IMG/VR virus record: IMGVR_UViG_3300028416_000501
Coordinates: 15,054-79,053 of that record
Length of the DNA: 64,000 bases
From: a virus
Strand: one strand, 5' to 3'
In this document: positions 1 to 64,000 of the stretch, in pieces
Numbering within the stretch: the stretch's first letter is position 1
Layout of the letters: each line of letters starts with the position of its first letter
The notes under the pieces: model-generated
Told to the model about the DNA's origin: nothing
The model's input: the letters and a program-made list of their open reading frames with translations, nothing else
Databases searched by the model: none
Position numbers and translations under genes: made by a program

Positions 1-555
1 GCAATGCATGCAGAATCAAAGATTAATGAGTTTGGTCCTGATGAACGTTATATGAAGATTGGCAATAATACAATGATTGCAAATAAGAAAACAGGTAGTG
101 TAAGCAGTACCTTAAATTTAGGTGGTGATAAATCAGCAACTGTTAATAATCATCTTAACAAAGATGGTTCAGTTGGTAAAGTTAGTGCAAGAGGAACAGT
201 AAATGGTGTAAAGTTTAAAGCCAGTAACAATGTAACCGGTACTGCACCTAAGGCATCAGCAAGTATGCGAGGCATAACTATTAACGCATCTGAAGAACCA
301 AAAGTTAGAGAAGCAGGTTCACCGTGGACTACTACAGGCAAGCATCCAGAAAAGATGACAACTGATGAGCTATGGAGCGAAATTGCAGTATTTGATCATA
401 TACAAGACAGAGGTGAACGTTTAACACCAAAAGATATGATGAGATTGGATTCATTGTTTAGTTACATGGATACCGCAGAAATGAACGAAGCTATAAAACG
501 CAAAGCAGATTCTATGATGGAATCAGCTAAGTTGAAGAAAAATAAAAACAAATAG
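1..555 (+). CDS. hypothetical phage protein (probably 5'-truncated by window edge)
   Basis: Open frame from position 1 to TAG at 553-555; no recognisable motif. Confidence 0.6.
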   Translation, partial: AMHAESKINEFGPDERYMKIGNNTMIANKKTGSVSSTLNLGGDKSATVNNHLNKDGSVGKVSARGTVNGVKFKASNNVTGTAPKASASMRGITINASEEPKVREAGSPWTTTGKHPEKMTTDELWSEIAVFDHIQDRGERLTPKDMMRLDSLFSYMDTAEMNEAIKRKADSMMESAKLKKNKNK

Positions 556-564
556 GAGTATATT

Positions 565-819
565 ATGTTTAATTGGATAAAAAAGATGTTTGGCGCAGGC
601 GCTAAAGAACAAGTATGGGTATCTAAGCCCAAAGTGGAAGTAAAGAAAACTGTTACTAAACCTATTGTTATTAAGCCAGCATTTAAAAACAAAAAAGAAT
701 TAGCAAAACTAACCAAAGGCAAGATGGAAGAAATCGGCAGAACGTACGGTGTAGAACTTGATAAAAGAAAAAAGAAAGATGCACTAGTTAACGAACTTTG
801 GAAAGCAATTAAGAAATAA
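565..819 (+). CDS. small basic protein, C-terminal Rho-N/HeH-like motif
   Basis: GGAG RBS; LAKLTKGKMEEIGRTYGVELDKRKKKDALVNEL resembles Rho N-terminal-like helical motif. Confidence 0.55.
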   Translation: MFNWIKKMFGAGAKEQVWVSKPKVEVKKTVTKPIVIKPAFKNKKELAKLTKGKMEEIGRTYGVELDKRKKKDALVNELWKAIKK

Positions 820-831
820 GGAATTAATAAC

Positions 832-1959
832 ATGCGTTTAACAAAACTATTTGAAGCAGGCGATATTGATAGAATAAAGAATTTATTAATTGACAAAATT
901 ACTTCGTCAGACGAAGAAGCATTATTAAAAAAACTACTAAATGCTATGGAATCATCAGGAATAGATGAAAGACTTGTCCAAGCTCTTGCACAAGACCCAG
1001 ATGCTAAAAGTTTTGGCGTTGACAAAATTGTTGCAGATGTAATGAACGTTCCAGGAACAGTAGCGGAAAAGACTCACTTTGCTGATTCGTACTCAAAAGG
1101 TTTTATTAATATAAGTGAATTACTCAAAGGTAGTAAAACTACATTAGAAGCATTGTTACAAAACCAAGCAAAGATTGATCCTGCAAATGAGGAAGAACAA
1201 GCAGTTCCGTTTGTTAATAGAGTATTTAAAAGAATGCTATTAGCAGACTACAAAGCTCAAGGCGAAGGCACAGGGGAAGTTGCTCTTGCAGTTCTTTCAC
1301 CTATAATATTTAAAACAAGTGGCGGTAAAGCAGCTGTAGGTGATATAATTGTTAAGGGTGACATAAACCATAGAGTTGAAGTTAAAGCACGAGTACCAAG
1401 TAAAGACGGTAAGGGTGCAGGTAGCCCAGGTAAATTTGCAGATGCAAAAATTTATGCAGGTTGGAGGCCAGGAAAAATGTCTGATGTAATTAAAAAATAT
1501 TATCCAGAATTAGCAAATAGAGTAGCATTAGTTGAGAAGCCTAAAATGGGAAAAACAACACACTGTATTACAGGTTCAGGACCAAACACTATTGTATCAC
1601 TAATAGACCCAGAAAAGTTGCCACAATTTGCAGAAGATTTTGCTACCGTTGTGTCATTTTTAGGACCTTCATTTAAGCAAAATATAAAAAATGCTATAAT
1701 AAGCAATAACTCACAAGCATTACAAGATAATGTTGTTAAAATGGTTCACGATAAGTATTATGAAGTTAAATCTAAAAGCGAAGATGAGAAATTAGACGGT
1801 ATTTTAATACTAGATATACCTAGTAACACAGTATTTTATTCACAAGGATTTGACCAGATTCAAAAAGCAGGCGGTCAAGTACCTGGATTTTATGTAACAG
1901 ATCCAAATGGCGGACCAATGGGTGAAGCCAGAGACTTTGCGCCAGGCATTCGATTTTAA
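832..1959 (+). CDS. hypothetical protein with PD-(D/E)XK-like motif
   Basis: GTGEVALAVL...GDIIV...VEVKA pattern; N-terminus MRLTKLFE. Confidence 0.5.
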   Translation: MRLTKLFEAGDIDRIKNLLIDKITSSDEEALLKKLLNAMESSGIDERLVQALAQDPDAKSFGVDKIVADVMNVPGTVAEKTHFADSYSKGFINISELLKGSKTTLEALLQNQAKIDPANEEEQAVPFVNRVFKRMLLADYKAQGEGTGEVALAVLSPIIFKTSGGKAAVGDIIVKGDINHRVEVKARVPSKDGKGAGSPGKFADAKIYAGWRPGKMSDVIKKYYPELANRVALVEKPKMGKTTHCITGSGPNTIVSLIDPEKLPQFAEDFATVVSFLGPSFKQNIKNAIISNNSQALQDNVVKMVHDKYYEVKSKSEDEKLDGILILDIPSNTVFYSQGFDQIQKAGGQVPGFYVTDPNGGPMGEARDFAPGIRF

Positions 1960-1963
1960 AAAT

Positions 1964-2260
1964 ATGTGGGAAATAATTGAAAGAATGGCAACAGACCGTC
2001 TATGGGTATACACTGCTCTAGTAGGAAGTATATTCGGTGCGTTGTTTGTAGCATATTTACGTGGAACTAGAATTAGTGCATGGGCTTTCAGCAAATGGTC
2101 AGCATTGCTAAACTTCTTTGTTACACGCTATGGTTGGACATGGTTCCAACAAGATCCAAATGCTTGGAAAAAATTACACCCAGAACTTACTAAACGCATA
2201 GAAGATTTAGAAAAGCGTTTAGCCTGGATAGAAAAAACTACCACACGAAAAGTAAAATAA
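1964..2260 (+). CDS. small membrane protein with C-terminal coiled coil
   Basis: Likely start ATG 1964 after upstream stop; TM segment LWVYTALVGSIFGALFVAYL. Confidence 0.65.
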   Translation: MWEIIERMATDRLWVYTALVGSIFGALFVAYLRGTRISAWAFSKWSALLNFFVTRYGWTWFQQDPNAWKKLHPELTKRIEDLEKRLAWIEKTTTRKVK

Positions 2261-2279
2261 CAACGCTGTAAGTTGTTAT
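2257..2279 (+). terminator. hairpin, possible terminator
   Basis: ATAACAAC-N7-GTTGTTAT inverted repeat at gene end. Confidence 0.35.
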
Positions 2280-2310
2280 ATCTCAACCTATCAAAAACCT
2301 CAAAAAACAA

Positions 2311-2339
2311 TTGACTTTATCATAATTATCGTATATAAT
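2311..2339 (+). promoter_or_regulatory. sigma70-type promoter
   Basis: TTGACT-17bp-TATAAT upstream of AGGAG RBS. Confidence 0.75.
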
Positions 2340-2366
2340 TATAACTAATAAACCAGGAGAACATCT

Positions 2367-2624
2367 ATGAGCATCACATTTAATCAAGCAGATATTGAGA
2401 AACTAAAAACACTAATAAAAGAAGGTATCCAAGTAAGCCAAGAAGTGGAAACACTTAATGAAGGACTAAGAGATACTGTAAAGCATATTGCAGAAGAAAT
2501 GGGTATCAAGCCTGCAATTATTAACAAAGCTATTAAGGTAGCATACAAAGGCGAACTACACAAGCATAGAGATGACTTTGATACACTTGAAACTATACTC
2601 GAAAGTGTTGGGCGTCCTGATTAA
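2367..2624 (+). CDS. T4 DsbA-like / GapR-like dsDNA-binding protein
   Basis: 85 aa coiled coil; ...RDTVKHIAEEMGIKPAIINKAIKVAYK pattern resembles phage DsbA. Confidence 0.6.
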   Translation: MSITFNQADIEKLKTLIKEGIQVSQEVETLNEGLRDTVKHIAEEMGIKPAIINKAIKVAYKGELHKHRDDFDTLETILESVGRPD

Positions 2625-2932
2625 TGGAACAACGCAAAAAACTCAATGACAAAATAAAAGAACTTGACAGTACTAGGGTATTTAAAAAGATAACACCCAA
2701 GGGTGATTTATCCTGGTATGTCAAGTGGGTATCAGTGATACTGATACTAATAGCAACAACGGCTAGAGCTACAGGAACAATACCACAAGTTGACTTATGG
2801 TTTGGATTGTTTGGAACTATGGGTTGGCTATGGGTTGGTATGTTATGGCATGATAGAGCATTGGTATTTCTAAATGGTGTATTAGTTACAATCATAGTAA
2901 TGGGCCTTATGAACTATTATTTTGGGGCATAG
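2624..2932 (+). CDS. small 3-TM membrane protein
   Basis: Three hydrophobic segments; WVGMLWHDRALVFLN motif. Confidence 0.7.
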   Translation: MEQRKKLNDKIKELDSTRVFKKITPKGDLSWYVKWVSVILILIATTARATGTIPQVDLWFGLFGTMGWLWVGMLWHDRALVFLNGVLVTIIVMGLMNYYFGA

Positions 2933-2934
2933 TT

Positions 2935-4056
2935 TTGATTGATAAGATAAATGCAATATGGGGCATAGATAATAATACAAGTAACTTAGATAAGTTTACA
3001 GGTTACGAACATCTATACGATAAGTTTGACACTTATACAAAAGAAGTATATTATGCAAACCCAGAACAAACCATACAAGAAGTGTATGATTTATATCGTA
3101 GTGTAAACCTTGTTCCAATTACATACTTTACAGAGCAAGGAATGATTGATGAACTCAAGCATTTCAAAAGCAGAGGCTATAATCACGTAACAGATAATGT
3201 TCAAGGACTAGGCAATAACGCAGGTTCCTCTATTGGAAGATTTTTGTTTCCTAATATGATGACTGCTGAACCAAAAGGCAGAGGCTCAAACAGTTTACGA
3301 GATAGGTTCTTAGATGAGAAAAAACTTAAAAGAGCAATACGCATTTGTTTTGAATTCAGAGACAGTAACAAACTTGTGTACCCAATGTCGTTGAGAACTG
3401 CATTAGAATTAGTTACTGGAGAGAATGTTACTAACTTTAAAGCCCAACACGCCAGAAGTATTGTAGAACATTTGTGTCCTGTTATGTGGGGCAGAGTATA
3501 TGACTACAGTATGGGTTTTGGTGGCAGACTGTTAGGAGTAAGTGCAAGTAATATGAACTACACTTATATTGGAACAGATCCTAACACAGAAACATTTGCT
3601 TATTTAGAATACTTAAATGAACTATTGGGTGGACCTGGAAAAGACAATGAACTATATTGTAGTACAAGTCAAGATTATCAATGCGAAGATATTGATTTAG
3701 CATTTAGTAGCCCACCTTATTTTAACTTAGAAAAATACAGTGATGAACCTACACAGTGTATGGTAGAGTTTGACAACCTTGATCAATGGTTTGAAGGATA
3801 CGCAGTACCAACAATGCAAAACATATACAATGGATTAAACAGTGATGGTATCTTTGCAACAAACATTGCAGACTATAAAACATATGGACAAAAAGAACCT
3901 ATCTTAGTTGTAGACCGTTGGATCGAAACTGCTGAAAAGATTGGATTCAAACATACTAACACAATTAAAATGTTACTAAGCACACGACCTGGTGTTGGTA
4001 ACGATCGTAAAGAAGGTAGACAAAAGTGGGAAGGAGTATACGTTTTTGGAAAATAA
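2935..4056 (+). CDS. amino-DNA methyltransferase (N4-C/N6-A)-like
   Basis: SAM-binding motif I DYSMGFGG, GTDPN, catalytic motif IV FSSPPYF. Confidence 0.75.
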   Translation: MIDKINAIWGIDNNTSNLDKFTGYEHLYDKFDTYTKEVYYANPEQTIQEVYDLYRSVNLVPITYFTEQGMIDELKHFKSRGYNHVTDNVQGLGNNAGSSIGRFLFPNMMTAEPKGRGSNSLRDRFLDEKKLKRAIRICFEFRDSNKLVYPMSLRTALELVTGENVTNFKAQHARSIVEHLCPVMWGRVYDYSMGFGGRLLGVSASNMNYTYIGTDPNTETFAYLEYLNELLGGPGKDNELYCSTSQDYQCEDIDLAFSSPPYFNLEKYSDEPTQCMVEFDNLDQWFEGYAVPTMQNIYNGLNSDGIFATNIADYKTYGQKEPILVVDRWIETAEKIGFKHTNTIKMLLSTRPGVGNDRKEGRQKWEGVYVFGK

Positions 4057-5290
4057 AGTACTAGTACAAAACAAACTGTTAAAACGTGCAACTCCTGAAA
4101 ATACTTATTGCACAAGTCCATGGAACGAAATTCATATTCATGCTACAGGTAAAGTTAGAATGTGTTGCCAACATCATGGAATAGATAAAAATATCAATGA
4201 TGTAACATTATCAGAAGCATTTAATAGCGACGAATATCGGACTGCAAGAAAAGAAGTTATGTCTAATATATGGCCTAAAGGATGCGGCCAATGTGTTAAA
4301 GCAGAATCACATTCCGGATTTAGTATGCGTTATATGAATACAGAATTAGTAAATGATGCTAAACGCTGGCACCAAACATTTGGTTTACCCAACACAATTC
4401 AAAAAATAGGAATAGATTTTAGTAATGCATGTAATTTAAGATGTACAATTTGTGACCCTAACAAAAGCACAGGCTGGTACAAAGATGCCAAAATGCTACA
4501 TAATGCATTAGGAGAAAAAGAATCCTGGAGAGCATATAATCATGCATCAGACAAACCTTATGGGATATCGGTAGATTTTGTTGATAAGAATTTAACAACT
4601 TTATTAAATGCAAAACATATAGAGTGTGGCGGCGGCGAGCCTTTTTATATGCCACAGTTTCTTTATCTAGTAGATAAGCTAATTGAACATGATTATAAAG
4701 GTCGTTTAAAAATTATAACAAACGCAACATTGCTCAAAGAAGAAATGTTAGAAAAACTAAAAAATATTAATGCTTCTTTTGTAGTAAGCATGGACGGAAC
4801 AGGACATGTATATCCGTATATGAGACCAAGTACACCATTTGGGAAATACAGTTGGGAAGAAATTGAACAGAAATTGTTCAATATATTTGATAACTATCAT
4901 TTAAATATATCTTATACTCCAAACATTCTTAATATTTATAATATACCAGATTATTTAGAATGGCTAAAACATAAACTTATACCAAGAAAAGTTAATAATG
5001 TTTATACTAAAGATAGATTTTTTAATGAATGTGTTACTTCACCAAATTATTTGCGTATTGCAGTACACCCAGATGAAGATTACAAACATAGATTAGCAGA
5101 CATGTTAGAAGCAAGAAGTGACGGGGATCACTTTAGTGATATCATAATGCAATGTAGAAAAACAAGAACAGATAAAGAAATAGATGATTGGAAATTCTTT
5201 TGTAAGACTACTGATCTTCTTGACAAACATAGAAAAACAAGTATAATTAAGTATGTACCCAAATTAGAGAAATATTGGATTAAAGAATGA
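4046..5290 (+). CDS. N-terminal twitch-domain radical SAM protein
   Basis: YCTSPW...RMCC...CGQC twitch; CNLRCTIC (CX3CX2C); GGGEP; likely TTG start at 4046 after AAGGAG (ORF track 3992). Confidence 0.9.
   Translation: MENKVLVQNKLLKRATPENTYCTSPWNEIHIHATGKVRMCCQHHGIDKNINDVTLSEAFNSDEYRTARKEVMSNIWPKGCGQCVKAESHSGFSMRYMNTELVNDAKRWHQTFGLPNTIQKIGIDFSNACNLRCTICDPNKSTGWYKDAKMLHNALGEKESWRAYNHASDKPYGISVDFVDKNLTTLLNAKHIECGGGEPFYMPQFLYLVDKLIEHDYKGRLKIITNATLLKEEMLEKLKNINASFVVSMDGTGHVYPYMRPSTPFGKYSWEEIEQKLFNIFDNYHLNISYTPNILNIYNIPDYLEWLKHKLIPRKVNNVYTKDRFFNECVTSPNYLRIAVHPDEDYKHRLADMLEARSDGDHFSDIIMQCRKTRTDKEIDDWKFFCKTTDLLDKHRKTSIIKYVPKLEKYWIKE
5220..5247 (+). promoter_or_regulatory. sigma70-type promoter for DNA polymerase, inside the rSAM 3' end
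   Basis: TTGACA-16bp-TATAAT. Confidence 0.55.
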
Positions 5291-7980
5291 GCTACGTAGA
5301 CGCACACCACGATAAGAACAAAGACATTGTACAAGTTGTAGAACGAATCAACGGCAAAAGAGAATTTAAAGAAATTCCTGCCAAGTACACATTTTATTAC
5401 AAAGACCCCAAAGGTAAATTTACAAGTATCTTTGGTGAGAAGCTAGAACGCATTGTGTGTAACACAAGCAAAAAGTTTAACACTGAGAAAAAGATACATG
5501 GACACAAAGGCTTGTATGAAAGTGATGTAAATGTTATTTTTAAAACATTCGCAGAGAATTATGATCCACAATCAGTTCCAGAGCTAAATGTTTGTTTCTT
5601 TGATATTGAGACAGACTTTAATAAAGAAGTAGGGTTTGCTCCACCTGAAGATCCTTTTAATGCTGTAACGGCAATTAGTTTACACAACAGTTGGATGAAT
5701 GCAACAATTTGTCTTGCTATTGGTCCTAAAACTATGACGTTTGAAGAAGCAGAAACTGTTACTAATAAGTTTGAGAATACTATTCTGTTTAACACAGAAC
5801 GAGAAATGCTTGAAGCGTTTTTAGACTTAATTGACGATGCAGATATTTTAACAGGTTGGAACAGTGAAGGCTTTGATATTCCGTATCTTGTAAACAGAGT
5901 ATCTAGGGTAATGAGTAAAAGTCACACACGCAAGTTCTGTTTATGGGATATGCTTCCCAAAGAACGAAAGTTTGAACGTTTTGGTGCAGAGCAACAAACA
6001 TATGATTTACATGGTCGTGTACACATGGATTATATGCAATTGTATAGAAAGTATACATATCACGAGATGCACAGTTATTCGCTAGATGCAATTGGTGAAT
6101 ATGAATTAGGTGATCGCAAAGTAGATTATGAAGGCACATTAGATCAACTATATAACAATGACTTTGAAAAGTTTATTGCTTATTCAAGACAAGATGTTGA
6201 CTTGCTTGTAAACTTAGACAAGAAGCTACAGTTTATTGACTTAGCAAATGTGTTAGCACATTCTAACACAGTGTTGCTACAAACAACAATGGGTGCGGTT
6301 GCACAAACAGACCAAGCTATTATTAACGAAGCACATACTAAAGGCTTAATTGTTCCTGACAAGCGTTACGACAGAGATTCAACACAAGCCGCAGGTGCCT
6401 ATGTTGCAACACCTAAAAAAGGTATGCATAAATGGGTTGGAAGTATTGACTTGAACTCACTGTATCCTAGTATTATTCGTAGTTGTAATATGAGTACTGA
6501 AACTATCATTGGGCAGGTGCGACATTCTTACACAAAAGAAATGATTCAAAAGGCTCGTACAGTTGCTGAAGCATGGGAAGGAAAGTTTGCTTGTCATGAG
6601 TATGAACTTGTAATGGATAAGAACATTGACGAATTGCTACACTTAGACTTTGAAGATGGAACTAGTTTTGAAGCCACTGGCGCAGAGATATATGAAATTG
6701 TGTTTAACAGTGGACAACCTTGGATTATTAGTGCTAACGGAACTATCTTTACATACGAGAAAAAAGGTATTATTCCTGGATTACTAGAGCGTTGGTATGC
6801 AGAGCGTAAAGAACTACAAGCAAAGGCTCGTGATGCTAGAGCAGAAGGCGGAGACAAGTTTGCGTTTTGGGACAAGCGACAGTTGGTTAAAAAGATTAAC
6901 TTGAACAGTTTGTACGGTGCGTTACTTAATCCTGGCAGTAGATTCTTTGATAGTAGGCTAGGACAATCAACTACATTAACAGGTCGTTGTATTGCAAAAC
7001 ATATGGCCGCAGAACTTAATAAGATTATTGCAGGCGAATATGATCATCAAGGTAAAGCAATTGTATACGGTGATACGGATTCTACATACTTTAGTTCATA
7101 TCCTATGCTCAAAGATCAAATTAAAAACAAAGAAATTAATTGGGATGTTGATACTATCATTAGTTATTATGATGCAATTTGCGAAGAAGTAAACAAAACA
7201 TTTCCTGGATTTATGAGTAGGACATTTCATACTACACTAGACTTGGGTACAATTATTGCCGCTGGTAGAGAAATGGTAGGTAGTGCAGGTTTGTTTATTA
7301 CAAAAAAGCGTTATGCAATGTTAGTAATTGATAACGAAGGTAAACGAGAAGATGTAGATGGTAAAGCAGGTTATATTAAAGCAATGGGACTGGACCTAAA
7401 GCGTAGTGATACACCACCCTGGATGCAAGACTTTTTAAAAGATGTATTACTTGAAGTACTAACAGATGCTGAAGAACAAGCTATACTTGATAAGATTATT
7501 GAATTCCGTAAAGAATACAGAGAAAAGCCTAGTTGGCAAAAAGGTTCTCCAAAGCGTGTTAACAACCTTACTGCATACAAAGGTAAAATGAAGAAGTTTG
7601 AAAGAGAACGTAAAGTAGCACACAACAATAACAAAACAACAGGCGAGCTTAAAAAGCCAGCAATGCCAGGACATGTTACTGCCGCACTTAACTGGAATAA
7701 GCTAAGAGAGATTAACAGTGATAATTATGCTAATGAAATTGTTGACGGTATGAAAACTATTGTTTGCAGACTAAAAGACAATCCACTTGGAATGACAAGT
7801 GTGGGTTATCCTACAGATGAAACAAGACTTCCACAGTGGTTTTTAGACTTGCCGTTTGATGATGATCATATGGAATACACAGTTGTAACTAAAAAACTAG
7901 AAAATCTTTTAGGTGTGTTAAAATGGGATTTAGATAAGGCGGCAGCTAAAAGTAATTTTAACAGTTTGTTTGAGTTTTGA
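5287..7980 (+). CDS. family B DNA polymerase (T4 gp43-like)
   Basis: Exo motifs FDIET, WNSEGFD, YSRQD; pol motifs DLNSLYPS, KINLNSLYG, YGDTDS, KKRY. Confidence 0.97.
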   Translation: MSYVDAHHDKNKDIVQVVERINGKREFKEIPAKYTFYYKDPKGKFTSIFGEKLERIVCNTSKKFNTEKKIHGHKGLYESDVNVIFKTFAENYDPQSVPELNVCFFDIETDFNKEVGFAPPEDPFNAVTAISLHNSWMNATICLAIGPKTMTFEEAETVTNKFENTILFNTEREMLEAFLDLIDDADILTGWNSEGFDIPYLVNRVSRVMSKSHTRKFCLWDMLPKERKFERFGAEQQTYDLHGRVHMDYMQLYRKYTYHEMHSYSLDAIGEYELGDRKVDYEGTLDQLYNNDFEKFIAYSRQDVDLLVNLDKKLQFIDLANVLAHSNTVLLQTTMGAVAQTDQAIINEAHTKGLIVPDKRYDRDSTQAAGAYVATPKKGMHKWVGSIDLNSLYPSIIRSCNMSTETIIGQVRHSYTKEMIQKARTVAEAWEGKFACHEYELVMDKNIDELLHLDFEDGTSFEATGAEIYEIVFNSGQPWIISANGTIFTYEKKGIIPGLLERWYAERKELQAKARDARAEGGDKFAFWDKRQLVKKINLNSLYGALLNPGSRFFDSRLGQSTTLTGRCIAKHMAAELNKIIAGEYDHQGKAIVYGDTDSTYFSSYPMLKDQIKNKEINWDVDTIISYYDAICEEVNKTFPGFMSRTFHTTLDLGTIIAAGREMVGSAGLFITKKRYAMLVIDNEGKREDVDGKAGYIKAMGLDLKRSDTPPWMQDFLKDVLLEVLTDAEEQAILDKIIEFRKEYREKPSWQKGSPKRVNNLTAYKGKMKKFERERKVAHNNNKTTGELKKPAMPGHVTAALNWNKLREINSDNYANEIVDGMKTIVCRLKDNPLGMTSVGYPTDETRLPQWFLDLPFDDDHMEYTVVTKKLENLLGVLKWDLDKAAAKSNFNSLFEF

Positions 7981-7981
7981 T

Positions 7982-8236
7982 ATGGTAGCACTAGGACACG
8001 ATATACAAACAAAGTTAGATAAACTAACTGAATGGAATAAGCGACACGGTGGTCCTTATGACAGAGGTGGAGCTGACAGTTATTATGGGCGAGGTTGTAG
8101 ACCTCATTATTATACAGGCGATACACACAATAGTAACAGAATTGAAGAATGTGATATGACAGATGAAGAGATTAGAGCATACAAAGCCGGTTATTTTGAC
8201 AATGAAAACGACGGTGATTTCAAAGATTGGGGCTAA
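7982..8236 (+). CDS. hypothetical phage protein
   Basis: HGGPYDRGGADSYYGR motif; start 7970 or 7982. Confidence 0.7.
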   Translation: MVALGHDIQTKLDKLTEWNKRHGGPYDRGGADSYYGRGCRPHYYTGDTHNSNRIEECDMTDEEIRAYKAGYFDNENDGDFKDWG

Positions 8237-8277
8237 AATAGCCTAAAAAAACCAAAATAAATTAAAATAAATTTAAG

Positions 8278-8344
8278 ACCCTTGCTACATAAGGGTTTTC
8301 GTGCTGGCTAAAAGGTTGACAATACCAAGAACTCTTGTTATAAT
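8278..8344 (+). promoter_or_regulatory. terminator + sigma70 promoter cassette with spacer palindrome
   Basis: ACCCTT/AAGGGT-TTT hairpin; AAAGG TTGACA(8316)-17-TATAAT(8339); CAAGA-AC-TCTTG at 8326-8337. Confidence 0.85.
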
Positions 8345-8373
8345 ATATACATATTAAACAATAAAGGAAGGAT

Positions 8374-8661
8374 ATGAAAAACTCTAAAGCATTTTTAAAC
8401 AGTTTTAAAACAAAATATATGGTTACAATACGTCCTATTGATGCAGATTGTTCACATGTTGATAATGTTTATGTAAACGCATTTGGCTTACAAGACGCTA
8501 TGAACAGAGTAGATGCGGCAGTTGATCATTTAGAGTATGCAGTACAAGATATTATACCAGCAGGACATGATTTGTTTGGAATTGAAGAAAAATGCTGTGA
8601 TAGAGTATCAGTAAAAGATATTGGTATTGCTAATGAGTTTTTTGGTATTACATTTAACTAA
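8374..8661 (+). CDS. hypothetical early protein
   Basis: AAGGAAGG RBS, directly downstream of promoter. Confidence 0.7.
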   Translation: MKNSKAFLNSFKTKYMVTIRPIDADCSHVDNVYVNAFGLQDAMNRVDAAVDHLEYAVQDIIPAGHDLFGIEEKCCDRVSVKDIGIANEFFGITFN

Positions 8662-8662
8662 T

Positions 8663-8845
8663 ATGAAAAACATAATAATAGCAGTAGCGATAACATTTGC
8701 AATTATATTTGCATTCATTAGTAGTGTTGAAGCAAAGCGAGTAGGTGTACTACAAGAACAAATTGAAGCACATAAACTAGCAATGACATTTGCCAACGAT
8801 GCAATACACACATTTTATAATCAAGTGAAAGTAGTAAGTAAATGA
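8663..8845 (+). CDS. small protein with signal peptide
   Basis: MKNIIIAVAITFAIIFAFISSVEA. Confidence 0.55.
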   Translation: MKNIIIAVAITFAIIFAFISSVEAKRVGVLQEQIEAHKLAMTFANDAIHTFYNQVKVVSK

Positions 8846-8937
8846 TTGAATTTATCTTTGAAGTACTAGTAAAGTTTGTTAAATGGTATTTCATAATTTG
8901 GTTTATGTTTTGGGTTATTTCAAAAATAGCCGGGTAA
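8842..8937 (+). CDS. 31-aa hydrophobic peptide
   Basis: ATGA overlap with previous stop; MIEFIFEVLVKFVKWYFIIWFMFWVISKIAG. Confidence 0.45.
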   Translation: MIEFIFEVLVKFVKWYFIIWFMFWVISKIAG

Positions 8938-8942
8938 AAAGG

Positions 8943-8970
8943 TTGACAACAGTATTGACTTATGTATAAT
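8943..8970 (+). promoter_or_regulatory. sigma70-type promoter
   Basis: AAAAAGG TTGACA-16-TATAAT; no spacer palindrome. Confidence 0.65.
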
Positions 8971-8991
8971 ATTAAATATACGGAGAGTAGA

Positions 8992-9183
8992 ATGGTAACA
9001 GATACAACAAAATTAGTTGCATATATTAACTGGCTTAATGCTAAAGGGCAAGCAATGATGGAAGACGATCCTCATTTGTGGGTTGGAATGTTAACTACTG
9101 ATTTAGACCATTGGGCAAGTTATGGAATTACTACTCCAGATCAACTAGGTGAATACCTAGATGCACAGTCGGGAGACTTTTAG
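8992..9183 (+). CDS. hypothetical early protein
   Basis: GGAG RBS before ATG 8992 (the 8962 ATG overlaps the -10 box). Confidence 0.65.
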   Translation: MVTDTTKLVAYINWLNAKGQAMMEDDPHLWVGMLTTDLDHWASYGITTPDQLGEYLDAQSGDF

Positions 9184-9336
9184 ATAGAATTTTATTAACA
9201 GTAAACTTAACTGTTAAAAAGGGGAAAAAATCACTTAAATACACTAGTGGTTAAGAAATTAATTGCTCTGATGTGATCGCAGAAGCAATGACGAAGAATT
9301 GGTCGGTCACGTAAAAATAAAATATAGGAGAAAACT

Positions 9337-9558
9337 ATGTTAGATAAAATCAAAGGTGCCGTTTCAGGTGCTATGGATATTGGCGTAATGCTAATTGGCC
9401 TTGCTATCGTTCTACAAATCGTATTCGGTGGTTCTGTTCCTTTCTTAGGTGGCGATGTAATCGGTACTGTAATCGGAATAGTTGGTCAACTAGGTGCAGC
9501 TGGTCTTACTGGTCTAATCGCTGCAGCAGTGTTGTGGAAGTTATTTGATCGTGACTAA
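9337..9558 (+). CDS. 73-aa Gly-rich two-helix membrane protein
   Basis: AGGAG RBS; LAIVLQIVFGGSVPFLGGDVIG...GLTGLIAAAVLW. Confidence 0.8.
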   Translation: MLDKIKGAVSGAMDIGVMLIGLAIVLQIVFGGSVPFLGGDVIGTVIGIVGQLGAAGLTGLIAAAVLWKLFDRD

Positions 9559-9585
9559 AAGTAAAGTTTTTTCAATTTACTAACT

Positions 9586-9664
9586 AAACCCTTGTATTAC
9601 AACAGTTTTACAAGGGTTTTTTCTTAAATAAAAGGTTGACAAAAGCAAGAGTTCTTGCTATAAT
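9586..9664 (+). promoter_or_regulatory. terminator + sigma70 promoter cassette with spacer palindrome
   Basis: AAACCCTTGTA/TACAAGGGTTT hairpin + T run; TTGACA(9636)-17-TATAAT(9659); GCAAGA-GT-TCTTGC. Confidence 0.85.
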
Positions 9665-9698
9665 ATAACTATATTAACAATAAAACGAAAGGTACTAA

Positions 9699-9911
9699 AT
9701 GTCAAAAACAATGCAGTGGGCGTGGGATAAAGCAGAAGAAAAATTAGAAACCACAATCGACAGAGTAAGACTTGGACAGTTAACTCAAAGTCAAGCAGTA
9801 AAAGAACTTGAAGATGCACATGAGGCCTGGGAATTAATGGGCTTTGAAACTATCACAGATGTTATCGACTATATGGTTGATGAAGTAAAAGTAGAAACTA
9901 CAGGAGCTTAA
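9699..9911 (+). CDS. hypothetical acidic early protein
   Basis: ORF directly downstream of cassette. Confidence 0.7.
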   Translation: MSKTMQWAWDKAEEKLETTIDRVRLGQLTQSQAVKELEDAHEAWELMGFETITDVIDYMVDEVKVETTGA

Positions 9912-9912
9912 T

Positions 9913-10581
9913 ATGAACTCGATTAAATCAATTCTAAACTTTACAATGAACGGCTTAACAATACTAGGCATTACACTTGTTGTATTTGCATCAACAATTT
10001 GGCCATCAACGCCAATAGCAGCAGATACTACCGGAGAGTTTCCAAATACAGAAGTAGTTAACTCGCAAACATTTTTACAACACGAACGAATTGATCTTGG
10101 ACTTTTTTCACAAGACGATTTTGATTGTTTAGTTACTAATGCGTACTTTGAAGCACGAAGTGATGGGTATGCAGGCATGTATGCTACAAGCCTAGTTGTT
10201 ATGAATCGTGTATTAGATTCACGTTATCCTAATACAGTTTGTGAAGTTGTTAAACAAGGACCAGTTCGCGAAAGTTGGAAAACACGAGACAATCCAAATG
10301 TTGCTACAGAAGATCGTATTTTTTATCCTGTACGAAACAAGTGTCAGTTTAGCTGGTACTGTGATGGGAAAGCAGACGATATGTATAACGAACAGTCGCT
10401 AAATACTGCTGAAGCAGTTGCAACGATTGTATTAACAGATTTTGCTAACAACGGCACAGTTGATATCACAGAGGGATCAACTCATTATCATACTATTGCA
10501 ATTAATCCTTATTGGGCAAATAGTCGTGGAATGATGAAAATAACACAAGTAGGAACACACGTATTTTATAAATGGAATTAA
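9913..10581 (+). CDS. cell wall hydrolase, SleB/Hydrolase_2 family
   Basis: CLVTNAYFEAR, VVMNRV..YPNTVCEVV, CQFSWYCDG, GSTHYH, VGTHVFY. Confidence 0.9.
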   Translation: MNSIKSILNFTMNGLTILGITLVVFASTIWPSTPIAADTTGEFPNTEVVNSQTFLQHERIDLGLFSQDDFDCLVTNAYFEARSDGYAGMYATSLVVMNRVLDSRYPNTVCEVVKQGPVRESWKTRDNPNVATEDRIFYPVRNKCQFSWYCDGKADDMYNEQSLNTAEAVATIVLTDFANNGTVDITEGSTHYHTIAINPYWANSRGMMKITQVGTHVFYKWN

Positions 10582-10582
10582 T

Positions 10583-11287
10583 ATGAACTCAGGGGATTTC
10601 AAAGAAGCAAGGTATACTGAATCAGATTGGTTCAGTACCTTCACATTGGGACATGATGACCCTGGTAAACGAAATTGGATAGACGAGGGCGAAGAAAAAC
10701 TAGGTTGTGCAGGCGGCTATACCAAAGACAGTGTAGAATACTTTATTAACAATTGGAGATACAGAGGTCAGAGAGTCCCCCAAGAAGGCGCAGATGCAGC
10801 CTTTGGGTGTAGTTACACATTTGGATATGGTGTTAACTTTACTTGGCCGAGTATGTTAAGTGTTGTAAATCTTGGACAAAATGGTGCAAGTAACGATCAG
10901 ATAGCAAGACTGGCAATTACATATTGTAAAACATTTAAGCCTGAACAAATATATGTGTTGTGGACTTTTAAGGAACGCAGAGAACATATTAACGCTGATG
11001 GTGGACTAGATAAATTTAGAAGTCTGTCCGAAACTGCTATCAAAGAAGAACTTAAAAACCCAACTTGGAATAGCAATTATGCAATGCTATCAAATAGCAG
11101 TGCAGACGAATATAATTTTAAAAAGAACAAGATGTTATTAACTTCGTATTGCGTAGTTAATAACATTAAACTAAATCAATTAAGTATTTTTGATTTGCCA
11201 AAATCAGAATTTCCACCAGCAAGGGACAACGACCATCCTGGTGAAGATTGGCATACTAATATAGCAGGTATCATATGCGAGGCATAA
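10583..11287 (+). CDS. SGNH/GDSL hydrolase-like protein
   Basis: FGCSYTFG, NLGQNGASND, DNDHPG. Confidence 0.7.
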   Translation: MNSGDFKEARYTESDWFSTFTLGHDDPGKRNWIDEGEEKLGCAGGYTKDSVEYFINNWRYRGQRVPQEGADAAFGCSYTFGYGVNFTWPSMLSVVNLGQNGASNDQIARLAITYCKTFKPEQIYVLWTFKERREHINADGGLDKFRSLSETAIKEELKNPTWNSNYAMLSNSSADEYNFKKNKMLLTSYCVVNNIKLNQLSIFDLPKSEFPPARDNDHPGEDWHTNIAGIICEA

Positions 11288-11288
11288 G

Positions 11289-12110
11289 ATGTCCCCATAC
11301 TTAAAACAATACGTAGGAGAATATATGTTTGACCACTGGCTAAAGAATCACCAAAAATTGGGTGGTTTTCTTGCGTCTAGTTATGTCGATTGGAACATAT
11401 TACATTCACCTTTGCATGATATAGTACATAAGCTAGAACAGTTTAGACAAGTTCCATTTGACGCAGTGCTAGAATTTAGTGATGCAGGTATTACAGACAA
11501 TTCAATGGAATACAGAGATATTGTAGAAGATGTAAGTAAAATATTTTACTTGTGTGAAATGATCAACTACAATGAACTTATATTTCATCCACAAATACTA
11601 CACGAGCCTTGGAAAAAACGATATAGAGTACACCCAGGCAGTGGCAGACTTATGGCGTTATGGTTATGTGGATGTGAAAAGATAAAAACAATTTATATTC
11701 ATTTTGATGAGCCAGGATTTCAGCCACCAGGTGATTGTTTTATTATCAAAGACAGAGCAACTGCTCAAAAAGAATTTCATGTTACACCATTAGCAAGAAA
11801 ACTAGAAGTAGAAACATATGCGGCATTTCCTAAAACAGAAAACGATCGTATAAGAACACACGCACAAGATCACGAATGGGATTGGAGTCATATACACACT
11901 GATAAGTTCTGGCAGTTTATGAGATTTAGTGAAGGCAGTACATTCTTAGAACATAAAAATATGTGGAGATCATATGCCATTGATGCTTGGCAAGATTTAC
12001 AACATGATCACATACAAATTGGTACTACTACTTTTGACTTTGACCACACTGGCAAAATTATAGAAGTTCATCGTAATACCGGAACAGGTACAACTGACAT
12101 TTTACTCTAG
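11289..12110 (+). CDS. hypothetical protein, ParB/Srx-like motif
   Basis: FHPQIL...RVHPGSGRLMAL resembles ParB-N GxxR motif. Confidence 0.45.
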   Translation: MSPYLKQYVGEYMFDHWLKNHQKLGGFLASSYVDWNILHSPLHDIVHKLEQFRQVPFDAVLEFSDAGITDNSMEYRDIVEDVSKIFYLCEMINYNELIFHPQILHEPWKKRYRVHPGSGRLMALWLCGCEKIKTIYIHFDEPGFQPPGDCFIIKDRATAQKEFHVTPLARKLEVETYAAFPKTENDRIRTHAQDHEWDWSHIHTDKFWQFMRFSEGSTFLEHKNMWRSYAIDAWQDLQHDHIQIGTTTFDFDHTGKIIEVHRNTGTGTTDILL

Positions 12111-12833
12111 TTCTAAACTATCTAACCAGTCTTTTATTTCTTTAGGCTTAAATCTTGACGTAGTGTTAAACACTCTTTGGTGCTTATAGGTTCTACGGAA
12201 TATACTGTTAGAAAATACTTTAGCATATACTTCTTTTTGTAATTTATCTTCCAGTTTAGGCTCGAAGAATTTCTTCTTTCTTTCAAATGCCCACACATCT
12301 GCTTTCGATAGTCCTTCTTTTCTATTATTTAAAATTTCTAAAAACTTTAAATATTCATTATCTGTTGGAATCATACTAGGCGCCGAATATGCAGGAGTAT
12401 CTATCATTTCCTGTATGTAATTATTAGTAGTGTCATTTGGTTCGTGAACAATATTAAAAATTACACTATTGGGAAAATATTCTAATATCTTAGCAGGCAT
12501 ACTATGAGTACAATATATTACTCGTTTACCGCTATTAATAATATCAGCACCGCCATTCTTTTCAAATAATTCATCAAACAATTTATAATATTGTTTTTCA
12601 TTGGGCATATACTTTTCTACTTCGTCGTGTGTAGGAGGAAGTTCGCCATGTGGAGTTATTCTACTAAATTTATGTTTGTTAACTGAATTAGTCACATTCC
12701 ATGGAGCTTTACCGTTTTGTTCACAACTGTACCAATGCATGCAAGGTAACGATGCTAGAACTCTTCCTAGTTTGTATCCATTTGTTCCTGGTTCAAAGCT
12801 AACAAATATATGTTTATCTTTTAATTTACGCAT
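12102..12833 (-). CDS. sulfotransferase-like (P-loop fold) hypothetical protein
   Basis: N-terminal IFVSFEPGTNGYKLGRVL and mid-protein THS...FPNS pattern. Confidence 0.4.
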   Translation of the reverse strand: MRKLKDKHIFVSFEPGTNGYKLGRVLASLPCMHWYSCEQNGKAPWNVTNSVNKHKFSRITPHGELPPTHDEVEKYMPNEKQYYKLFDELFEKNGGADIINSGKRVIYCTHSMPAKILEYFPNSVIFNIVHEPNDTTNNYIQEMIDTPAYSAPSMIPTDNEYLKFLEILNNRKEGLSKADVWAFERKKKFFEPKLEDKLQKEVYAKVFSNSIFRRTYKHQRVFNTTSRFKPKEIKDWLDSLELE

Positions 12834-12860
12834 TTTTATACCTTTAATTAATTATAGTAG

Positions 12861-12892
12861 TATTTATCTATTAATTCTTTATTGGATAAATA
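12861..12892. promoter_or_regulatory. back-to-back late-type promoters (GATAAATA on both strands)
   Basis: TATTTATC 12861-12868 and GATAAATA 12885-12892 between divergent genes; resembles T4 late TATAAATA. Confidence 0.55.
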
Positions 12893-12933
12893 ATAGAGTA
12901 TAACAGAGTATATATACCTTAAGGAGAAATACA

Positions 12934-13209
12934 ATGGCTTATAGATCAACTATTGATTTAGTATCATCAAATGGTACTACATACGCATCAGCTGACGAGT
13001 TTGTTACAACTCACGGTCCATGTGGAACGGCAAACGAAGCATTTGTAACTGACAGTTCAATTACATTGCTAGAAGACGGCAGTGGAGTACGTGTCGTAAT
13101 GACTTACGAAGACGAAGCTACAGCAACTGCTCACAGAGCATCATCAGAAAATGCATATGATTCATTAGCAAACCTTACTAATACAGTAGTTTCAAACGAA
13201 ACTGTATAA
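12934..13209 (+). CDS. 91-aa acidic Ser/Thr-rich protein, possible virion protein
   Basis: AAGGAG RBS, own promoter and downstream hairpin; no Lys. Confidence 0.75.
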   Translation: MAYRSTIDLVSSNGTTYASADEFVTTHGPCGTANEAFVTDSSITLLEDGSGVRVVMTYEDEATATAHRASSENAYDSLANLTNTVVSNETV

Positions 13210-13257
13210 GTTAATTTAGCATTGAAAAATGCACCCAACCGGTGGGAAAACAATATA

Positions 13258-13289
13258 GATACCACTTATTTTAACCAATAAGTGGTATC
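13258..13289 (+). terminator. 13-bp stem hairpin
   Basis: GATACCACTTATT-N6-AATAAGTGGTATC. Confidence 0.6.
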
Positions 13290-13308
13290 AATTTACCAAA
13301 TATTTATA

Positions 13309-13337
13309 TTGACAAAACATCAAATCTCATTTATAAT
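13309..13337 (+). promoter_or_regulatory. sigma70-type promoter for pepA/Fe-S operon
   Basis: TTGACA-17-TATAAT. Confidence 0.8.
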
Positions 13338-13368
13338 ATACAAAGTAATTAAATAATAAGGAGATACT

Positions 13369-14718
13369 ATGGCTAAGGCACTTATAGTACTTGCAGGCAG
13401 TAAGCATGCAAACAAGCTAGGCAAAAATATTAAAGAAGCAACAAAGGATATGACTGAAAAGTCTATTACTGTATCATTTGCACATGACGAATACGATTAT
13501 ATTACAGTAATCAAAGACGCACCAACAACACCACAAGAAGCACGTGATTTGGGCGGAAATATGGTAAAGAAATACAAGTCAACAGTTGATGAAATTGTAT
13601 TTGATGTTACTAGATTAAATGATGTTAAAGAAGGCGCAGCATTGGCGGCATACGAATTTAACAAATATAAAACAAAACCAAAAGAAAACAAACTACAAGT
13701 AGAACCTGCAGGCATTAGTACAAGTATTAATTTTGCTCGTGATTTAATTACAGAGCCAGGTAACGCATTATATCCTGAGAAATATGCAGACCGTATTAAT
13801 GAAACACTTACACCGCTTGGTGTTAAAGTGCGTGTAATTTATCAGCGTGAACTAGAACGCATCGGCATGGACATGTTGTTAAGCGTAGGACAAGGTAGTG
13901 AGAACAACAGTGCCGTTGTTATAATGGAACACTTGCATGGACCAGAAGGCGAACAACCAATTGCACTAGTAGGTAAAGGTGTTACATTTGACACAGGCGG
14001 TATTAGTTTAAAGCCAGGTCGTAACATGGGCGATATGAAATATGACATGGGTGGCAGTGCCGCAGTTGTAGGAGCCATGCATGCTATTGCTGATAAAAAA
14101 CTAAAGAAAAATGTTATTGGTATTGTAGGACTAGTAGAGAACATGCCAGACGGTAAAGCAATCAAGCCAGGCGATGTTGTTAGATCGCTAAGTGGACAAT
14201 ATGTTGAAAACTTAAACACAGATGCAGAAGGCAGACTTGTGCTAGGTGATATTTTAACATATGTACAAAGTGAATACAACCCAGGTGCTATTATTGATCT
14301 TGCTACACTAACAGGCGCCATTGTTGCAACACTAGGCAACGAAATGGCAGGACTGTTTACTAACAGTGATGGATTAGAAAAAGCAATTATTGAAAATGGT
14401 GAGCTAGGTGGAGAAGGTTTCTTCCGTATGCCAATGGGTAAGAACTGGGCTAAAATGATTGACAGTGAAATTGCAGACTTTCAAAACATTGGTGGACCAT
14501 ATGGCGGTTCAACTACTGCCGCAGAATTTCTATACAAATTTGTAAATAAGAAAACAGCATGGGCACACTTAGACATCGCAGGTATGTGTTGGTCTAAAGG
14601 TGGGAATGCAACAACACCAAAAGGTGCAGTTGGATTTGGTGTTAAAACACTGTTCAATATTGTAGACAACACAGATAGTTATCAGTGGTTTGCAGTTGAG
14701 GAAAAAATGTCTTACTAA
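13369..14718 (+). CDS. pepA: leucyl aminopeptidase, M17 family (PepA/PepB-like)
   Basis: VGKGVTFDTGGISLK, MKYDMGG, NTDAEGRL, DLATLTGA, HLDIAG. Confidence 0.95.
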   Translation: MAKALIVLAGSKHANKLGKNIKEATKDMTEKSITVSFAHDEYDYITVIKDAPTTPQEARDLGGNMVKKYKSTVDEIVFDVTRLNDVKEGAALAAYEFNKYKTKPKENKLQVEPAGISTSINFARDLITEPGNALYPEKYADRINETLTPLGVKVRVIYQRELERIGMDMLLSVGQGSENNSAVVIMEHLHGPEGEQPIALVGKGVTFDTGGISLKPGRNMGDMKYDMGGSAAVVGAMHAIADKKLKKNVIGIVGLVENMPDGKAIKPGDVVRSLSGQYVENLNTDAEGRLVLGDILTYVQSEYNPGAIIDLATLTGAIVATLGNEMAGLFTNSDGLEKAIIENGELGGEGFFRMPMGKNWAKMIDSEIADFQNIGGPYGGSTTAAEFLYKFVNKKTAWAHLDIAGMCWSKGGNATTPKGAVGFGVKTLFNIVDNTDSYQWFAVEEKMSY

Positions 14719-14719
14719 T

Positions 14720-15022
14720 ATGACAAAAGAAATTAAACAATCAATTATTGATAATTTAAAAAACGTATATGATCCAGAAATCAGTATTAACGTATATGAC
14801 TTAGGTTTAATATATGAAATAAATATAGTAAGTTCAAACGTTGTTATTGTAATGACGTTAACAAGTGCGTTTTGCCCAATGGCAGACCAAATCAAACAAG
14901 ACGTTCATGATGCAGTATGTAGTGTAAATGGAATAGATACATGTGATATTAATATTACATTTGAACCTCCATTTGGACCAGACATGATGAGCGAAGACGC
15001 AAAATTAATTTTAGGAGTATAA
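14720..15022 (+). CDS. DUF59/SufT Fe-S assembly protein
   Basis: [26 protein letters not shown]. Confidence 0.9.
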
Positions 15023-15023
15023 A

Positions 15024-15377
15024 GTGACATATTTAGTTAAAGACGAGTGTATCAAATGTAAACATATGGATTGCGTAGAAGTATGTCCTGTAGATTGTTT
15101 TTACGAAGGTGAAAATTTTCTAGTTATTAATCCAGACGAATGTATTGACTGTGGCGTATGTGAACCAGAATGTCCAGTAGATGCTATTGTACCAGATAGT
15201 GCATTAGAGGGCGAGGAATACAATTTCTGGTATAAGTTTAATGCAGACATGTCTGAGGAGTGGCCTAATATTACGCTCGCTCGGCCAGAAGATGTTCCGC
15301 CTGATGCGGAAGAATGGGCAAAAGTTAAAGATAAACGAGAACATTTATCTTATAAGCCAGGAAAGGGCGATGAATAA
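15024..15377 (+). CDS. fdxA: 7Fe ferredoxin (FdxA type)
   Basis: [21 protein letters not shown] and [12 protein letters not shown]. Confidence 0.93.
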
Positions 15378-15546
15378 TATGTACGATATAATTTATACAC
15401 CAAGAATCCACGATGAGTTTTCTGTTGCACGTTTCCATGCTGAAACAGACGCACAGGAATATTTAGAAAAAATCAAAGAGGTACGCCCGAAGGCATATCC
15501 ATATCACCGTATTGAACTGGTGATAAACAAAGGAGAAACAGTATGA
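15370..15546 (+). CDS. hypothetical protein
   Basis: ATG overlapping fdxA stop; fills the operon. Confidence 0.55.
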
Positions 15547-15695
15547 CATTTTTAGTATGGCATTTACTAGCTATTGGAACAGTAATGGCATTGTCTTTTT
15601 TTGCTGGTTATAAGTTTGCTAAACGCAAAGAAGATAAAATTGAGCCTAGTATTCATATGATGGGTATTAAAAAAACGAGGTACAAATATGAGTAG
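15543..15695 (+). CDS. 50-aa membrane-anchored peptide
   Basis: AAGGAG RBS; [29 protein letters not shown]. Confidence 0.55.
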   Translation: MTFLVWHLLAIGTVMALSFFAGYKFAKRKEDKIEPSIHMMGIKKTRYKYE

Positions 15696-16005
15696 AACAA
15701 AAGAAGAAATACTTAAACAAGTAGATGAAGTAATGGAAGAATACATTGCACCTAACGTAGCAATGCATGGCGGACAAATAAACATTTTAAGCTTCGCCGA
15801 AGACACTGGTATACTACATACACAAATGAGTGGAAGTTGTAGCGGATGTGCTAGTAGTACAGAAACACTTAAAATGGGTGTTGAAAGCACACTGATGCAT
15901 TTTATTGAAGAAATTAAAGGTGTAACAAGTGAAGACGATCCAATGTTCAGCGATCCATATTATATGAGTGATCCAGGAATGATGGATTTTCCACCAGATG
16001 AGTGA
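15688..16005 (+). CDS. NifU C-terminal / NfuA Fe-S carrier
   Basis: IAPNVAMHGGQI, GSCSGC (CxxC), TLKMGVE. Confidence 0.9.
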   Translation: MSRTKEEILKQVDEVMEEYIAPNVAMHGGQINILSFAEDTGILHTQMSGSCSGCASSTETLKMGVESTLMHFIEEIKGVTSEDDPMFSDPYYMSDPGMMDFPPDE

Positions 16006-16912
16006 TAAACCTAGAATAGCAATATGTGTTAGTGGACAGACTAGACACTTTAATGAAAACCCACAATACATAGATGATCTTAATTCTATATTAGAATTAT
16101 TTGATGAGTTTGAGTATGACTTATATGGACATACTTGGGCAGATCAAGAAGATCCAAAACAAGAAGTGTTAGATAGATTTACTGCATATGAAAGCGAAGA
16201 TCAGAGAATAATATGGGATGAAATTATAAATCTAATGTATGTTGATTCTAGTCAAACACCTGCAAAGTATCATCAGTTTTTTCAAATAGATGATGATTGG
16301 AAACATAAAAAAGAGTTTATGGATATGTTACATGGTAAATCAGATCAAAACTACTTAGAATTTTGCAAGGAAAGAATTAACGGAACAATCGGACAAGTAT
16401 GGTCAGCACATAGATCTTTTCAACTTATGATTCCTCATATGAAGACAAAAAGTTACCAAGCAGTTGTGAGATTAAGATGGGATTTAATGATTAAAAATTA
16501 TCATGGTGAAGAATTCATGTCAAAACAAAGACAACGTTTTAAAGATATAATACACGATTGGTATAACAACCAACATGATTTTGAACATGCACATATAAAG
16601 CCTGATATTTTGTGTGCAGATGATTGTATCTTTGAATTGAGACAAGATCCATATGCAAATGACCAAGTATTTGTTGTTAACTTTCTTTCTTTTTTAAATT
16701 CAAAAATACTTACAACTAAACCAATTAAGTATTTAGAAGACATGATAAAATATTATTCAGATGGAATGGCCGCATATTGTCTACCTTCTGCTCATACATT
16801 ATGGATGCAATGGTGGTTAGAATCTGAGATGAAAATATCACCTAAATTGCCAAACATGTTTCAAGCAAATGGAAGAGACGTATACAAAGTTAACAAGGAT
16901 TGGAATATATGA
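15998..16912 (+). CDS. hypothetical protein, possible glycosyltransferase-related
   Basis: RIAICVSGQTRHF N-terminus and RLRWDL motif, seen in viral glycan-cluster proteins. Confidence 0.45.
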   Translation: MSDKPRIAICVSGQTRHFNENPQYIDDLNSILELFDEFEYDLYGHTWADQEDPKQEVLDRFTAYESEDQRIIWDEIINLMYVDSSQTPAKYHQFFQIDDDWKHKKEFMDMLHGKSDQNYLEFCKERINGTIGQVWSAHRSFQLMIPHMKTKSYQAVVRLRWDLMIKNYHGEEFMSKQRQRFKDIIHDWYNNQHDFEHAHIKPDILCADDCIFELRQDPYANDQVFVVNFLSFLNSKILTTKPIKYLEDMIKYYSDGMAAYCLPSAHTLWMQWWLESEMKISPKLPNMFQANGRDVYKVNKDWNI

Positions 16913-17424
16913 ATATAAAAGAATATATTAGAACTGTACCAGATTATCCTATAGAAGGTGTAAATTTCTATGACGTAAACAGTTTGTTTGCTAGTGACTT
17001 ATGGACAAGCGAAGTAGAGGATATAGGAAAACGAATACAAGACAGTGTTGAGTTTATGCCAACACATATTGTTGGTATTGAAAGCAGAGGGTTTGTACTA
17101 GGTGCAGCACTATCACAAGAATTAGATATACCCTTTGTTATGATACGGAAAAAAGGGGCTAAATACCCAGGTAAGTTGTTAGAAGAAAGTTATGAACTAG
17201 AGTATGGAACAGATACACTCACACTACAAGAGGGTATATTAGGTCATACAAGCAGAGTTCTTATAGCAGACGACTTAGTAGCAACAGGTGGTAGTATGAA
17301 CGCTAGTAAACGTTTATGTGAACAAGCTGGTGCGTTAGTATTGGGTGGTGTTACTATAGTAAACCTAAAATACTTGAACGATGGAGAGCTTGAGCTCTTA
17401 TCCTCAGTGGAGATAGAAGAATGA
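16909..17424 (+). CDS. apt: adenine phosphoribosyltransferase
   Basis: PDYPIEGVNFYD, GIESRGF, RKKG, YELEYG, LIADDLVATGGS. Confidence 0.93.
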   Translation: MNIKEYIRTVPDYPIEGVNFYDVNSLFASDLWTSEVEDIGKRIQDSVEFMPTHIVGIESRGFVLGAALSQELDIPFVMIRKKGAKYPGKLLEESYELEYGTDTLTLQEGILGHTSRVLIADDLVATGGSMNASKRLCEQAGALVLGGVTIVNLKYLNDGELELLSSVEIEE

Positions 17425-17819
17425 TTAAAGTAACCGAAAAAGCGGCAAATCATTTAAAAGGAATTAGTGACTCTAACGATAACAAAATTCCTGTACTAGG
17501 ATTGCGTGGCGGCGGCTGTGCAGGTTTTAGTTACGAATGGAAATTAAAAGAAGAATCAGAACTTGACAATAAGGCAGATCATGTTATACTTATGGATAAC
17601 GGATGCAAAATGGCAGTAGACAGTTCAAGTATTATGTTCCTAGTAGGAACAACATTAGAGTTGAAACAAGATCTAATGGGAACAATGTTAGAAGTTGTTA
17701 ATCCGTCAGCTGCAAGTAGTTGTGGATGTGGAGAAAGCATTAACTTCGACATGGAAAAAGTAGAAGCAAATCAAAACGCATTCAAGTTACCAGAAGTAAC
17801 TGATGCAACTAAAAATTAA
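17421..17819 (+). CDS. A-type Fe-S carrier (IscA/SufA/ErpA, HesB family)
   Basis: GGGCAGFSY and SCGCGES. Confidence 0.93.
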   Translation: MIKVTEKAANHLKGISDSNDNKIPVLGLRGGGCAGFSYEWKLKEESELDNKADHVILMDNGCKMAVDSSSIMFLVGTTLELKQDLMGTMLEVVNPSAASSCGCGESINFDMEKVEANQNAFKLPEVTDATKN

Positions 17820-17832
17820 TTAAGGAAATAAA

Positions 17833-18255
17833 ATGACCAAGCAGATCGATCTAAACAAATACAAAGATTTCGTACGAGAAGTAACCAGTGGTGAATCATT
17901 ATCAAGTATGCAGATGTATAATCGCATTGTTGACATTGAAACAACTGAAAGCAAAATGGGTGTAAATATGTCATTGCTAATGACTGGTGCTATTGGCATT
18001 AGTGCAGAAGGTGGCGAGTTTATGGAAATCGTAAAGAAGTGTGTATTCCAAGGTAAACCAATGGACGAAGCAACACAGTTTCATGCAATGCGTGAGCTTG
18101 GTGATATTATGTGGTACTGGATGAATAGTTGTACTGCATTGGGCATTGACCCTAACGATGTAATTGCAGAAAATGTAAACAAATTAGAAAAGCGTTATCC
18201 AGGTGGATCGTTTGATGCATTTTATAGTGAAAATAGGCAAGATGGCGATTTATGA
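17833..18255 (+). CDS. MazG-like NTP pyrophosphohydrolase
   Basis: EGGEFMEIVKK, RELGDIMWY, NVNKLEKRYP. Confidence 0.85.
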   Translation: MTKQIDLNKYKDFVREVTSGESLSSMQMYNRIVDIETTESKMGVNMSLLMTGAIGISAEGGEFMEIVKKCVFQGKPMDEATQFHAMRELGDIMWYWMNSCTALGIDPNDVIAENVNKLEKRYPGGSFDAFYSENRQDGDL

Positions 18256-18551
18256 TTGACTATCAAGGTAAGCCATTAGAAGAGTTAAACATGGGCGAAA
18301 CAATTGAATTTGAAAAGCAAATGCTTAAAAAATTGTTAGCGGCAAGTAAAGCTCAAATGGGTGAGGGCCTTGTAGATCAAATTAACTTGTTTGTTGAATT
18401 AATAAGAGATCATAAGAGACAAATCTCACAAACAGCAATAGCCAAGCAAGGCGAAAAGGAAGATGGAACAGTACTAGAAATAGGAGAAATTCCACTTCCA
18501 CCAAAAACAGAATCAATTGAAGAATTACTTGACTTTTACAAGAAAAAGTAA
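18252..18551 (+). CDS. hypothetical protein
   Basis: Coupled ORF. Confidence 0.6.
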   Translation: MIDYQGKPLEELNMGETIEFEKQMLKKLLAASKAQMGEGLVDQINLFVELIRDHKRQISQTAIAKQGEKEDGTVLEIGEIPLPPKTESIEELLDFYKKK

Positions 18552-18557
18552 TATAAT
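18529..18557 (+). promoter_or_regulatory. sigma70-type promoter
   Basis: TTGACT-17-TATAAT. Confidence 0.6.
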
Positions 18558-18563
18558 AGTGGG

Positions 18564-19070
18564 ATGTATATGAATAAAAATAAGCAATACGTTGTTTCTG
18601 AGCAAGATATCGTCAATGGTTGGTTAAGTGGTAATACATTTGATTCAGTAATCATGGACGATACAAAACCCATAAATATATATAACGAATGGTGTCAAAC
18701 ATTTGACTTAGATAAGTTTATTGATGCTAAAACGGAAAACACAACTGATACATATGTAGAAGATTGTTTACGTAAATGGAATATGCCAGACGAGTATATG
18801 AATATAAATATACAAGAATGGTTAATGGAGCGTTGCACAAATGCACAACAACGTGACAGAGTATATACTGAACTTCTCGAATACGAAAAGCGTGGTATGA
18901 TAATTGTGCTTAAATTTTTACTACACTTGGTACACACATGTGAACAACATGATATTGTGTTAGGGGTAGGCAGAGGCAGTAGTGTAGCTAGTTACTGTCT
19001 GTATTTACTGGGTATACATCATATAGACAGTATTAAATACGAACTTGATATCAAGGAGTTTTTAAAATGA
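18564..19070 (+). CDS. DNA polymerase III alpha (DnaE)-like fragment
   Basis: GVGRGSSVASYCLYLLGIHHIDSIKYELD matches DnaE GPGRGS...GIT.IDP region. Confidence 0.8.
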   Translation: MYMNKNKQYVVSEQDIVNGWLSGNTFDSVIMDDTKPINIYNEWCQTFDLDKFIDAKTENTTDTYVEDCLRKWNMPDEYMNINIQEWLMERCTNAQQRDRVYTELLEYEKRGMIIVLKFLLHLVHTCEQHDIVLGVGRGSSVASYCLYLLGIHHIDSIKYELDIKEFLK

Positions 19071-19456
19071 AAACAGTTAAAACAGCTAGAGGCCGCACAA
19101 TAGACATGGGTGCTTTAGCGGAAAAAAATGAAAAGACTAGAGCCGTAAGTAATCTAAATATGAACGGTAGAGGTGACATCATTGACAATAGAGGAAATGT
19201 AGAAATTCCAAGAGAAGAAATACAGAAAAAATTCTATAAAAATAATGTACCTGGTGCAGATACTGAAACAGTTAGTATTAAAGCAGAAGAAACAAAAACA
19301 GAAGAGAAAACTGTTGTTGAAGAACCTAAAGCACCTACTAAAAAACAAAAAGATGAAGTAACAGAAGTAAACAAAACTGCTAGAACTAGAGACGATGGAA
19401 CACAATATTTTGAAGTCGAGTATAGTGATGGTAGTATGCAAGATATAGATATCTAA
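19067..19456 (+). CDS. hypothetical phage protein
   Basis: KTARGRTIDMGAL...NMNGRGD; coupled ORF. Confidence 0.65.
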   Translation: MKTVKTARGRTIDMGALAEKNEKTRAVSNLNMNGRGDIIDNRGNVEIPREEIQKKFYKNNVPGADTETVSIKAEETKTEEKTVVEEPKAPTKKQKDEVTEVNKTARTRDDGTQYFEVEYSDGSMQDIDI

Positions 19457-19468
19457 CACGGAGGTAAC

Positions 19469-19849
19469 ATGGCTAGAAAAATAAAAGCAATGCGAGATAA
19501 AATCTTAGCAGAGATGATTGAAAAAATCGGCGAAGAAAAAACAACTGCTGGTGGAATTATTCTCACTGAAAAAGATGGAACAGAAGATGCAATTAAGCCA
19601 CGCTGGTTTAAGGTGTATAGCATCGGAGAAGGCATTGAATGGATTGAGGAAGGCGCATATGTGCTAGTCGCACATGGACGTTGGAGCAGAGGTATGAAGG
19701 TTGACGAAGATCTTACAGTTCATTTGCTAGACAATAAAGATTGTTTAATGGTTACTGATAAAGATCCAACAAACGATCCAAACTTTAGGGCATTACCTAA
19801 AGCAATACCAAAGCGTCCGTCTAACGATATGACTAGACACACATTATAA
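19469..19849 (+). CDS. groES: co-chaperonin GroES-like
   Basis: IKAMRDKIL...EEKTTAGGIIL...VYSIGEG. Confidence 0.8.
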   Translation: MARKIKAMRDKILAEMIEKIGEEKTTAGGIILTEKDGTEDAIKPRWFKVYSIGEGIEWIEEGAYVLVAHGRWSRGMKVDEDLTVHLLDNKDCLMVTDKDPTNDPNFRALPKAIPKRPSNDMTRHTL

Positions 19850-19870
19850 TTTAAAAGGAAATTCAAAATA

Positions 19871-20509
19871 ATGAATATTGAGAAACTACAACAAGCCATT
19901 GGTGCAATGGGCCAGGCTTTAGAAGAAAAAGGTGCAGCAAGTCCACAACCAACCGGACCATCCAAACCACCAGGACAAGTATTATATGAATCAGGTATTT
20001 ATTATTTCGCTGATGGCTTTACATATGAATCAACAAAGCCAGTAGTAAACTGGATTATTGAGAAAAACTTACTGCCAGACAGTGAGCGTCCTAAGGAACT
20101 TACACTTATTATTAATAGCCCAGGTGGTAGCGTACACGCCGCATTTGGTCTTATTGATGTAATGAAAGGTTCTGCATTGCCTATTAAAACTGTAGGCTTA
20201 GGAATGATTGCATCATGTGGTGTACTTACATTTATGGCAGGTACTAAAGGCAAGCGTGTGTTAACAAACAATACAAGTATTTTGTCACATCAATATTCAT
20301 GGGGTTCAGGCGGTAAAGAACACGAACTATTTGCTCGTGTTAAAGAGTTTGAATTATCATCAGCTCGTATGCTAGAACATTATAAAAAATGTACTGGATT
20401 ATCTGAAAAGAAGATCCGTGAAATATTACTACCAGCAGAAGATGTTTGGCTAACTGCCGAAGAAGCCGTCAAGCACGGAATTGCGGATGCTATTGTAGAC
20501 ACTTACTAA
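19871..20509 (+). CDS. clpP: ClpP-like ATP-dependent protease proteolytic subunit
   Basis: INSPGGSV, GMIASCG (Ser), SHQ (His), EDVWLTAEEAVKHGIAD. Confidence 0.9.
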   Translation: MNIEKLQQAIGAMGQALEEKGAASPQPTGPSKPPGQVLYESGIYYFADGFTYESTKPVVNWIIEKNLLPDSERPKELTLIINSPGGSVHAAFGLIDVMKGSALPIKTVGLGMIASCGVLTFMAGTKGKRVLTNNTSILSHQYSWGSGGKEHELFARVKEFELSSARMLEHYKKCTGLSEKKIREILLPAEDVWLTAEEAVKHGIADAIVDTY

Positions 20510-20901
20510 TGTACGAAGGTCTAATACAGCAAATGCCTGTACAACTTTTAGACCAATGGAAAAATCCTACACCTAGTCCAAACAATGATTTGGAACTTAT
20601 AGAAGATATAATGCAAAATGGCATACAAGATCCTATAATACTAGGTGTAGGAGTTTACAGTAGACAAGTAAGACTAGACACAGGCAACCACAGAATATAC
20701 TTATTACCTAAATTAGGTATGACCCACTTACCCGTAGTAGCAAGAGTATGGAACTATTGTACATTTAGCAATGGCAACGGTGATCATAGTTTTATCTGCC
20801 CAGATATTTCAGTCAAAAAACAATGGTTAGAAGAAGAATACTATGCTAAACCTAGTGATGTATTAGATATAATGTCATTGCTAATGAAGGTAAAACTATA
20901 G
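20509..20901 (+). CDS. ParB/Srx-like domain protein
   Basis: LIEDIMQNGIQDPI...DTGNHRI. Confidence 0.7.
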   Translation: MYEGLIQQMPVQLLDQWKNPTPSPNNDLELIEDIMQNGIQDPIILGVGVYSRQVRLDTGNHRIYLLPKLGMTHLPVVARVWNYCTFSNGNGDHSFICPDISVKKQWLEEEYYAKPSDVLDIMSLLMKVKL

Positions 20902-20910
20902 ACATTTCTA

Positions 20911-20939
20911 TTGACAAATTAATCAAAATATAGTATTAT
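20911..20939 (+). promoter_or_regulatory. sigma70-type promoter
   Basis: TTGACA-17-TATTAT. Confidence 0.65.
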
Positions 20940-20973
20940 ATAATAATAAACTTTAACTGAGAATGGACTCTGA

Positions 20974-21939
20974 ATGCATATGAAAATTATAGCTGGAAAT
21001 AGTAACACTGAAATGGCCGAGAAAATCGCCGCTCATTGTTTTGCTACTCTAGTGCCTGCCGAGATTAAGACTTTTGCGGATGGTGAGAGTAGTGTAGAAT
21101 TTTTAGAAAATATCCGTGGTGAAGATGTTTTTATTATACAAAGTACAAGTACACCAGTAAACGATAACCTAATGGAATTAATGATTATGATTGATGCGGC
21201 TAAGCGTAGCAGTGCCAAACGTATTACAGCAGTTATTCCTTATTTTGGTTATGCACGGCAAGATCGTAAAAGTGCAAGCCGTACACCAATTACTGCTAAA
21301 TTAGTGGCAAACTTAATTACAGAAGCTGGTGCTGATAGAATCCTTACAATGGATTTACATGCAGGACAAATACAGGGCTTCTTTGATATTCCGGTAGATG
21401 ACTTAACAAGCAGAATTGCATTTGCAAAAGATATTAAAAAACAATTCTACAAAGAAGGACAAGATGTACATGATGTAGAAACTGTTTTTGTATCACCAGA
21501 TGCAGGTGGTACTGTAAGAGCAAGGCGTTTTGCTGATATGTTTGGCGGAGACATTGCTATTGTAGACAAGCGTAGACCTAAAGCAGGTGTAAGTGAAGTA
21601 ATGAATATAATTGGTGAAGTTAAAGGTTGTCATGCTATTTTAGTTGACGATATTGTTGACAGTGGCGGAACATTGTGTAATGCCGCAAAAGCAATTATGG
21701 ATGCTGGTGCATTAAGTGTTAGAGCATATATTACACATGGAGTATTAACTGGCAAGGCATGTCAGAAAGTTGAAGACAGTGTATTAGAAGAACTAGTGAT
21801 CACAGACAGTATTAAATTTAATTGTCCAGCAGGTCATAAAAAGACTCGTGCAGTAAGTGTATCAACTATGTTTGGTGAAGCTATTAGGCGTGTATCAAAC
21901 GAAGAAAGTGTAAGCAGTTTGTTTGCACATAAGATTTAA
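20974..21939 (+). CDS. prs: ribose-phosphate pyrophosphokinase (PRPP synthetase)
   Basis: [43 protein letters not shown]. Confidence 0.97.
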
Positions 21940-21950
21940 GGGGAAGTTAT

Positions 21951-22172
21951 ATGGAATTATTATTTAGCGTATTATGTATTTTAAGTATGATGCTATTATG
22001 GTTTATTATCGTAATGCTAGTTGCTAAAAAGACAGTAGGTAAGGATGCTAAAACATGGCAAATATTCTTATTTTTATTTATTGCAGGACCGATAGGTTGG
22101 TCAGTAGTTGTAATTATGGCTATGATGGAACTTATAGATAGAGTATTTCCAAATTTATTTAGAGGAAAATAA
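21951..22172 (+). CDS. small membrane protein
   Basis: Two hydrophobic segments. Confidence 0.55.
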   Translation: MELLFSVLCILSMMLLWFIIVMLVAKKTVGKDAKTWQIFLFLFIAGPIGWSVVVIMAMMELIDRVFPNLFRGK

Positions 22173-22173
22173 A

Positions 22174-22404
22174 ATGGCAACTGGACGTAAAGGTAAACAA
22201 GCTAACAAACTACAAGCAGTGTTTAACAAACAAGAAAAAGTAAGTTTTAAAAAAGAAAATCGTCGTAGTGAAATTGTAGAAGAAATTCACTACGTAGTTA
22301 AGATGTACATAGGCGACGAGCTGGCTGAGGAAAGACCGATGTATGGTAAAAGCAAACGCTATGCAGAAGATTGTGCTGAGAATTGGGATAGTGGCATTAT
22401 TTAA
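22174..22404 (+). CDS. hypothetical phage protein
   Basis: KSKRYAEDCAENW C-terminal motif; RBS GAGG. Confidence 0.65.
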   Translation: MATGRKGKQANKLQAVFNKQEKVSFKKENRRSEIVEEIHYVVKMYIGDELAEERPMYGKSKRYAEDCAENWDSGII

Positions 22405-23195
22405 TGTCTAACATTTTAGTAATCGGAACAAGTCACGCAACAGACAGACATGCGTATCAAGAAGAAAATTTAGTAAAGCAATATTATTGTAAGTTTGAAG
22501 ACGGTGAGCAAACATGGCCGGAATATCTCGCTAGTAAATTGAATATGAATCTAATTGATATTGCAATAGAAGGAATTGGAATAGAAACATATGCTTCTAG
22601 AATATTATCAATAAAGGATACATATTCAATTGCATTATTAGAAATGCCCGATCACTATAGACATGAGATGTATGTGGAACAACATACAGATTACAAAAGC
22701 AATTATTTGTTTAATTATAATTTTTGGAAAGAACAACACTTTAAAGATGAAATAATCAGATATAATCCAAGCGATTATGATTGTGATAAAACTACTATGA
22801 AGAAGATCAATAGAGCAAACAAAAATGCTACACAACCATTGACTTTGAACGATTTTCAGGCAAGTATTAGAAACATAGTTAGGCACAATGAGCATTTACA
22901 AAATGATAAAATCTATGCTACAATGTCAATGATAAACGGTTATTTAAAAAGTCAAAAAGTATTGCCTGTATGGTTCTCATATAATTTTGAAATAAGTGAT
23001 TATGAATTTAAAGACTTTACATCAATAAACGAACAAATAGGCAAAAGCATTAAAGACTATGTGCAGGAAGACCTTAACTATAATCTAAATGATAAAAACT
23101 ATGCAGGCGATGGAATTCATCTAAATAGTAATTATTGGAGACAACTGGTAGACAACTTGTTTGTAGAGTTTATTAAAGAGAAGACTAATGCCTAA
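22404..23195 (+). CDS. SGNH/GDSL hydrolase-like protein
   Basis: ILVIGTSH, TWPEYLASKL, DGIHL. Confidence 0.6.
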   Translation: MSNILVIGTSHATDRHAYQEENLVKQYYCKFEDGEQTWPEYLASKLNMNLIDIAIEGIGIETYASRILSIKDTYSIALLEMPDHYRHEMYVEQHTDYKSNYLFNYNFWKEQHFKDEIIRYNPSDYDCDKTTMKKINRANKNATQPLTLNDFQASIRNIVRHNEHLQNDKIYATMSMINGYLKSQKVLPVWFSYNFEISDYEFKDFTSINEQIGKSIKDYVQEDLNYNLNDKNYAGDGIHLNSNYWRQLVDNLFVEFIKEKTNA

Positions 23196-23733
23196 CGAAT
23201 TAATTGATAAAATTAGATCTCATCATAACAACAATCCTATAGAAATTATAAAAGTTATATTAGACAATGGGTTTGATGTATCTAAAGGACTAGTATACTT
23301 ACTAGACAATAATACAGTACTAAAAAGAATACCTTTAACATGTAATCAAGTAGAAGCAGTAGAACGAGTTAACAGTGTTGTTCCTGGATTTATTAAAGAT
23401 TATAAAGTAAATGATACAAACACACACATAGATCTTTATCTTAAAAAGTACGAAGGCATACATCCAAGACCAAACAGTGTAAAAGATAAAAAACAGGCTC
23501 TAAGAATATTAAATGCTTGTGTTGATTTTTTTAAAAAGTCTAGTCCATATGCAATGTATGATTTTAGTTCAGGTAATATTTTACTTGATGGTGATAATAT
23601 TCATATTATAGATCTAGATTCAATATTCAATAATGACGAATATAAAACATCAGCAAAAGACTGTTATAGATCAATGAATTGGTTACACAACCATATAGAA
23701 TTTACAGAATTTAAAAAAATATGGACAAGTTAA
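23188..23733 (+). CDS. protein-kinase-like (APH/choline kinase fold) protein
   Basis: MYDFSSGNILLDGDNIHIIDLDS (DxxxxN...D). Confidence 0.65.
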   Translation: MPNELIDKIRSHHNNNPIEIIKVILDNGFDVSKGLVYLLDNNTVLKRIPLTCNQVEAVERVNSVVPGFIKDYKVNDTNTHIDLYLKKYEGIHPRPNSVKDKKQALRILNACVDFFKKSSPYAMYDFSSGNILLDGDNIHIIDLDSIFNNDEYKTSAKDCYRSMNWLHNHIEFTEFKKIWTS

Positions 23734-24203
23734 TTTTAAAAGGAGATATGATATTTCGAAAAGATGATCTATCAATCTTTATGTCTGAAATAGTTAATGA
23801 ACGTATACAAGAAACAATAGATGCAGTAACTAGTGCATATCCAGTACTTGACTATGTTGTAAAAGGTAATTTTATTTATGTAGCAACTAAAAATGCACAT
23901 GTTATTAACGAAGCGTTTGATTTATGTACTGCATATTCATCTTGTATAAAGGTATTTAATGATAGCCAGCCGTATTTTGAAACTGAAATTAGTTATGAAA
24001 ATACAATAGTTAATAAAGATACATTTACTATTTTACCAATGGGAACTGATGTTTTTGATTTACAACCAAAAACAAACAAAGAATTTAAAGAAAATGTACT
24101 TGACCATATAGAAGAATGGACAGGTAAACGAGATGAAAAATTGTTTGACAAATTGTTCAAACAACTGTATAATACTAACAAAAGCGGAGAAAATAATGGC
24201 TAA
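23721..24203 (+). CDS. hypothetical protein, possibly degenerate kinase-like
   Basis: PYFETEISYENTIV aligns loosely with the preceding kinase loop. Confidence 0.45.
   Translation: MDKLILKGDMIFRKDDLSIFMSEIVNERIQETIDAVTSAYPVLDYVVKGNFIYVATKNAHVINEAFDLCTAYSSCIKVFNDSQPYFETEISYENTIVNKDTFTILPMGTDVFDLQPKTNKEFKENVLDHIEEWTGKRDEKLFDKLFKQLYNTNKSGENNG
24145..24173 (+). promoter_or_regulatory. sigma70-type promoter
   Basis: TTGACA-17-TATAAT upstream of clamp loader. Confidence 0.7.
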
Positions 24204-25128
24204 AGATTTATGGGTAGAAAAGTACAGACCTACTAATGTAGGAGAGTATGTATTTAGAGATGAAGCACAACGTAAGCAGGTGCAAAACTGGATAGACGAT
24301 GGTGGTATTCCACACTTGTTATTCAGCGGTAGTCCTGGTACAGGTAAAACTACTCTTGCTAAAGTTCTCATTGAAGAACTAAGTGTAGAAAAAGCAGATG
24401 TACTATACATTAACGCTAGTAGAGATAACGGCGTTGAAATGATTCGTAAGAAAATTAGTGCATTTAGTGAAACTATGCCTTGGGGTGAATTTAAGGTAAT
24501 TCTACTTGATGAGGCTGACCATATATCTCCAGAAGGGCAAGCGGCATTGCGTGGAGTAATGGAACAGTATCATGCAAGCGTAAGATTTATTTTAACTTGT
24601 AATTATCCTAATATGATTATTCCTGCACTACACAGTAGATGTCAAGGCTTTCATATTGAACAACTAGACCAAACAGATTTTACAGTGCGTGTTGCAGAGA
24701 TACTTGCAGAAAATAAAGTTGAATTTGATATCGATACACTAGATGCTATGGTTCGTGCTAACTATCCTGACTTGCGTAAAACTATTAATACAGTGCAAAT
24801 GACTATTGTAGACAACAAACTATTATTGCCAGAACAAGGCGGTAGTACTGCTGAATGGCGTGTTAAAATGGTAGAGTTGTTTAAGGAAGGCAAGATACAA
24901 GATGCACGAAAACTTATTGTAGGCGCTGCAAGGGCAGATGAATACAATGAGATCTTTACTTGGTTATATAGAAACTTGGACTTGTATACTAATGATGACT
25001 TTACATATGACAGTTGTGTACTAGCAATCAGAGAAGGCATGATCAAGCATACTCAGGTAGCAGACCCCGAAATCAATCTAAGTGCCACTATGGTAGAAAT
25101 TGCGAGAACATTAAACACAAATTCTTAA
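24196..25128 (+). CDS. clamp loader AAA+ subunit (T4 gp44 / RFC small subunit-like)
   Basis: LWVEKYRP, GSPGTGKTT, INAS, LDEAD, SRC. Confidence 0.95.
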   Translation: MAKDLWVEKYRPTNVGEYVFRDEAQRKQVQNWIDDGGIPHLLFSGSPGTGKTTLAKVLIEELSVEKADVLYINASRDNGVEMIRKKISAFSETMPWGEFKVILLDEADHISPEGQAALRGVMEQYHASVRFILTCNYPNMIIPALHSRCQGFHIEQLDQTDFTVRVAEILAENKVEFDIDTLDAMVRANYPDLRKTINTVQMTIVDNKLLLPEQGGSTAEWRVKMVELFKEGKIQDARKLIVGAARADEYNEIFTWLYRNLDLYTNDDFTYDSCVLAIREGMIKHTQVADPEINLSATMVEIARTLNTNS

Positions 25129-25306
25129 CCTACCAATTTCATAACATTATCAGTAATTCATACTGAATATTTCTATAATATTCAATTAACTGACAATAGA
25201 AGTACCATCCAATAAATCCATAAATATAAGTGTAGCAGTAATATTGTTACAAACGATAGATTGAAAACAATTACTAGAAGCGATTTTTTAACGAATATAT
25301 TGTGTA

Positions 25307-25561
25307 ATGAGACAGATACAAATTGATAAAAGTTTAGATTATTATGGGGAACAAATATCATATAAAGTCTCAGGAACTGTAGAAGGGGTTCAGCAATTAG
25401 TAAAAGAATATCAACCTAAAAAAGTAATATTTACTGAAACAAGTAGATATAAAGACTTTGACTCTTGCCTTGATTTTGTTGCTGGCACATGGGTTCAGGT
25501 TTATTTTTTGTTCGATGAAGAACAAGCGATGCTTTTTCGTTTATCTAAAAAAATTAGATAA
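25307..25561 (+). CDS. hypothetical protein
   Basis: C-terminal F.DEEQAMLFRL motif shared with 58653-58988; CATAAATA upstream at 25219. Confidence 0.55.
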   Translation: MRQIQIDKSLDYYGEQISYKVSGTVEGVQQLVKEYQPKKVIFTETSRYKDFDSCLDFVAGTWVQVYFLFDEEQAMLFRLSKKIR

Positions 25562-25594
25562 ATATTAATTAGTGATAAAAGGAAAGAGAACGTT

Positions 25595-26035
25595 ATGAAT
25601 AAGAGATTTTTAGTATGGTGGTTGATTGTTGTTGTACAATTTATTGGATTAGGGACAGCAGTATATTACAATGCTATTCCATTCTTGTTAGAAAATGACT
25701 CAACTAAATTGAGCTTTGCAATTATAACTATGTGGTTTGCTGCAACAGCAAGCATTGGTTATAGAAGTTTAAAAGAAAGAACAGATTTTGAGACACCGTG
25801 GTTTATAGGCGAGGCCTGTATGACAGTAGGTATGGTAGGAACCGTTATTGGATTTATGCTTATGCTAGGAAGTAGCTTTGCAGAAATTGATCCATCAAAC
25901 GTTGATAGCATGAAGCGTGTTATTACTGACATGGCTTCTGGTATGAGTACAGCATTACTTACAACACTATGTGGTTTGGTTGCTAGTTTGTTTGTTAAAG
26001 TGCAAGTAATTATACAAGAGCAAGAGTATGTCTAA
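25595..26035 (+). CDS. MotA/TolQ/ExbB proton-channel family protein
   Basis: GMVGTVIGF...MASGMSTALLTTLCGL signature. Confidence 0.85.
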   Translation: MNKRFLVWWLIVVVQFIGLGTAVYYNAIPFLLENDSTKLSFAIITMWFAATASIGYRSLKERTDFETPWFIGEACMTVGMVGTVIGFMLMLGSSFAEIDPSNVDSMKRVITDMASGMSTALLTTLCGLVASLFVKVQVIIQEQEYV

Positions 26036-26633
26036 TAGACGTCAAGGTTCAAATTTAGCATTTAACGATTTATTATTTAATGTCCTTATTGGATTTGTTA
26101 TGCTGTTTGTTATTGCATTTCTTCTCATAAATCCTATTGCCAAAAAAGCAGATATTCCAGTTAAAGCAGAATTTATAATTGTTCTAGAATGGGACGAAGA
26201 TGCCAGTGACGACTTAGATTTATGGATGCAGTTAGATAAAAATAAACCTGTTGGATTTACTAACAGAGAAGATACTCCATTACATTTAGATAGAGACGAT
26301 TTAGGTACAACTAATGATCGTATTGTTGTTGATGGGAAAGTTATCTTTATAAAAACAAACAGAGAAACAATAACAATACGAGGTATTGTTCCAGGAGAGT
26401 ATTTTGTTACGGTACATGCTTATTCTAAAAAAGCAGCAAATGTTCCATATACTGTTACTGTTATGAAAGTTAACCCATTTAGACAACTTTACAGTTTAAC
26501 AGGAGAGTTTTTAGTGAACAGAGAAATACAAAGATTGCCAGCATTTACAGTAGATGCTAACGGCAGAGTAACAAGTGTATTCCAACACTTTAAAGATATA
26601 GTACCATCAAGAAGCGGAGTAGCACCACAATGA
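26028..26633 (+). CDS. MotB/ExbD-like TM protein with YfaP/DUF2135-like domain
   Basis: AFNDLLFNVLIGFVMLF (TM Asp); DLDLW...LDRDD...NRETI...PGEY. Confidence 0.7.
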   Translation: MSNRRQGSNLAFNDLLFNVLIGFVMLFVIAFLLINPIAKKADIPVKAEFIIVLEWDEDASDDLDLWMQLDKNKPVGFTNREDTPLHLDRDDLGTTNDRIVVDGKVIFIKTNRETITIRGIVPGEYFVTVHAYSKKAANVPYTVTVMKVNPFRQLYSLTGEFLVNREIQRLPAFTVDANGRVTSVFQHFKDIVPSRSGVAPQ

Positions 26634-27247
26634 TAATTTATATTTCAATAGGACTAATTTTTGCACTATCAGTACTTACAGTGTATTCACTAATACAACT
26701 AGGTAAAAACAACATATTAACTTTTTTCTTAATTCCGTTGGCCCTTGTTGCAAGTATATTCACAGGTTATACACTTTTTGCATTACAAGGAACACCAATT
26801 GACGACATGCCAGAAGGTCAAGTAGAAGTTATTTGGGTAGAGATACAGAAGCCTAATATATACTTTTTAGTTAGACCAGCAGGTGAAACACAACCAGTTT
26901 ATCACCGTATTCCATACACTAACAAAAATGCAGATAAAATGGCAGAACTTCAGAAAAAAGCAGATGGCGGCAGACCAGTAACTGGTGAGTTTAAAGAAAT
27001 GGAAACCGGCAAAACTGATTTAAGTAGAAACGAAGATATACGCTTTGATGAAATAGAAAGAAGTCCATTGCCTACAAAGAAACCAGTACTCAGAGATATG
27101 GGAGTTGATGAGAACTTAATTAACGAAATACACAATCAAGATGTAGGTGATAATACTGCTAGAGATTACAGTCCAATAGGCAGTAATATTATTGATCCCG
27201 AAGAAAGTATGAAATCTTGTGATACACATTTTGGTTGCGGACCATAA
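26630..27247 (+). CDS. membrane protein (2 N-terminal TM)
   Basis: Coupled to MotB-like gene. Confidence 0.7.
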   Translation: MIIYISIGLIFALSVLTVYSLIQLGKNNILTFFLIPLALVASIFTGYTLFALQGTPIDDMPEGQVEVIWVEIQKPNIYFLVRPAGETQPVYHRIPYTNKNADKMAELQKKADGGRPVTGEFKEMETGKTDLSRNEDIRFDEIERSPLPTKKPVLRDMGVDENLINEIHNQDVGDNTARDYSPIGSNIIDPEESMKSCDTHFGCGP

Positions 27248-27362
27248 TAATTAATGGAATACTGGCGTATATATAGAAATATGCGTAGAAATGGATATAC
27301 AAAAGAAGCGGCTAGGGCCTGGATTTATGTATTAAAAGAACAATTAATTTAAATTATTTTAC

Positions 27363-27431
27363 AAACCCTTGTTTTGCAAGGGTTTTTTCTTGAACAAAAA
27401 GGTTGACAACCAAGACATCTTGTCGTATAGT
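27363..27431 (+). promoter_or_regulatory. terminator + sigma70 promoter cassette with spacer palindrome
   Basis: AAACCCTTG/CAAGGGTTT+T; TTGACA(27403)-17-TATAGT; CAAGA-CA-TCTTG 27411-27422. Confidence 0.85.
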
Positions 27432-27465
27432 ATTAGTATAAGTTAGTTAAACAGAAAGATACAAT

Positions 27466-27708
27466 ATGTCAAATTATGCAACATTACAAGAATCAATTAA
27501 CACTGCAACTTTTAACTCAGAAAACTGGAATGCTGATGGTAGCATTAACTGGAGTTTTGTTGACGCAGATGCGTTTGATGAGTGTAATAAATTGTTTGAC
27601 GGAACAGCATTGTTTTACGAAGCATTTGATGAAATCGTAACAAATATGCGTAATGAAATGCGTGAAGAAGCGGTATCAGAAGCACGTTTTGAAATGGCAA
27701 TATCTTAA
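27466..27708 (+). CDS. acidic hypothetical protein (NWxxVDAD family)
   Basis: ENWNADGSINWSFVDAD. Confidence 0.75.
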   Translation: MSNYATLQESINTATFNSENWNADGSINWSFVDADAFDECNKLFDGTALFYEAFDEIVTNMRNEMREEAVSEARFEMAIS

Positions 27709-27716
27709 TAAAAAGG

Positions 27717-27745
27717 TTGACAACAGCAAGAAGTCTTGCTATAAT
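27717..27745 (+). promoter_or_regulatory. sigma70 promoter with spacer palindrome
   Basis: TTGACA-17-TATAAT; AGCAAGA-AG-TCTTGCT 27725-27740. Confidence 0.85.
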
Positions 27746-27775
27746 AGTAGTATAAATTAACAAGGAGAACCAAAT

Positions 27776-28012
27776 ATGTTAGACACAAAATTTATCCAAG
27801 CATTTGAAAAAGCTGCAACAAACCCAGAAAACATTGATGAGAACAATGAAGTTAATTGGAACTACGTTGATGCAGATATGCACTTAGATGGTTTTGCTGA
27901 TAAGATTGGTGAAAACTACTTGAGCTGGTTTAATGACATGGCTGATCAGTTTGAATTAAATCAAGCTGCAGATCGTTTGGAAGTTTTGAAAACAGATTAT
28001 TTGGGACAATAA
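27776..28012 (+). CDS. acidic hypothetical protein (NWxxVDAD family)
   Basis: ENIDENNEVNWNYVDAD; AAGGAG RBS. Confidence 0.75.
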   Translation: MLDTKFIQAFEKAATNPENIDENNEVNWNYVDADMHLDGFADKIGENYLSWFNDMADQFELNQAADRLEVLKTDYLGQ

Positions 28013-28015
28013 TTG

Positions 28016-28465
28016 ATGAACTATATTGAGATAACAGGCGGCAAAAAAAGCCAACAAGACAAGATACGCACAATGGTAGAGTTTTGTATTAAAAAACTTA
28101 TGCCTCGTATGAAAACTCTTAATATTGAAGTTAAAGTTACTCGCATCAAAGGTGATGCTGAAGGCTATTGTTTGCGTGAGTCAGACAGAGATTTTGAAAT
28201 TGAAGTAGATAGCAGATTACCATTGCGTAAGATGTTAGAAACAGTTGCACACGAAATGGTACATGTCAAACAGTATGCTAGGCGTGAAATGAATGACTGG
28301 CAGTACAAAGAAGTGTACTATAAATGGAAAGGAACATATGTTCCTGATTCAACCGACTATTGGGATTTGCCTTGGGAGATTGAAGCTAACGGTAGAGAAG
28401 TTGGATTGTTTATTCGTTGGGCTCAACAGTATGGATGGGCAGGCAAAGAGTGGACACAAATTTAA
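28016..28465 (+). CDS. zincin-like metallopeptidase
   Basis: AHEMVHVKQY (HExxH), PWEIEA. Confidence 0.75.
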   Translation: MNYIEITGGKKSQQDKIRTMVEFCIKKLMPRMKTLNIEVKVTRIKGDAEGYCLRESDRDFEIEVDSRLPLRKMLETVAHEMVHVKQYARREMNDWQYKEVYYKWKGTYVPDSTDYWDLPWEIEANGREVGLFIRWAQQYGWAGKEWTQI

Positions 28466-28680
28466 TTTAGTGTAACTTCTTTAACACCTTGTAGTTTTAA
28501 TAAGAAATACTCCTTCTGGGAGTATTTTTTTTGAATCCAAATTGCATGTCTTGGATCAGCACCATATTTAAATATAGTCATTTCGTAGTAATATCCAACA
28601 ATTAGATTACCACTAGTCATACGTTTTGGCCACCAAGCAAACACTCTGTTAACTGTATCGGGTCTTCGTATTATTCCCAT
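28462..28680 (-). CDS. hypothetical protein
   Basis: Coupled to last rSAM; FAWWPKRM motif. Confidence 0.55.
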   Translation of the reverse strand: MGIIRRPDTVNRVFAWWPKRMTSGNLIVGYYYEMTIFKYGADPRHAIWIQKKYSQKEYFLLKLQGVKEVTLN

Positions 28681-29846
28681 TATTTAAAAGTTTCGTCGCC
28701 TGGAAATAGAGGCATTTTTGTTCCTGCTCTACGCTTAGGAATTTTACTATCAGCACTACTTACACATGCACCTGTTGTACATAATGCAGGACCATCAAAC
28801 AACTTAAATCCTGTTTCAATGTTGCCCAAAGGTTGATCCATACAACTGTAAGAACGCTTAACACTACCATCAGGTTCACGTATAATTATGCTACGGTATC
28901 CGCTACTACATTCCCATCCTTTAAACTTATTAAAGTCAAATGCGTTGAATCGTTCTGCTTGGTCCATGTACCACGGCTCGCCATCTTCATCTCTGAATTC
29001 TACTTGCATGTGCCAAGGAACTTTTGCAGTTTGCTTTCTATATTCATCTTCTTGATCAATTTTAAATGTAGGCTTAGGTCTTGTTACTAATTGTTTTTGT
29101 TTAGCCTTAGCTTCTGTATATCCACGTTGCGGCATTCCATTATGCAATTTAGCTCGCATCTCATCTGTATAACCGTCTACTACTCTACTTGCAGTTGGAT
29201 CACTTTGAGGCTTTAGTGTTACATTGATTCCTTGATTGTGAAAGAACAATGCGTTTTCATAATATTCATCAAATAATTCTGGAACCATAACCATATTAAT
29301 AGTTACCTGCACATCATGTTCTTGACATAGTATAAGTTTGTCTGCAAGATCTTGCATCTTCTCAACTGTGTCAACATGCTCAACATGTAAACTACATGTG
29401 ATACTAGCACGGTGAAAATGGCTTGCATAATCTACATAGGTTTTAAACCATTTCATATTACGACTACAGTTACTTGTCATGTGTACACTTGTATAGTTTG
29501 TGTTATGCACATCATCGCTTAGATGTTTCAGCATATCCAAGTACCCAGGATGAAACGTTGGTTCGCCTCCACTTAAACTAAAATGGAAACTGTTAAATCC
29601 ACGTTCACGTGCTTGACGTTTAATCTCATCAATAGTTTTTAAATTTAGCTCTGTAGGTCTATGGTCTTTTCTACTGCTTCTAGCATAAGGCCAACAGTAA
29701 CTACAGTTGTAGTTACAAAAGCGGCCTAGTAGCCAACTCACAGTGAACATGTCTCTGTACAACATATTGCGTTGTCCTACACGAACTAGTTTATCGTACG
29801 GTGTTTTAGTGAAGTCGTACTCGCTCCATTTTAAATCATTTGTCAT
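28680..29846 (-). CDS. radical SAM protein with C-terminal twitch/SPASM
   Basis: CNYNCSYC, SGGEPT, GWECSSG...SC...CTTGAC. Confidence 0.93.
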   Translation of the reverse strand: MTNDLKWSEYDFTKTPYDKLVRVGQRNMLYRDMFTVSWLLGRFCNYNCSYCWPYARSSRKDHRPTELNLKTIDEIKRQARERGFNSFHFSLSGGEPTFHPGYLDMLKHLSDDVHNTNYTSVHMTSNCSRNMKWFKTYVDYASHFHRASITCSLHVEHVDTVEKMQDLADKLILCQEHDVQVTINMVMVPELFDEYYENALFFHNQGINVTLKPQSDPTASRVVDGYTDEMRAKLHNGMPQRGYTEAKAKQKQLVTRPKPTFKIDQEDEYRKQTAKVPWHMQVEFRDEDGEPWYMDQAERFNAFDFNKFKGWECSSGYRSIIIREPDGSVKRSYSCMDQPLGNIETGFKLFDGPALCTTGACVSSADSKIPKRRAGTKMPLFPGDETFK

Positions 29847-30699
29847 TATTGTAATTCTTCGTTATATAGTTTACCCATGTATTTATACCTTGCTTAGTGC
29901 TGTACATTTTCTCGTCAGGCTTAATGTTTTTAAAATCTTCTAAATTAAAATAAAAGAATGTTGTTTTTGTTTCTAACCATTTCTCAATTAAACCTGCTAA
30001 TATGGAGTGTGTTTCATTTGTAAAATGTGCAGGCCTAACATCGTAAGATGGGAACAGATCTTTATCCCATCCTAATATTGTATTTTCAAATTTAACAAGA
30101 TCAAGCAATGAATGTACTTCTGGTCTTAGTATATTTTCATTTGTATTAGGATCATACCAATGAAATCCTTTTATAATCTTAGCGTCTGGTCTTAGTCTTG
30201 TAACCTTATCCAATATTAGTTTGGCAAATGTATTTTCTCTTTCTGTAAATCCATTATGCACATGAAGTTCATGCCAGTTTGCTATTTTTGAATACATATG
30301 ATGTTTGTACATTGAATTGTCATCTTTGAGTTTTGCATATTTATTAGCCTCATTATTTGCCATTTCTATACTAGTCGAATGAGCATTATCATCATTTGGC
30401 CCACGATTATCTTCTTCCCAATAATCATGCATAAAGGTTAATCTATTGTTTGAATTTGTTAATACAAAGATAACTTGCTCATACTGTTGATGATACTTTT
30501 CAAACTGCATAAAACTGTAATATAAATCAGTTCCACCAAGTCCATACGAATCCGCATCTAGTAGATCTATCCATGTTTTAAAAATACTATTATTAAATAA
30601 ATTAATTTGCCTCTGAGTTTCCATGATTGATTGGTGCGGTACTATGACTTTGCTTTCTGCAAAACTATCTCCAAATACACCTATTTTTTTACTGAACAT
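29836..30699 (-). CDS. SGNH/GDSL hydrolase-like protein
   Basis: IGVFGDSFA, SYGLGG, RPAHF. Confidence 0.65.
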   Translation of the reverse strand: MFSKKIGVFGDSFAESKVIVPHQSIMETQRQINLFNNSIFKTWIDLLDADSYGLGGTDLYYSFMQFEKYHQQYEQVIFVLTNSNNRLTFMHDYWEEDNRGPNDDNAHSTSIEMANNEANKYAKLKDDNSMYKHHMYSKIANWHELHVHNGFTERENTFAKLILDKVTRLRPDAKIIKGFHWYDPNTNENILRPEVHSLLDLVKFENTILGWDKDLFPSYDVRPAHFTNETHSILAGLIEKWLETKTTFFYFNLEDFKNIKPDEKMYSTKQGINTWVNYITKNYNNDK

Positions 30700-32000
30700 T
30701 ATTTTTTCTTATCCATATCTGTTATAGTTTCATTAAATTTAGTAAATGCCTCATATTTTTTATCATGCTTGTTATTATCAATACAAGACTGTAACCAACT
30801 AATTGCACCATTGATATGTGTTTCAAACATAAACCTTCGTTTAGTTTCACGTCTTTCGGGGGTCTTTAAGCTATCAAATACCCGTTTTAAGCCGTCTATT
30901 CCAGTTTGTAGTTGTTCAGGGCTTAGTACATTAGCATGCAAGAAATCAGGCCATTGTACGCGGCTTGTATGCCAATTTACCCCTAATTCATATACAATAG
31001 CTTCAGCTGTAGCACCTAATTCCATAGCATTCATGCCACTTATACAGGTAGTTCCTTTAATAACATCTAAGTTATCAAGCTCTCGTTTAACTAATTCAAT
31101 ATTGCTTTTTAATAAATCCCAATCAGATCCTCTACGAATCATATGATTAAGATCTTTGTGTCCATCAATACTAATAGTTAATTTAATACTTTTAAATTTT
31201 TTCCATAAGTCTATTACATTAGTTTTACCTAGTTTCATAATACTTAAATTTGTACTATATTTTAATGTAACATTTTCTGGATGTTTAACACTTTCCAATA
31301 CACGATAATGTATTGGATCCATTAATGGCTCACCGCCAGCAAATTCTAATTCATCAACATGTTCCATGAGTTCAACTAGGTGCCCAACAAATTTCTCATC
31401 TTTTTCATACAAGTTCATTACTCGAGACGTACGAAGGTTGTTACTATCTACAATCTGATCAATATATTTTTGATCTCCTGCACTATAAAATTTAGAAACA
31501 TTATCCCAATCTGTTACCCACTTTGAACTGTCTTTTGGCCAACACATTCTACATTTAAAATTACATACATTACTAAGTTTTAATTCTAGTAAAGGTATTT
31601 TAAATTCTACTTCTCTGTTAATTAAATAATGCTTTACATTTTCTCTGTAAATTTCTTTATCCATTAAATCAGTAAGTCTGTTTAAACGTAAACTAACGAT
31701 TTCATTATCTTCCATCTTCCAACAATTATTACATTGTGTTGGTTTTTCTCCAACAATAAGAGCATCACGTATTTCGTTCATGTATTCACTATGCCAGTAA
31801 TCTTTTAAATCAAAGTCTGTATTCTTTACATTAGGATTTCCATCTTCGGGTGGTTGTGCTCTACAACAAAGTTTTATCTCACCATGTGGCATTGTACTAA
31901 TATGTGAAAATGGTAATGGACAAAATGTATCCTTTGTTACAGGTAATCCTGCTAATTTAGATTCAGCTCTATCTTTAAATGTATTGTAATTATTCTTCAT
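30699..32000 (-). CDS. N-terminal twitch radical SAM protein
   Basis: FCPLPF..KLCC..CNNC; CNFKCRMC; AGGEP. Confidence 0.93.
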   Translation of the reverse strand: MKNNYNTFKDRAESKLAGLPVTKDTFCPLPFSHISTMPHGEIKLCCRAQPPEDGNPNVKNTDFDLKDYWHSEYMNEIRDALIVGEKPTQCNNCWKMEDNEIVSLRLNRLTDLMDKEIYRENVKHYLINREVEFKIPLLELKLSNVCNFKCRMCWPKDSSKWVTDWDNVSKFYSAGDQKYIDQIVDSNNLRTSRVMNLYEKDEKFVGHLVELMEHVDELEFAGGEPLMDPIHYRVLESVKHPENVTLKYSTNLSIMKLGKTNVIDLWKKFKSIKLTISIDGHKDLNHMIRRGSDWDLLKSNIELVKRELDNLDVIKGTTCISGMNAMELGATAEAIVYELGVNWHTSRVQWPDFLHANVLSPEQLQTGIDGLKRVFDSLKTPERRETKRRFMFETHINGAISWLQSCIDNNKHDKKYEAFTKFNETITDMDKKK

Positions 32001-32322
32001 CTTTGCCTATCCGTAATCTGTGTACGTGTTCTGGTAATGCCTTTGATAATTGTACATCTGCAGAACAAATACATCTGGGCTTATTACATATAATAGTTTC
32101 TTTAGGCATTTCAAATCCATCATAAATATTTCCCAACTTACCGCCTACTTTACATATAGCTCTATATACATCACCTGTATTGCTTATAGTAATATTTTGC
32201 ACGCCTGCCCAACATTCCCAACCACGGAAATCATTCTCATCGCGAGCCATAACACTATTTGCATTATCTTCTTCGCTTGTACCATCCTTGTAGTGTACAA
32301 TAATATTTTTAAAATTGCTCAT
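31990..32322 (-). CDS. stand-alone twitch/SPASM Fe-S domain protein
   Basis: GWECWAG...GDVYRAIC...LGNIY...ICNKPRCICSAD. Confidence 0.85.
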   Translation of the reverse strand: MSNFKNIIVHYKDGTSEEDNANSVMARDENDFRGWECWAGVQNITISNTGDVYRAICKVGGKLGNIYDGFEMPKETIICNKPRCICSADVQLSKALPEHVHRLRIGKDEE

Positions 32323-33544
32323 AAAATTCCTTAAATGTCTGATGGAATTTTTCTTTTCTTATTGAATCTAATTCAAAATTTTGTTGTGTAAAATTATTCC
32401 ATTCTTTTGGATCTGGTCGTCGACTATACATGTACTCCACTGCATTAGCAATCCATTTAGATTTAGTATCTCTATACTTTGTGCTGATAATATTTTTTAT
32501 ATGTTGAGGCATTATGTGTATAGCATGCTGGCCTACATTTACATAATGATTGGGCGGTATGTTAGTGTTTCCTTCTATAAAATCTGCAAATTCTAAATTA
32601 GAAAATTCTTTATAAATTTCTTCTAAATAGAATATATTAAATACGCTTATAGCAGGGTCTAAAGTAGAAAAATATTTCTCAACATTGTTTAATTTTTGAA
32701 ATTTAACTAGATTATTTCTTACTTCTTCCCAATTAGCTAATTTACGCTGGTAGTTAAATCTCTCATCAATATCATCTATACTTAATGCAAAGTTTACTTT
32801 CTTAAAATTATTATATAGGTCAAAGTTTTCTTCAGTAGGAAAGTATGTTCCGTTTGTATTGTATCCTATTGTTATTTTACTTGTATCTATGTTTGGATGA
32901 TCAACTAATGCCTGTATTAGTTGAAAATGCTCGGGAACCATAAAAGGTTCGCCTCCCATAAAATGTAAAAACTCTATCGATTCCATTTCATTAATGTCGT
33001 TCCAAATTTTAGGATCATCTATCCAATTACAAGATTGTGTATATTTAAATGCATTTGAATCTTTAAATTTTACTCCAGGCTGATCTAATTCTGCCGTGTC
33101 TTTTGTCCAACTACTACTACCATGCACACCGCATATTCTACATTTTAAGTTACATCTATTTCCTGGTTTTATTTCTAACCATTTTAATTTCATATCTGGA
33201 TATTTTCCAGTTTGCATAAATTCTTCAGTTGTGCCTCTGCTCCATGCACTCGTTGAGAATTTTGCTCTAATTTCTGGATCTTCCCAACATTGGTGACATG
33301 CAGGGTGCTTTTCGTTACGTTTAAAACTCTCCATAAATTCAAATCTTACTGGATCGTTGTATACTTCTTGTATTGTTTTATTACTAATATTTAAATCAAA
33401 AGGATCTCCCATGCAGCAAGGTCTTATTGATCCATTAGTTTCAACTGCCATATGCATAAATGGCAAAGCACAAAAGTTATTACCTGGTTTCTTCAGCCAT
33501 GTTTTTAAATTATCTGCCACTGTCAAATCCTTTGCTAGTTTCAT
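32309..33544 (-). CDS. N-terminal twitch radical SAM protein
   Basis: FCALPF..RPCC..CHQC; CNLKCRIC; MGGEP. Confidence 0.93.
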   Translation of the reverse strand: MKLAKDLTVADNLKTWLKKPGNNFCALPFMHMAVETNGSIRPCCMGDPFDLNISNKTIQEVYNDPVRFEFMESFKRNEKHPACHQCWEDPEIRAKFSTSAWSRGTTEEFMQTGKYPDMKLKWLEIKPGNRCNLKCRICGVHGSSSWTKDTAELDQPGVKFKDSNAFKYTQSCNWIDDPKIWNDINEMESIEFLHFMGGEPFMVPEHFQLIQALVDHPNIDTSKITIGYNTNGTYFPTEENFDLYNNFKKVNFALSIDDIDERFNYQRKLANWEEVRNNLVKFQKLNNVEKYFSTLDPAISVFNIFYLEEIYKEFSNLEFADFIEGNTNIPPNHYVNVGQHAIHIMPQHIKNIISTKYRDTKSKWIANAVEYMYSRRPDPKEWNNFTQQNFELDSIRKEKFHQTFKEFYEQF

Positions 33545-33866
33545 TATAACCTATACCTGGATGATCTTGATTTTTCTTTAGACATAATCGTAAACATGGT
33601 TCTGGCAAATCTAATGTTTCATGTCCCTTTAGTATTGCGTTGAATACATCTGATTCATATATTTCTGCCATTGTACTAGTTCTTATATTTAACTTTGACA
33701 TATCTAAATTATTTTCTTCAGCCCATGCTTCTAAATATTTCCAGTTGCAACGGGATCCATACAAATTGCAAGGCCTAACATTACCTGAGGATCCTAATTG
33801 AATAGGAAATTTCCCACTGTCATCCTTTCTGCATTTAGGGTCTATTAATGGGTTAATTTTATACAT
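33510..33866 (-). CDS. stand-alone twitch/SPASM Fe-S domain protein
   Basis: PKC...GNVRPC...PCLRLC; likely start 33866 overlapping upstream stop. Confidence 0.75.
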   Translation of the reverse strand: MYKINPLIDPKCRKDDSGKFPIQLGSSGNVRPCNLYGSRCNWKYLEAWAEENNLDMSKLNIRTSTMAEIYESDVFNAILKGHETLDLPEPCLRLCLKKNQDHPGIGYNETSKGFDSGR

Positions 33867-34482
33867 ATGGATTATTCTCCCCTGGTAGCATTCCATAATT
33901 ATCTTCACCACGCAAACTTACTACAGGATTAAATTTATCAAATCCCAAATCCATTGCCATTTTCCTAGCAGTATCAACTTGATGTTCGTTGTATTTAAAA
34001 ATTAAGAATTTCCATTCTAGTTTGGGTCTTCTTTCTTTTGGTATACTAGTCATCCATTTTACTCCAGTCATTATTTGTTTCCATTTTGAATTTATTCTGT
34101 ATATATGATTAGTATCTTCTAGACCATCTATACTAAAAGTAAACATAGAACCTTTCCAATCTTGCTCTGCAGCCGCTTGCCAAAACTTTTCTGGCTTTGC
34201 ACTGCCATTTGTATGGACTTCTAAGTATTTTCCTGCTTTAATAAAATAGTCACAAATTTCTAAAAAATCTGGGTGGTATATTGCATCACCGTAACAACCA
34301 ACTATCATATACTTGCGGAAGGCTGTAGTATCTGCTATCTTAAATAATAACTCTTTATCTAAGTGTCCTGCATCCCATATTTGCTTGCCTTCTGGGTCAT
34401 GCATTCTCGAACAAGCTGGACATTGTAACACACATTTACTAGTTATTTCGATTTCTAATTCATCTTTATGTTGATTAAGCAT
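33859..34482 (-). CDS. radical SAM core domain protein (no SPASM)
   Basis: EITSKCVLQCPAC, HTNGS, FSIDG, FKYNEHQ. Confidence 0.9.
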   Translation of the reverse strand: MLNQHKDELEIEITSKCVLQCPACSRMHDPEGKQIWDAGHLDKELLFKIADTTAFRKYMIVGCYGDAIYHPDFLEICDYFIKAGKYLEVHTNGSAKPEKFWQAAAEQDWKGSMFTFSIDGLEDTNHIYRINSKWKQIMTGVKWMTSIPKERRPKLEWKFLIFKYNEHQVDTARKMAMDLGFDKFNPVVSLRGEDNYGMLPGENNPYV

Positions 34483-35191
34483 TTTCTCTCAGCCAACTTT
34501 CTTCTTCTACACTATAGTATTGTCCTGCAAACTTTTCAGTTTCACTATGTGTGGGATGAATTCCTAACATGCCGTCGGCATATGGTTTATTCCAACCTGT
34601 ACGATCCATGTTAACACGTGGTCGAATTTTTCTTATAGTGTATTCAACACCACATTCTTTTAGTTCGTCTATGATTTCTTTCCACTGTACTAAGTGTCCT
34701 GGCAATGCCATAATATGAACATGCATACCTTTATATTCATCTTTAGCTCTATATTCTTGTATTTCTTTCCACATACCTGTGATGTTATTAATAACTTTCT
34801 CATGATATGCAAATTCAAAGTGATAACTTATAATAACATAATGTAAGTATGGCAATGCTTTTTTATATATCTTAGGCGGTGGACTTCCATTAGTTGTTAC
34901 ACTACATCTGTATACGCCATTTTCTTTGGCATATTTTAACATGTCAATAAACTGTGGATGTACAAACGGCTCTCCGCCTGTAAAACTAATTTTAATCTTT
35001 TTGCCATTTGATGCTTCTACTATTTTATCTATTGTATTTGTATACACTTCCCAACTCATATGTTCGCTAGTTTTATTGTGTAGTTCATTACCACAATAAC
35101 TACAGTTGTAATTGCAACGTTTGCCTAAGTTCCATTCAACTCTAAGCAGTTCGTCTTTTGGTGCGTGATTATCTTCTAAGGCTACTAGCAT
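34475..35191 (-). CDS. radical SAM core domain protein (no SPASM)
   Basis: CNYNCSYC, TGGEPFVHP, TTNGS. Confidence 0.92.
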   Translation of the reverse strand: MLVALEDNHAPKDELLRVEWNLGKRCNYNCSYCGNELHNKTSEHMSWEVYTNTIDKIVEASNGKKIKISFTGGEPFVHPQFIDMLKYAKENGVYRCSVTTNGSPPPKIYKKALPYLHYVIISYHFEFAYHEKVINNITGMWKEIQEYRAKDEYKGMHVHIMALPGHLVQWKEIIDELKECGVEYTIRKIRPRVNMDRTGWNKPYADGMLGIHPTHSETEKFAGQYYSVEEESWLRENA

Positions 35192-36363
35192 TAAAAATAT
35201 TCCTTTAGTTGAGGCACTGCGTTTAATACACTGTCTCCTCGCATTTTATCTAAGTCGTTTGTAAAGTTGATAAATGTTTCCCATAGCTCTGGGTTAAATG
35301 TTCTGGTCTTCATACTCTCTACTAGCTTGTCAAAATCATCAAATAGAGATAAGTTTTTAATTGCTTGATCTCGTAAATCATCTGGTAAGTTCATTGGACT
35401 TAAATATGCTGGTTTATTACAAATAGTGGTGAAACTACTGTTTGCACTTACTTTACTATATTTATCTTCCATTTCGTGAAGGAAAAAATGTAAGTCTGGT
35501 AAGTTAAAAACATTATAATTCTGTAGTGTTACATTAAACATAATCTGTACATTGTCTAATTCGTTATACATTGCTAATGTTTTCTCAAAATCTTCTAATT
35601 GATATTTGCCACCTCTGATGTATCTATATAGCTCTCCTGTGCCTTCTATACTAAAACATATACTAACACGTTTAAACTGTTTTAGCAAGTTTAATATTTT
35701 AGGATTAACTACTGTACCATTTGTTGTATAAAATAATTCTACATCAGTCATATCTTCTTCAATAAGCCATTGTAGGAATTGATTGTGATGTTTTGCCATC
35801 ATGGGCTCACCACCTTTAAAGTCTATGCGTTTTACATCTTTTAGATGCGGTAGCATATTGCGTAAATCTTCTAATCCATATTGTTGTAATGGAACTGGAT
35901 TACTATTTTTCTCATATCGTTTGTCTATTTTAGCAAGTGCTAGTTCTTCTTCAAACCAACTGTTACTTGCCCAACTTCCACACATACGACATTTTAAGTT
36001 ACACACATTTGATAAGTTAATGTCTGCTTGATAGAACTTAGGGTTAGGAACTTTATATGTGTCTGGTGTATTGCCATTTATAAAGTCTGCATCAGATTTC
36101 ATAAACTTCTTATTAAACCATAAGCGTCTACTTTGACCTACCAAATCTTCTCTTTCCCAACAACTATTACAAGCACTAGGTTGTATACCTTTTAAAAAAT
36201 CTTTACGTAATTCTCGCATACGCTCACTGTCAAAGTTTTCCATGATAGTATCATGTTCAGTGTTTGGCCTGCGTCCTTTGTTGCTGAACTGACAACAAGG
36301 TTTTATATCACCATTTGCACTTAGTGTAATTGCATGCCAGGGCATGTAACAAAATTTATTCAT
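35191..36363 (-). CDS. N-terminal twitch radical SAM protein
   Basis: FCYMPW..KPCC..CNSC; CNLKCRMC; KGGEP. Confidence 0.93.
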   Translation of the reverse strand: MNKFCYMPWHAITLSANGDIKPCCQFSNKGRRPNTEHDTIMENFDSERMRELRKDFLKGIQPSACNSCWEREDLVGQSRRLWFNKKFMKSDADFINGNTPDTYKVPNPKFYQADINLSNVCNLKCRMCGSWASNSWFEEELALAKIDKRYEKNSNPVPLQQYGLEDLRNMLPHLKDVKRIDFKGGEPMMAKHHNQFLQWLIEEDMTDVELFYTTNGTVVNPKILNLLKQFKRVSICFSIEGTGELYRYIRGGKYQLEDFEKTLAMYNELDNVQIMFNVTLQNYNVFNLPDLHFFLHEMEDKYSKVSANSSFTTICNKPAYLSPMNLPDDLRDQAIKNLSLFDDFDKLVESMKTRTFNPELWETFINFTNDLDKMRGDSVLNAVPQLKEYF

Positions 36364-36919
36364 TTGGCCAATCCGTTTGTATGGGGTCAATGCTAAGTTC
36401 ATTTACATTTAAATGATATGGCATATTAATTACATATTCAATCATATCAACTGCATCATTAAGTTGCATTACTGCTCTACCTGGATGCTTGTGTGCATTG
36501 TTCTCTAATGTGCCAAATGTAACATAACTTACTTTAGGTCCACCTGCCCAAATGCTTTTTAACCCTAATGCGTTGCTTGTGCTACGCAAAGCCTTCTTTT
36601 CTTGTTGATAATGCCAATCGCTACCTTTCGTAGCTCTGTCTGTTGTACTGCCTAACGACACTATATGCAGTCGTTTAAGGTTCTTTAAGGCGTTCTTATA
36701 GACTACATCTAGTAGCAAAGTTTGATGGTACTGCCATAATGCACTACAGTTAATAAAGACGTCATAATTAAGAGCCTTATTTGCTAACTTGTCTTTGTAC
36801 CCGTTTTGCGTTAAATCATAGTTCCAGTCAGTTCTACTAACAAATTGCGTATCTGGCCAGCGTTCTGCTATAGCACTTGCTACACCAAACTCTGGGTTTC
36901 CTGTACATAAAATCTTCAT
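36356..36919 (-). CDS. short-chain dehydrogenase/reductase
   Basis: ILCTGNPEFGVA Rossmann, FINCSA, SLGS, YQQEK (YxxxK). Confidence 0.8.
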   Translation of the reverse strand: MKILCTGNPEFGVASAIAERWPDTQFVSRTDWNYDLTQNGYKDKLANKALNYDVFINCSALWQYHQTLLLDVVYKNALKNLKRLHIVSLGSTTDRATKGSDWHYQQEKKALRSTSNALGLKSIWAGGPKVSYVTFGTLENNAHKHPGRAVMQLNDAVDMIEYVINMPYHLNVNELSIDPIQTDWPNE

Positions 36920-38070
36920 TTAATTCTCCATGGTAGATAACTTTGGTAATCTAATTTCTTAGCAGGTCCAAATATGTCTACAAATTTTTTAAAATTCTCT
37001 TCGTCTTCTTTTGATTTATTATTCATACTATGCACTAAATGGTCTATAATGTTATTAACATTTGTTATTTCACGATTTGTAAAATTGTAATCATCAAGCA
37101 TAAGCATATACTTTAGTTCTACTATTGCGTGTTCTATTATATCGTTGGGTGCAACATGTGTACTTAAATATGGTCTTGTTACAATTGTTGTAAAGTGAAA
37201 CCTTGCATCTGAATTAGAATTATTTTCAATAAAATACTTAATCATTTCAGGCAATTGGTGTACATTAAAACAATGCACTACTGCAAGATAAGTATGAGTT
37301 AAGTTAGTTTGTTCCTTCATTAGGTTATGTTGTTTTTCCCACCAAGACCAATCATGTGGGCTTCTTACTAAACTATATAATTCTTTTATTCCATCAATGC
37401 TTATACCAAAGTCCACGTGTTTAAATTGTTTTAATAATTTATAGTGTTCTTTGTTTGCACTTCCGTTAGTTGAGAACTTTATCTTTTTATCAGTGGATCC
37501 TTTTTTAATAAGAGTTTCTAATATAGTTGTACATTGCTTTGTAAAGAATGGCTCACCACCGTCTAAATTTATTTCATGTGCTGAATCTAATGCATCTATA
37601 TAATTTTCCCAATTGTCTAAATATATACCACTGAATGCTTTTTGTGATATTTCAGGATCTTTGTCTATGGAATATATCTCATGGTTACTGCCTAATTTTT
37701 TATATTCTTTTGCTATTATGCTACTTCTGGCAGGCCTACATATGTTACAATTTTTATTACATATGTTTCCAAAACTTAACCAAACTCTTTTTATATCTGT
37801 TTCAGTTAACATGCCATCTTTTCTATTTTGTTGTAAACGCTGACTGTCTTCACCTTTGTCTTCTTTAATCCAACAGTTATGGCAACCTTTATCTCTTTCG
37901 CCATTGAGCATTTTACGTTTTAGTTCTTTTAACCAATCACTGTCTAAATAATCTTGTACGCTTTCTAAACCTTTATCTCTTTTACCTCTATATGTACAAC
38001 AAGGGCCCAAGTCACCAACATTATCATAGTGAATTGTTTTCCATGGTTCGTTACAATAGGTACTAGACAT
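36916..38070 (-). CDS. N-terminal twitch radical SAM protein
   Basis: YCNEPW..GPCC..CHNC; CNKNCNIC; DGGEP. Confidence 0.92.
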   Translation of the reverse strand: MSSTYCNEPWKTIHYDNVGDLGPCCTYRGKRDKGLESVQDYLDSDWLKELKRKMLNGERDKGCHNCWIKEDKGEDSQRLQQNRKDGMLTETDIKRVWLSFGNICNKNCNICRPARSSIIAKEYKKLGSNHEIYSIDKDPEISQKAFSGIYLDNWENYIDALDSAHEINLDGGEPFFTKQCTTILETLIKKGSTDKKIKFSTNGSANKEHYKLLKQFKHVDFGISIDGIKELYSLVRSPHDWSWWEKQHNLMKEQTNLTHTYLAVVHCFNVHQLPEMIKYFIENNSNSDARFHFTTIVTRPYLSTHVAPNDIIEHAIVELKYMLMLDDYNFTNREITNVNNIIDHLVHSMNNKSKEDEENFKKFVDIFGPAKKLDYQSYLPWRIK

Positions 38071-39286
38071 ATGGCTTGAACTCCGGTGCAACATCTAACA
38101 AGTTACCTTTTTGTAAATCATCTGTTTTTGTATTAAAGTCTACAAACTCTTTCCAACGCTTTTCATACCAATCTTCAGACCACATATACTTGATACAGTC
38201 TGCTACTTTTGGTATGTCTAAATAAGGTTGTAAGTTTTGCTCGGCGAGCTGTTTTAGTTCTTTTGGTAGAGAACGTATGTTATACATTTCTGGGTGATTA
38301 AGAATATTTAAATATATGTCTTTGTCAGGAATACCTTTGCTTCGTGTCCAGTCAAACAGTTCACTCATAGCACACATGTTTAGTACTTGTACTGTACAAT
38401 GCACTTGAATGTACACATTTGGTAGTGCTAATAGTTTATCAAATGTTTCTACTATTTTACCCCAACTGCTTGGATACCTAACATATCTATCTCTATCGCC
38501 AGTTGCATCAATACTACAATTAAGTTGCACACCTTTAAAATGACTCCAATAGTCAATCATTTTTTGTGGAATGTTTGTAAGGTTAGTGTTGTACTTTAGT
38601 TTAATATTACTTGCCAGATCGTTTTCAATACAATAATCAAATAATGCATATTGACTAGTTGCAAGTGTAGGCTCACCGCCTGTTAAATAAATTTCTTCAA
38701 TTGTATGTGCTATCTCTACAAAGTTTAATCCTGTTTGTTTACGGTCTGGCCATACTTTCATAACTTCCATGTAGTCTAGTTCGTCACTGTTTAGTGGCTC
38801 ATTGGGTGTAAGCTCTGCAAGTCCAGTTACTTTATTCCAGTCTTTAACCCACATGCTACTACTCCATGGGTTACACATTCTACATTTTAAGTTACACAGG
38901 TTACCTAAACGCAAGTCTACATAACGAATGTCTAATGGTATTTCTTCTGCTACTTTTACATTGTCTTTGTACCACTTCTCATTGTAACCTATGCGTGGAC
39001 TACGTATACCTGCATCTTCTTCACGGAAACATCTTTGACATGTTTCTGGACGCTCTCCGTCTATAAACTCTTTGCGAATGTTTTTATACCATTCACTGTT
39101 CCATACATCATTAATATCATCTTTGAATATTCTATATGCTTTGCCACTGCCATCGTCTTTTAATACTTTGTTGTTAGCAGGGTTACTGTTACAACAAACA
39201 CGAAAGCCACCGCCAGGGTTAACTGCGGCGTGCATAAATGGTAATACACAAAATGTATCGCTTGGTAATTTTTTACTCATCTTCAA
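38063..39286 (-). CDS. N-terminal twitch radical SAM protein
   Basis: FCVLPF..RVCC..CQRC; CNLKCRMC; TGGEP. Confidence 0.93.
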   Translation of the reverse strand: MKMSKKLPSDTFCVLPFMHAAVNPGGGFRVCCNSNPANNKVLKDDGSGKAYRIFKDDINDVWNSEWYKNIRKEFIDGERPETCQRCFREEDAGIRSPRIGYNEKWYKDNVKVAEEIPLDIRYVDLRLGNLCNLKCRMCNPWSSSMWVKDWNKVTGLAELTPNEPLNSDELDYMEVMKVWPDRKQTGLNFVEIAHTIEEIYLTGGEPTLATSQYALFDYCIENDLASNIKLKYNTNLTNIPQKMIDYWSHFKGVQLNCSIDATGDRDRYVRYPSSWGKIVETFDKLLALPNVYIQVHCTVQVLNMCAMSELFDWTRSKGIPDKDIYLNILNHPEMYNIRSLPKELKQLAEQNLQPYLDIPKVADCIKYMWSEDWYEKRWKEFVDFNTKTDDLQKGNLLDVAPEFKPYV

Positions 39287-40328
39287 AAAACTCCGGACAA
39301 ACTTTTCTAAAATTTGTACCCATTAATCTATCTTTTATTTCCATATGTTTAAGCAACTCCTTAAATGCATTCTCATCATATTTGTATTGAGAAGTTATAT
39401 TATATCTTTTTCTTAATTTGTCATTTAGACTTGCATAAGTTAAATATGCTGGTCTATATATTTCTACACTTTTACTAAACGATATTTTTAAATCTTTTGC
39501 CCACTGTGCCGCTGATTCATTTTGTGATGCATTAACCGACATAGGCAGATAATTTATATTTAAATGAAACTTATCTGGATAATGATTTTCTATTTGCTTA
39601 AACTTTATTAAATTAGCCTCTACTTCTTTCCAATTAGCTCCTGCTCTAATATATTCAAACTTATCTTCTATTCCATCTATACTTACTAAGAATACAACAT
39701 CCTTAAATGTTAGTAACATTTCTAATAGCTCTGAATCAAGTGGTATAGTACCGTTTGTAATAATGCTTAGTCTAACAGAAGGAGATACTTCATCATCTAC
39801 TAAACGTTTAATAATCTTTCTTACATGTGGAATCATTAAAGGCTCGCCACCTGTAAATTTTAAATACTTTGTATCATATAATGATGATAATATATCTGGT
39901 AAGATATCCTTATGCCAGCCTGTTTTCATCTTTGCTTCGACTTTGACTAACCTATGCCAATCTTCGTCTGGATTTGCATTTACCATTGTATGCCATTTAC
40001 TACTACTTAATGGGTTACACATTACGCAAGTCAAGTTGCATGTATTATGTAATTTTAAATCCCAATACTGTATTCCTTGTGCTTCATTAAACCACTCGTT
40101 TGATTCCTGTCTTAAACTTTTCTTGCCTCTGTCTTCTTCTGCTTTACATTCATAACAGTTAGGTAGCCATTTTGTTAAACTTTCTTCATATAGTTCGTTA
40201 AACTTTTCTCTCCAACCTGGCTCATTATATCGCTGTTCGATATCAGAATTCATATACATACAACAAGGTCTGACTTGTCCGCCAGGTCCTATTGTAACTC
40301 CATTTTTAAACATCAAACATTTTGGCAT
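39273..40328 (-). CDS. N-terminal twitch radical SAM protein
   Basis: KC..RPCC..CYEC; CNLTCVMC; TGGEP. Confidence 0.92.
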   Translation of the reverse strand: MPKCLMFKNGVTIGPGGQVRPCCMYMNSDIEQRYNEPGWREKFNELYEESLTKWLPNCYECKAEEDRGKKSLRQESNEWFNEAQGIQYWDLKLHNTCNLTCVMCNPLSSSKWHTMVNANPDEDWHRLVKVEAKMKTGWHKDILPDILSSLYDTKYLKFTGGEPLMIPHVRKIIKRLVDDEVSPSVRLSIITNGTIPLDSELLEMLLTFKDVVFLVSIDGIEDKFEYIRAGANWKEVEANLIKFKQIENHYPDKFHLNINYLPMSVNASQNESAAQWAKDLKISFSKSVEIYRPAYLTYASLNDKLRKRYNITSQYKYDENAFKELLKHMEIKDRLMGTNFRKVCPEFFEDE

Positions 40329-41061
40329 AATTCTCGTTCACTTTATTTTTAAATTGATCACTTGGACCACCATCGAATATCATATGTATTCGAGGCTCAT
40401 CGCTGCGGTTCCATACTGCATGATTGTGTCCTGTATTAATCTTTACTACAAGACCGTTTTCATATGGCAATTTACCATATTCTTCTATTACTAAGTTGCA
40501 GTCTGTTGGATTGTTAATAGCAACATTAGTTGCGCCAAGTCCTGCTAATTTATCTGTATCCTTGTGTGGCATAATCCAACCACCTGGCAATACTGCCATA
40601 AATCTAACACGGGTAAATTTATTATACAGCATTTCGTCTTGCATCCATTGTTTCGTTTTAGGACAAAACTTTGCAATATCTGTCCAATCTGATAACTCAT
40701 CTTCGGCACTATCTGGCAATCCATAATCTTCTGGGCAATTAGTATGTACACTGCTCATACCATGAATACATGCACTTAACCAGCCGCCACTTCCTACTGC
40801 TCTATGAACTGTAAAACATTCTGCTTCTAATAGTGCAATTGCTTCTTTATGTATATCTTGCCACGGTACTGATATGTCTGGAACAGTAACCCACGGAACA
40901 CATGTATTGTCCATTATATTATTAATGTCATTACATGTAAGTTGCACGTTATCTGCAAGAGCAGGGTTTGTGTTAAAATTCTCCCATACTTCAAAGTATT
41001 CCTTTGTTTCGTTGTTAGCTTCTTCCCACCATGCTAAATTATTATAATGTATCATATCCAT
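40306..41061 (-). CDS. aspartyl/asparaginyl beta-hydroxylase-like Fe(II)/2OG dioxygenase
   Basis: RVRFMAVLPGGWIMPHKD (HxD), HAVWNRSDEPRIHMI. Confidence 0.85.
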   Translation of the reverse strand: MDMIHYNNLAWWEEANNETKEYFEVWENFNTNPALADNVQLTCNDINNIMDNTCVPWVTVPDISVPWQDIHKEAIALLEAECFTVHRAVGSGGWLSACIHGMSSVHTNCPEDYGLPDSAEDELSDWTDIAKFCPKTKQWMQDEMLYNKFTRVRFMAVLPGGWIMPHKDTDKLAGLGATNVAINNPTDCNLVIEEYGKLPYENGLVVKINTGHNHAVWNRSDEPRIHMIFDGGPSDQFKNKVNENYAKMFDV

Positions 41062-42422
41062 TTTAGCCTTCCAATATTAGTCATATCGTAGTAGCTTCCA
41101 TTCATGTTGCCATTTAGATAAACTTTATCTGAGATACTTTGTACCTTTGTTATGTATTTAATACCGTTAACTGTAGTACTAAGTCCTTTACTAAAATAGT
41201 TTGATTCATAGTTCCAAATGTTAGTACACTGTAGTAAAACTGTTTTATTATGTGGTAACATGTTTACAATGGAATCATAATCTTCTACAATATTAACTAC
41301 TTCAAACTGATGTTCTAAATTTTGTATCTTGCGCCAAAGTGTTAACCATTGCTCTTTGCTATCAAAACTGTCTAAAAACTTTTCCCATGTTCCATATCCA
41401 TTTATAAATTGTCCATTAAAGTTTAACCTATGTTTATTTGTTTCAAAGAAGGTAGGAAAGTCTATTCCATCCCATTCGCTTACTAGTATCTCTAACCATT
41501 GCACTGCATGTGGATTGTAATCAGTCCATATAACCATTTCCATGTTATCAATACTATTTTCTATATACTTAAATTGATGAAGTCCACTACATGGACATAC
41601 GGCTACTTGCAAATCTGATACATCAGTATGCGGTACAGTTTCCGTGTTTGTTACATATAGATTAGTAAATTCTTGTATTTTAAATTCTAACAATGCTCTC
41701 TTATCTGGATAATTTTCTCTTATATCGTATACAACTTCAGGATCGGTATATTTTTTAAATAATTCATTTTCAGTAAATTCAATATCATCTTCGGGATACG
41801 AACATTCTTTGTTGCTTCTTATATTATAATCTAAATTAAAAATTGTTAAGCCTTGATCGATGGATGTTCTTAGGAACTGATCAAATATAGATCTCTCTGG
41901 TTGAACATTTATAAGACTGCCATCTAACAATGGCTTTATCCACTTGGGTGTATAATCATCGTGCATATGTTCTGTACTAGTAGTATACTCATACAACTTA
42001 ATTTTAGATAAAAACTTGTATGTGTCTAAATTAACTATGACGCACTGTGTATGAAAATGTGGATCACTTCTGCTAGGGCGATCTATTATATGTCCTGCAC
42101 AGCCCCATTTTTCTTTATTCCATTCAGTTACTGATTTTAAAATTTCATTATCAATTTCTGGGTCACTTGGCCAACTGCCTTCTGCCCATATTACTGCTAC
42201 TTTGAAGTTTAACTGTTTTAAATCATTAAGTAAAAAGTCTAGATTATCATTACTGCAATCTATAACAAAAGAACCATCAGTGTTTAAGTCTACATTAATA
42301 TTTGTTATTGATTTTAACACTGATACATAATCATCTGAAGCATTTTCAAGTTCGCTCACAATTGAACGTTCCATAGTTATATGGCATATCTCTTTACCTC
42401 TAATTGTAAGTTTTGGTAACAT
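41052..42422 (-). CDS. hypothetical protein, paralog of 42422-43708
   Basis: YVTNTE, CSGL, WTDYN..EWDGIDF, TNIWNY. Confidence 0.75.
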   Translation of the reverse strand: MLPKLTIRGKEICHITMERSIVSELENASDDYVSVLKSITNINVDLNTDGSFVIDCSNDNLDFLLNDLKQLNFKVAVIWAEGSWPSDPEIDNEILKSVTEWNKEKWGCAGHIIDRPSRSDPHFHTQCVIVNLDTYKFLSKIKLYEYTTSTEHMHDDYTPKWIKPLLDGSLINVQPERSIFDQFLRTSIDQGLTIFNLDYNIRSNKECSYPEDDIEFTENELFKKYTDPEVVYDIRENYPDKRALLEFKIQEFTNLYVTNTETVPHTDVSDLQVAVCPCSGLHQFKYIENSIDNMEMVIWTDYNPHAVQWLEILVSEWDGIDFPTFFETNKHRLNFNGQFINGYGTWEKFLDSFDSKEQWLTLWRKIQNLEHQFEVVNIVEDYDSIVNMLPHNKTVLLQCTNIWNYESNYFSKGLSTTVNGIKYITKVQSISDKVYLNGNMNGSYYDMTNIGRLKWI

Positions 42423-43708
42423 TAAATTCCTTGACCTATACTATCATTTGTGCTGTATCCTAGTACCCATTTAACATCGCAAGTTAAATCATTATCATTC
42501 GGGTCTGTTCCTGAAAACCAGCACTTATCTATTTGTTGTAGTCTTACCATTAATTCAGCAAAACTGCGTTCTAGTGTAAACGGTTCAACTATTACTTTGA
42601 GTAGCACATAACTGTATATGTTGCTTGCCCAAAAGAATGTACTTGAATTGTTGTCTAGTTTGTCTGTAATTTCTTTATGATTGTTTACAAGGTCTACTTC
42701 TAAGAACTCGTGTTTACATAACTTTACTTGCATCCAAAAGTCTAGCCAATTGTCCATTCCACCGAACTGTTCTACTATATTTAACCAATCTTTATCTACC
42801 TGTTTTAGCAGTAACGAATTAGCGTCTGGATTGTCTTCGCACCATTGTTTAACAAACGCTGGATAGTCAAATCCGTCCCATTCTTCCACCATTAGACGCT
42901 TAAATTTAACGCTGTAAGCGTCAAAATCATACCATACGAACTTTGTACTGTCTATATCAATACCGTACGTATATGCGTAGTATAGAAGCTTAAAACCAGC
43001 CGTTACACCCACATATTGCTCAAATACAGTGTGTTTTATAGCATCTGCTACTGTTGGACTACTAGGCTCTGTATTAACAAAATACACCGGGCTACTGGGT
43101 ATATTCTTGCGTTTAATAATAACTCTAGCACCTCTGGCAATTGTGTGATCTGTATACTTCTTATTCATTAACCCATTTAAAAAGTTAACTGGGTCTGTTT
43201 TTGGAGCACCTACTACAATGTTTCTTTCTATAGTTTTGCTTAATTCTACTGTTGACTCACCTAGCCAATTTTCTGCCCAGAAATCGTAATCTCCAAAGTT
43301 TGGTGCTTTTGCAGGCCAGGCAATAAATTCGTCTATGTTTAGTAACATTAAACTATCTACATATTTTGGGTGTACTGCTGTAATCCAATCTTTCTTTTCT
43401 AAACGATTTATATAAGTCAATATCTTCTTTTCAATTCCATCTGTTTTAGGCCAGCATCCATCAAACCAGAATGCAACATACTTGTGTCCCATCTTTCTAA
43501 CATGTTCAATCCATTCGATGCTACTAGTATTATACAGGTTAACTATACTAGATGTCAAGTGATTATCGCACTCTACTTGTTGCAATAACAGTAGCTTTTG
43601 TTTGAGTGTTTGATGTGATGCTAAATGTGTGTTTTTTGGTATAAACACATTTACTATTTCACAGTCGCTTACAAACTGATAATCCCAATCTTTTTGCCCT
43701 TTAATCAT
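42422..43708 (-). CDS. hypothetical protein, paralog of 41052-42422
   Basis: YFVNTE, TAGF, WYDFD..EWDGFDY, SNIYSY. Confidence 0.75.
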   Translation of the reverse strand: MIKGQKDWDYQFVSDCEIVNVFIPKNTHLASHQTLKQKLLLLQQVECDNHLTSSIVNLYNTSSIEWIEHVRKMGHKYVAFWFDGCWPKTDGIEKKILTYINRLEKKDWITAVHPKYVDSLMLLNIDEFIAWPAKAPNFGDYDFWAENWLGESTVELSKTIERNIVVGAPKTDPVNFLNGLMNKKYTDHTIARGARVIIKRKNIPSSPVYFVNTEPSSPTVADAIKHTVFEQYVGVTAGFKLLYYAYTYGIDIDSTKFVWYDFDAYSVKFKRLMVEEWDGFDYPAFVKQWCEDNPDANSLLLKQVDKDWLNIVEQFGGMDNWLDFWMQVKLCKHEFLEVDLVNNHKEITDKLDNNSSTFFWASNIYSYVLLKVIVEPFTLERSFAELMVRLQQIDKCWFSGTDPNDNDLTCDVKWVLGYSTNDSIGQGI

Positions 43709-43844
43709 CGGATAACCTTTGTATTAATTCTGATAGTTTATCTCTTAGTCTATCTAATGCCTTAGGGCTTAGTTTTTCAGCTTCACAAATGTATATTGTT
43801 TCTTTCATTTTTTCTATTTGATAAATTAAGTCATTTTGTTTCAT
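43701..43844 (-). CDS. 47-aa hypothetical protein
   Basis: Read by hand: MKQNDLIYQIEKMKETIYICEAEKLSPKALDRLRDKLSELIQRLSDD; overlaps both neighbours. Confidence 0.55.
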   Translation of the reverse strand: MKQNDLIYQIEKMKETIYICEAEKLSPKALDRLRDKLSELIQRLSDD

Positions 43845-44020
43845 TGTAATTTTTTCCAGTGATGTGTATCATCTTCAGTAGGTAATTGACCAATATATTC
43901 TTCGCCAGTTTCCATGTCAACTAGTTTCCATTTGCCTGGGCACTTAGTCTTTACTTTTAATGTTATTGCTACATCATAAGCAGGCACTTCTGCGCCACTA
44001 ATTCTTAACTTTCTATTCAT
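43841..44020 (-). CDS. 59-aa hypothetical protein
   Basis: Read by hand: MNRKLRISGAEVPAYDVAITLKVKTKCPGKWKLVDMETGEEYIG...; GAAGG RBS. Confidence 0.65.
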   Translation of the reverse strand: MNRKLRISGAEVPAYDVAITLKVKTKCPGKWKLVDMETGEEYIGQLPTEDDTHHWKKLQ

Positions 44021-44033
44021 TTACCTTCTTCTT

Positions 44034-44792
44034 TCATTTGTATTTGTATTCATCAGCAATGGCGATAATAGTATCCCATGATAATTCAACTATGCTTTTA
44101 ATCATAGGGTGTGCTATTTGATTAAGATGATTATATTGATCAATTATAGGATCAAATAATAATTTATGATTTACTGTTACATGGTAGTCAAAAAATTGTA
44201 GTGATGTATAATTCTTTTGTAGTAGTTCGCCAGCATTAACCCATATTAAGTTATTATGTGTTTTCATATACTCTTGTTCCATGAGTGTTTTGACCCTTAT
44301 ACGATGACACATTCTTTCGAGACTAATTTTTGTGTTATAATCAACATCTTCCGCAGCTTCGTCACTAAATTCCATCATTAAGAAATGAAACCTATTAGTA
44401 GGCTGATTTTTCATATCAAGATATGTACTATAAAAATTACCACTAACATCACAAATTACATTACTAATAACATCCGCTATGCAATTAACATAAAATCCAG
44501 AGCTTTTATAATCAATTACCATACTATTATCAGTACTGTATCTAATATGCTCATTGTAGTATTTCAGTTCTTTGGTATTGTCAAAATGCTTATATGTGTC
44601 TCCGTGATGTGTGTAATAGTCATCACTGTGTCGTACATATAATCCAAAAATGCCTGGATAAAATTCCCAAAGATCCTTGCCATGATTCTCTGCTCTAAGT
44701 ACTGTGAGTAATCTATTTGTAAGTTCATTCAAACTATGTCCTGGGCCAACTACAATATCTCTATCAGCTAGATTTTTGTTCCAAATAGTCAT
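44034..44792 (-). CDS. hypothetical protein
   Basis: Coupled 252-aa ORF; weak P-loop/sulfotransferase-like N-terminus. Confidence 0.55.
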   Translation of the reverse strand: MTIWNKNLADRDIVVGPGHSLNELTNRLLTVLRAENHGKDLWEFYPGIFGLYVRHSDDYYTHHGDTYKHFDNTKELKYYNEHIRYSTDNSMVIDYKSSGFYVNCIADVISNVICDVSGNFYSTYLDMKNQPTNRFHFLMMEFSDEAAEDVDYNTKISLERMCHRIRVKTLMEQEYMKTHNNLIWVNAGELLQKNYTSLQFFDYHVTVNHKLLFDPIIDQYNHLNQIAHPMIKSIVELSWDTIIAIADEYKYK

Positions 44793-46027
44793 TTATTTTC
44801 TGCCTTCATTAATCTGTTGTGTACTGATTCCATATTTTCAATTTCCAGTCCTAGATGCTCTCTAACTAAAGATTTTAGAGAAATTGACATTGGGTATCTC
44901 ATTTCTATATCTCTGTTATATTTTCTCATTTTTGCATAGTCTCGAATATTTGGTTGATTGCTTTCTATATAATTAATAAATCTCTGCATCTCAGGGTGCC
45001 TATCTAACGCACCTTTTAACTTATTAATAATTGCTTCTCTGTATTCTTCGGGCCAAACACTAGGTGTTAAGTATCTGGGTGTTTGTAGTACGTTTGCAGT
45101 AATAAATCTTAAATCTACTTCACTGTCTTTCCAAAAGTCATAAAACTCGGGCATATGAAATACGTTATGTGATTGTACTGTAATGCCTGCTGCAACATCA
45201 ATAGTAGGATAACTATTTAATGCTAACATGTTTGCGTATACATTGTCCCAATCTCCATCCCTACGTATAAAATTATATACATCACCTACGCCGTCCATAC
45301 TTATTTTAATATTAACACTTTTAAATTCATTCCAAATTTTAATTAAATCATATTGTTTAAATTTTATATAACTTAGATTACTAGCATACCGTAGTTTTAT
45401 TTTACTTTTTAGATGCAGTGGAATTGACTCTAACAAGTCATAATGTTCTTTATTAATAATTGGTTCACCACCAGTGAACTGTAATGTATGCACTGACTCC
45501 CATAATTCCGGCCATTCGTTTAAACTATTAAATAACGTTGTTGGCCTTAGTAGCTTAGTTTCGTGTCCATCTTTTTGATATTTTGTTATAATATCTAAAT
45601 CTTTTACACGTTTATAACTACTGTGAGTACTACACATTATACATTTTAGATTACAAAAGTTACTGACTTTAAGTTCAATCCATTTAGGACTATTACTAAC
45701 ACTATAGTCATCATTAACTTCAATGACTTCTGAAAATTCATTCCAGTTGTCCTTTTCCCATTGTTGACGGTTGCTTACAATGCCACTATCTTCGTTATGC
45801 CAACACACTTCACAGCGTTCTGGTCTTTCGTCCTCTGCCAAAGCACGTCTTAGCTCTTTATAGTTTTCGTTGTTCCAGCTTTCAAGAGCAGTCTCACCTG
45901 GATTATTCAATGGGGTTTCTTGCGCCTCACAACAAGGCACCATGTCTCCACCGGCACTTCCGTAAATGTGCATAAATGGTAACATACAAAATGTTTTACT
46001 CTTTTTTAGTTTATCTTTATCTATCAT
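44789..46027 (-). CDS. N-terminal twitch radical SAM protein
   Basis: FCMLPF..VPCC..CEVC; CNLKCIMC; TGGEP. Confidence 0.93.
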   Translation of the reverse strand: MIDKDKLKKSKTFCMLPFMHIYGSAGGDMVPCCEAQETPLNNPGETALESWNNENYKELRRALAEDERPERCEVCWHNEDSGIVSNRQQWEKDNWNEFSEVIEVNDDYSVSNSPKWIELKVSNFCNLKCIMCSTHSSYKRVKDLDIITKYQKDGHETKLLRPTTLFNSLNEWPELWESVHTLQFTGGEPIINKEHYDLLESIPLHLKSKIKLRYASNLSYIKFKQYDLIKIWNEFKSVNIKISMDGVGDVYNFIRRDGDWDNVYANMLALNSYPTIDVAAGITVQSHNVFHMPEFYDFWKDSEVDLRFITANVLQTPRYLTPSVWPEEYREAIINKLKGALDRHPEMQRFINYIESNQPNIRDYAKMRKYNRDIEMRYPMSISLKSLVREHLGLEIENMESVHNRLMKAENK

Positions 46028-47153
46028 TGTATTTTAGTATATTCTCAAACTTAGGTGCAAGATTTATATCTTGTCCTCTATGTGTTAAAATTCTATTTAA
46101 CTCTTTTATATACTGCTCACTATTATCTTGTTGATTATCTGTAGTTGCACACATATTTTTTAATAACTTATAGCTAGGTGTAAACTTACCAGCATTCTTA
46201 TTAAATCCCATGTACTGTTGATCTATTGTTAATTCTAATGTACGCTTAAACCAATTTGGCCAATGCTCTACACTCATATAATGAGGCTCATATACTGTTT
46301 GTAGCATTACTCCAATGCCTTTATGCACTCTTGCCCAATGTATAAACTCATGTAGCTGTGGAGCGTTAATAACGCTTACAGTGGTGGCTGTAGCTATTTT
46401 TAAGCGTCCTGTAGCGTCTTTTACTTCTATCCACTTGTCAAGTGTAGCCTCTATTGTTTCCCACTTACTAGGGTAACGTAGAAGGTCGTTTGTAGTGCCC
46501 ACACCATCAATACTAGGACTTAGTTGTATACGCTTAAACTTTAATAATGCATCAAGTTCTAATTTCTTTGGAAACCATGTACAGTTTGTAAATATCTCTA
46601 AGTCGATCTGTCCTGCTATTCCACTGTCCGCTAATCTAACGACTAGGTTTAAAAACTGCCTATGTAAGAACGGCTCGCCACCTGTTACTTTAATAAACTT
46701 AACATGCTTTAATTTGTCTAAATCTAAATTATCTAAATCATATTCTTGTACTTCTTTTAATTTTTTAATCTTCTCTGGAGAACTAATGCCTAATGCAAGT
46801 TCATCTTTGTCCCACGTATGACTAAACTCTGCTCCACAACTTAAACATGCTAAGTTGCAAAGTCTACCTACTGTTATTTCTAAATACTCTAAACGTACTG
46901 TATCTGTAAAGTCATCAAAGAATTCATCAGCTTCAGTTCTCATACTGCTACCTTTCATTTCTTCGTCAGACTTACATTTATAACATCCAGGGTGCCATTC
47001 ATTACGCATCATAGTTTTGCGTATCTCGTTAAAGCTATTATCTTCTGGTAAAAATCTTGTATGAAATCTACAACATGGTGTTGCAGGTTGTCCGTGCATA
47101 AGCATTTCTGCTTTGAACGGGTAAGCACATGCGTTAGCAGGTAACTTATTCAT
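46017..47153 (-). CDS. N-terminal twitch radical SAM protein
   Basis: ACAYPF..TPCC..CYKC; CNLACLSC; TGGEP. Confidence 0.92.
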   Translation of the reverse strand: MNKLPANACAYPFKAEMLMHGQPATPCCRFHTRFLPEDNSFNEIRKTMMRNEWHPGCYKCKSDEEMKGSSMRTEADEFFDDFTDTVRLEYLEITVGRLCNLACLSCGAEFSHTWDKDELALGISSPEKIKKLKEVQEYDLDNLDLDKLKHVKFIKVTGGEPFLHRQFLNLVVRLADSGIAGQIDLEIFTNCTWFPKKLELDALLKFKRIQLSPSIDGVGTTNDLLRYPSKWETIEATLDKWIEVKDATGRLKIATATTVSVINAPQLHEFIHWARVHKGIGVMLQTVYEPHYMSVEHWPNWFKRTLELTIDQQYMGFNKNAGKFTPSYKLLKNMCATTDNQQDNSEQYIKELNRILTHRGQDINLAPKFENILKYNDR

Positions 47154-48051
47154 AAAAATTTCCTTTGTTTTTGTAACGCTTTAGTGCTTTTGCAATATTA
47201 ATTCTGTTGTATATTCCATCTCTATGAAACTCATCATACTGTGGACCTTTAGGTGCTAATGCAATATGTATGGTGTTTGTCATTTCAAATCCATAATGAT
47301 CGCATACTGCTACATGCGAGTCCATATACTTTTTAGGAATAGTATCTGGTCCAAACTTTTCCATAAGCCTATTAGCAATTGCAGTGTTGAGATGGTTTCC
47401 ATGATTCCAATCTGTTTGTACTTCTAAACTACCTTCGTTGATGCGTGAGAATGTAATACCTGCACGCCAGTTACCACAACTTAATCCTTTAGTAGTACTA
47501 AATGCTACCATCTTAATACAAGGTTCATCTAAGTTTATATCTATGTCAAAGCAAGTACCAAACCATGCACAATCAACTAACACTGGAATGTCTAATTGAT
47601 TACATATTTTAATCATATCGTCAAACCGCTCTGGAACTCTACCAGTGCCACTAAATGGTACACTTACTAATACTGCATCACCTTGTGTTAAGCCCTTGTC
47701 ATCAATACTGTCACTCCATTCTAAATTTGTGTGTATCAATGCATCTCTGTTATATGGATACTCACCTCTAAATGTTTTGAGGTTGAGGTTGTTCACTGAA
47801 CAATAGTAGTGCCACCAATCTAGTGTCTGTGTAGTGCCTACACTTGCAAACCTATAAGGAAATGCATCAAGTCCAGTAAAGTTGTTTAGTTTACTGCTTT
47901 CAATCCAGCCTTGATATCTATCTAACATAATGTTAGACTCGTCTGCCAGTGTTGATATATCTATGTTAGGAAAGAATGTTTCATTGAGGTGATCCATGTA
48001 TGGTTGGTTCCATACACTGTTTCCTGTCTTTCCAAAATCTGGGTTACTCAT
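47146..48051 (-). CDS. PLP-dependent (fold type I) aminotransferase-like enzyme
   Basis: VLVDCAWFG, FSTTKGL (PLP Lys), WRAG. Confidence 0.75.
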   Translation of the reverse strand: MSNPDFGKTGNSVWNQPYMDHLNETFFPNIDISTLADESNIMLDRYQGWIESSKLNNFTGLDAFPYRFASVGTTQTLDWWHYYCSVNNLNLKTFRGEYPYNRDALIHTNLEWSDSIDDKGLTQGDAVLVSVPFSGTGRVPERFDDMIKICNQLDIPVLVDCAWFGTCFDIDINLDEPCIKMVAFSTTKGLSCGNWRAGITFSRINEGSLEVQTDWNHGNHLNTAIANRLMEKFGPDTIPKKYMDSHVAVCDHYGFEMTNTIHIALAPKGPQYDEFHRDGIYNRINIAKALKRYKNKGNFYE

Positions 48052-57111: not shown

Positions 57112-57423
57112 TTATGCCTTTTCGTGGGCGGTATTACTTAGCTTACCCACATAAAGATTCTTATTGAACTGTTCTGTATCTTCACTAAGTTCAAACCATA
57201 GTTGATATATTTTTTTAGACTTGTCTAGTGGTCTAATGTGATATAACCCATTAACATCTGTCATCAGATTCGTCCAGTCTATATCATTGTTGTTAGTCAC
57301 GACTATGATTCTATTTCGCATCATATTCTCAACTAATTCTGTTCCTGCAATAAGTTGCAGATCTGTTTCACTTAGGCTTCCGCCATTGCGAACAATTTTA
57401 ATATTGTTTTTTAATTCTGTCAT
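57112..57423 (-). CDS. hypothetical protein
   Basis: Likely start MTELKNN just after VWA stop. Confidence 0.6.
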   Translation of the reverse strand: MTELKNNIKIVRNGGSLSETDLQLIAGTELVENMMRNRIIVVTNNNDIDWTNLMTDVNGLYHIRPLDKSKKIYQLWFELSEDTEQFNKNLYVGKLSNTAHEKA

Positions 57424-57424
57424 A

Positions 57425-58597
57425 TTATGCCGCTTCGTAATGTACTGTAACACCAAATGGTGATTGTATACGTCTTTGTTTATCGCCATGTATTACAAAT
57501 AATGTATCGCAGTAATCTGCGTTACCCCATGAACCCCACGGGTAACCATCTGTAAACATAACTAACTGATCTGGTTCAATGTTATACTGTTCTAAGTAAT
57601 TAAACACTACATCAAAGTCAGTTCCACCACCGCCTTTAAGTTCGTATTCATCCATTGTACGACCATCATCACTAGTAAAGTCATCTGCACCATACACATC
57701 TGTATCAAATTGAAAGACATGTACTTTGTAAGCCTGGTATTGATCCATAATGCCTTGTACTTCACTAAGGAAGTCACGCAACATAACTTGACTAATACTA
57801 CCGCTTGTATCTAATGCAATAGCAATATTTAATTCTTCGTCTTTGTCCATACCTGGAAAAATAACTTCACCACTACGTTTACTAGGACGCATAAAAGTAA
57901 AATCATTTTTAAGTGAACTCTCTAATTGAGTTCTAAGTATATCACGCCAATCCATTTTAGGTGCAACCAACTCACTAATCATACGTTTGATTACATCTGG
58001 TACACCTTCTCCTGCAGCCTGTGCCGCTTGGATAGTGGCTTGTTTAATTTCGTCTGCTAATGCTTTCTTTTCTTCTTCAGACATTTCAACACCTACGCCG
58101 CCTTCGCCTTCTTCGTCACCGGGTTGTATTTCGTCCATATGGACATCCATGCCTTTAGCATCTTGTTGGTTCTTTAACAAGTCATCATATATCTCATAAC
58201 TGTTCCAACCACTGTATTTCCAATCTAAACAGATCTTACCGCCTTCTAGTTTATCTTCTGTAATAGGCTTACCAATGTTCTGTTCAACTAGTGTCATGTT
58301 AATGTTATAGTCAGCTGCCGCATTGTACAGCATAGGCTTACGATCTCCACGAGCTTGCATATGATCAAATACACAATGCAATACTTCGTGTCCAACTAAA
58401 AAGTCTAACATTTCGTCTGGCAATGAATTAACAAAATCTCTGTTAAACATAAACCTACGACCATCTGTTGCCGCAGTAGGAATATATGAGCTCGCATCCT
58501 CAATCTTTAACCTTACTGCTAACTGTCCAAAGAAAGGCTTAGTTAAAAGCAACCTAACTCTGGATTGTGTAATTCTTTCTTCTGCAGTCTTATTCAT
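57425..58597 (-). CDS. metallopeptidase-VWA protein (DUF2201-like)
   Basis: TAATDG, HEVLH, DTSGS MIDAS, GGGTDF, FTDG. Confidence 0.9.
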   Translation of the reverse strand: MNKTAEERITQSRVRLLLTKPFFGQLAVRLKIEDASSYIPTAATDGRRFMFNRDFVNSLPDEMLDFLVGHEVLHCVFDHMQARGDRKPMLYNAAADYNINMTLVEQNIGKPITEDKLEGGKICLDWKYSGWNSYEIYDDLLKNQQDAKGMDVHMDEIQPGDEEGEGGVGVEMSEEEKKALADEIKQATIQAAQAAGEGVPDVIKRMISELVAPKMDWRDILRTQLESSLKNDFTFMRPSKRSGEVIFPGMDKDEELNIAIALDTSGSISQVMLRDFLSEVQGIMDQYQAYKVHVFQFDTDVYGADDFTSDDGRTMDEYELKGGGGTDFDVVFNYLEQYNIEPDQLVMFTDGYPWGSWGNADYCDTLFVIHGDKQRRIQSPFGVTVHYEAA

Positions 58598-58627
58598 GTT
58601 ATTTCCTTATTTCCTAACTATATGTAT

Positions 58628-58656
58628 ATTATATAGTAAATTAAAGTCAATGTCAA
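58628..58656 (-). promoter_or_regulatory. sigma70-type promoter
   Basis: TTGACA-17-TATAAT on - strand. Confidence 0.7.
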
Positions 58657-58988
58657 CCACTAAAAGCCAACTTAAATAGCATTGCATCTTCGGGATTTTC
58701 AAAATGTATAGTATGTGAATCGTCTGGATTAGCCCATTTCACTGCTTGAAATGTTTGATTAAACAAGTGTACTCTGCACCATTGTACTGCTTCTGTGTAT
58801 TTACTTCGTATAACAACTGGTGTACTTGTCGTTGCCCATCTACGTTTATATTCCGAAATCATTGCTGGTGTCCAATCTTTACACTCTAATCCATACAATC
58901 TAATGTTTGTTCTTTGATGTGGATTATAAAGGGAGAGATCAACACTCTCCCCTTCTTTTAATTTTGGTGTAATTGAACTAGTCTTCAT
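58653..58988 (-). CDS. hypothetical protein
   Basis: C-terminal FENPEDAMLFKL. Confidence 0.6.
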   Translation of the reverse strand: MKTSSITPKLKEGESVDLSLYNPHQRTNIRLYGLECKDWTPAMISEYKRRWATTSTPVVIRSKYTEAVQWCRVHLFNQTFQAVKWANPDDSHTIHFENPEDAMLFKLAFSG

Positions 58989-58989
58989 A

Positions 58990-60162
58990 TTAAGCGTCTA
59001 GTACCAAACGTCCATAACGACCGAAGTATTCTTCAAAACGTTCAATTTTCTTCTGCTTAGGAACTAACTTGTATTGTTGCATTGCAATACGTGATGCCAT
59101 AATAACCATTTCAGTTTCCATGTTATCCATCATAAAGTTAATGAAGTTTGAAAAGCTCTTGTGGTACTTTTCCATCTGCTTGCTATCAGCACCTGCTTTT
59201 TCACCAGTAATAAATCTATCACGTAGTTCATAACATAGTGATGTAGCCAATGCATACATTGCCGATACTTCAGTAGTATCAATCTTTTTAACTTTAGCAT
59301 CTAACACATCTTCTGGAACAGGAAGGTCTCCTGCAATCTTTCTATGTGCCATAAACTTAACAGCAATACCTTCTCCTACACAACCTGCAACCATATCAGT
59401 CTGCAAGCTATCTGACAAGTCATCTTCACCTTCAAGTAGTTCTGAAGTAAATGTCCAAGCCCTTGGCGTAGCAAATCCACGTGAACTTGACTGAGGATCA
59501 AAGTTGTATAAATCACCTTTAGCAAATGAAAGGTAACCAACTACGTCTGGGTTAACTTCATGCATTACAGCCCAGTTTAACCAATCTTGGAAATCAACAC
59601 GTAATTCAAAGTGTACAAAACGATTCTCAAGTGGCTTAGGCATTCTGTATGTAACACCTTTGTCTGTCTCACGATTACCTGCAGCAATCATTACAACATT
59701 GTCTGGCAGTACATATTGTCCAATACGTCTGTTTAGAATCAACTGATAACCTGCAGCTTGTACACTAGGTGCCGCTGAGTTCATCTCATCTAAGAATACA
59801 ATAACTGTATCGTATTGTGCCGCTACTTCTTTGCTAGGCAAGTCTGCTGGTGGCAACCATTGCATAACACCTGTTTCCATATTTGGTACAGGGTAACCAC
59901 GCAAGTCAGTTGGCTCAAACAATGCAAGACGCATATCAATTACAAGTGTATTACCTAATGCACCCGAATCGCCAATGCCTTGCACTAGCTCTGATTTACC
60001 AATTCCTGGAGGACCCCATAAAAACACAGGACGCTTCTTTTTAAAAGCTCGTGTAATTAGAGTAGTTGCCTCACTAATTTTTACTGTTCTTGATTCGCTT
60101 ATCGCAGTTTTCATATCTTCACTTCCTTCTTGTAGTGGTAAAATTTGTTTCTTCTTTGGCAT
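58990..60162 (-). CDS. MoxR-like AAA+ ATPase
   Basis: GPPGIGKS Walker A, FLDEMN Walker B, AAGNR, PLENRF. Confidence 0.92.
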   Translation of the reverse strand: MPKKKQILPLQEGSEDMKTAISESRTVKISEATTLITRAFKKKRPVFLWGPPGIGKSELVQGIGDSGALGNTLVIDMRLALFEPTDLRGYPVPNMETGVMQWLPPADLPSKEVAAQYDTVIVFLDEMNSAAPSVQAAGYQLILNRRIGQYVLPDNVVMIAAGNRETDKGVTYRMPKPLENRFVHFELRVDFQDWLNWAVMHEVNPDVVGYLSFAKGDLYNFDPQSSSRGFATPRAWTFTSELLEGEDDLSDSLQTDMVAGCVGEGIAVKFMAHRKIAGDLPVPEDVLDAKVKKIDTTEVSAMYALATSLCYELRDRFITGEKAGADSKQMEKYHKSFSNFINFMMDNMETEMVIMASRIAMQQYKLVPKQKKIERFEEYFGRYGRLVLDA

Positions 60163-60175
60163 AACTTATATAACT

Positions 60176-60204
60176 ATTATAATACAACTTTCTATATTAG
60201 TCAA
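60176..60204 (-). promoter_or_regulatory. sigma70-type promoter
   Basis: TTGACT-17-TATAAT on - strand. Confidence 0.6.
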
Positions 60205-60205
60205 G

Positions 60206-60379
60206 TTAATTATTAATTTTAGCAAGAGTACCATCTAGTGCTACCCATACCCATAGTGCAATTCCTGTAACGAAAAACAGGAAACAACCTAGCCAGTTGT
60301 TGTTTTCATATCCTGTAGGACCATCAATACAACCAACTGCTAGTATAAAACATAAAAGTGTTAATCCGATTCTAATCAT
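60206..60379 (-). CDS. small membrane protein
   Basis: MIRIGLTLLCFILAVGC..., two hydrophobic segments. Confidence 0.55.
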   Translation of the reverse strand: MIRIGLTLLCFILAVGCIDGPTGYENNNWLGCFLFFVTGIALWVWVALDGTLAKINN

Positions 60380-60380
60380 C

Positions 60381-60620
60381 TTAAGCCGCCTTTCCAAAAA
60401 GTTTATTCATATTTGCAAACACTACATTATAGGCATTTGCTTCATATGACCAATTCTCAAAAAATGTATCATCTTCATCTTCTGATGCACAATGCTCTTC
60501 CCATTTACGGTTCATAAATTCCATACCTGCTAATGCATCATCATTACCGCAAAAAGCGATTGTTTTCCATGCATCTTCAAAAGTCGGTGTTGCTTCGTAA
60601 AAACTAGGGATTCTAAACAT
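60381..60620 (-). CDS. acidic hypothetical early protein
   Basis: AAAGGAAG RBS, directly after promoter cassette. Confidence 0.7.
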   Translation of the reverse strand: MFRIPSFYEATPTFEDAWKTIAFCGNDDALAGMEFMNRKWEEHCASEDEDDTFFENWSYEANAYNVVFANMNKLFGKAA

Positions 60621-60652
60621 ATTGGCTTCCTTTTTTTATTAACTATACTTAC

Positions 60653-60731
60653 AGTATACAGTAAGACGTCTTACTTGTCAACCTTTTAAGTATAAAAAAG
60701 TCATAAAAAAACCCTTATGTTACAAGGGTTT
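60653..60731 (-). promoter_or_regulatory. terminator + sigma70 promoter cassette with spacer palindrome
   Basis: AAACCCTT/AAGGGTTT hairpin + T run; TTGACA-17-TATACT; perfect 16-bp AGTAAGACGTCTTACT 60660-60675. Confidence 0.85.
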
Positions 60732-60741
60732 CAAAGTTTTT

Positions 60742-61095
60742 TTAATCTTTTTTTGTTAATGAAAACTCATATCCGAGCGTTATACCCCATTTTTCATCGG
60801 GATTTGTCTCATATGCTGGTGTAATAAACCAATTATCTTTGACTATTCTAAACATAGGAGATACATTATACTTGTTATCCGTATTATATCCTGTAACCCA
60901 ACCTAACTCAAGCTCTATATTATGTGGCATTTGAAATTGATATCCAACATAACCACTTATATTTTCTTCACTATTATAATAAATTCCGGCTACTGTATTA
61001 TTAACATCACATCTTGCATGTGGGTGTATTGGGTTATAATCACCTTCTAATCCTAAATGTAGGCTTACTGCTAGTGCTATTGATAAGCAATTCAT
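60742..61095 (-). CDS. small beta-barrel-like exported protein (PagP-like pattern)
   Basis: SLHL..DYNPIHP..GIYYNS..SGYVGY..GWVTGY..LGYEF. Confidence 0.45.
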   Translation of the reverse strand: MNCLSIALAVSLHLGLEGDYNPIHPHARCDVNNTVAGIYYNSEENISGYVGYQFQMPHNIELELGWVTGYNTDNKYNVSPMFRIVKDNWFITPAYETNPDEKWGITLGYEFSLTKKD

Positions 61096-61096
61096 T

Positions 61097-62266
61097 TTAT
61101 TTTCCTTTTATGCAATTTCCATTAAATCCAATTAAACTATCAATACCGCCATCTGCTATATGATAATTTCTTTTACTTATGTATATTGGATCGTATTCTA
61201 ATTCTACACCAGTTACTACACTCATCAACGCATCTATTGATATTGCGATTGGGTGTGTATATGCTGGCCCAAACAAATTAAGAGGATCATCTTTAGGTAA
61301 TTGCCCAGGTGCATCTCCGTATGGATATTCTCTACTATAAAATTCTTTTTCATTTGTAATTGCTAGGTTAACTAGTTTTGCTGATTTTACTATTTTTTGT
61401 TTAAGGTCTGTAGGTACAGTTGCACCCCATAACTCAGCAATGTAAACATAACCAAGAATAATGTTTGTTCCATATGAATGATACCATTGCCCTTTAACTC
61501 CTCTAAATGAGTTATTGTCAATATATCCATCTTCAAAGATATGTTTATCAAATTCAGCAAATCTATGATTAAATTCTTTAACTGCTATTTCTTTATTGTT
61601 TGACCAAGATGCATATAGCAAGTGTGCAATACCACCATTTGCAAAAGCATAGATACCAGTCTCATCTGAATAGTTGTCTTGTTGAATAAACTTTTCGTAT
61701 ATATTATCTATATAAGTATCTACTACTTTAAATTGTTTGGTTGTTAATTTATCTTTTAACCATATTGCAGTAATCATATAATTTGCAAGTGTTTGTCTTG
61801 CAAACTCATATTCATGATACCAACATGCTTTATGAGTACCCCAATCATCAGTACAGTTTGGTTTTTCAGATACTTCTTTTCTACCACTAGAATTAAGCAA
61901 TGTTTCTGTTCTTGCAAGTTCTACTAGAAAATCAATAGCAATATCTATTTCTGTTTTGTTATTAGTTGTGATTGCGTTATGAGTAGCTACTATAAAGTTA
62001 CCCATAGGTTTTGTTATAATTCCATGGCTTATATCCATAGATGAACTATTTGTATGATGATGTGTATGCCAATCAAAACCAATTAATCCATCAATTGCAT
62101 TAACAACTCTTTCATTACTAAATGTAGTAAGATCGTTAATTGCTGAACATGATTTTATTTCTGTTGTGTAATAGTTACCAGGAAAAGTAATATCGTGTGA
62201 TTGTATGTTATTAGCGTGTACACTTGTGGTAGCAACAAACGTTGCTAAAAGCATTAGATATTTCAT
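61097..62266 (-). CDS. exported protein, alginate-lyase-like
   Basis: Signal peptide; DGYI..SFRG..GQWYHSYG pattern. Confidence 0.45.
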   Translation of the reverse strand: MKYLMLLATFVATTSVHANNIQSHDITFPGNYYTTEIKSCSAINDLTTFSNERVVNAIDGLIGFDWHTHHHTNSSSMDISHGIITKPMGNFIVATHNAITTNNKTEIDIAIDFLVELARTETLLNSSGRKEVSEKPNCTDDWGTHKACWYHEYEFARQTLANYMITAIWLKDKLTTKQFKVVDTYIDNIYEKFIQQDNYSDETGIYAFANGGIAHLLYASWSNNKEIAVKEFNHRFAEFDKHIFEDGYIDNNSFRGVKGQWYHSYGTNIILGYVYIAELWGATVPTDLKQKIVKSAKLVNLAITNEKEFYSREYPYGDAPGQLPKDDPLNLFGPAYTHPIAISIDALMSVVTGVELEYDPIYISKRNYHIADGGIDSLIGFNGNCIKGK

Positions 62267-62296
62267 AATTAACCTTTTATTTTATAGTTAGTTAAT

Positions 62297-62325
62297 ATTA
62301 TAAGATATCTTGATAATTATGTCAA
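62297..62325 (-). promoter_or_regulatory. sigma70 promoter with YAAGA-N2-TCTTR palindrome
   Basis: TTGACA-17-TATAAT on - strand; TAAGA-TA-TCTTG 62301-62312. Confidence 0.7.
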
Positions 62326-62326
62326 C

Positions 62327-63589
62327 CTATTTGCCGCCTCGAGCTTTTTCTCTACTAGTAATAGCTTCTATAAGTGCTTTATGATCAGTTTCACGCATTG
62401 CTACATCTATTGTTATTAGCTCTTCGCCACGTTTGACTGTTACTTTCCATATATCACCTGGAAATGCAGTTAGTGTATCACGCAATACTTTAAAACTATT
62501 AATTACTTTTACGCCGTTGATTTCTATTAAAATATCACCTTGTTCAAAACCAGCTAGTTGTCCTACTGTAGGCACTGCATCTGGCTTAGCGTCTGAATAA
62601 TCAAAATAAGCATAATGTCTATCTTCATCTGGTATATCTTTTATTTCCTCAAACAAGAAAGATCCAAGTTTAAACGGAAAATCAACATAAGGTACATAGC
62701 CTTTAGCATTGTACTGTGGGCTTCTAATGTAATCAACACTTCTGCGTACTTGTTCTACGCTCACTGCCATGCCAACTCCATCCCAACCAGGAACGCTTCT
62801 ACCTGGGCTGTAAATACTTTGAGCAACACCGATAACTTGTCCACGGTCATTAAATATAGGACCACCACTGTTACCTTGGTTAATAACTGCATCAACTTGT
62901 AGCATTAGATTGTATGGACGCATACCAAATCTATCTTTATAAACAACATGTCCTTGTGTACTTGTCCAAGACATGCTCATTCCGTGGCCAATAACAACAA
63001 CAGGTGTTCCTGTGCTATAATCGTCTTTGGTACCCCATTCAATGGCTTCCCATTCTTCATCTTCTTTTTTGTTTATTTTGATTACTGCTATATCTGTGAT
63101 TTGATCATATCCTATAAGTGTTGCTTCGTATGACCACATTTGCATTGCAGTTTGTACATTCACTTTGAATGTACCTGGACGGTCTATGTATGCATCAACA
63201 ACATGATGATTTGTAACAATTGTTGCTGAAGTTTCGTCTACATCAATTATAAACCCTGTGCCTCTTCCTGACATGCCATTAAGTTCTGGGTTGTTTGGAG
63301 CAAATACACTTAGTACAACTACTTTACCAAAACTATCGTATATAACATCCTTTGCTCTACGCTCTTGATCAAATGCATCGCCGTTAAATAAGAATGCATT
63401 TACATCGTAGACTGCTTGTCCAATAGTTTCGTTTTTATCGTATATGTATCCTATGCCATTGTGTATCTTTTCTTGTATATCTCTGTAGTATGCATTTGTC
63501 ATTGTGCTTATAACAATTGCTAATAATATTATTGAGGTTGTTCTTACCAAGGGTTTCTTAAAGAACGTGTTATTTTTGAATTTTAACAT
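62327..63589 (-). CDS. HtrA/DegP-like serine protease with PDZ domain
   Basis: GTGFI, TNHHVV (His), DIAVIK (Asp), INQGNSGGP (Ser), GDILIEING PDZ; N-terminal TM. Confidence 0.92.
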   Translation of the reverse strand: MLKFKNNTFFKKPLVRTTSIILLAIVISTMTNAYYRDIQEKIHNGIGYIYDKNETIGQAVYDVNAFLFNGDAFDQERRAKDVIYDSFGKVVVLSVFAPNNPELNGMSGRGTGFIIDVDETSATIVTNHHVVDAYIDRPGTFKVNVQTAMQMWSYEATLIGYDQITDIAVIKINKKEDEEWEAIEWGTKDDYSTGTPVVVIGHGMSMSWTSTQGHVVYKDRFGMRPYNLMLQVDAVINQGNSGGPIFNDRGQVIGVAQSIYSPGRSVPGWDGVGMAVSVEQVRRSVDYIRSPQYNAKGYVPYVDFPFKLGSFLFEEIKDIPDEDRHYAYFDYSDAKPDAVPTVGQLAGFEQGDILIEINGVKVINSFKVLRDTLTAFPGDIWKVTVKRGEELITIDVAMRETDHKALIEAITSREKARGGK

Positions 63590-63665
63590 ATAGTTTCCTT
63601 TTATAGTAGCATCCTTAATAAGGAAACTTACATGTATTTATGTTTATAATAGTACCTTAAAAACG

Positions 63666-64000
63666 TTAGTTAAATGCTACGTTTTTAGTCAACTCGGCAT
63701 AATGTCTGTTGCCGTTCTCAGTATCTAATGCATCTTCTGGGTGATCCCAGCTTAACTCTTCAACTGTGAGTTTGAGTCTTTCTGCAATATCTTTAATGTA
63801 TTCCTCTGACCATTCAAAAAAATCAATCCATTGTGCATGTTCGTTAACGTGTGTAATACCTGGATTAGCTCTTAAGAATATTTTACCTCCTGGCTTAACT
63901 ATACTCGCTGCCATTGCCATTTGAGATTCTATAGTTGCTTTATCGCCAAAGTTTATACTACCTAGTATTAGTAATACATCCCATTCTGCATCGGGACGTT
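63666..64000 (-). CDS. class I SAM-dependent methyltransferase (5'-truncated)
   Basis: Frame open to window edge: WDVLLILGSINFG...VKPGGKIFLR. Confidence 0.6.
   Translation of the reverse strand, partial: RPDAEWDVLLILGSINFGDKATIESQMAMAASIVKPGGKIFLRANPGITHVNEHAQWIDFFEWSEEYIKDIAERLKLTVEELSWDHPEDALDTENGNRHYAELTKNVAFN

Follow-up and report, generated by a model that had tools for sequence, protein, structure and literature searches.

The window, the whole 64,000-nt stretch of DNA that was analysed, comes from an uncultured giant ocean phage. On its minus strand lies an operon with many paralogous radical SAM cores, with NF033640 as the dominant family, in which two gene pairs, AN with AC and BN with BC, each resemble one radical SAM enzyme in two pieces (candidate enzymes A and B; Table 1). 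An ORF check of the window found the six ORFs named by the first-pass annotation at the coordinates given there, and the stop of AN and the start of AC lie 2,153 nt apart, with BN, BC and X411 intact between them; the first-pass annotation had correctly described halves approx. 2.1 kb apart with three genes in between. AN and BN retain the CX3CX2C motif and exceed the PF04055 gathering cutoff of 29.5 bits, which places both in the radical SAM superfamily. The neighbours r403 and X411 are members of NF033640 (N_Twi_rSAM; cutoff 170 bits). AN and BN, at 42.5 and 32.2 bits over the core region only, are not.

Table 1. Genes of the nested locus and the two full-length paralogs in the window.
Feature	Coordinates	Strand	Description
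r403	35191..36402	(-)	conserved upstream neighbour, N_Twi_rSAM; NF033640 316.3 bits
AN	34475..35191	(-)	enzyme A, probable core subunit: 238 aa with CNYNCSYC; PF04055 64.3 bits
BN	33859..34482	(-)	enzyme B, probable core subunit: 207 aa with CVLQCPAC; PF04055 35.4 bits
BC	33510..33866	(-)	enzyme B, probable small subunit: separate SPASM/twitch-type protein, 118 aa counted from ATG at 33866
X411	32309..33544	(-)	complete N-terminal-twitch radical SAM gene, 411 aa, between BC and AC; NF033640 272.1 bits
AC	31990..32322	(-)	enzyme A, probable small subunit: separate twitch-type auxiliary Fe-S protein of 110 aa with five invariant Cys
r433	30699..32000	(-)	conserved downstream neighbour, radical SAM with N-terminal SPASM; Pfam matches
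A-type paralog	28680..29846	(-)	full-length, distant; comparator of the first-pass annotation; AN and AC BLASTP; AC-family HMM
B-type paralog	49294..50406	(-)	full-length, distant; comparator of the first-pass annotation; BN-family HMM E 9e-39

The claim that AN and AC together reproduce the A-type paralog holds, though this paralog is distant: pairwise BLASTP aligns it significantly with AN (36% identity, residues 32-112, E 8e-16) and AC (34% identity, residues 282-371, E 4e-13), and the AC-family HMM matches it at residues 296-375 (E 7e-13). Much closer fused families exist than the two comparators in the window. A fused core-plus-twitch A family of approx. 300 aa occurs in more than 585 viral contigs and is tiled over its whole length by the two halves; in its representative L059, AN aligns to residues 1-201 and AC from approx. 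residue 203-207. AC is 41-50% identical to the C-termini of such fused homologs from viral contigs, and as a stand-alone protein it forms 46 clusters, with C37, C57, C79, C84 and C86 invariant in the family. Compared with fused forms, split forms have approx. 25 extra residues at the break (74-107 residues between the two flanking motifs vs. 54-60) and a longer C-terminal tail on AC (14-37 vs. 3-10 aa). AC has no Pfam SPASM match. Among named families, the A-type auxiliary domain comes closest to NF038073 (STM4011-family), hit by AC at profile positions 196-254 (E 9.6e-5, 21.8 bits) and by L059 residues 214-289 at positions 177-253 (E 2.7e-13, 49.8 bits); both scores are far below the cutoff of 200 bits, and neither protein is a member. 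An isolate phage collection held no close relatives by DNA or by AC protein and, for AN, distant radical SAM matches only. A word-index search with AC returned no longer homologues, which reflects a limit of the index, as fused relatives are present in viral contigs.

For enzyme B, the parallel claim, that BN and BC reproduce the B-type paralog, stood for the core half only. BN aligns with this paralog (29% identity, residues 10-200, E 2e-22), but the match of BC to its C-terminus is not significant (BLASTP E 1.9; profile E 0.013, probability 3%), and the BC-family HMM gives no match to it at E<0.01. Instead, BN and BC tile a closer fused core-plus-SPASM family of approx. 302 aa, distinct from the A family, whose members carry PF04055 and PF13186 and are 38-42% identical to BN. 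In fused P0144, the end of BN corresponds to approx. residue 209 and the first BC cysteine to residue 218, and the BC profile aligns over its full length to residues 212-299 (hhalign probability 92.9%, E 3.6e-7). Stand-alone BN forms approx. 80 clusters (205-231 aa), and the BC homologues found among 1.8e9 representatives are all small and stand-alone. In the related-locus search, BC alone retrieved nothing and BN alone two near relatives only; profile searches were needed. BC itself scores 18.1 bits against Pfam SPASM (cutoff 21.5), and 9 of 13 family members match, with a best E of 1.8e-5; BC is predicted to be a SPASM-type domain. The BN family has C17, C21 and C24 without exception; in the BC family, C12, C33 and C91 vary little or not at all, and most members have C95. 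The halves retain starts and Cys ligands, as the first-pass annotation had stated. The five invariant cysteines of AC and the four conserved ones of BC would be compatible with one auxiliary [4Fe-4S] cluster each.

Structure models of the fused relatives L059 (pLDDT 93.2, pTM 0.90) and P0144 (pLDDT 92.0), rather than of the split proteins themselves, place both breaks at the boundary between the core and the auxiliary Fe-S domain, the SPASM/twitch domain (PF13186) reportedly defined by Grell, Goldman and Drennan. In the L059 model, the break, from the AN end (201-202) to the AC start (approx. 203-207), falls between a helix (191-199) and a strand (208-211). Core-only radical SAM structures (PFL-AE, QueE, NifB) align only up to 203-207, and twitch/SPASM structures cover residues 11-299 (BlsE, 7vob, Z 18.9). 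In the P0144 model, core-only structures align to residues 1-195, and SuiB, SkfB and anSME to 1-297/302 (SuiB, Z 18.8 over 1-297). In the fused homologs of both enzymes, the Cys-rich domain C-terminal to the core has the known twitch/SPASM fold, and AC and BC align there. Like BlsE (7vob), SkfB (6efn), MoaA (1tv7/2fb2), BtrN (4m7t), anSME (4k36-39) and SuiB (5v1q-t), to which the models align with Z 16-19 over 245-266 residues, the fused relatives have this domain after a partial TIM-barrel core; at 13-18% identity, function is not transferable. In the solved enzymes the auxiliary domain is covalently attached, whereas in the present locus it forms a protein of its own, of 110-118 aa. AN with AC and BN with BC are probably two two-subunit twitch/SPASM-type radical SAM enzymes that arose by old fissions at domain boundaries.

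AN and AC are under strong purifying selection, and BN and BC are under purifying selection too: dN/dS is 0.04-0.135 for AN, 0.02-0.10 for AC, 0.19-0.30 for BN, 0.18-0.41 for BC, 0.18-0.38 for X411 and 0.05-0.18 for intact neighbours, a level that AN and AC do not exceed; these values are rough, as dS is near or above 1 in many pairs. Decaying pseudogene fragments or mis-assembly, the artefacts against which the first-pass annotation had cautioned, can be given practically no credence: values of 0.02-0.41 across the four halves are well below 1, and starts, stops and Cys ligands are intact in dozens of lineages. Moreover, all inner junctions are bridged by a single 2,609-nt contig, which was assembled from another DNA run, one not flagged as the source, and matches positions 32206-34814 with one mismatch, and the nested order of the window recurs in L007, an independently assembled relative from another sample.

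Start and stop codons overlap at all five junctions of the minus-strand gene string, and a promoter/terminator scan found no excess over shuffled sequences. It is extremely improbable that the halves are rejoined by an intron, split-intein trans-splicing or a programmed frameshift, even though split inteins are known in fractured genes of marine phages (PMC2677866) and the ATGA overlap of adjacent AN/AC pairs could in principle permit a -1 shift. An Rfam scan of 31500-35700 found no intron, only one chance sRNA match (E 0.6), and no spliced form that rejoins the halves occurs in the DNA or RNA contigs. The RNA-library contigs, which cover part of the region and may stem from contaminating DNA, are colinear with the DNA and show no joints. 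No intein family is among the Pfam matches, and approx. 25 extra residues at the break are too few for intein halves; nor could a frameshift bridge 2.1 kb with three translated genes.

Gene neighbourhoods were compared among IMG/VR contigs only. AN and AC are adjacent, with nothing between them and usually with an ATGA overlap, in 14 related contigs, including the most divergent ones (AN identity down to 31%) on the deepest branches of the clade. In 10 contigs, the window among them, one to three genes intervene, namely an N-terminal-twitch radical SAM gene, BN-BC, or both; an X411-type gene between AN and AC is present or absent among relatives. In the tree, the insert-bearing loci lie in the window's own subclade (SH-aLRT 100%) and L095. 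The split of enzyme A therefore predates the nesting, contrary to the picture, implied in the first-pass annotation, of an insert that separated the halves. The comparison that it had proposed, of fused and split states in relatives, yielded fused families, adjacent pairs and nested pairs. Within the subclade, the insertions and losses of B and X genes may have followed more than one order.

In T4-like phages, homing-endonuclease genes have split nrdA of Aeh1 and the T4 topoisomerase gene (PMC2988022), and in the window three genes sit exactly at the inter-domain linker of A. That an insertion likewise cut an intact A gene in two is nevertheless very unlikely, since the same split occurs without an insert in the 14 adjacent-pair contigs, the intervening genes encode radical SAM proteins and not endonucleases, and enzyme B is also split, yet at each of its loci lacks an insert. 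BN-BC is a two-gene module found elsewhere in other phages, including far from any A gene. The surroundings of A are conserved as well: an r403-type gene precedes AN in most split-clade loci, the exceptions being L095, where a 293-aa ORF stands between the two, and L106, where another radical SAM gene does, and an r433-type gene directly follows AC in all loci except L104. Monophyly of the split clade receives an SH-aLRT of 76-93%, with L106 and L107 on long branches, and it is possible that enzyme A underwent two independent fissions.

In all 33 locus copies (23 distinct contigs), an AN-type core lies upstream of complete stand-alone AC, on its strand, and stand-alone BC lies directly behind a BN-type core in every case. 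The first-pass annotation had suggested that the auxiliary domains act as separate subunits and that this allows combinatorial pairing. The former is supported, in evolutionary terms, by the presence of both splits in many lineages, by purifying selection and by the lack of a rejoining route; the latter finds no support in the loci, in which each small subunit always accompanies its own core, with no sign of partner swapping. A related possibility is that the halves are not partners at all, AN and BN being core-only enzymes and AC and BC free Fe-S proteins for other cores (e.g., r433), perhaps exchangeable auxiliary or electron-transfer subunits that pair combinatorially. The r433-type gene behind AC, the many paralogous cores of the operon and the resemblance of the BC profile to the N-terminal twitch of NF033640 proteins (probability 74%, E 2.7e-5) are consistent with this. 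It is unlikely, however, given that AN and AC, like BN and BC, strictly co-occur in all contexts, including BN-BC modules far from A; moreover, r433 and other neighbours have their own twitch domain, the fused homologs are tiled without loss, and the extensions at the break are specific to split forms. The predicted assembly of core and auxiliary domain in trans is thus well supported by evolution. The adjacency of AC to r433 is just as constant as its linkage to AN, and synteny alone allows another partner.

Under the favoured two-subunit reading, each enzyme would go back to a fused gene that long ago came apart exactly where the SAM-cleaving core meets the auxiliary [4Fe-4S] domain. A single polycistronic mRNA would yield both polypeptides through coupled translation. 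The small subunit, with all the cysteines that its cluster needs, would dock non-covalently with the core and so rebuild the usual two-cluster enzyme. After fission, the junction between AN and AC would have been a gene boundary like any other in this highly plastic operon of radical SAM genes, and in the window's lineage it may have taken in the mobile BN-BC module and an N-terminal-twitch radical SAM gene. Nesting would then have come about incidentally, when genes were inserted into one that was already in two parts; it would be neither the cause of the split nor a functional device.

The first-pass annotation had proposed that the split may be an intermediate toward the permuted architecture with an N-terminal twitch. 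Rare A-type proteins (L119:11108-12256, L120 and L154) are circularly permuted, the twitch preceding the core, and their domain boundary coincides with the split point, so that fused, split and permuted forms all use one boundary. They form a long branch, and its placement as sister of the split clade is neither established nor rejected (p-AU 0.54). As NF033640 demonstrates, twitch and core can swap places, and its N-terminal domain is similar to the BC profile. The permuted A-type proteins (at most 32.8 bits), like AN and BN, are below its cutoff, and A and B are separate families. It is a tentative and rather doubtful idea that the majority fused core-twitch form gave rise to the split form and this, by re-fusion, to the one-ORF twitch-core form, i.e., a circular permutation by fission and re-fusion, and that NF033640 may have arisen by the same route.

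Several known systems invite comparison. In T4-like phages, genes in pieces include nrdA of Aeh1 around mobE, T4 topoisomerase genes 39/60 around mobA, and the split gene 43A/43B of Aeromonas phages 25 and 44RR, where the insert was proposed to have invaded an already split gene (PMC2988022). The present case shares with them a large-myovirus enzyme gene in two ORFs, whose products would have to reassemble and between which extra genes may intervene. It differs in that no homing endonuclease is involved and the inserts are paralogous radical SAM genes, in that the split is ancestral and widespread and one pair is nested in another, and in that reassembly is predicted, on the grounds of conservation, linkage and the tiling of the fused homologue. 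A homing-endonuclease origin was also tried as a candidate and rejected: no HNH or GIY-YIG gene lies between the halves, and BN, BC and X411 are all of radical SAM/SPASM type. The fractured genes of Dassa et al. (2009), in which the pieces carry split-intein halves and are ligated (PMC2677866), are likewise marine and phage-like, with one protein in two pieces and other genes between; unlike them, enzyme A has no intein-sized extra sequence at the break. As a split-intein fractured gene, the locus was rejected, with no intein halves at the break and the fused protein tiled with approx. 25 extra residues. A full-text literature search found no paper on a twitch/SPASM domain supplied in trans.

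In fused twitch enzymes, separate handling of the clusters needs elaborate chemistry (cf. PMC10337720). If the two-piece enzymes are real, the SAM cluster and the auxiliary cluster could be loaded, isotope-labelled and mutated independently, and the twitch/SPASM domain would be a self-contained module that can come from a separate polypeptide, in trans. Both splits are old and selected, and they would be natural two-piece versions of a much-studied enzyme class. Genes in pieces would then include, besides rare accidents caused by endonucleases, an architecture that is old, widespread and selected. The internal junction of a split gene behaves like any insertion site, and annotation pipelines that expect adjacency therefore miss partnerships such as that of AN and AC. 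Finally, fused, split and permuted forms within one family provide a testable case of domain-order change.

The virus encodes a family-B DNA polymerase with 44-48% identity to those of the jumbo myoviruses Sinorhizobium phage Phosso, Agrobacterium phage Atu_ph07, and Escherichia phage 121Q, as well as a gp44-type clamp loader; its IMG/VR record comprises 79 kb of ~34% G+C, which CheckV estimates as 23% of the genome. From position 28680 to the end of the window, nearly all genes are minus-strand and form one string with tight overlaps. Radical SAM (rSAM) genes abound in it, the majority encoding N-terminal-twitch proteins of NCBIfam NF033640. An Asp/Asn beta-hydroxylase-like gene and several ORFs without a Pfam hit are interspersed in this co-directional array (28680-64000).

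All ORFs named in the first-pass annotation are present in the window, and the nested arrangement that it described, with the two genes of split enzyme B (BN and BC) lying between those of split enzyme A (AN and AC), is confirmed. As had been proposed, AN and AC match opposite ends of the full-length A-type paralog (E 8e-16 and 4e-13, respectively). The parallel claim that BN and BC together reproduce the full-length B-type paralog holds for BN (E 2e-22), but the BC match is not significant.

Genes of the nested arrangement and its surroundings, with dN/dS from pairwise Nei-Gojobori estimates, which are only approximate because dS is often near saturation
Gene	Position	Strand	Description	dN/dS
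AN	34475-35191	minus	238 aa, rSAM core of enzyme A	0.04-0.135
AC	31990-32322	minus	110 aa, small Cys-rich, twitch-type protein of enzyme A	0.02-0.10
BN	33859-34482	minus	rSAM core of enzyme B, between AN and AC	0.19-0.30
BC	33510-33866	minus	small SPASM-type gene of enzyme B, between AN and AC	0.18-0.41
X411	32309-33544	minus	complete NF033640 gene, between AN and AC	0.18-0.38
r403	35191-36402		flank, upstream of AN	0.06-0.125
r433	30699-32000		flank, downstream of AC	0.05-0.18
sdr187	36356-36919		187-aa gene	
A-type paralog	28680-29846		full length	
B-type paralog	49294-50406		full length	
beta-hydroxylase-like gene	40306-41061	minus	Asp/Asn type	

The first-pass annotation had raised misassembly and splicing as possible sources of such an arrangement. 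The nested stretch was recovered almost whole in at least 14 marine DNA runs, and 32206-34814, with all four inner junctions, lies on a single contig (one mismatch) from a run that is not flagged as source. Two metatranscriptome libraries yielded contigs that follow the DNA colinearly and contain no joints, although this is not proof of transcription. No Rfam intron was found in the region, and the break leaves no room for intein halves. All gene junctions are start/stop codon overlaps of 1-35 nt, and the region contains no minus-strand terminator-like site.

Both enzymes have fused relatives. A fused A-type protein of ~295-325 aa occurs in more than 585 viral contigs; its N-terminal two thirds share 32-48% identity with AN and its last 80-90 residues 41-50% with AC, and in alignments AN and AC, one after the other, cover it completely. 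With the fused representative L059 as reference, AN ends at residue 201-202, and the conserved part of AC begins at ~203-207. In one relative, the gene directly upstream of the split AN/AC pair encodes a fused A-type paralog of 308 aa that has diverged strongly (L009:6342-7268). Stand-alone BN relatives form ~80 clusters (205-231 aa), and a fused ~302-aa family with PF04055 and PF13186 shares 38-42% identity with BN. In one such protein, residues 212-299 are matched by the full extent of the BC-family profile (probability 92.9%, E 3.6e-7), BN stops near residue 209, and the first BC cysteine corresponds to residue 218.

Models of the fused A (pLDDT 93.2, pTM 0.90) and B (pLDDT 92.0, pTM 0.90) representatives match twitch/SPASM enzymes across the core plus auxiliary domain. 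In particular, the A model matches BlsE (Z 18.9), followed by SkfB, SuiB, MoaA, and anSME, and the B model SuiB (Z 18.8), followed by DesII, SkfB, and anSME. Since the core-only rSAM enzymes PFL-AE, QueE, and NifB align no further than residues 203-207 of A and 195 of B, both fissions lie at the boundary between the core and the auxiliary domain, each after the helix that follows the last core strand and before the first auxiliary cysteine.

The split of A is old and predates the nesting. Among 23 distinct related viral contigs with a stand-alone AC, AN and AC are adjacent in 14, mostly with an ATGA overlap, and these include the most divergent lineages (identity down to 31% for AN and 42% for AC). 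Genes between AN and AC occur in this window and nine other contigs, the insert being an X411-type gene only (L003/L004, L010, L005/L006), BN and BC only (L008/L012 and the more distant L095), or BN, BC, and X411 (this window and L007). In a tree of AN plus AC that includes fused relatives, the split forms cluster (76-93% SH-aLRT), and the insert-bearing subclade of the window is one tip group (100% SH-aLRT). Adjacent pairs in divergent lineages, together with this tree, indicate that A was already in two pieces before its junction took up other genes.

The BN-BC pair is a portable two-gene module, found in constant order, core then SPASM, in quite different neighbourhoods: near the DNA polymerase in L164-L168 (L165 shares a contig with L010) and in L170, L182, L190, and L242. 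B occurs as a single fused ORF in L171-L177, L184, and L186. In L170 (5103-5786), the protein following the BN-type core has 227 aa, of which the BC-type domain makes up only residues 1-90, so the small subunit there has an extra C-terminal part. The polymerase itself is a single 896-aa ORF in L164 (533-3223) and occupies two ORFs at the same place in L165 (533-2083 and 2096-3223; 516 and 375 aa), due either to a genuine split of the gene or to a frameshift introduced by sequencing.

The operon is also plastic at junctions other than AN/AC: in related loci, additional genes separate sdr187 from r403, and the full-length A paralog from r433. Two tandem N_Twi rSAM genes form one 840-863-aa ORF in several relatives (L011:4776-7298, L096:4707-7298) and are separate in L105 (4817-6130 and 6123-7298), a further case of fusion or fission within the operon.

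T4-like phages provide documented cases of split genes whose products come together again as an enzyme, namely Aeh1 nrdA/mobE, T4 39/60, and gene 43A/B; for gene 43, the insert has been suggested to have entered a gene that was split beforehand (PMC2988022), a reading shared with split A here. Split-intein "fractured genes" provide another marine precedent (PMC2677866), but their mechanism does not apply to the A and B splits. No description of a naturally split core/twitch rSAM enzyme was found in the literature searched, the incomplete coverage of which makes this weak evidence of absence.

It had also been proposed that the split form may be an intermediate toward a permuted, twitch-first architecture. 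Among 4,473 unique ORFs from related loci searched with an AC-family HMM, the AC-type domain is C-terminal in 222 and, judged by length (<170 aa), stand-alone in 29, some of the latter cut by the locus edge. It comes first in three ORFs, of which L119:11108-12256 and L120:11078-12247 are nearly identical and L154:9790-11046 is more divergent. In the permuted proteins, the twitch domain spans residues 24-115, and the A-type core runs from ~160 to an end matching that of AN. They score below the NF033640 cutoff and thus represent an independent permutation. By a narrow margin, the permuted core is most similar to split-clade AN (E 2e-27 versus 6e-26 for the best fused protein); its branch is long, and the tree speaks neither for nor against its placement as sister of the split clade (p-AU 0.54). 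The split form is a possible intermediate toward these proteins.

Purifying selection acts on all seven genes for which dN/dS was estimated, most strongly on the halves of A. Clustered at 90% identity, stand-alone AC proteins fall into 46 groups and share five invariant cysteines; C12, C33, C91, and mostly C95 are conserved in BC. Around the break, split A proteins are ~25 residues longer than their fused counterparts; the extra residues precede the AN C-terminus, within its last ~48 residues. The AC tail is 14-37 aa long in split forms versus 3-10 aa in fused ones; its last ~16 residues in the window are conserved, with R104 invariant, and are absent from fused homologs. The extra AN residues and this tail are possible docking elements. 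An AN-type core lies upstream on the same strand of every complete stand-alone AC (33/33 locus copies), and no stand-alone BC lacks a BN-type core directly before it. Twelve apparent cases of AC without AN proved to be ORFs cut by the locus edge. Such constant linkage points to fixed cognate pairs and argues against the combinatorial pairing initially envisaged, which is unsupported, as the small subunits keep to their cognate cores. An r433-type gene almost always comes next after AC, and another AC partner would thus be compatible with synteny. The accompanying proposal fared better: the comparative evidence supports well that AN/AC and BN/BC would be separate subunits, with the auxiliary domains acting in trans.
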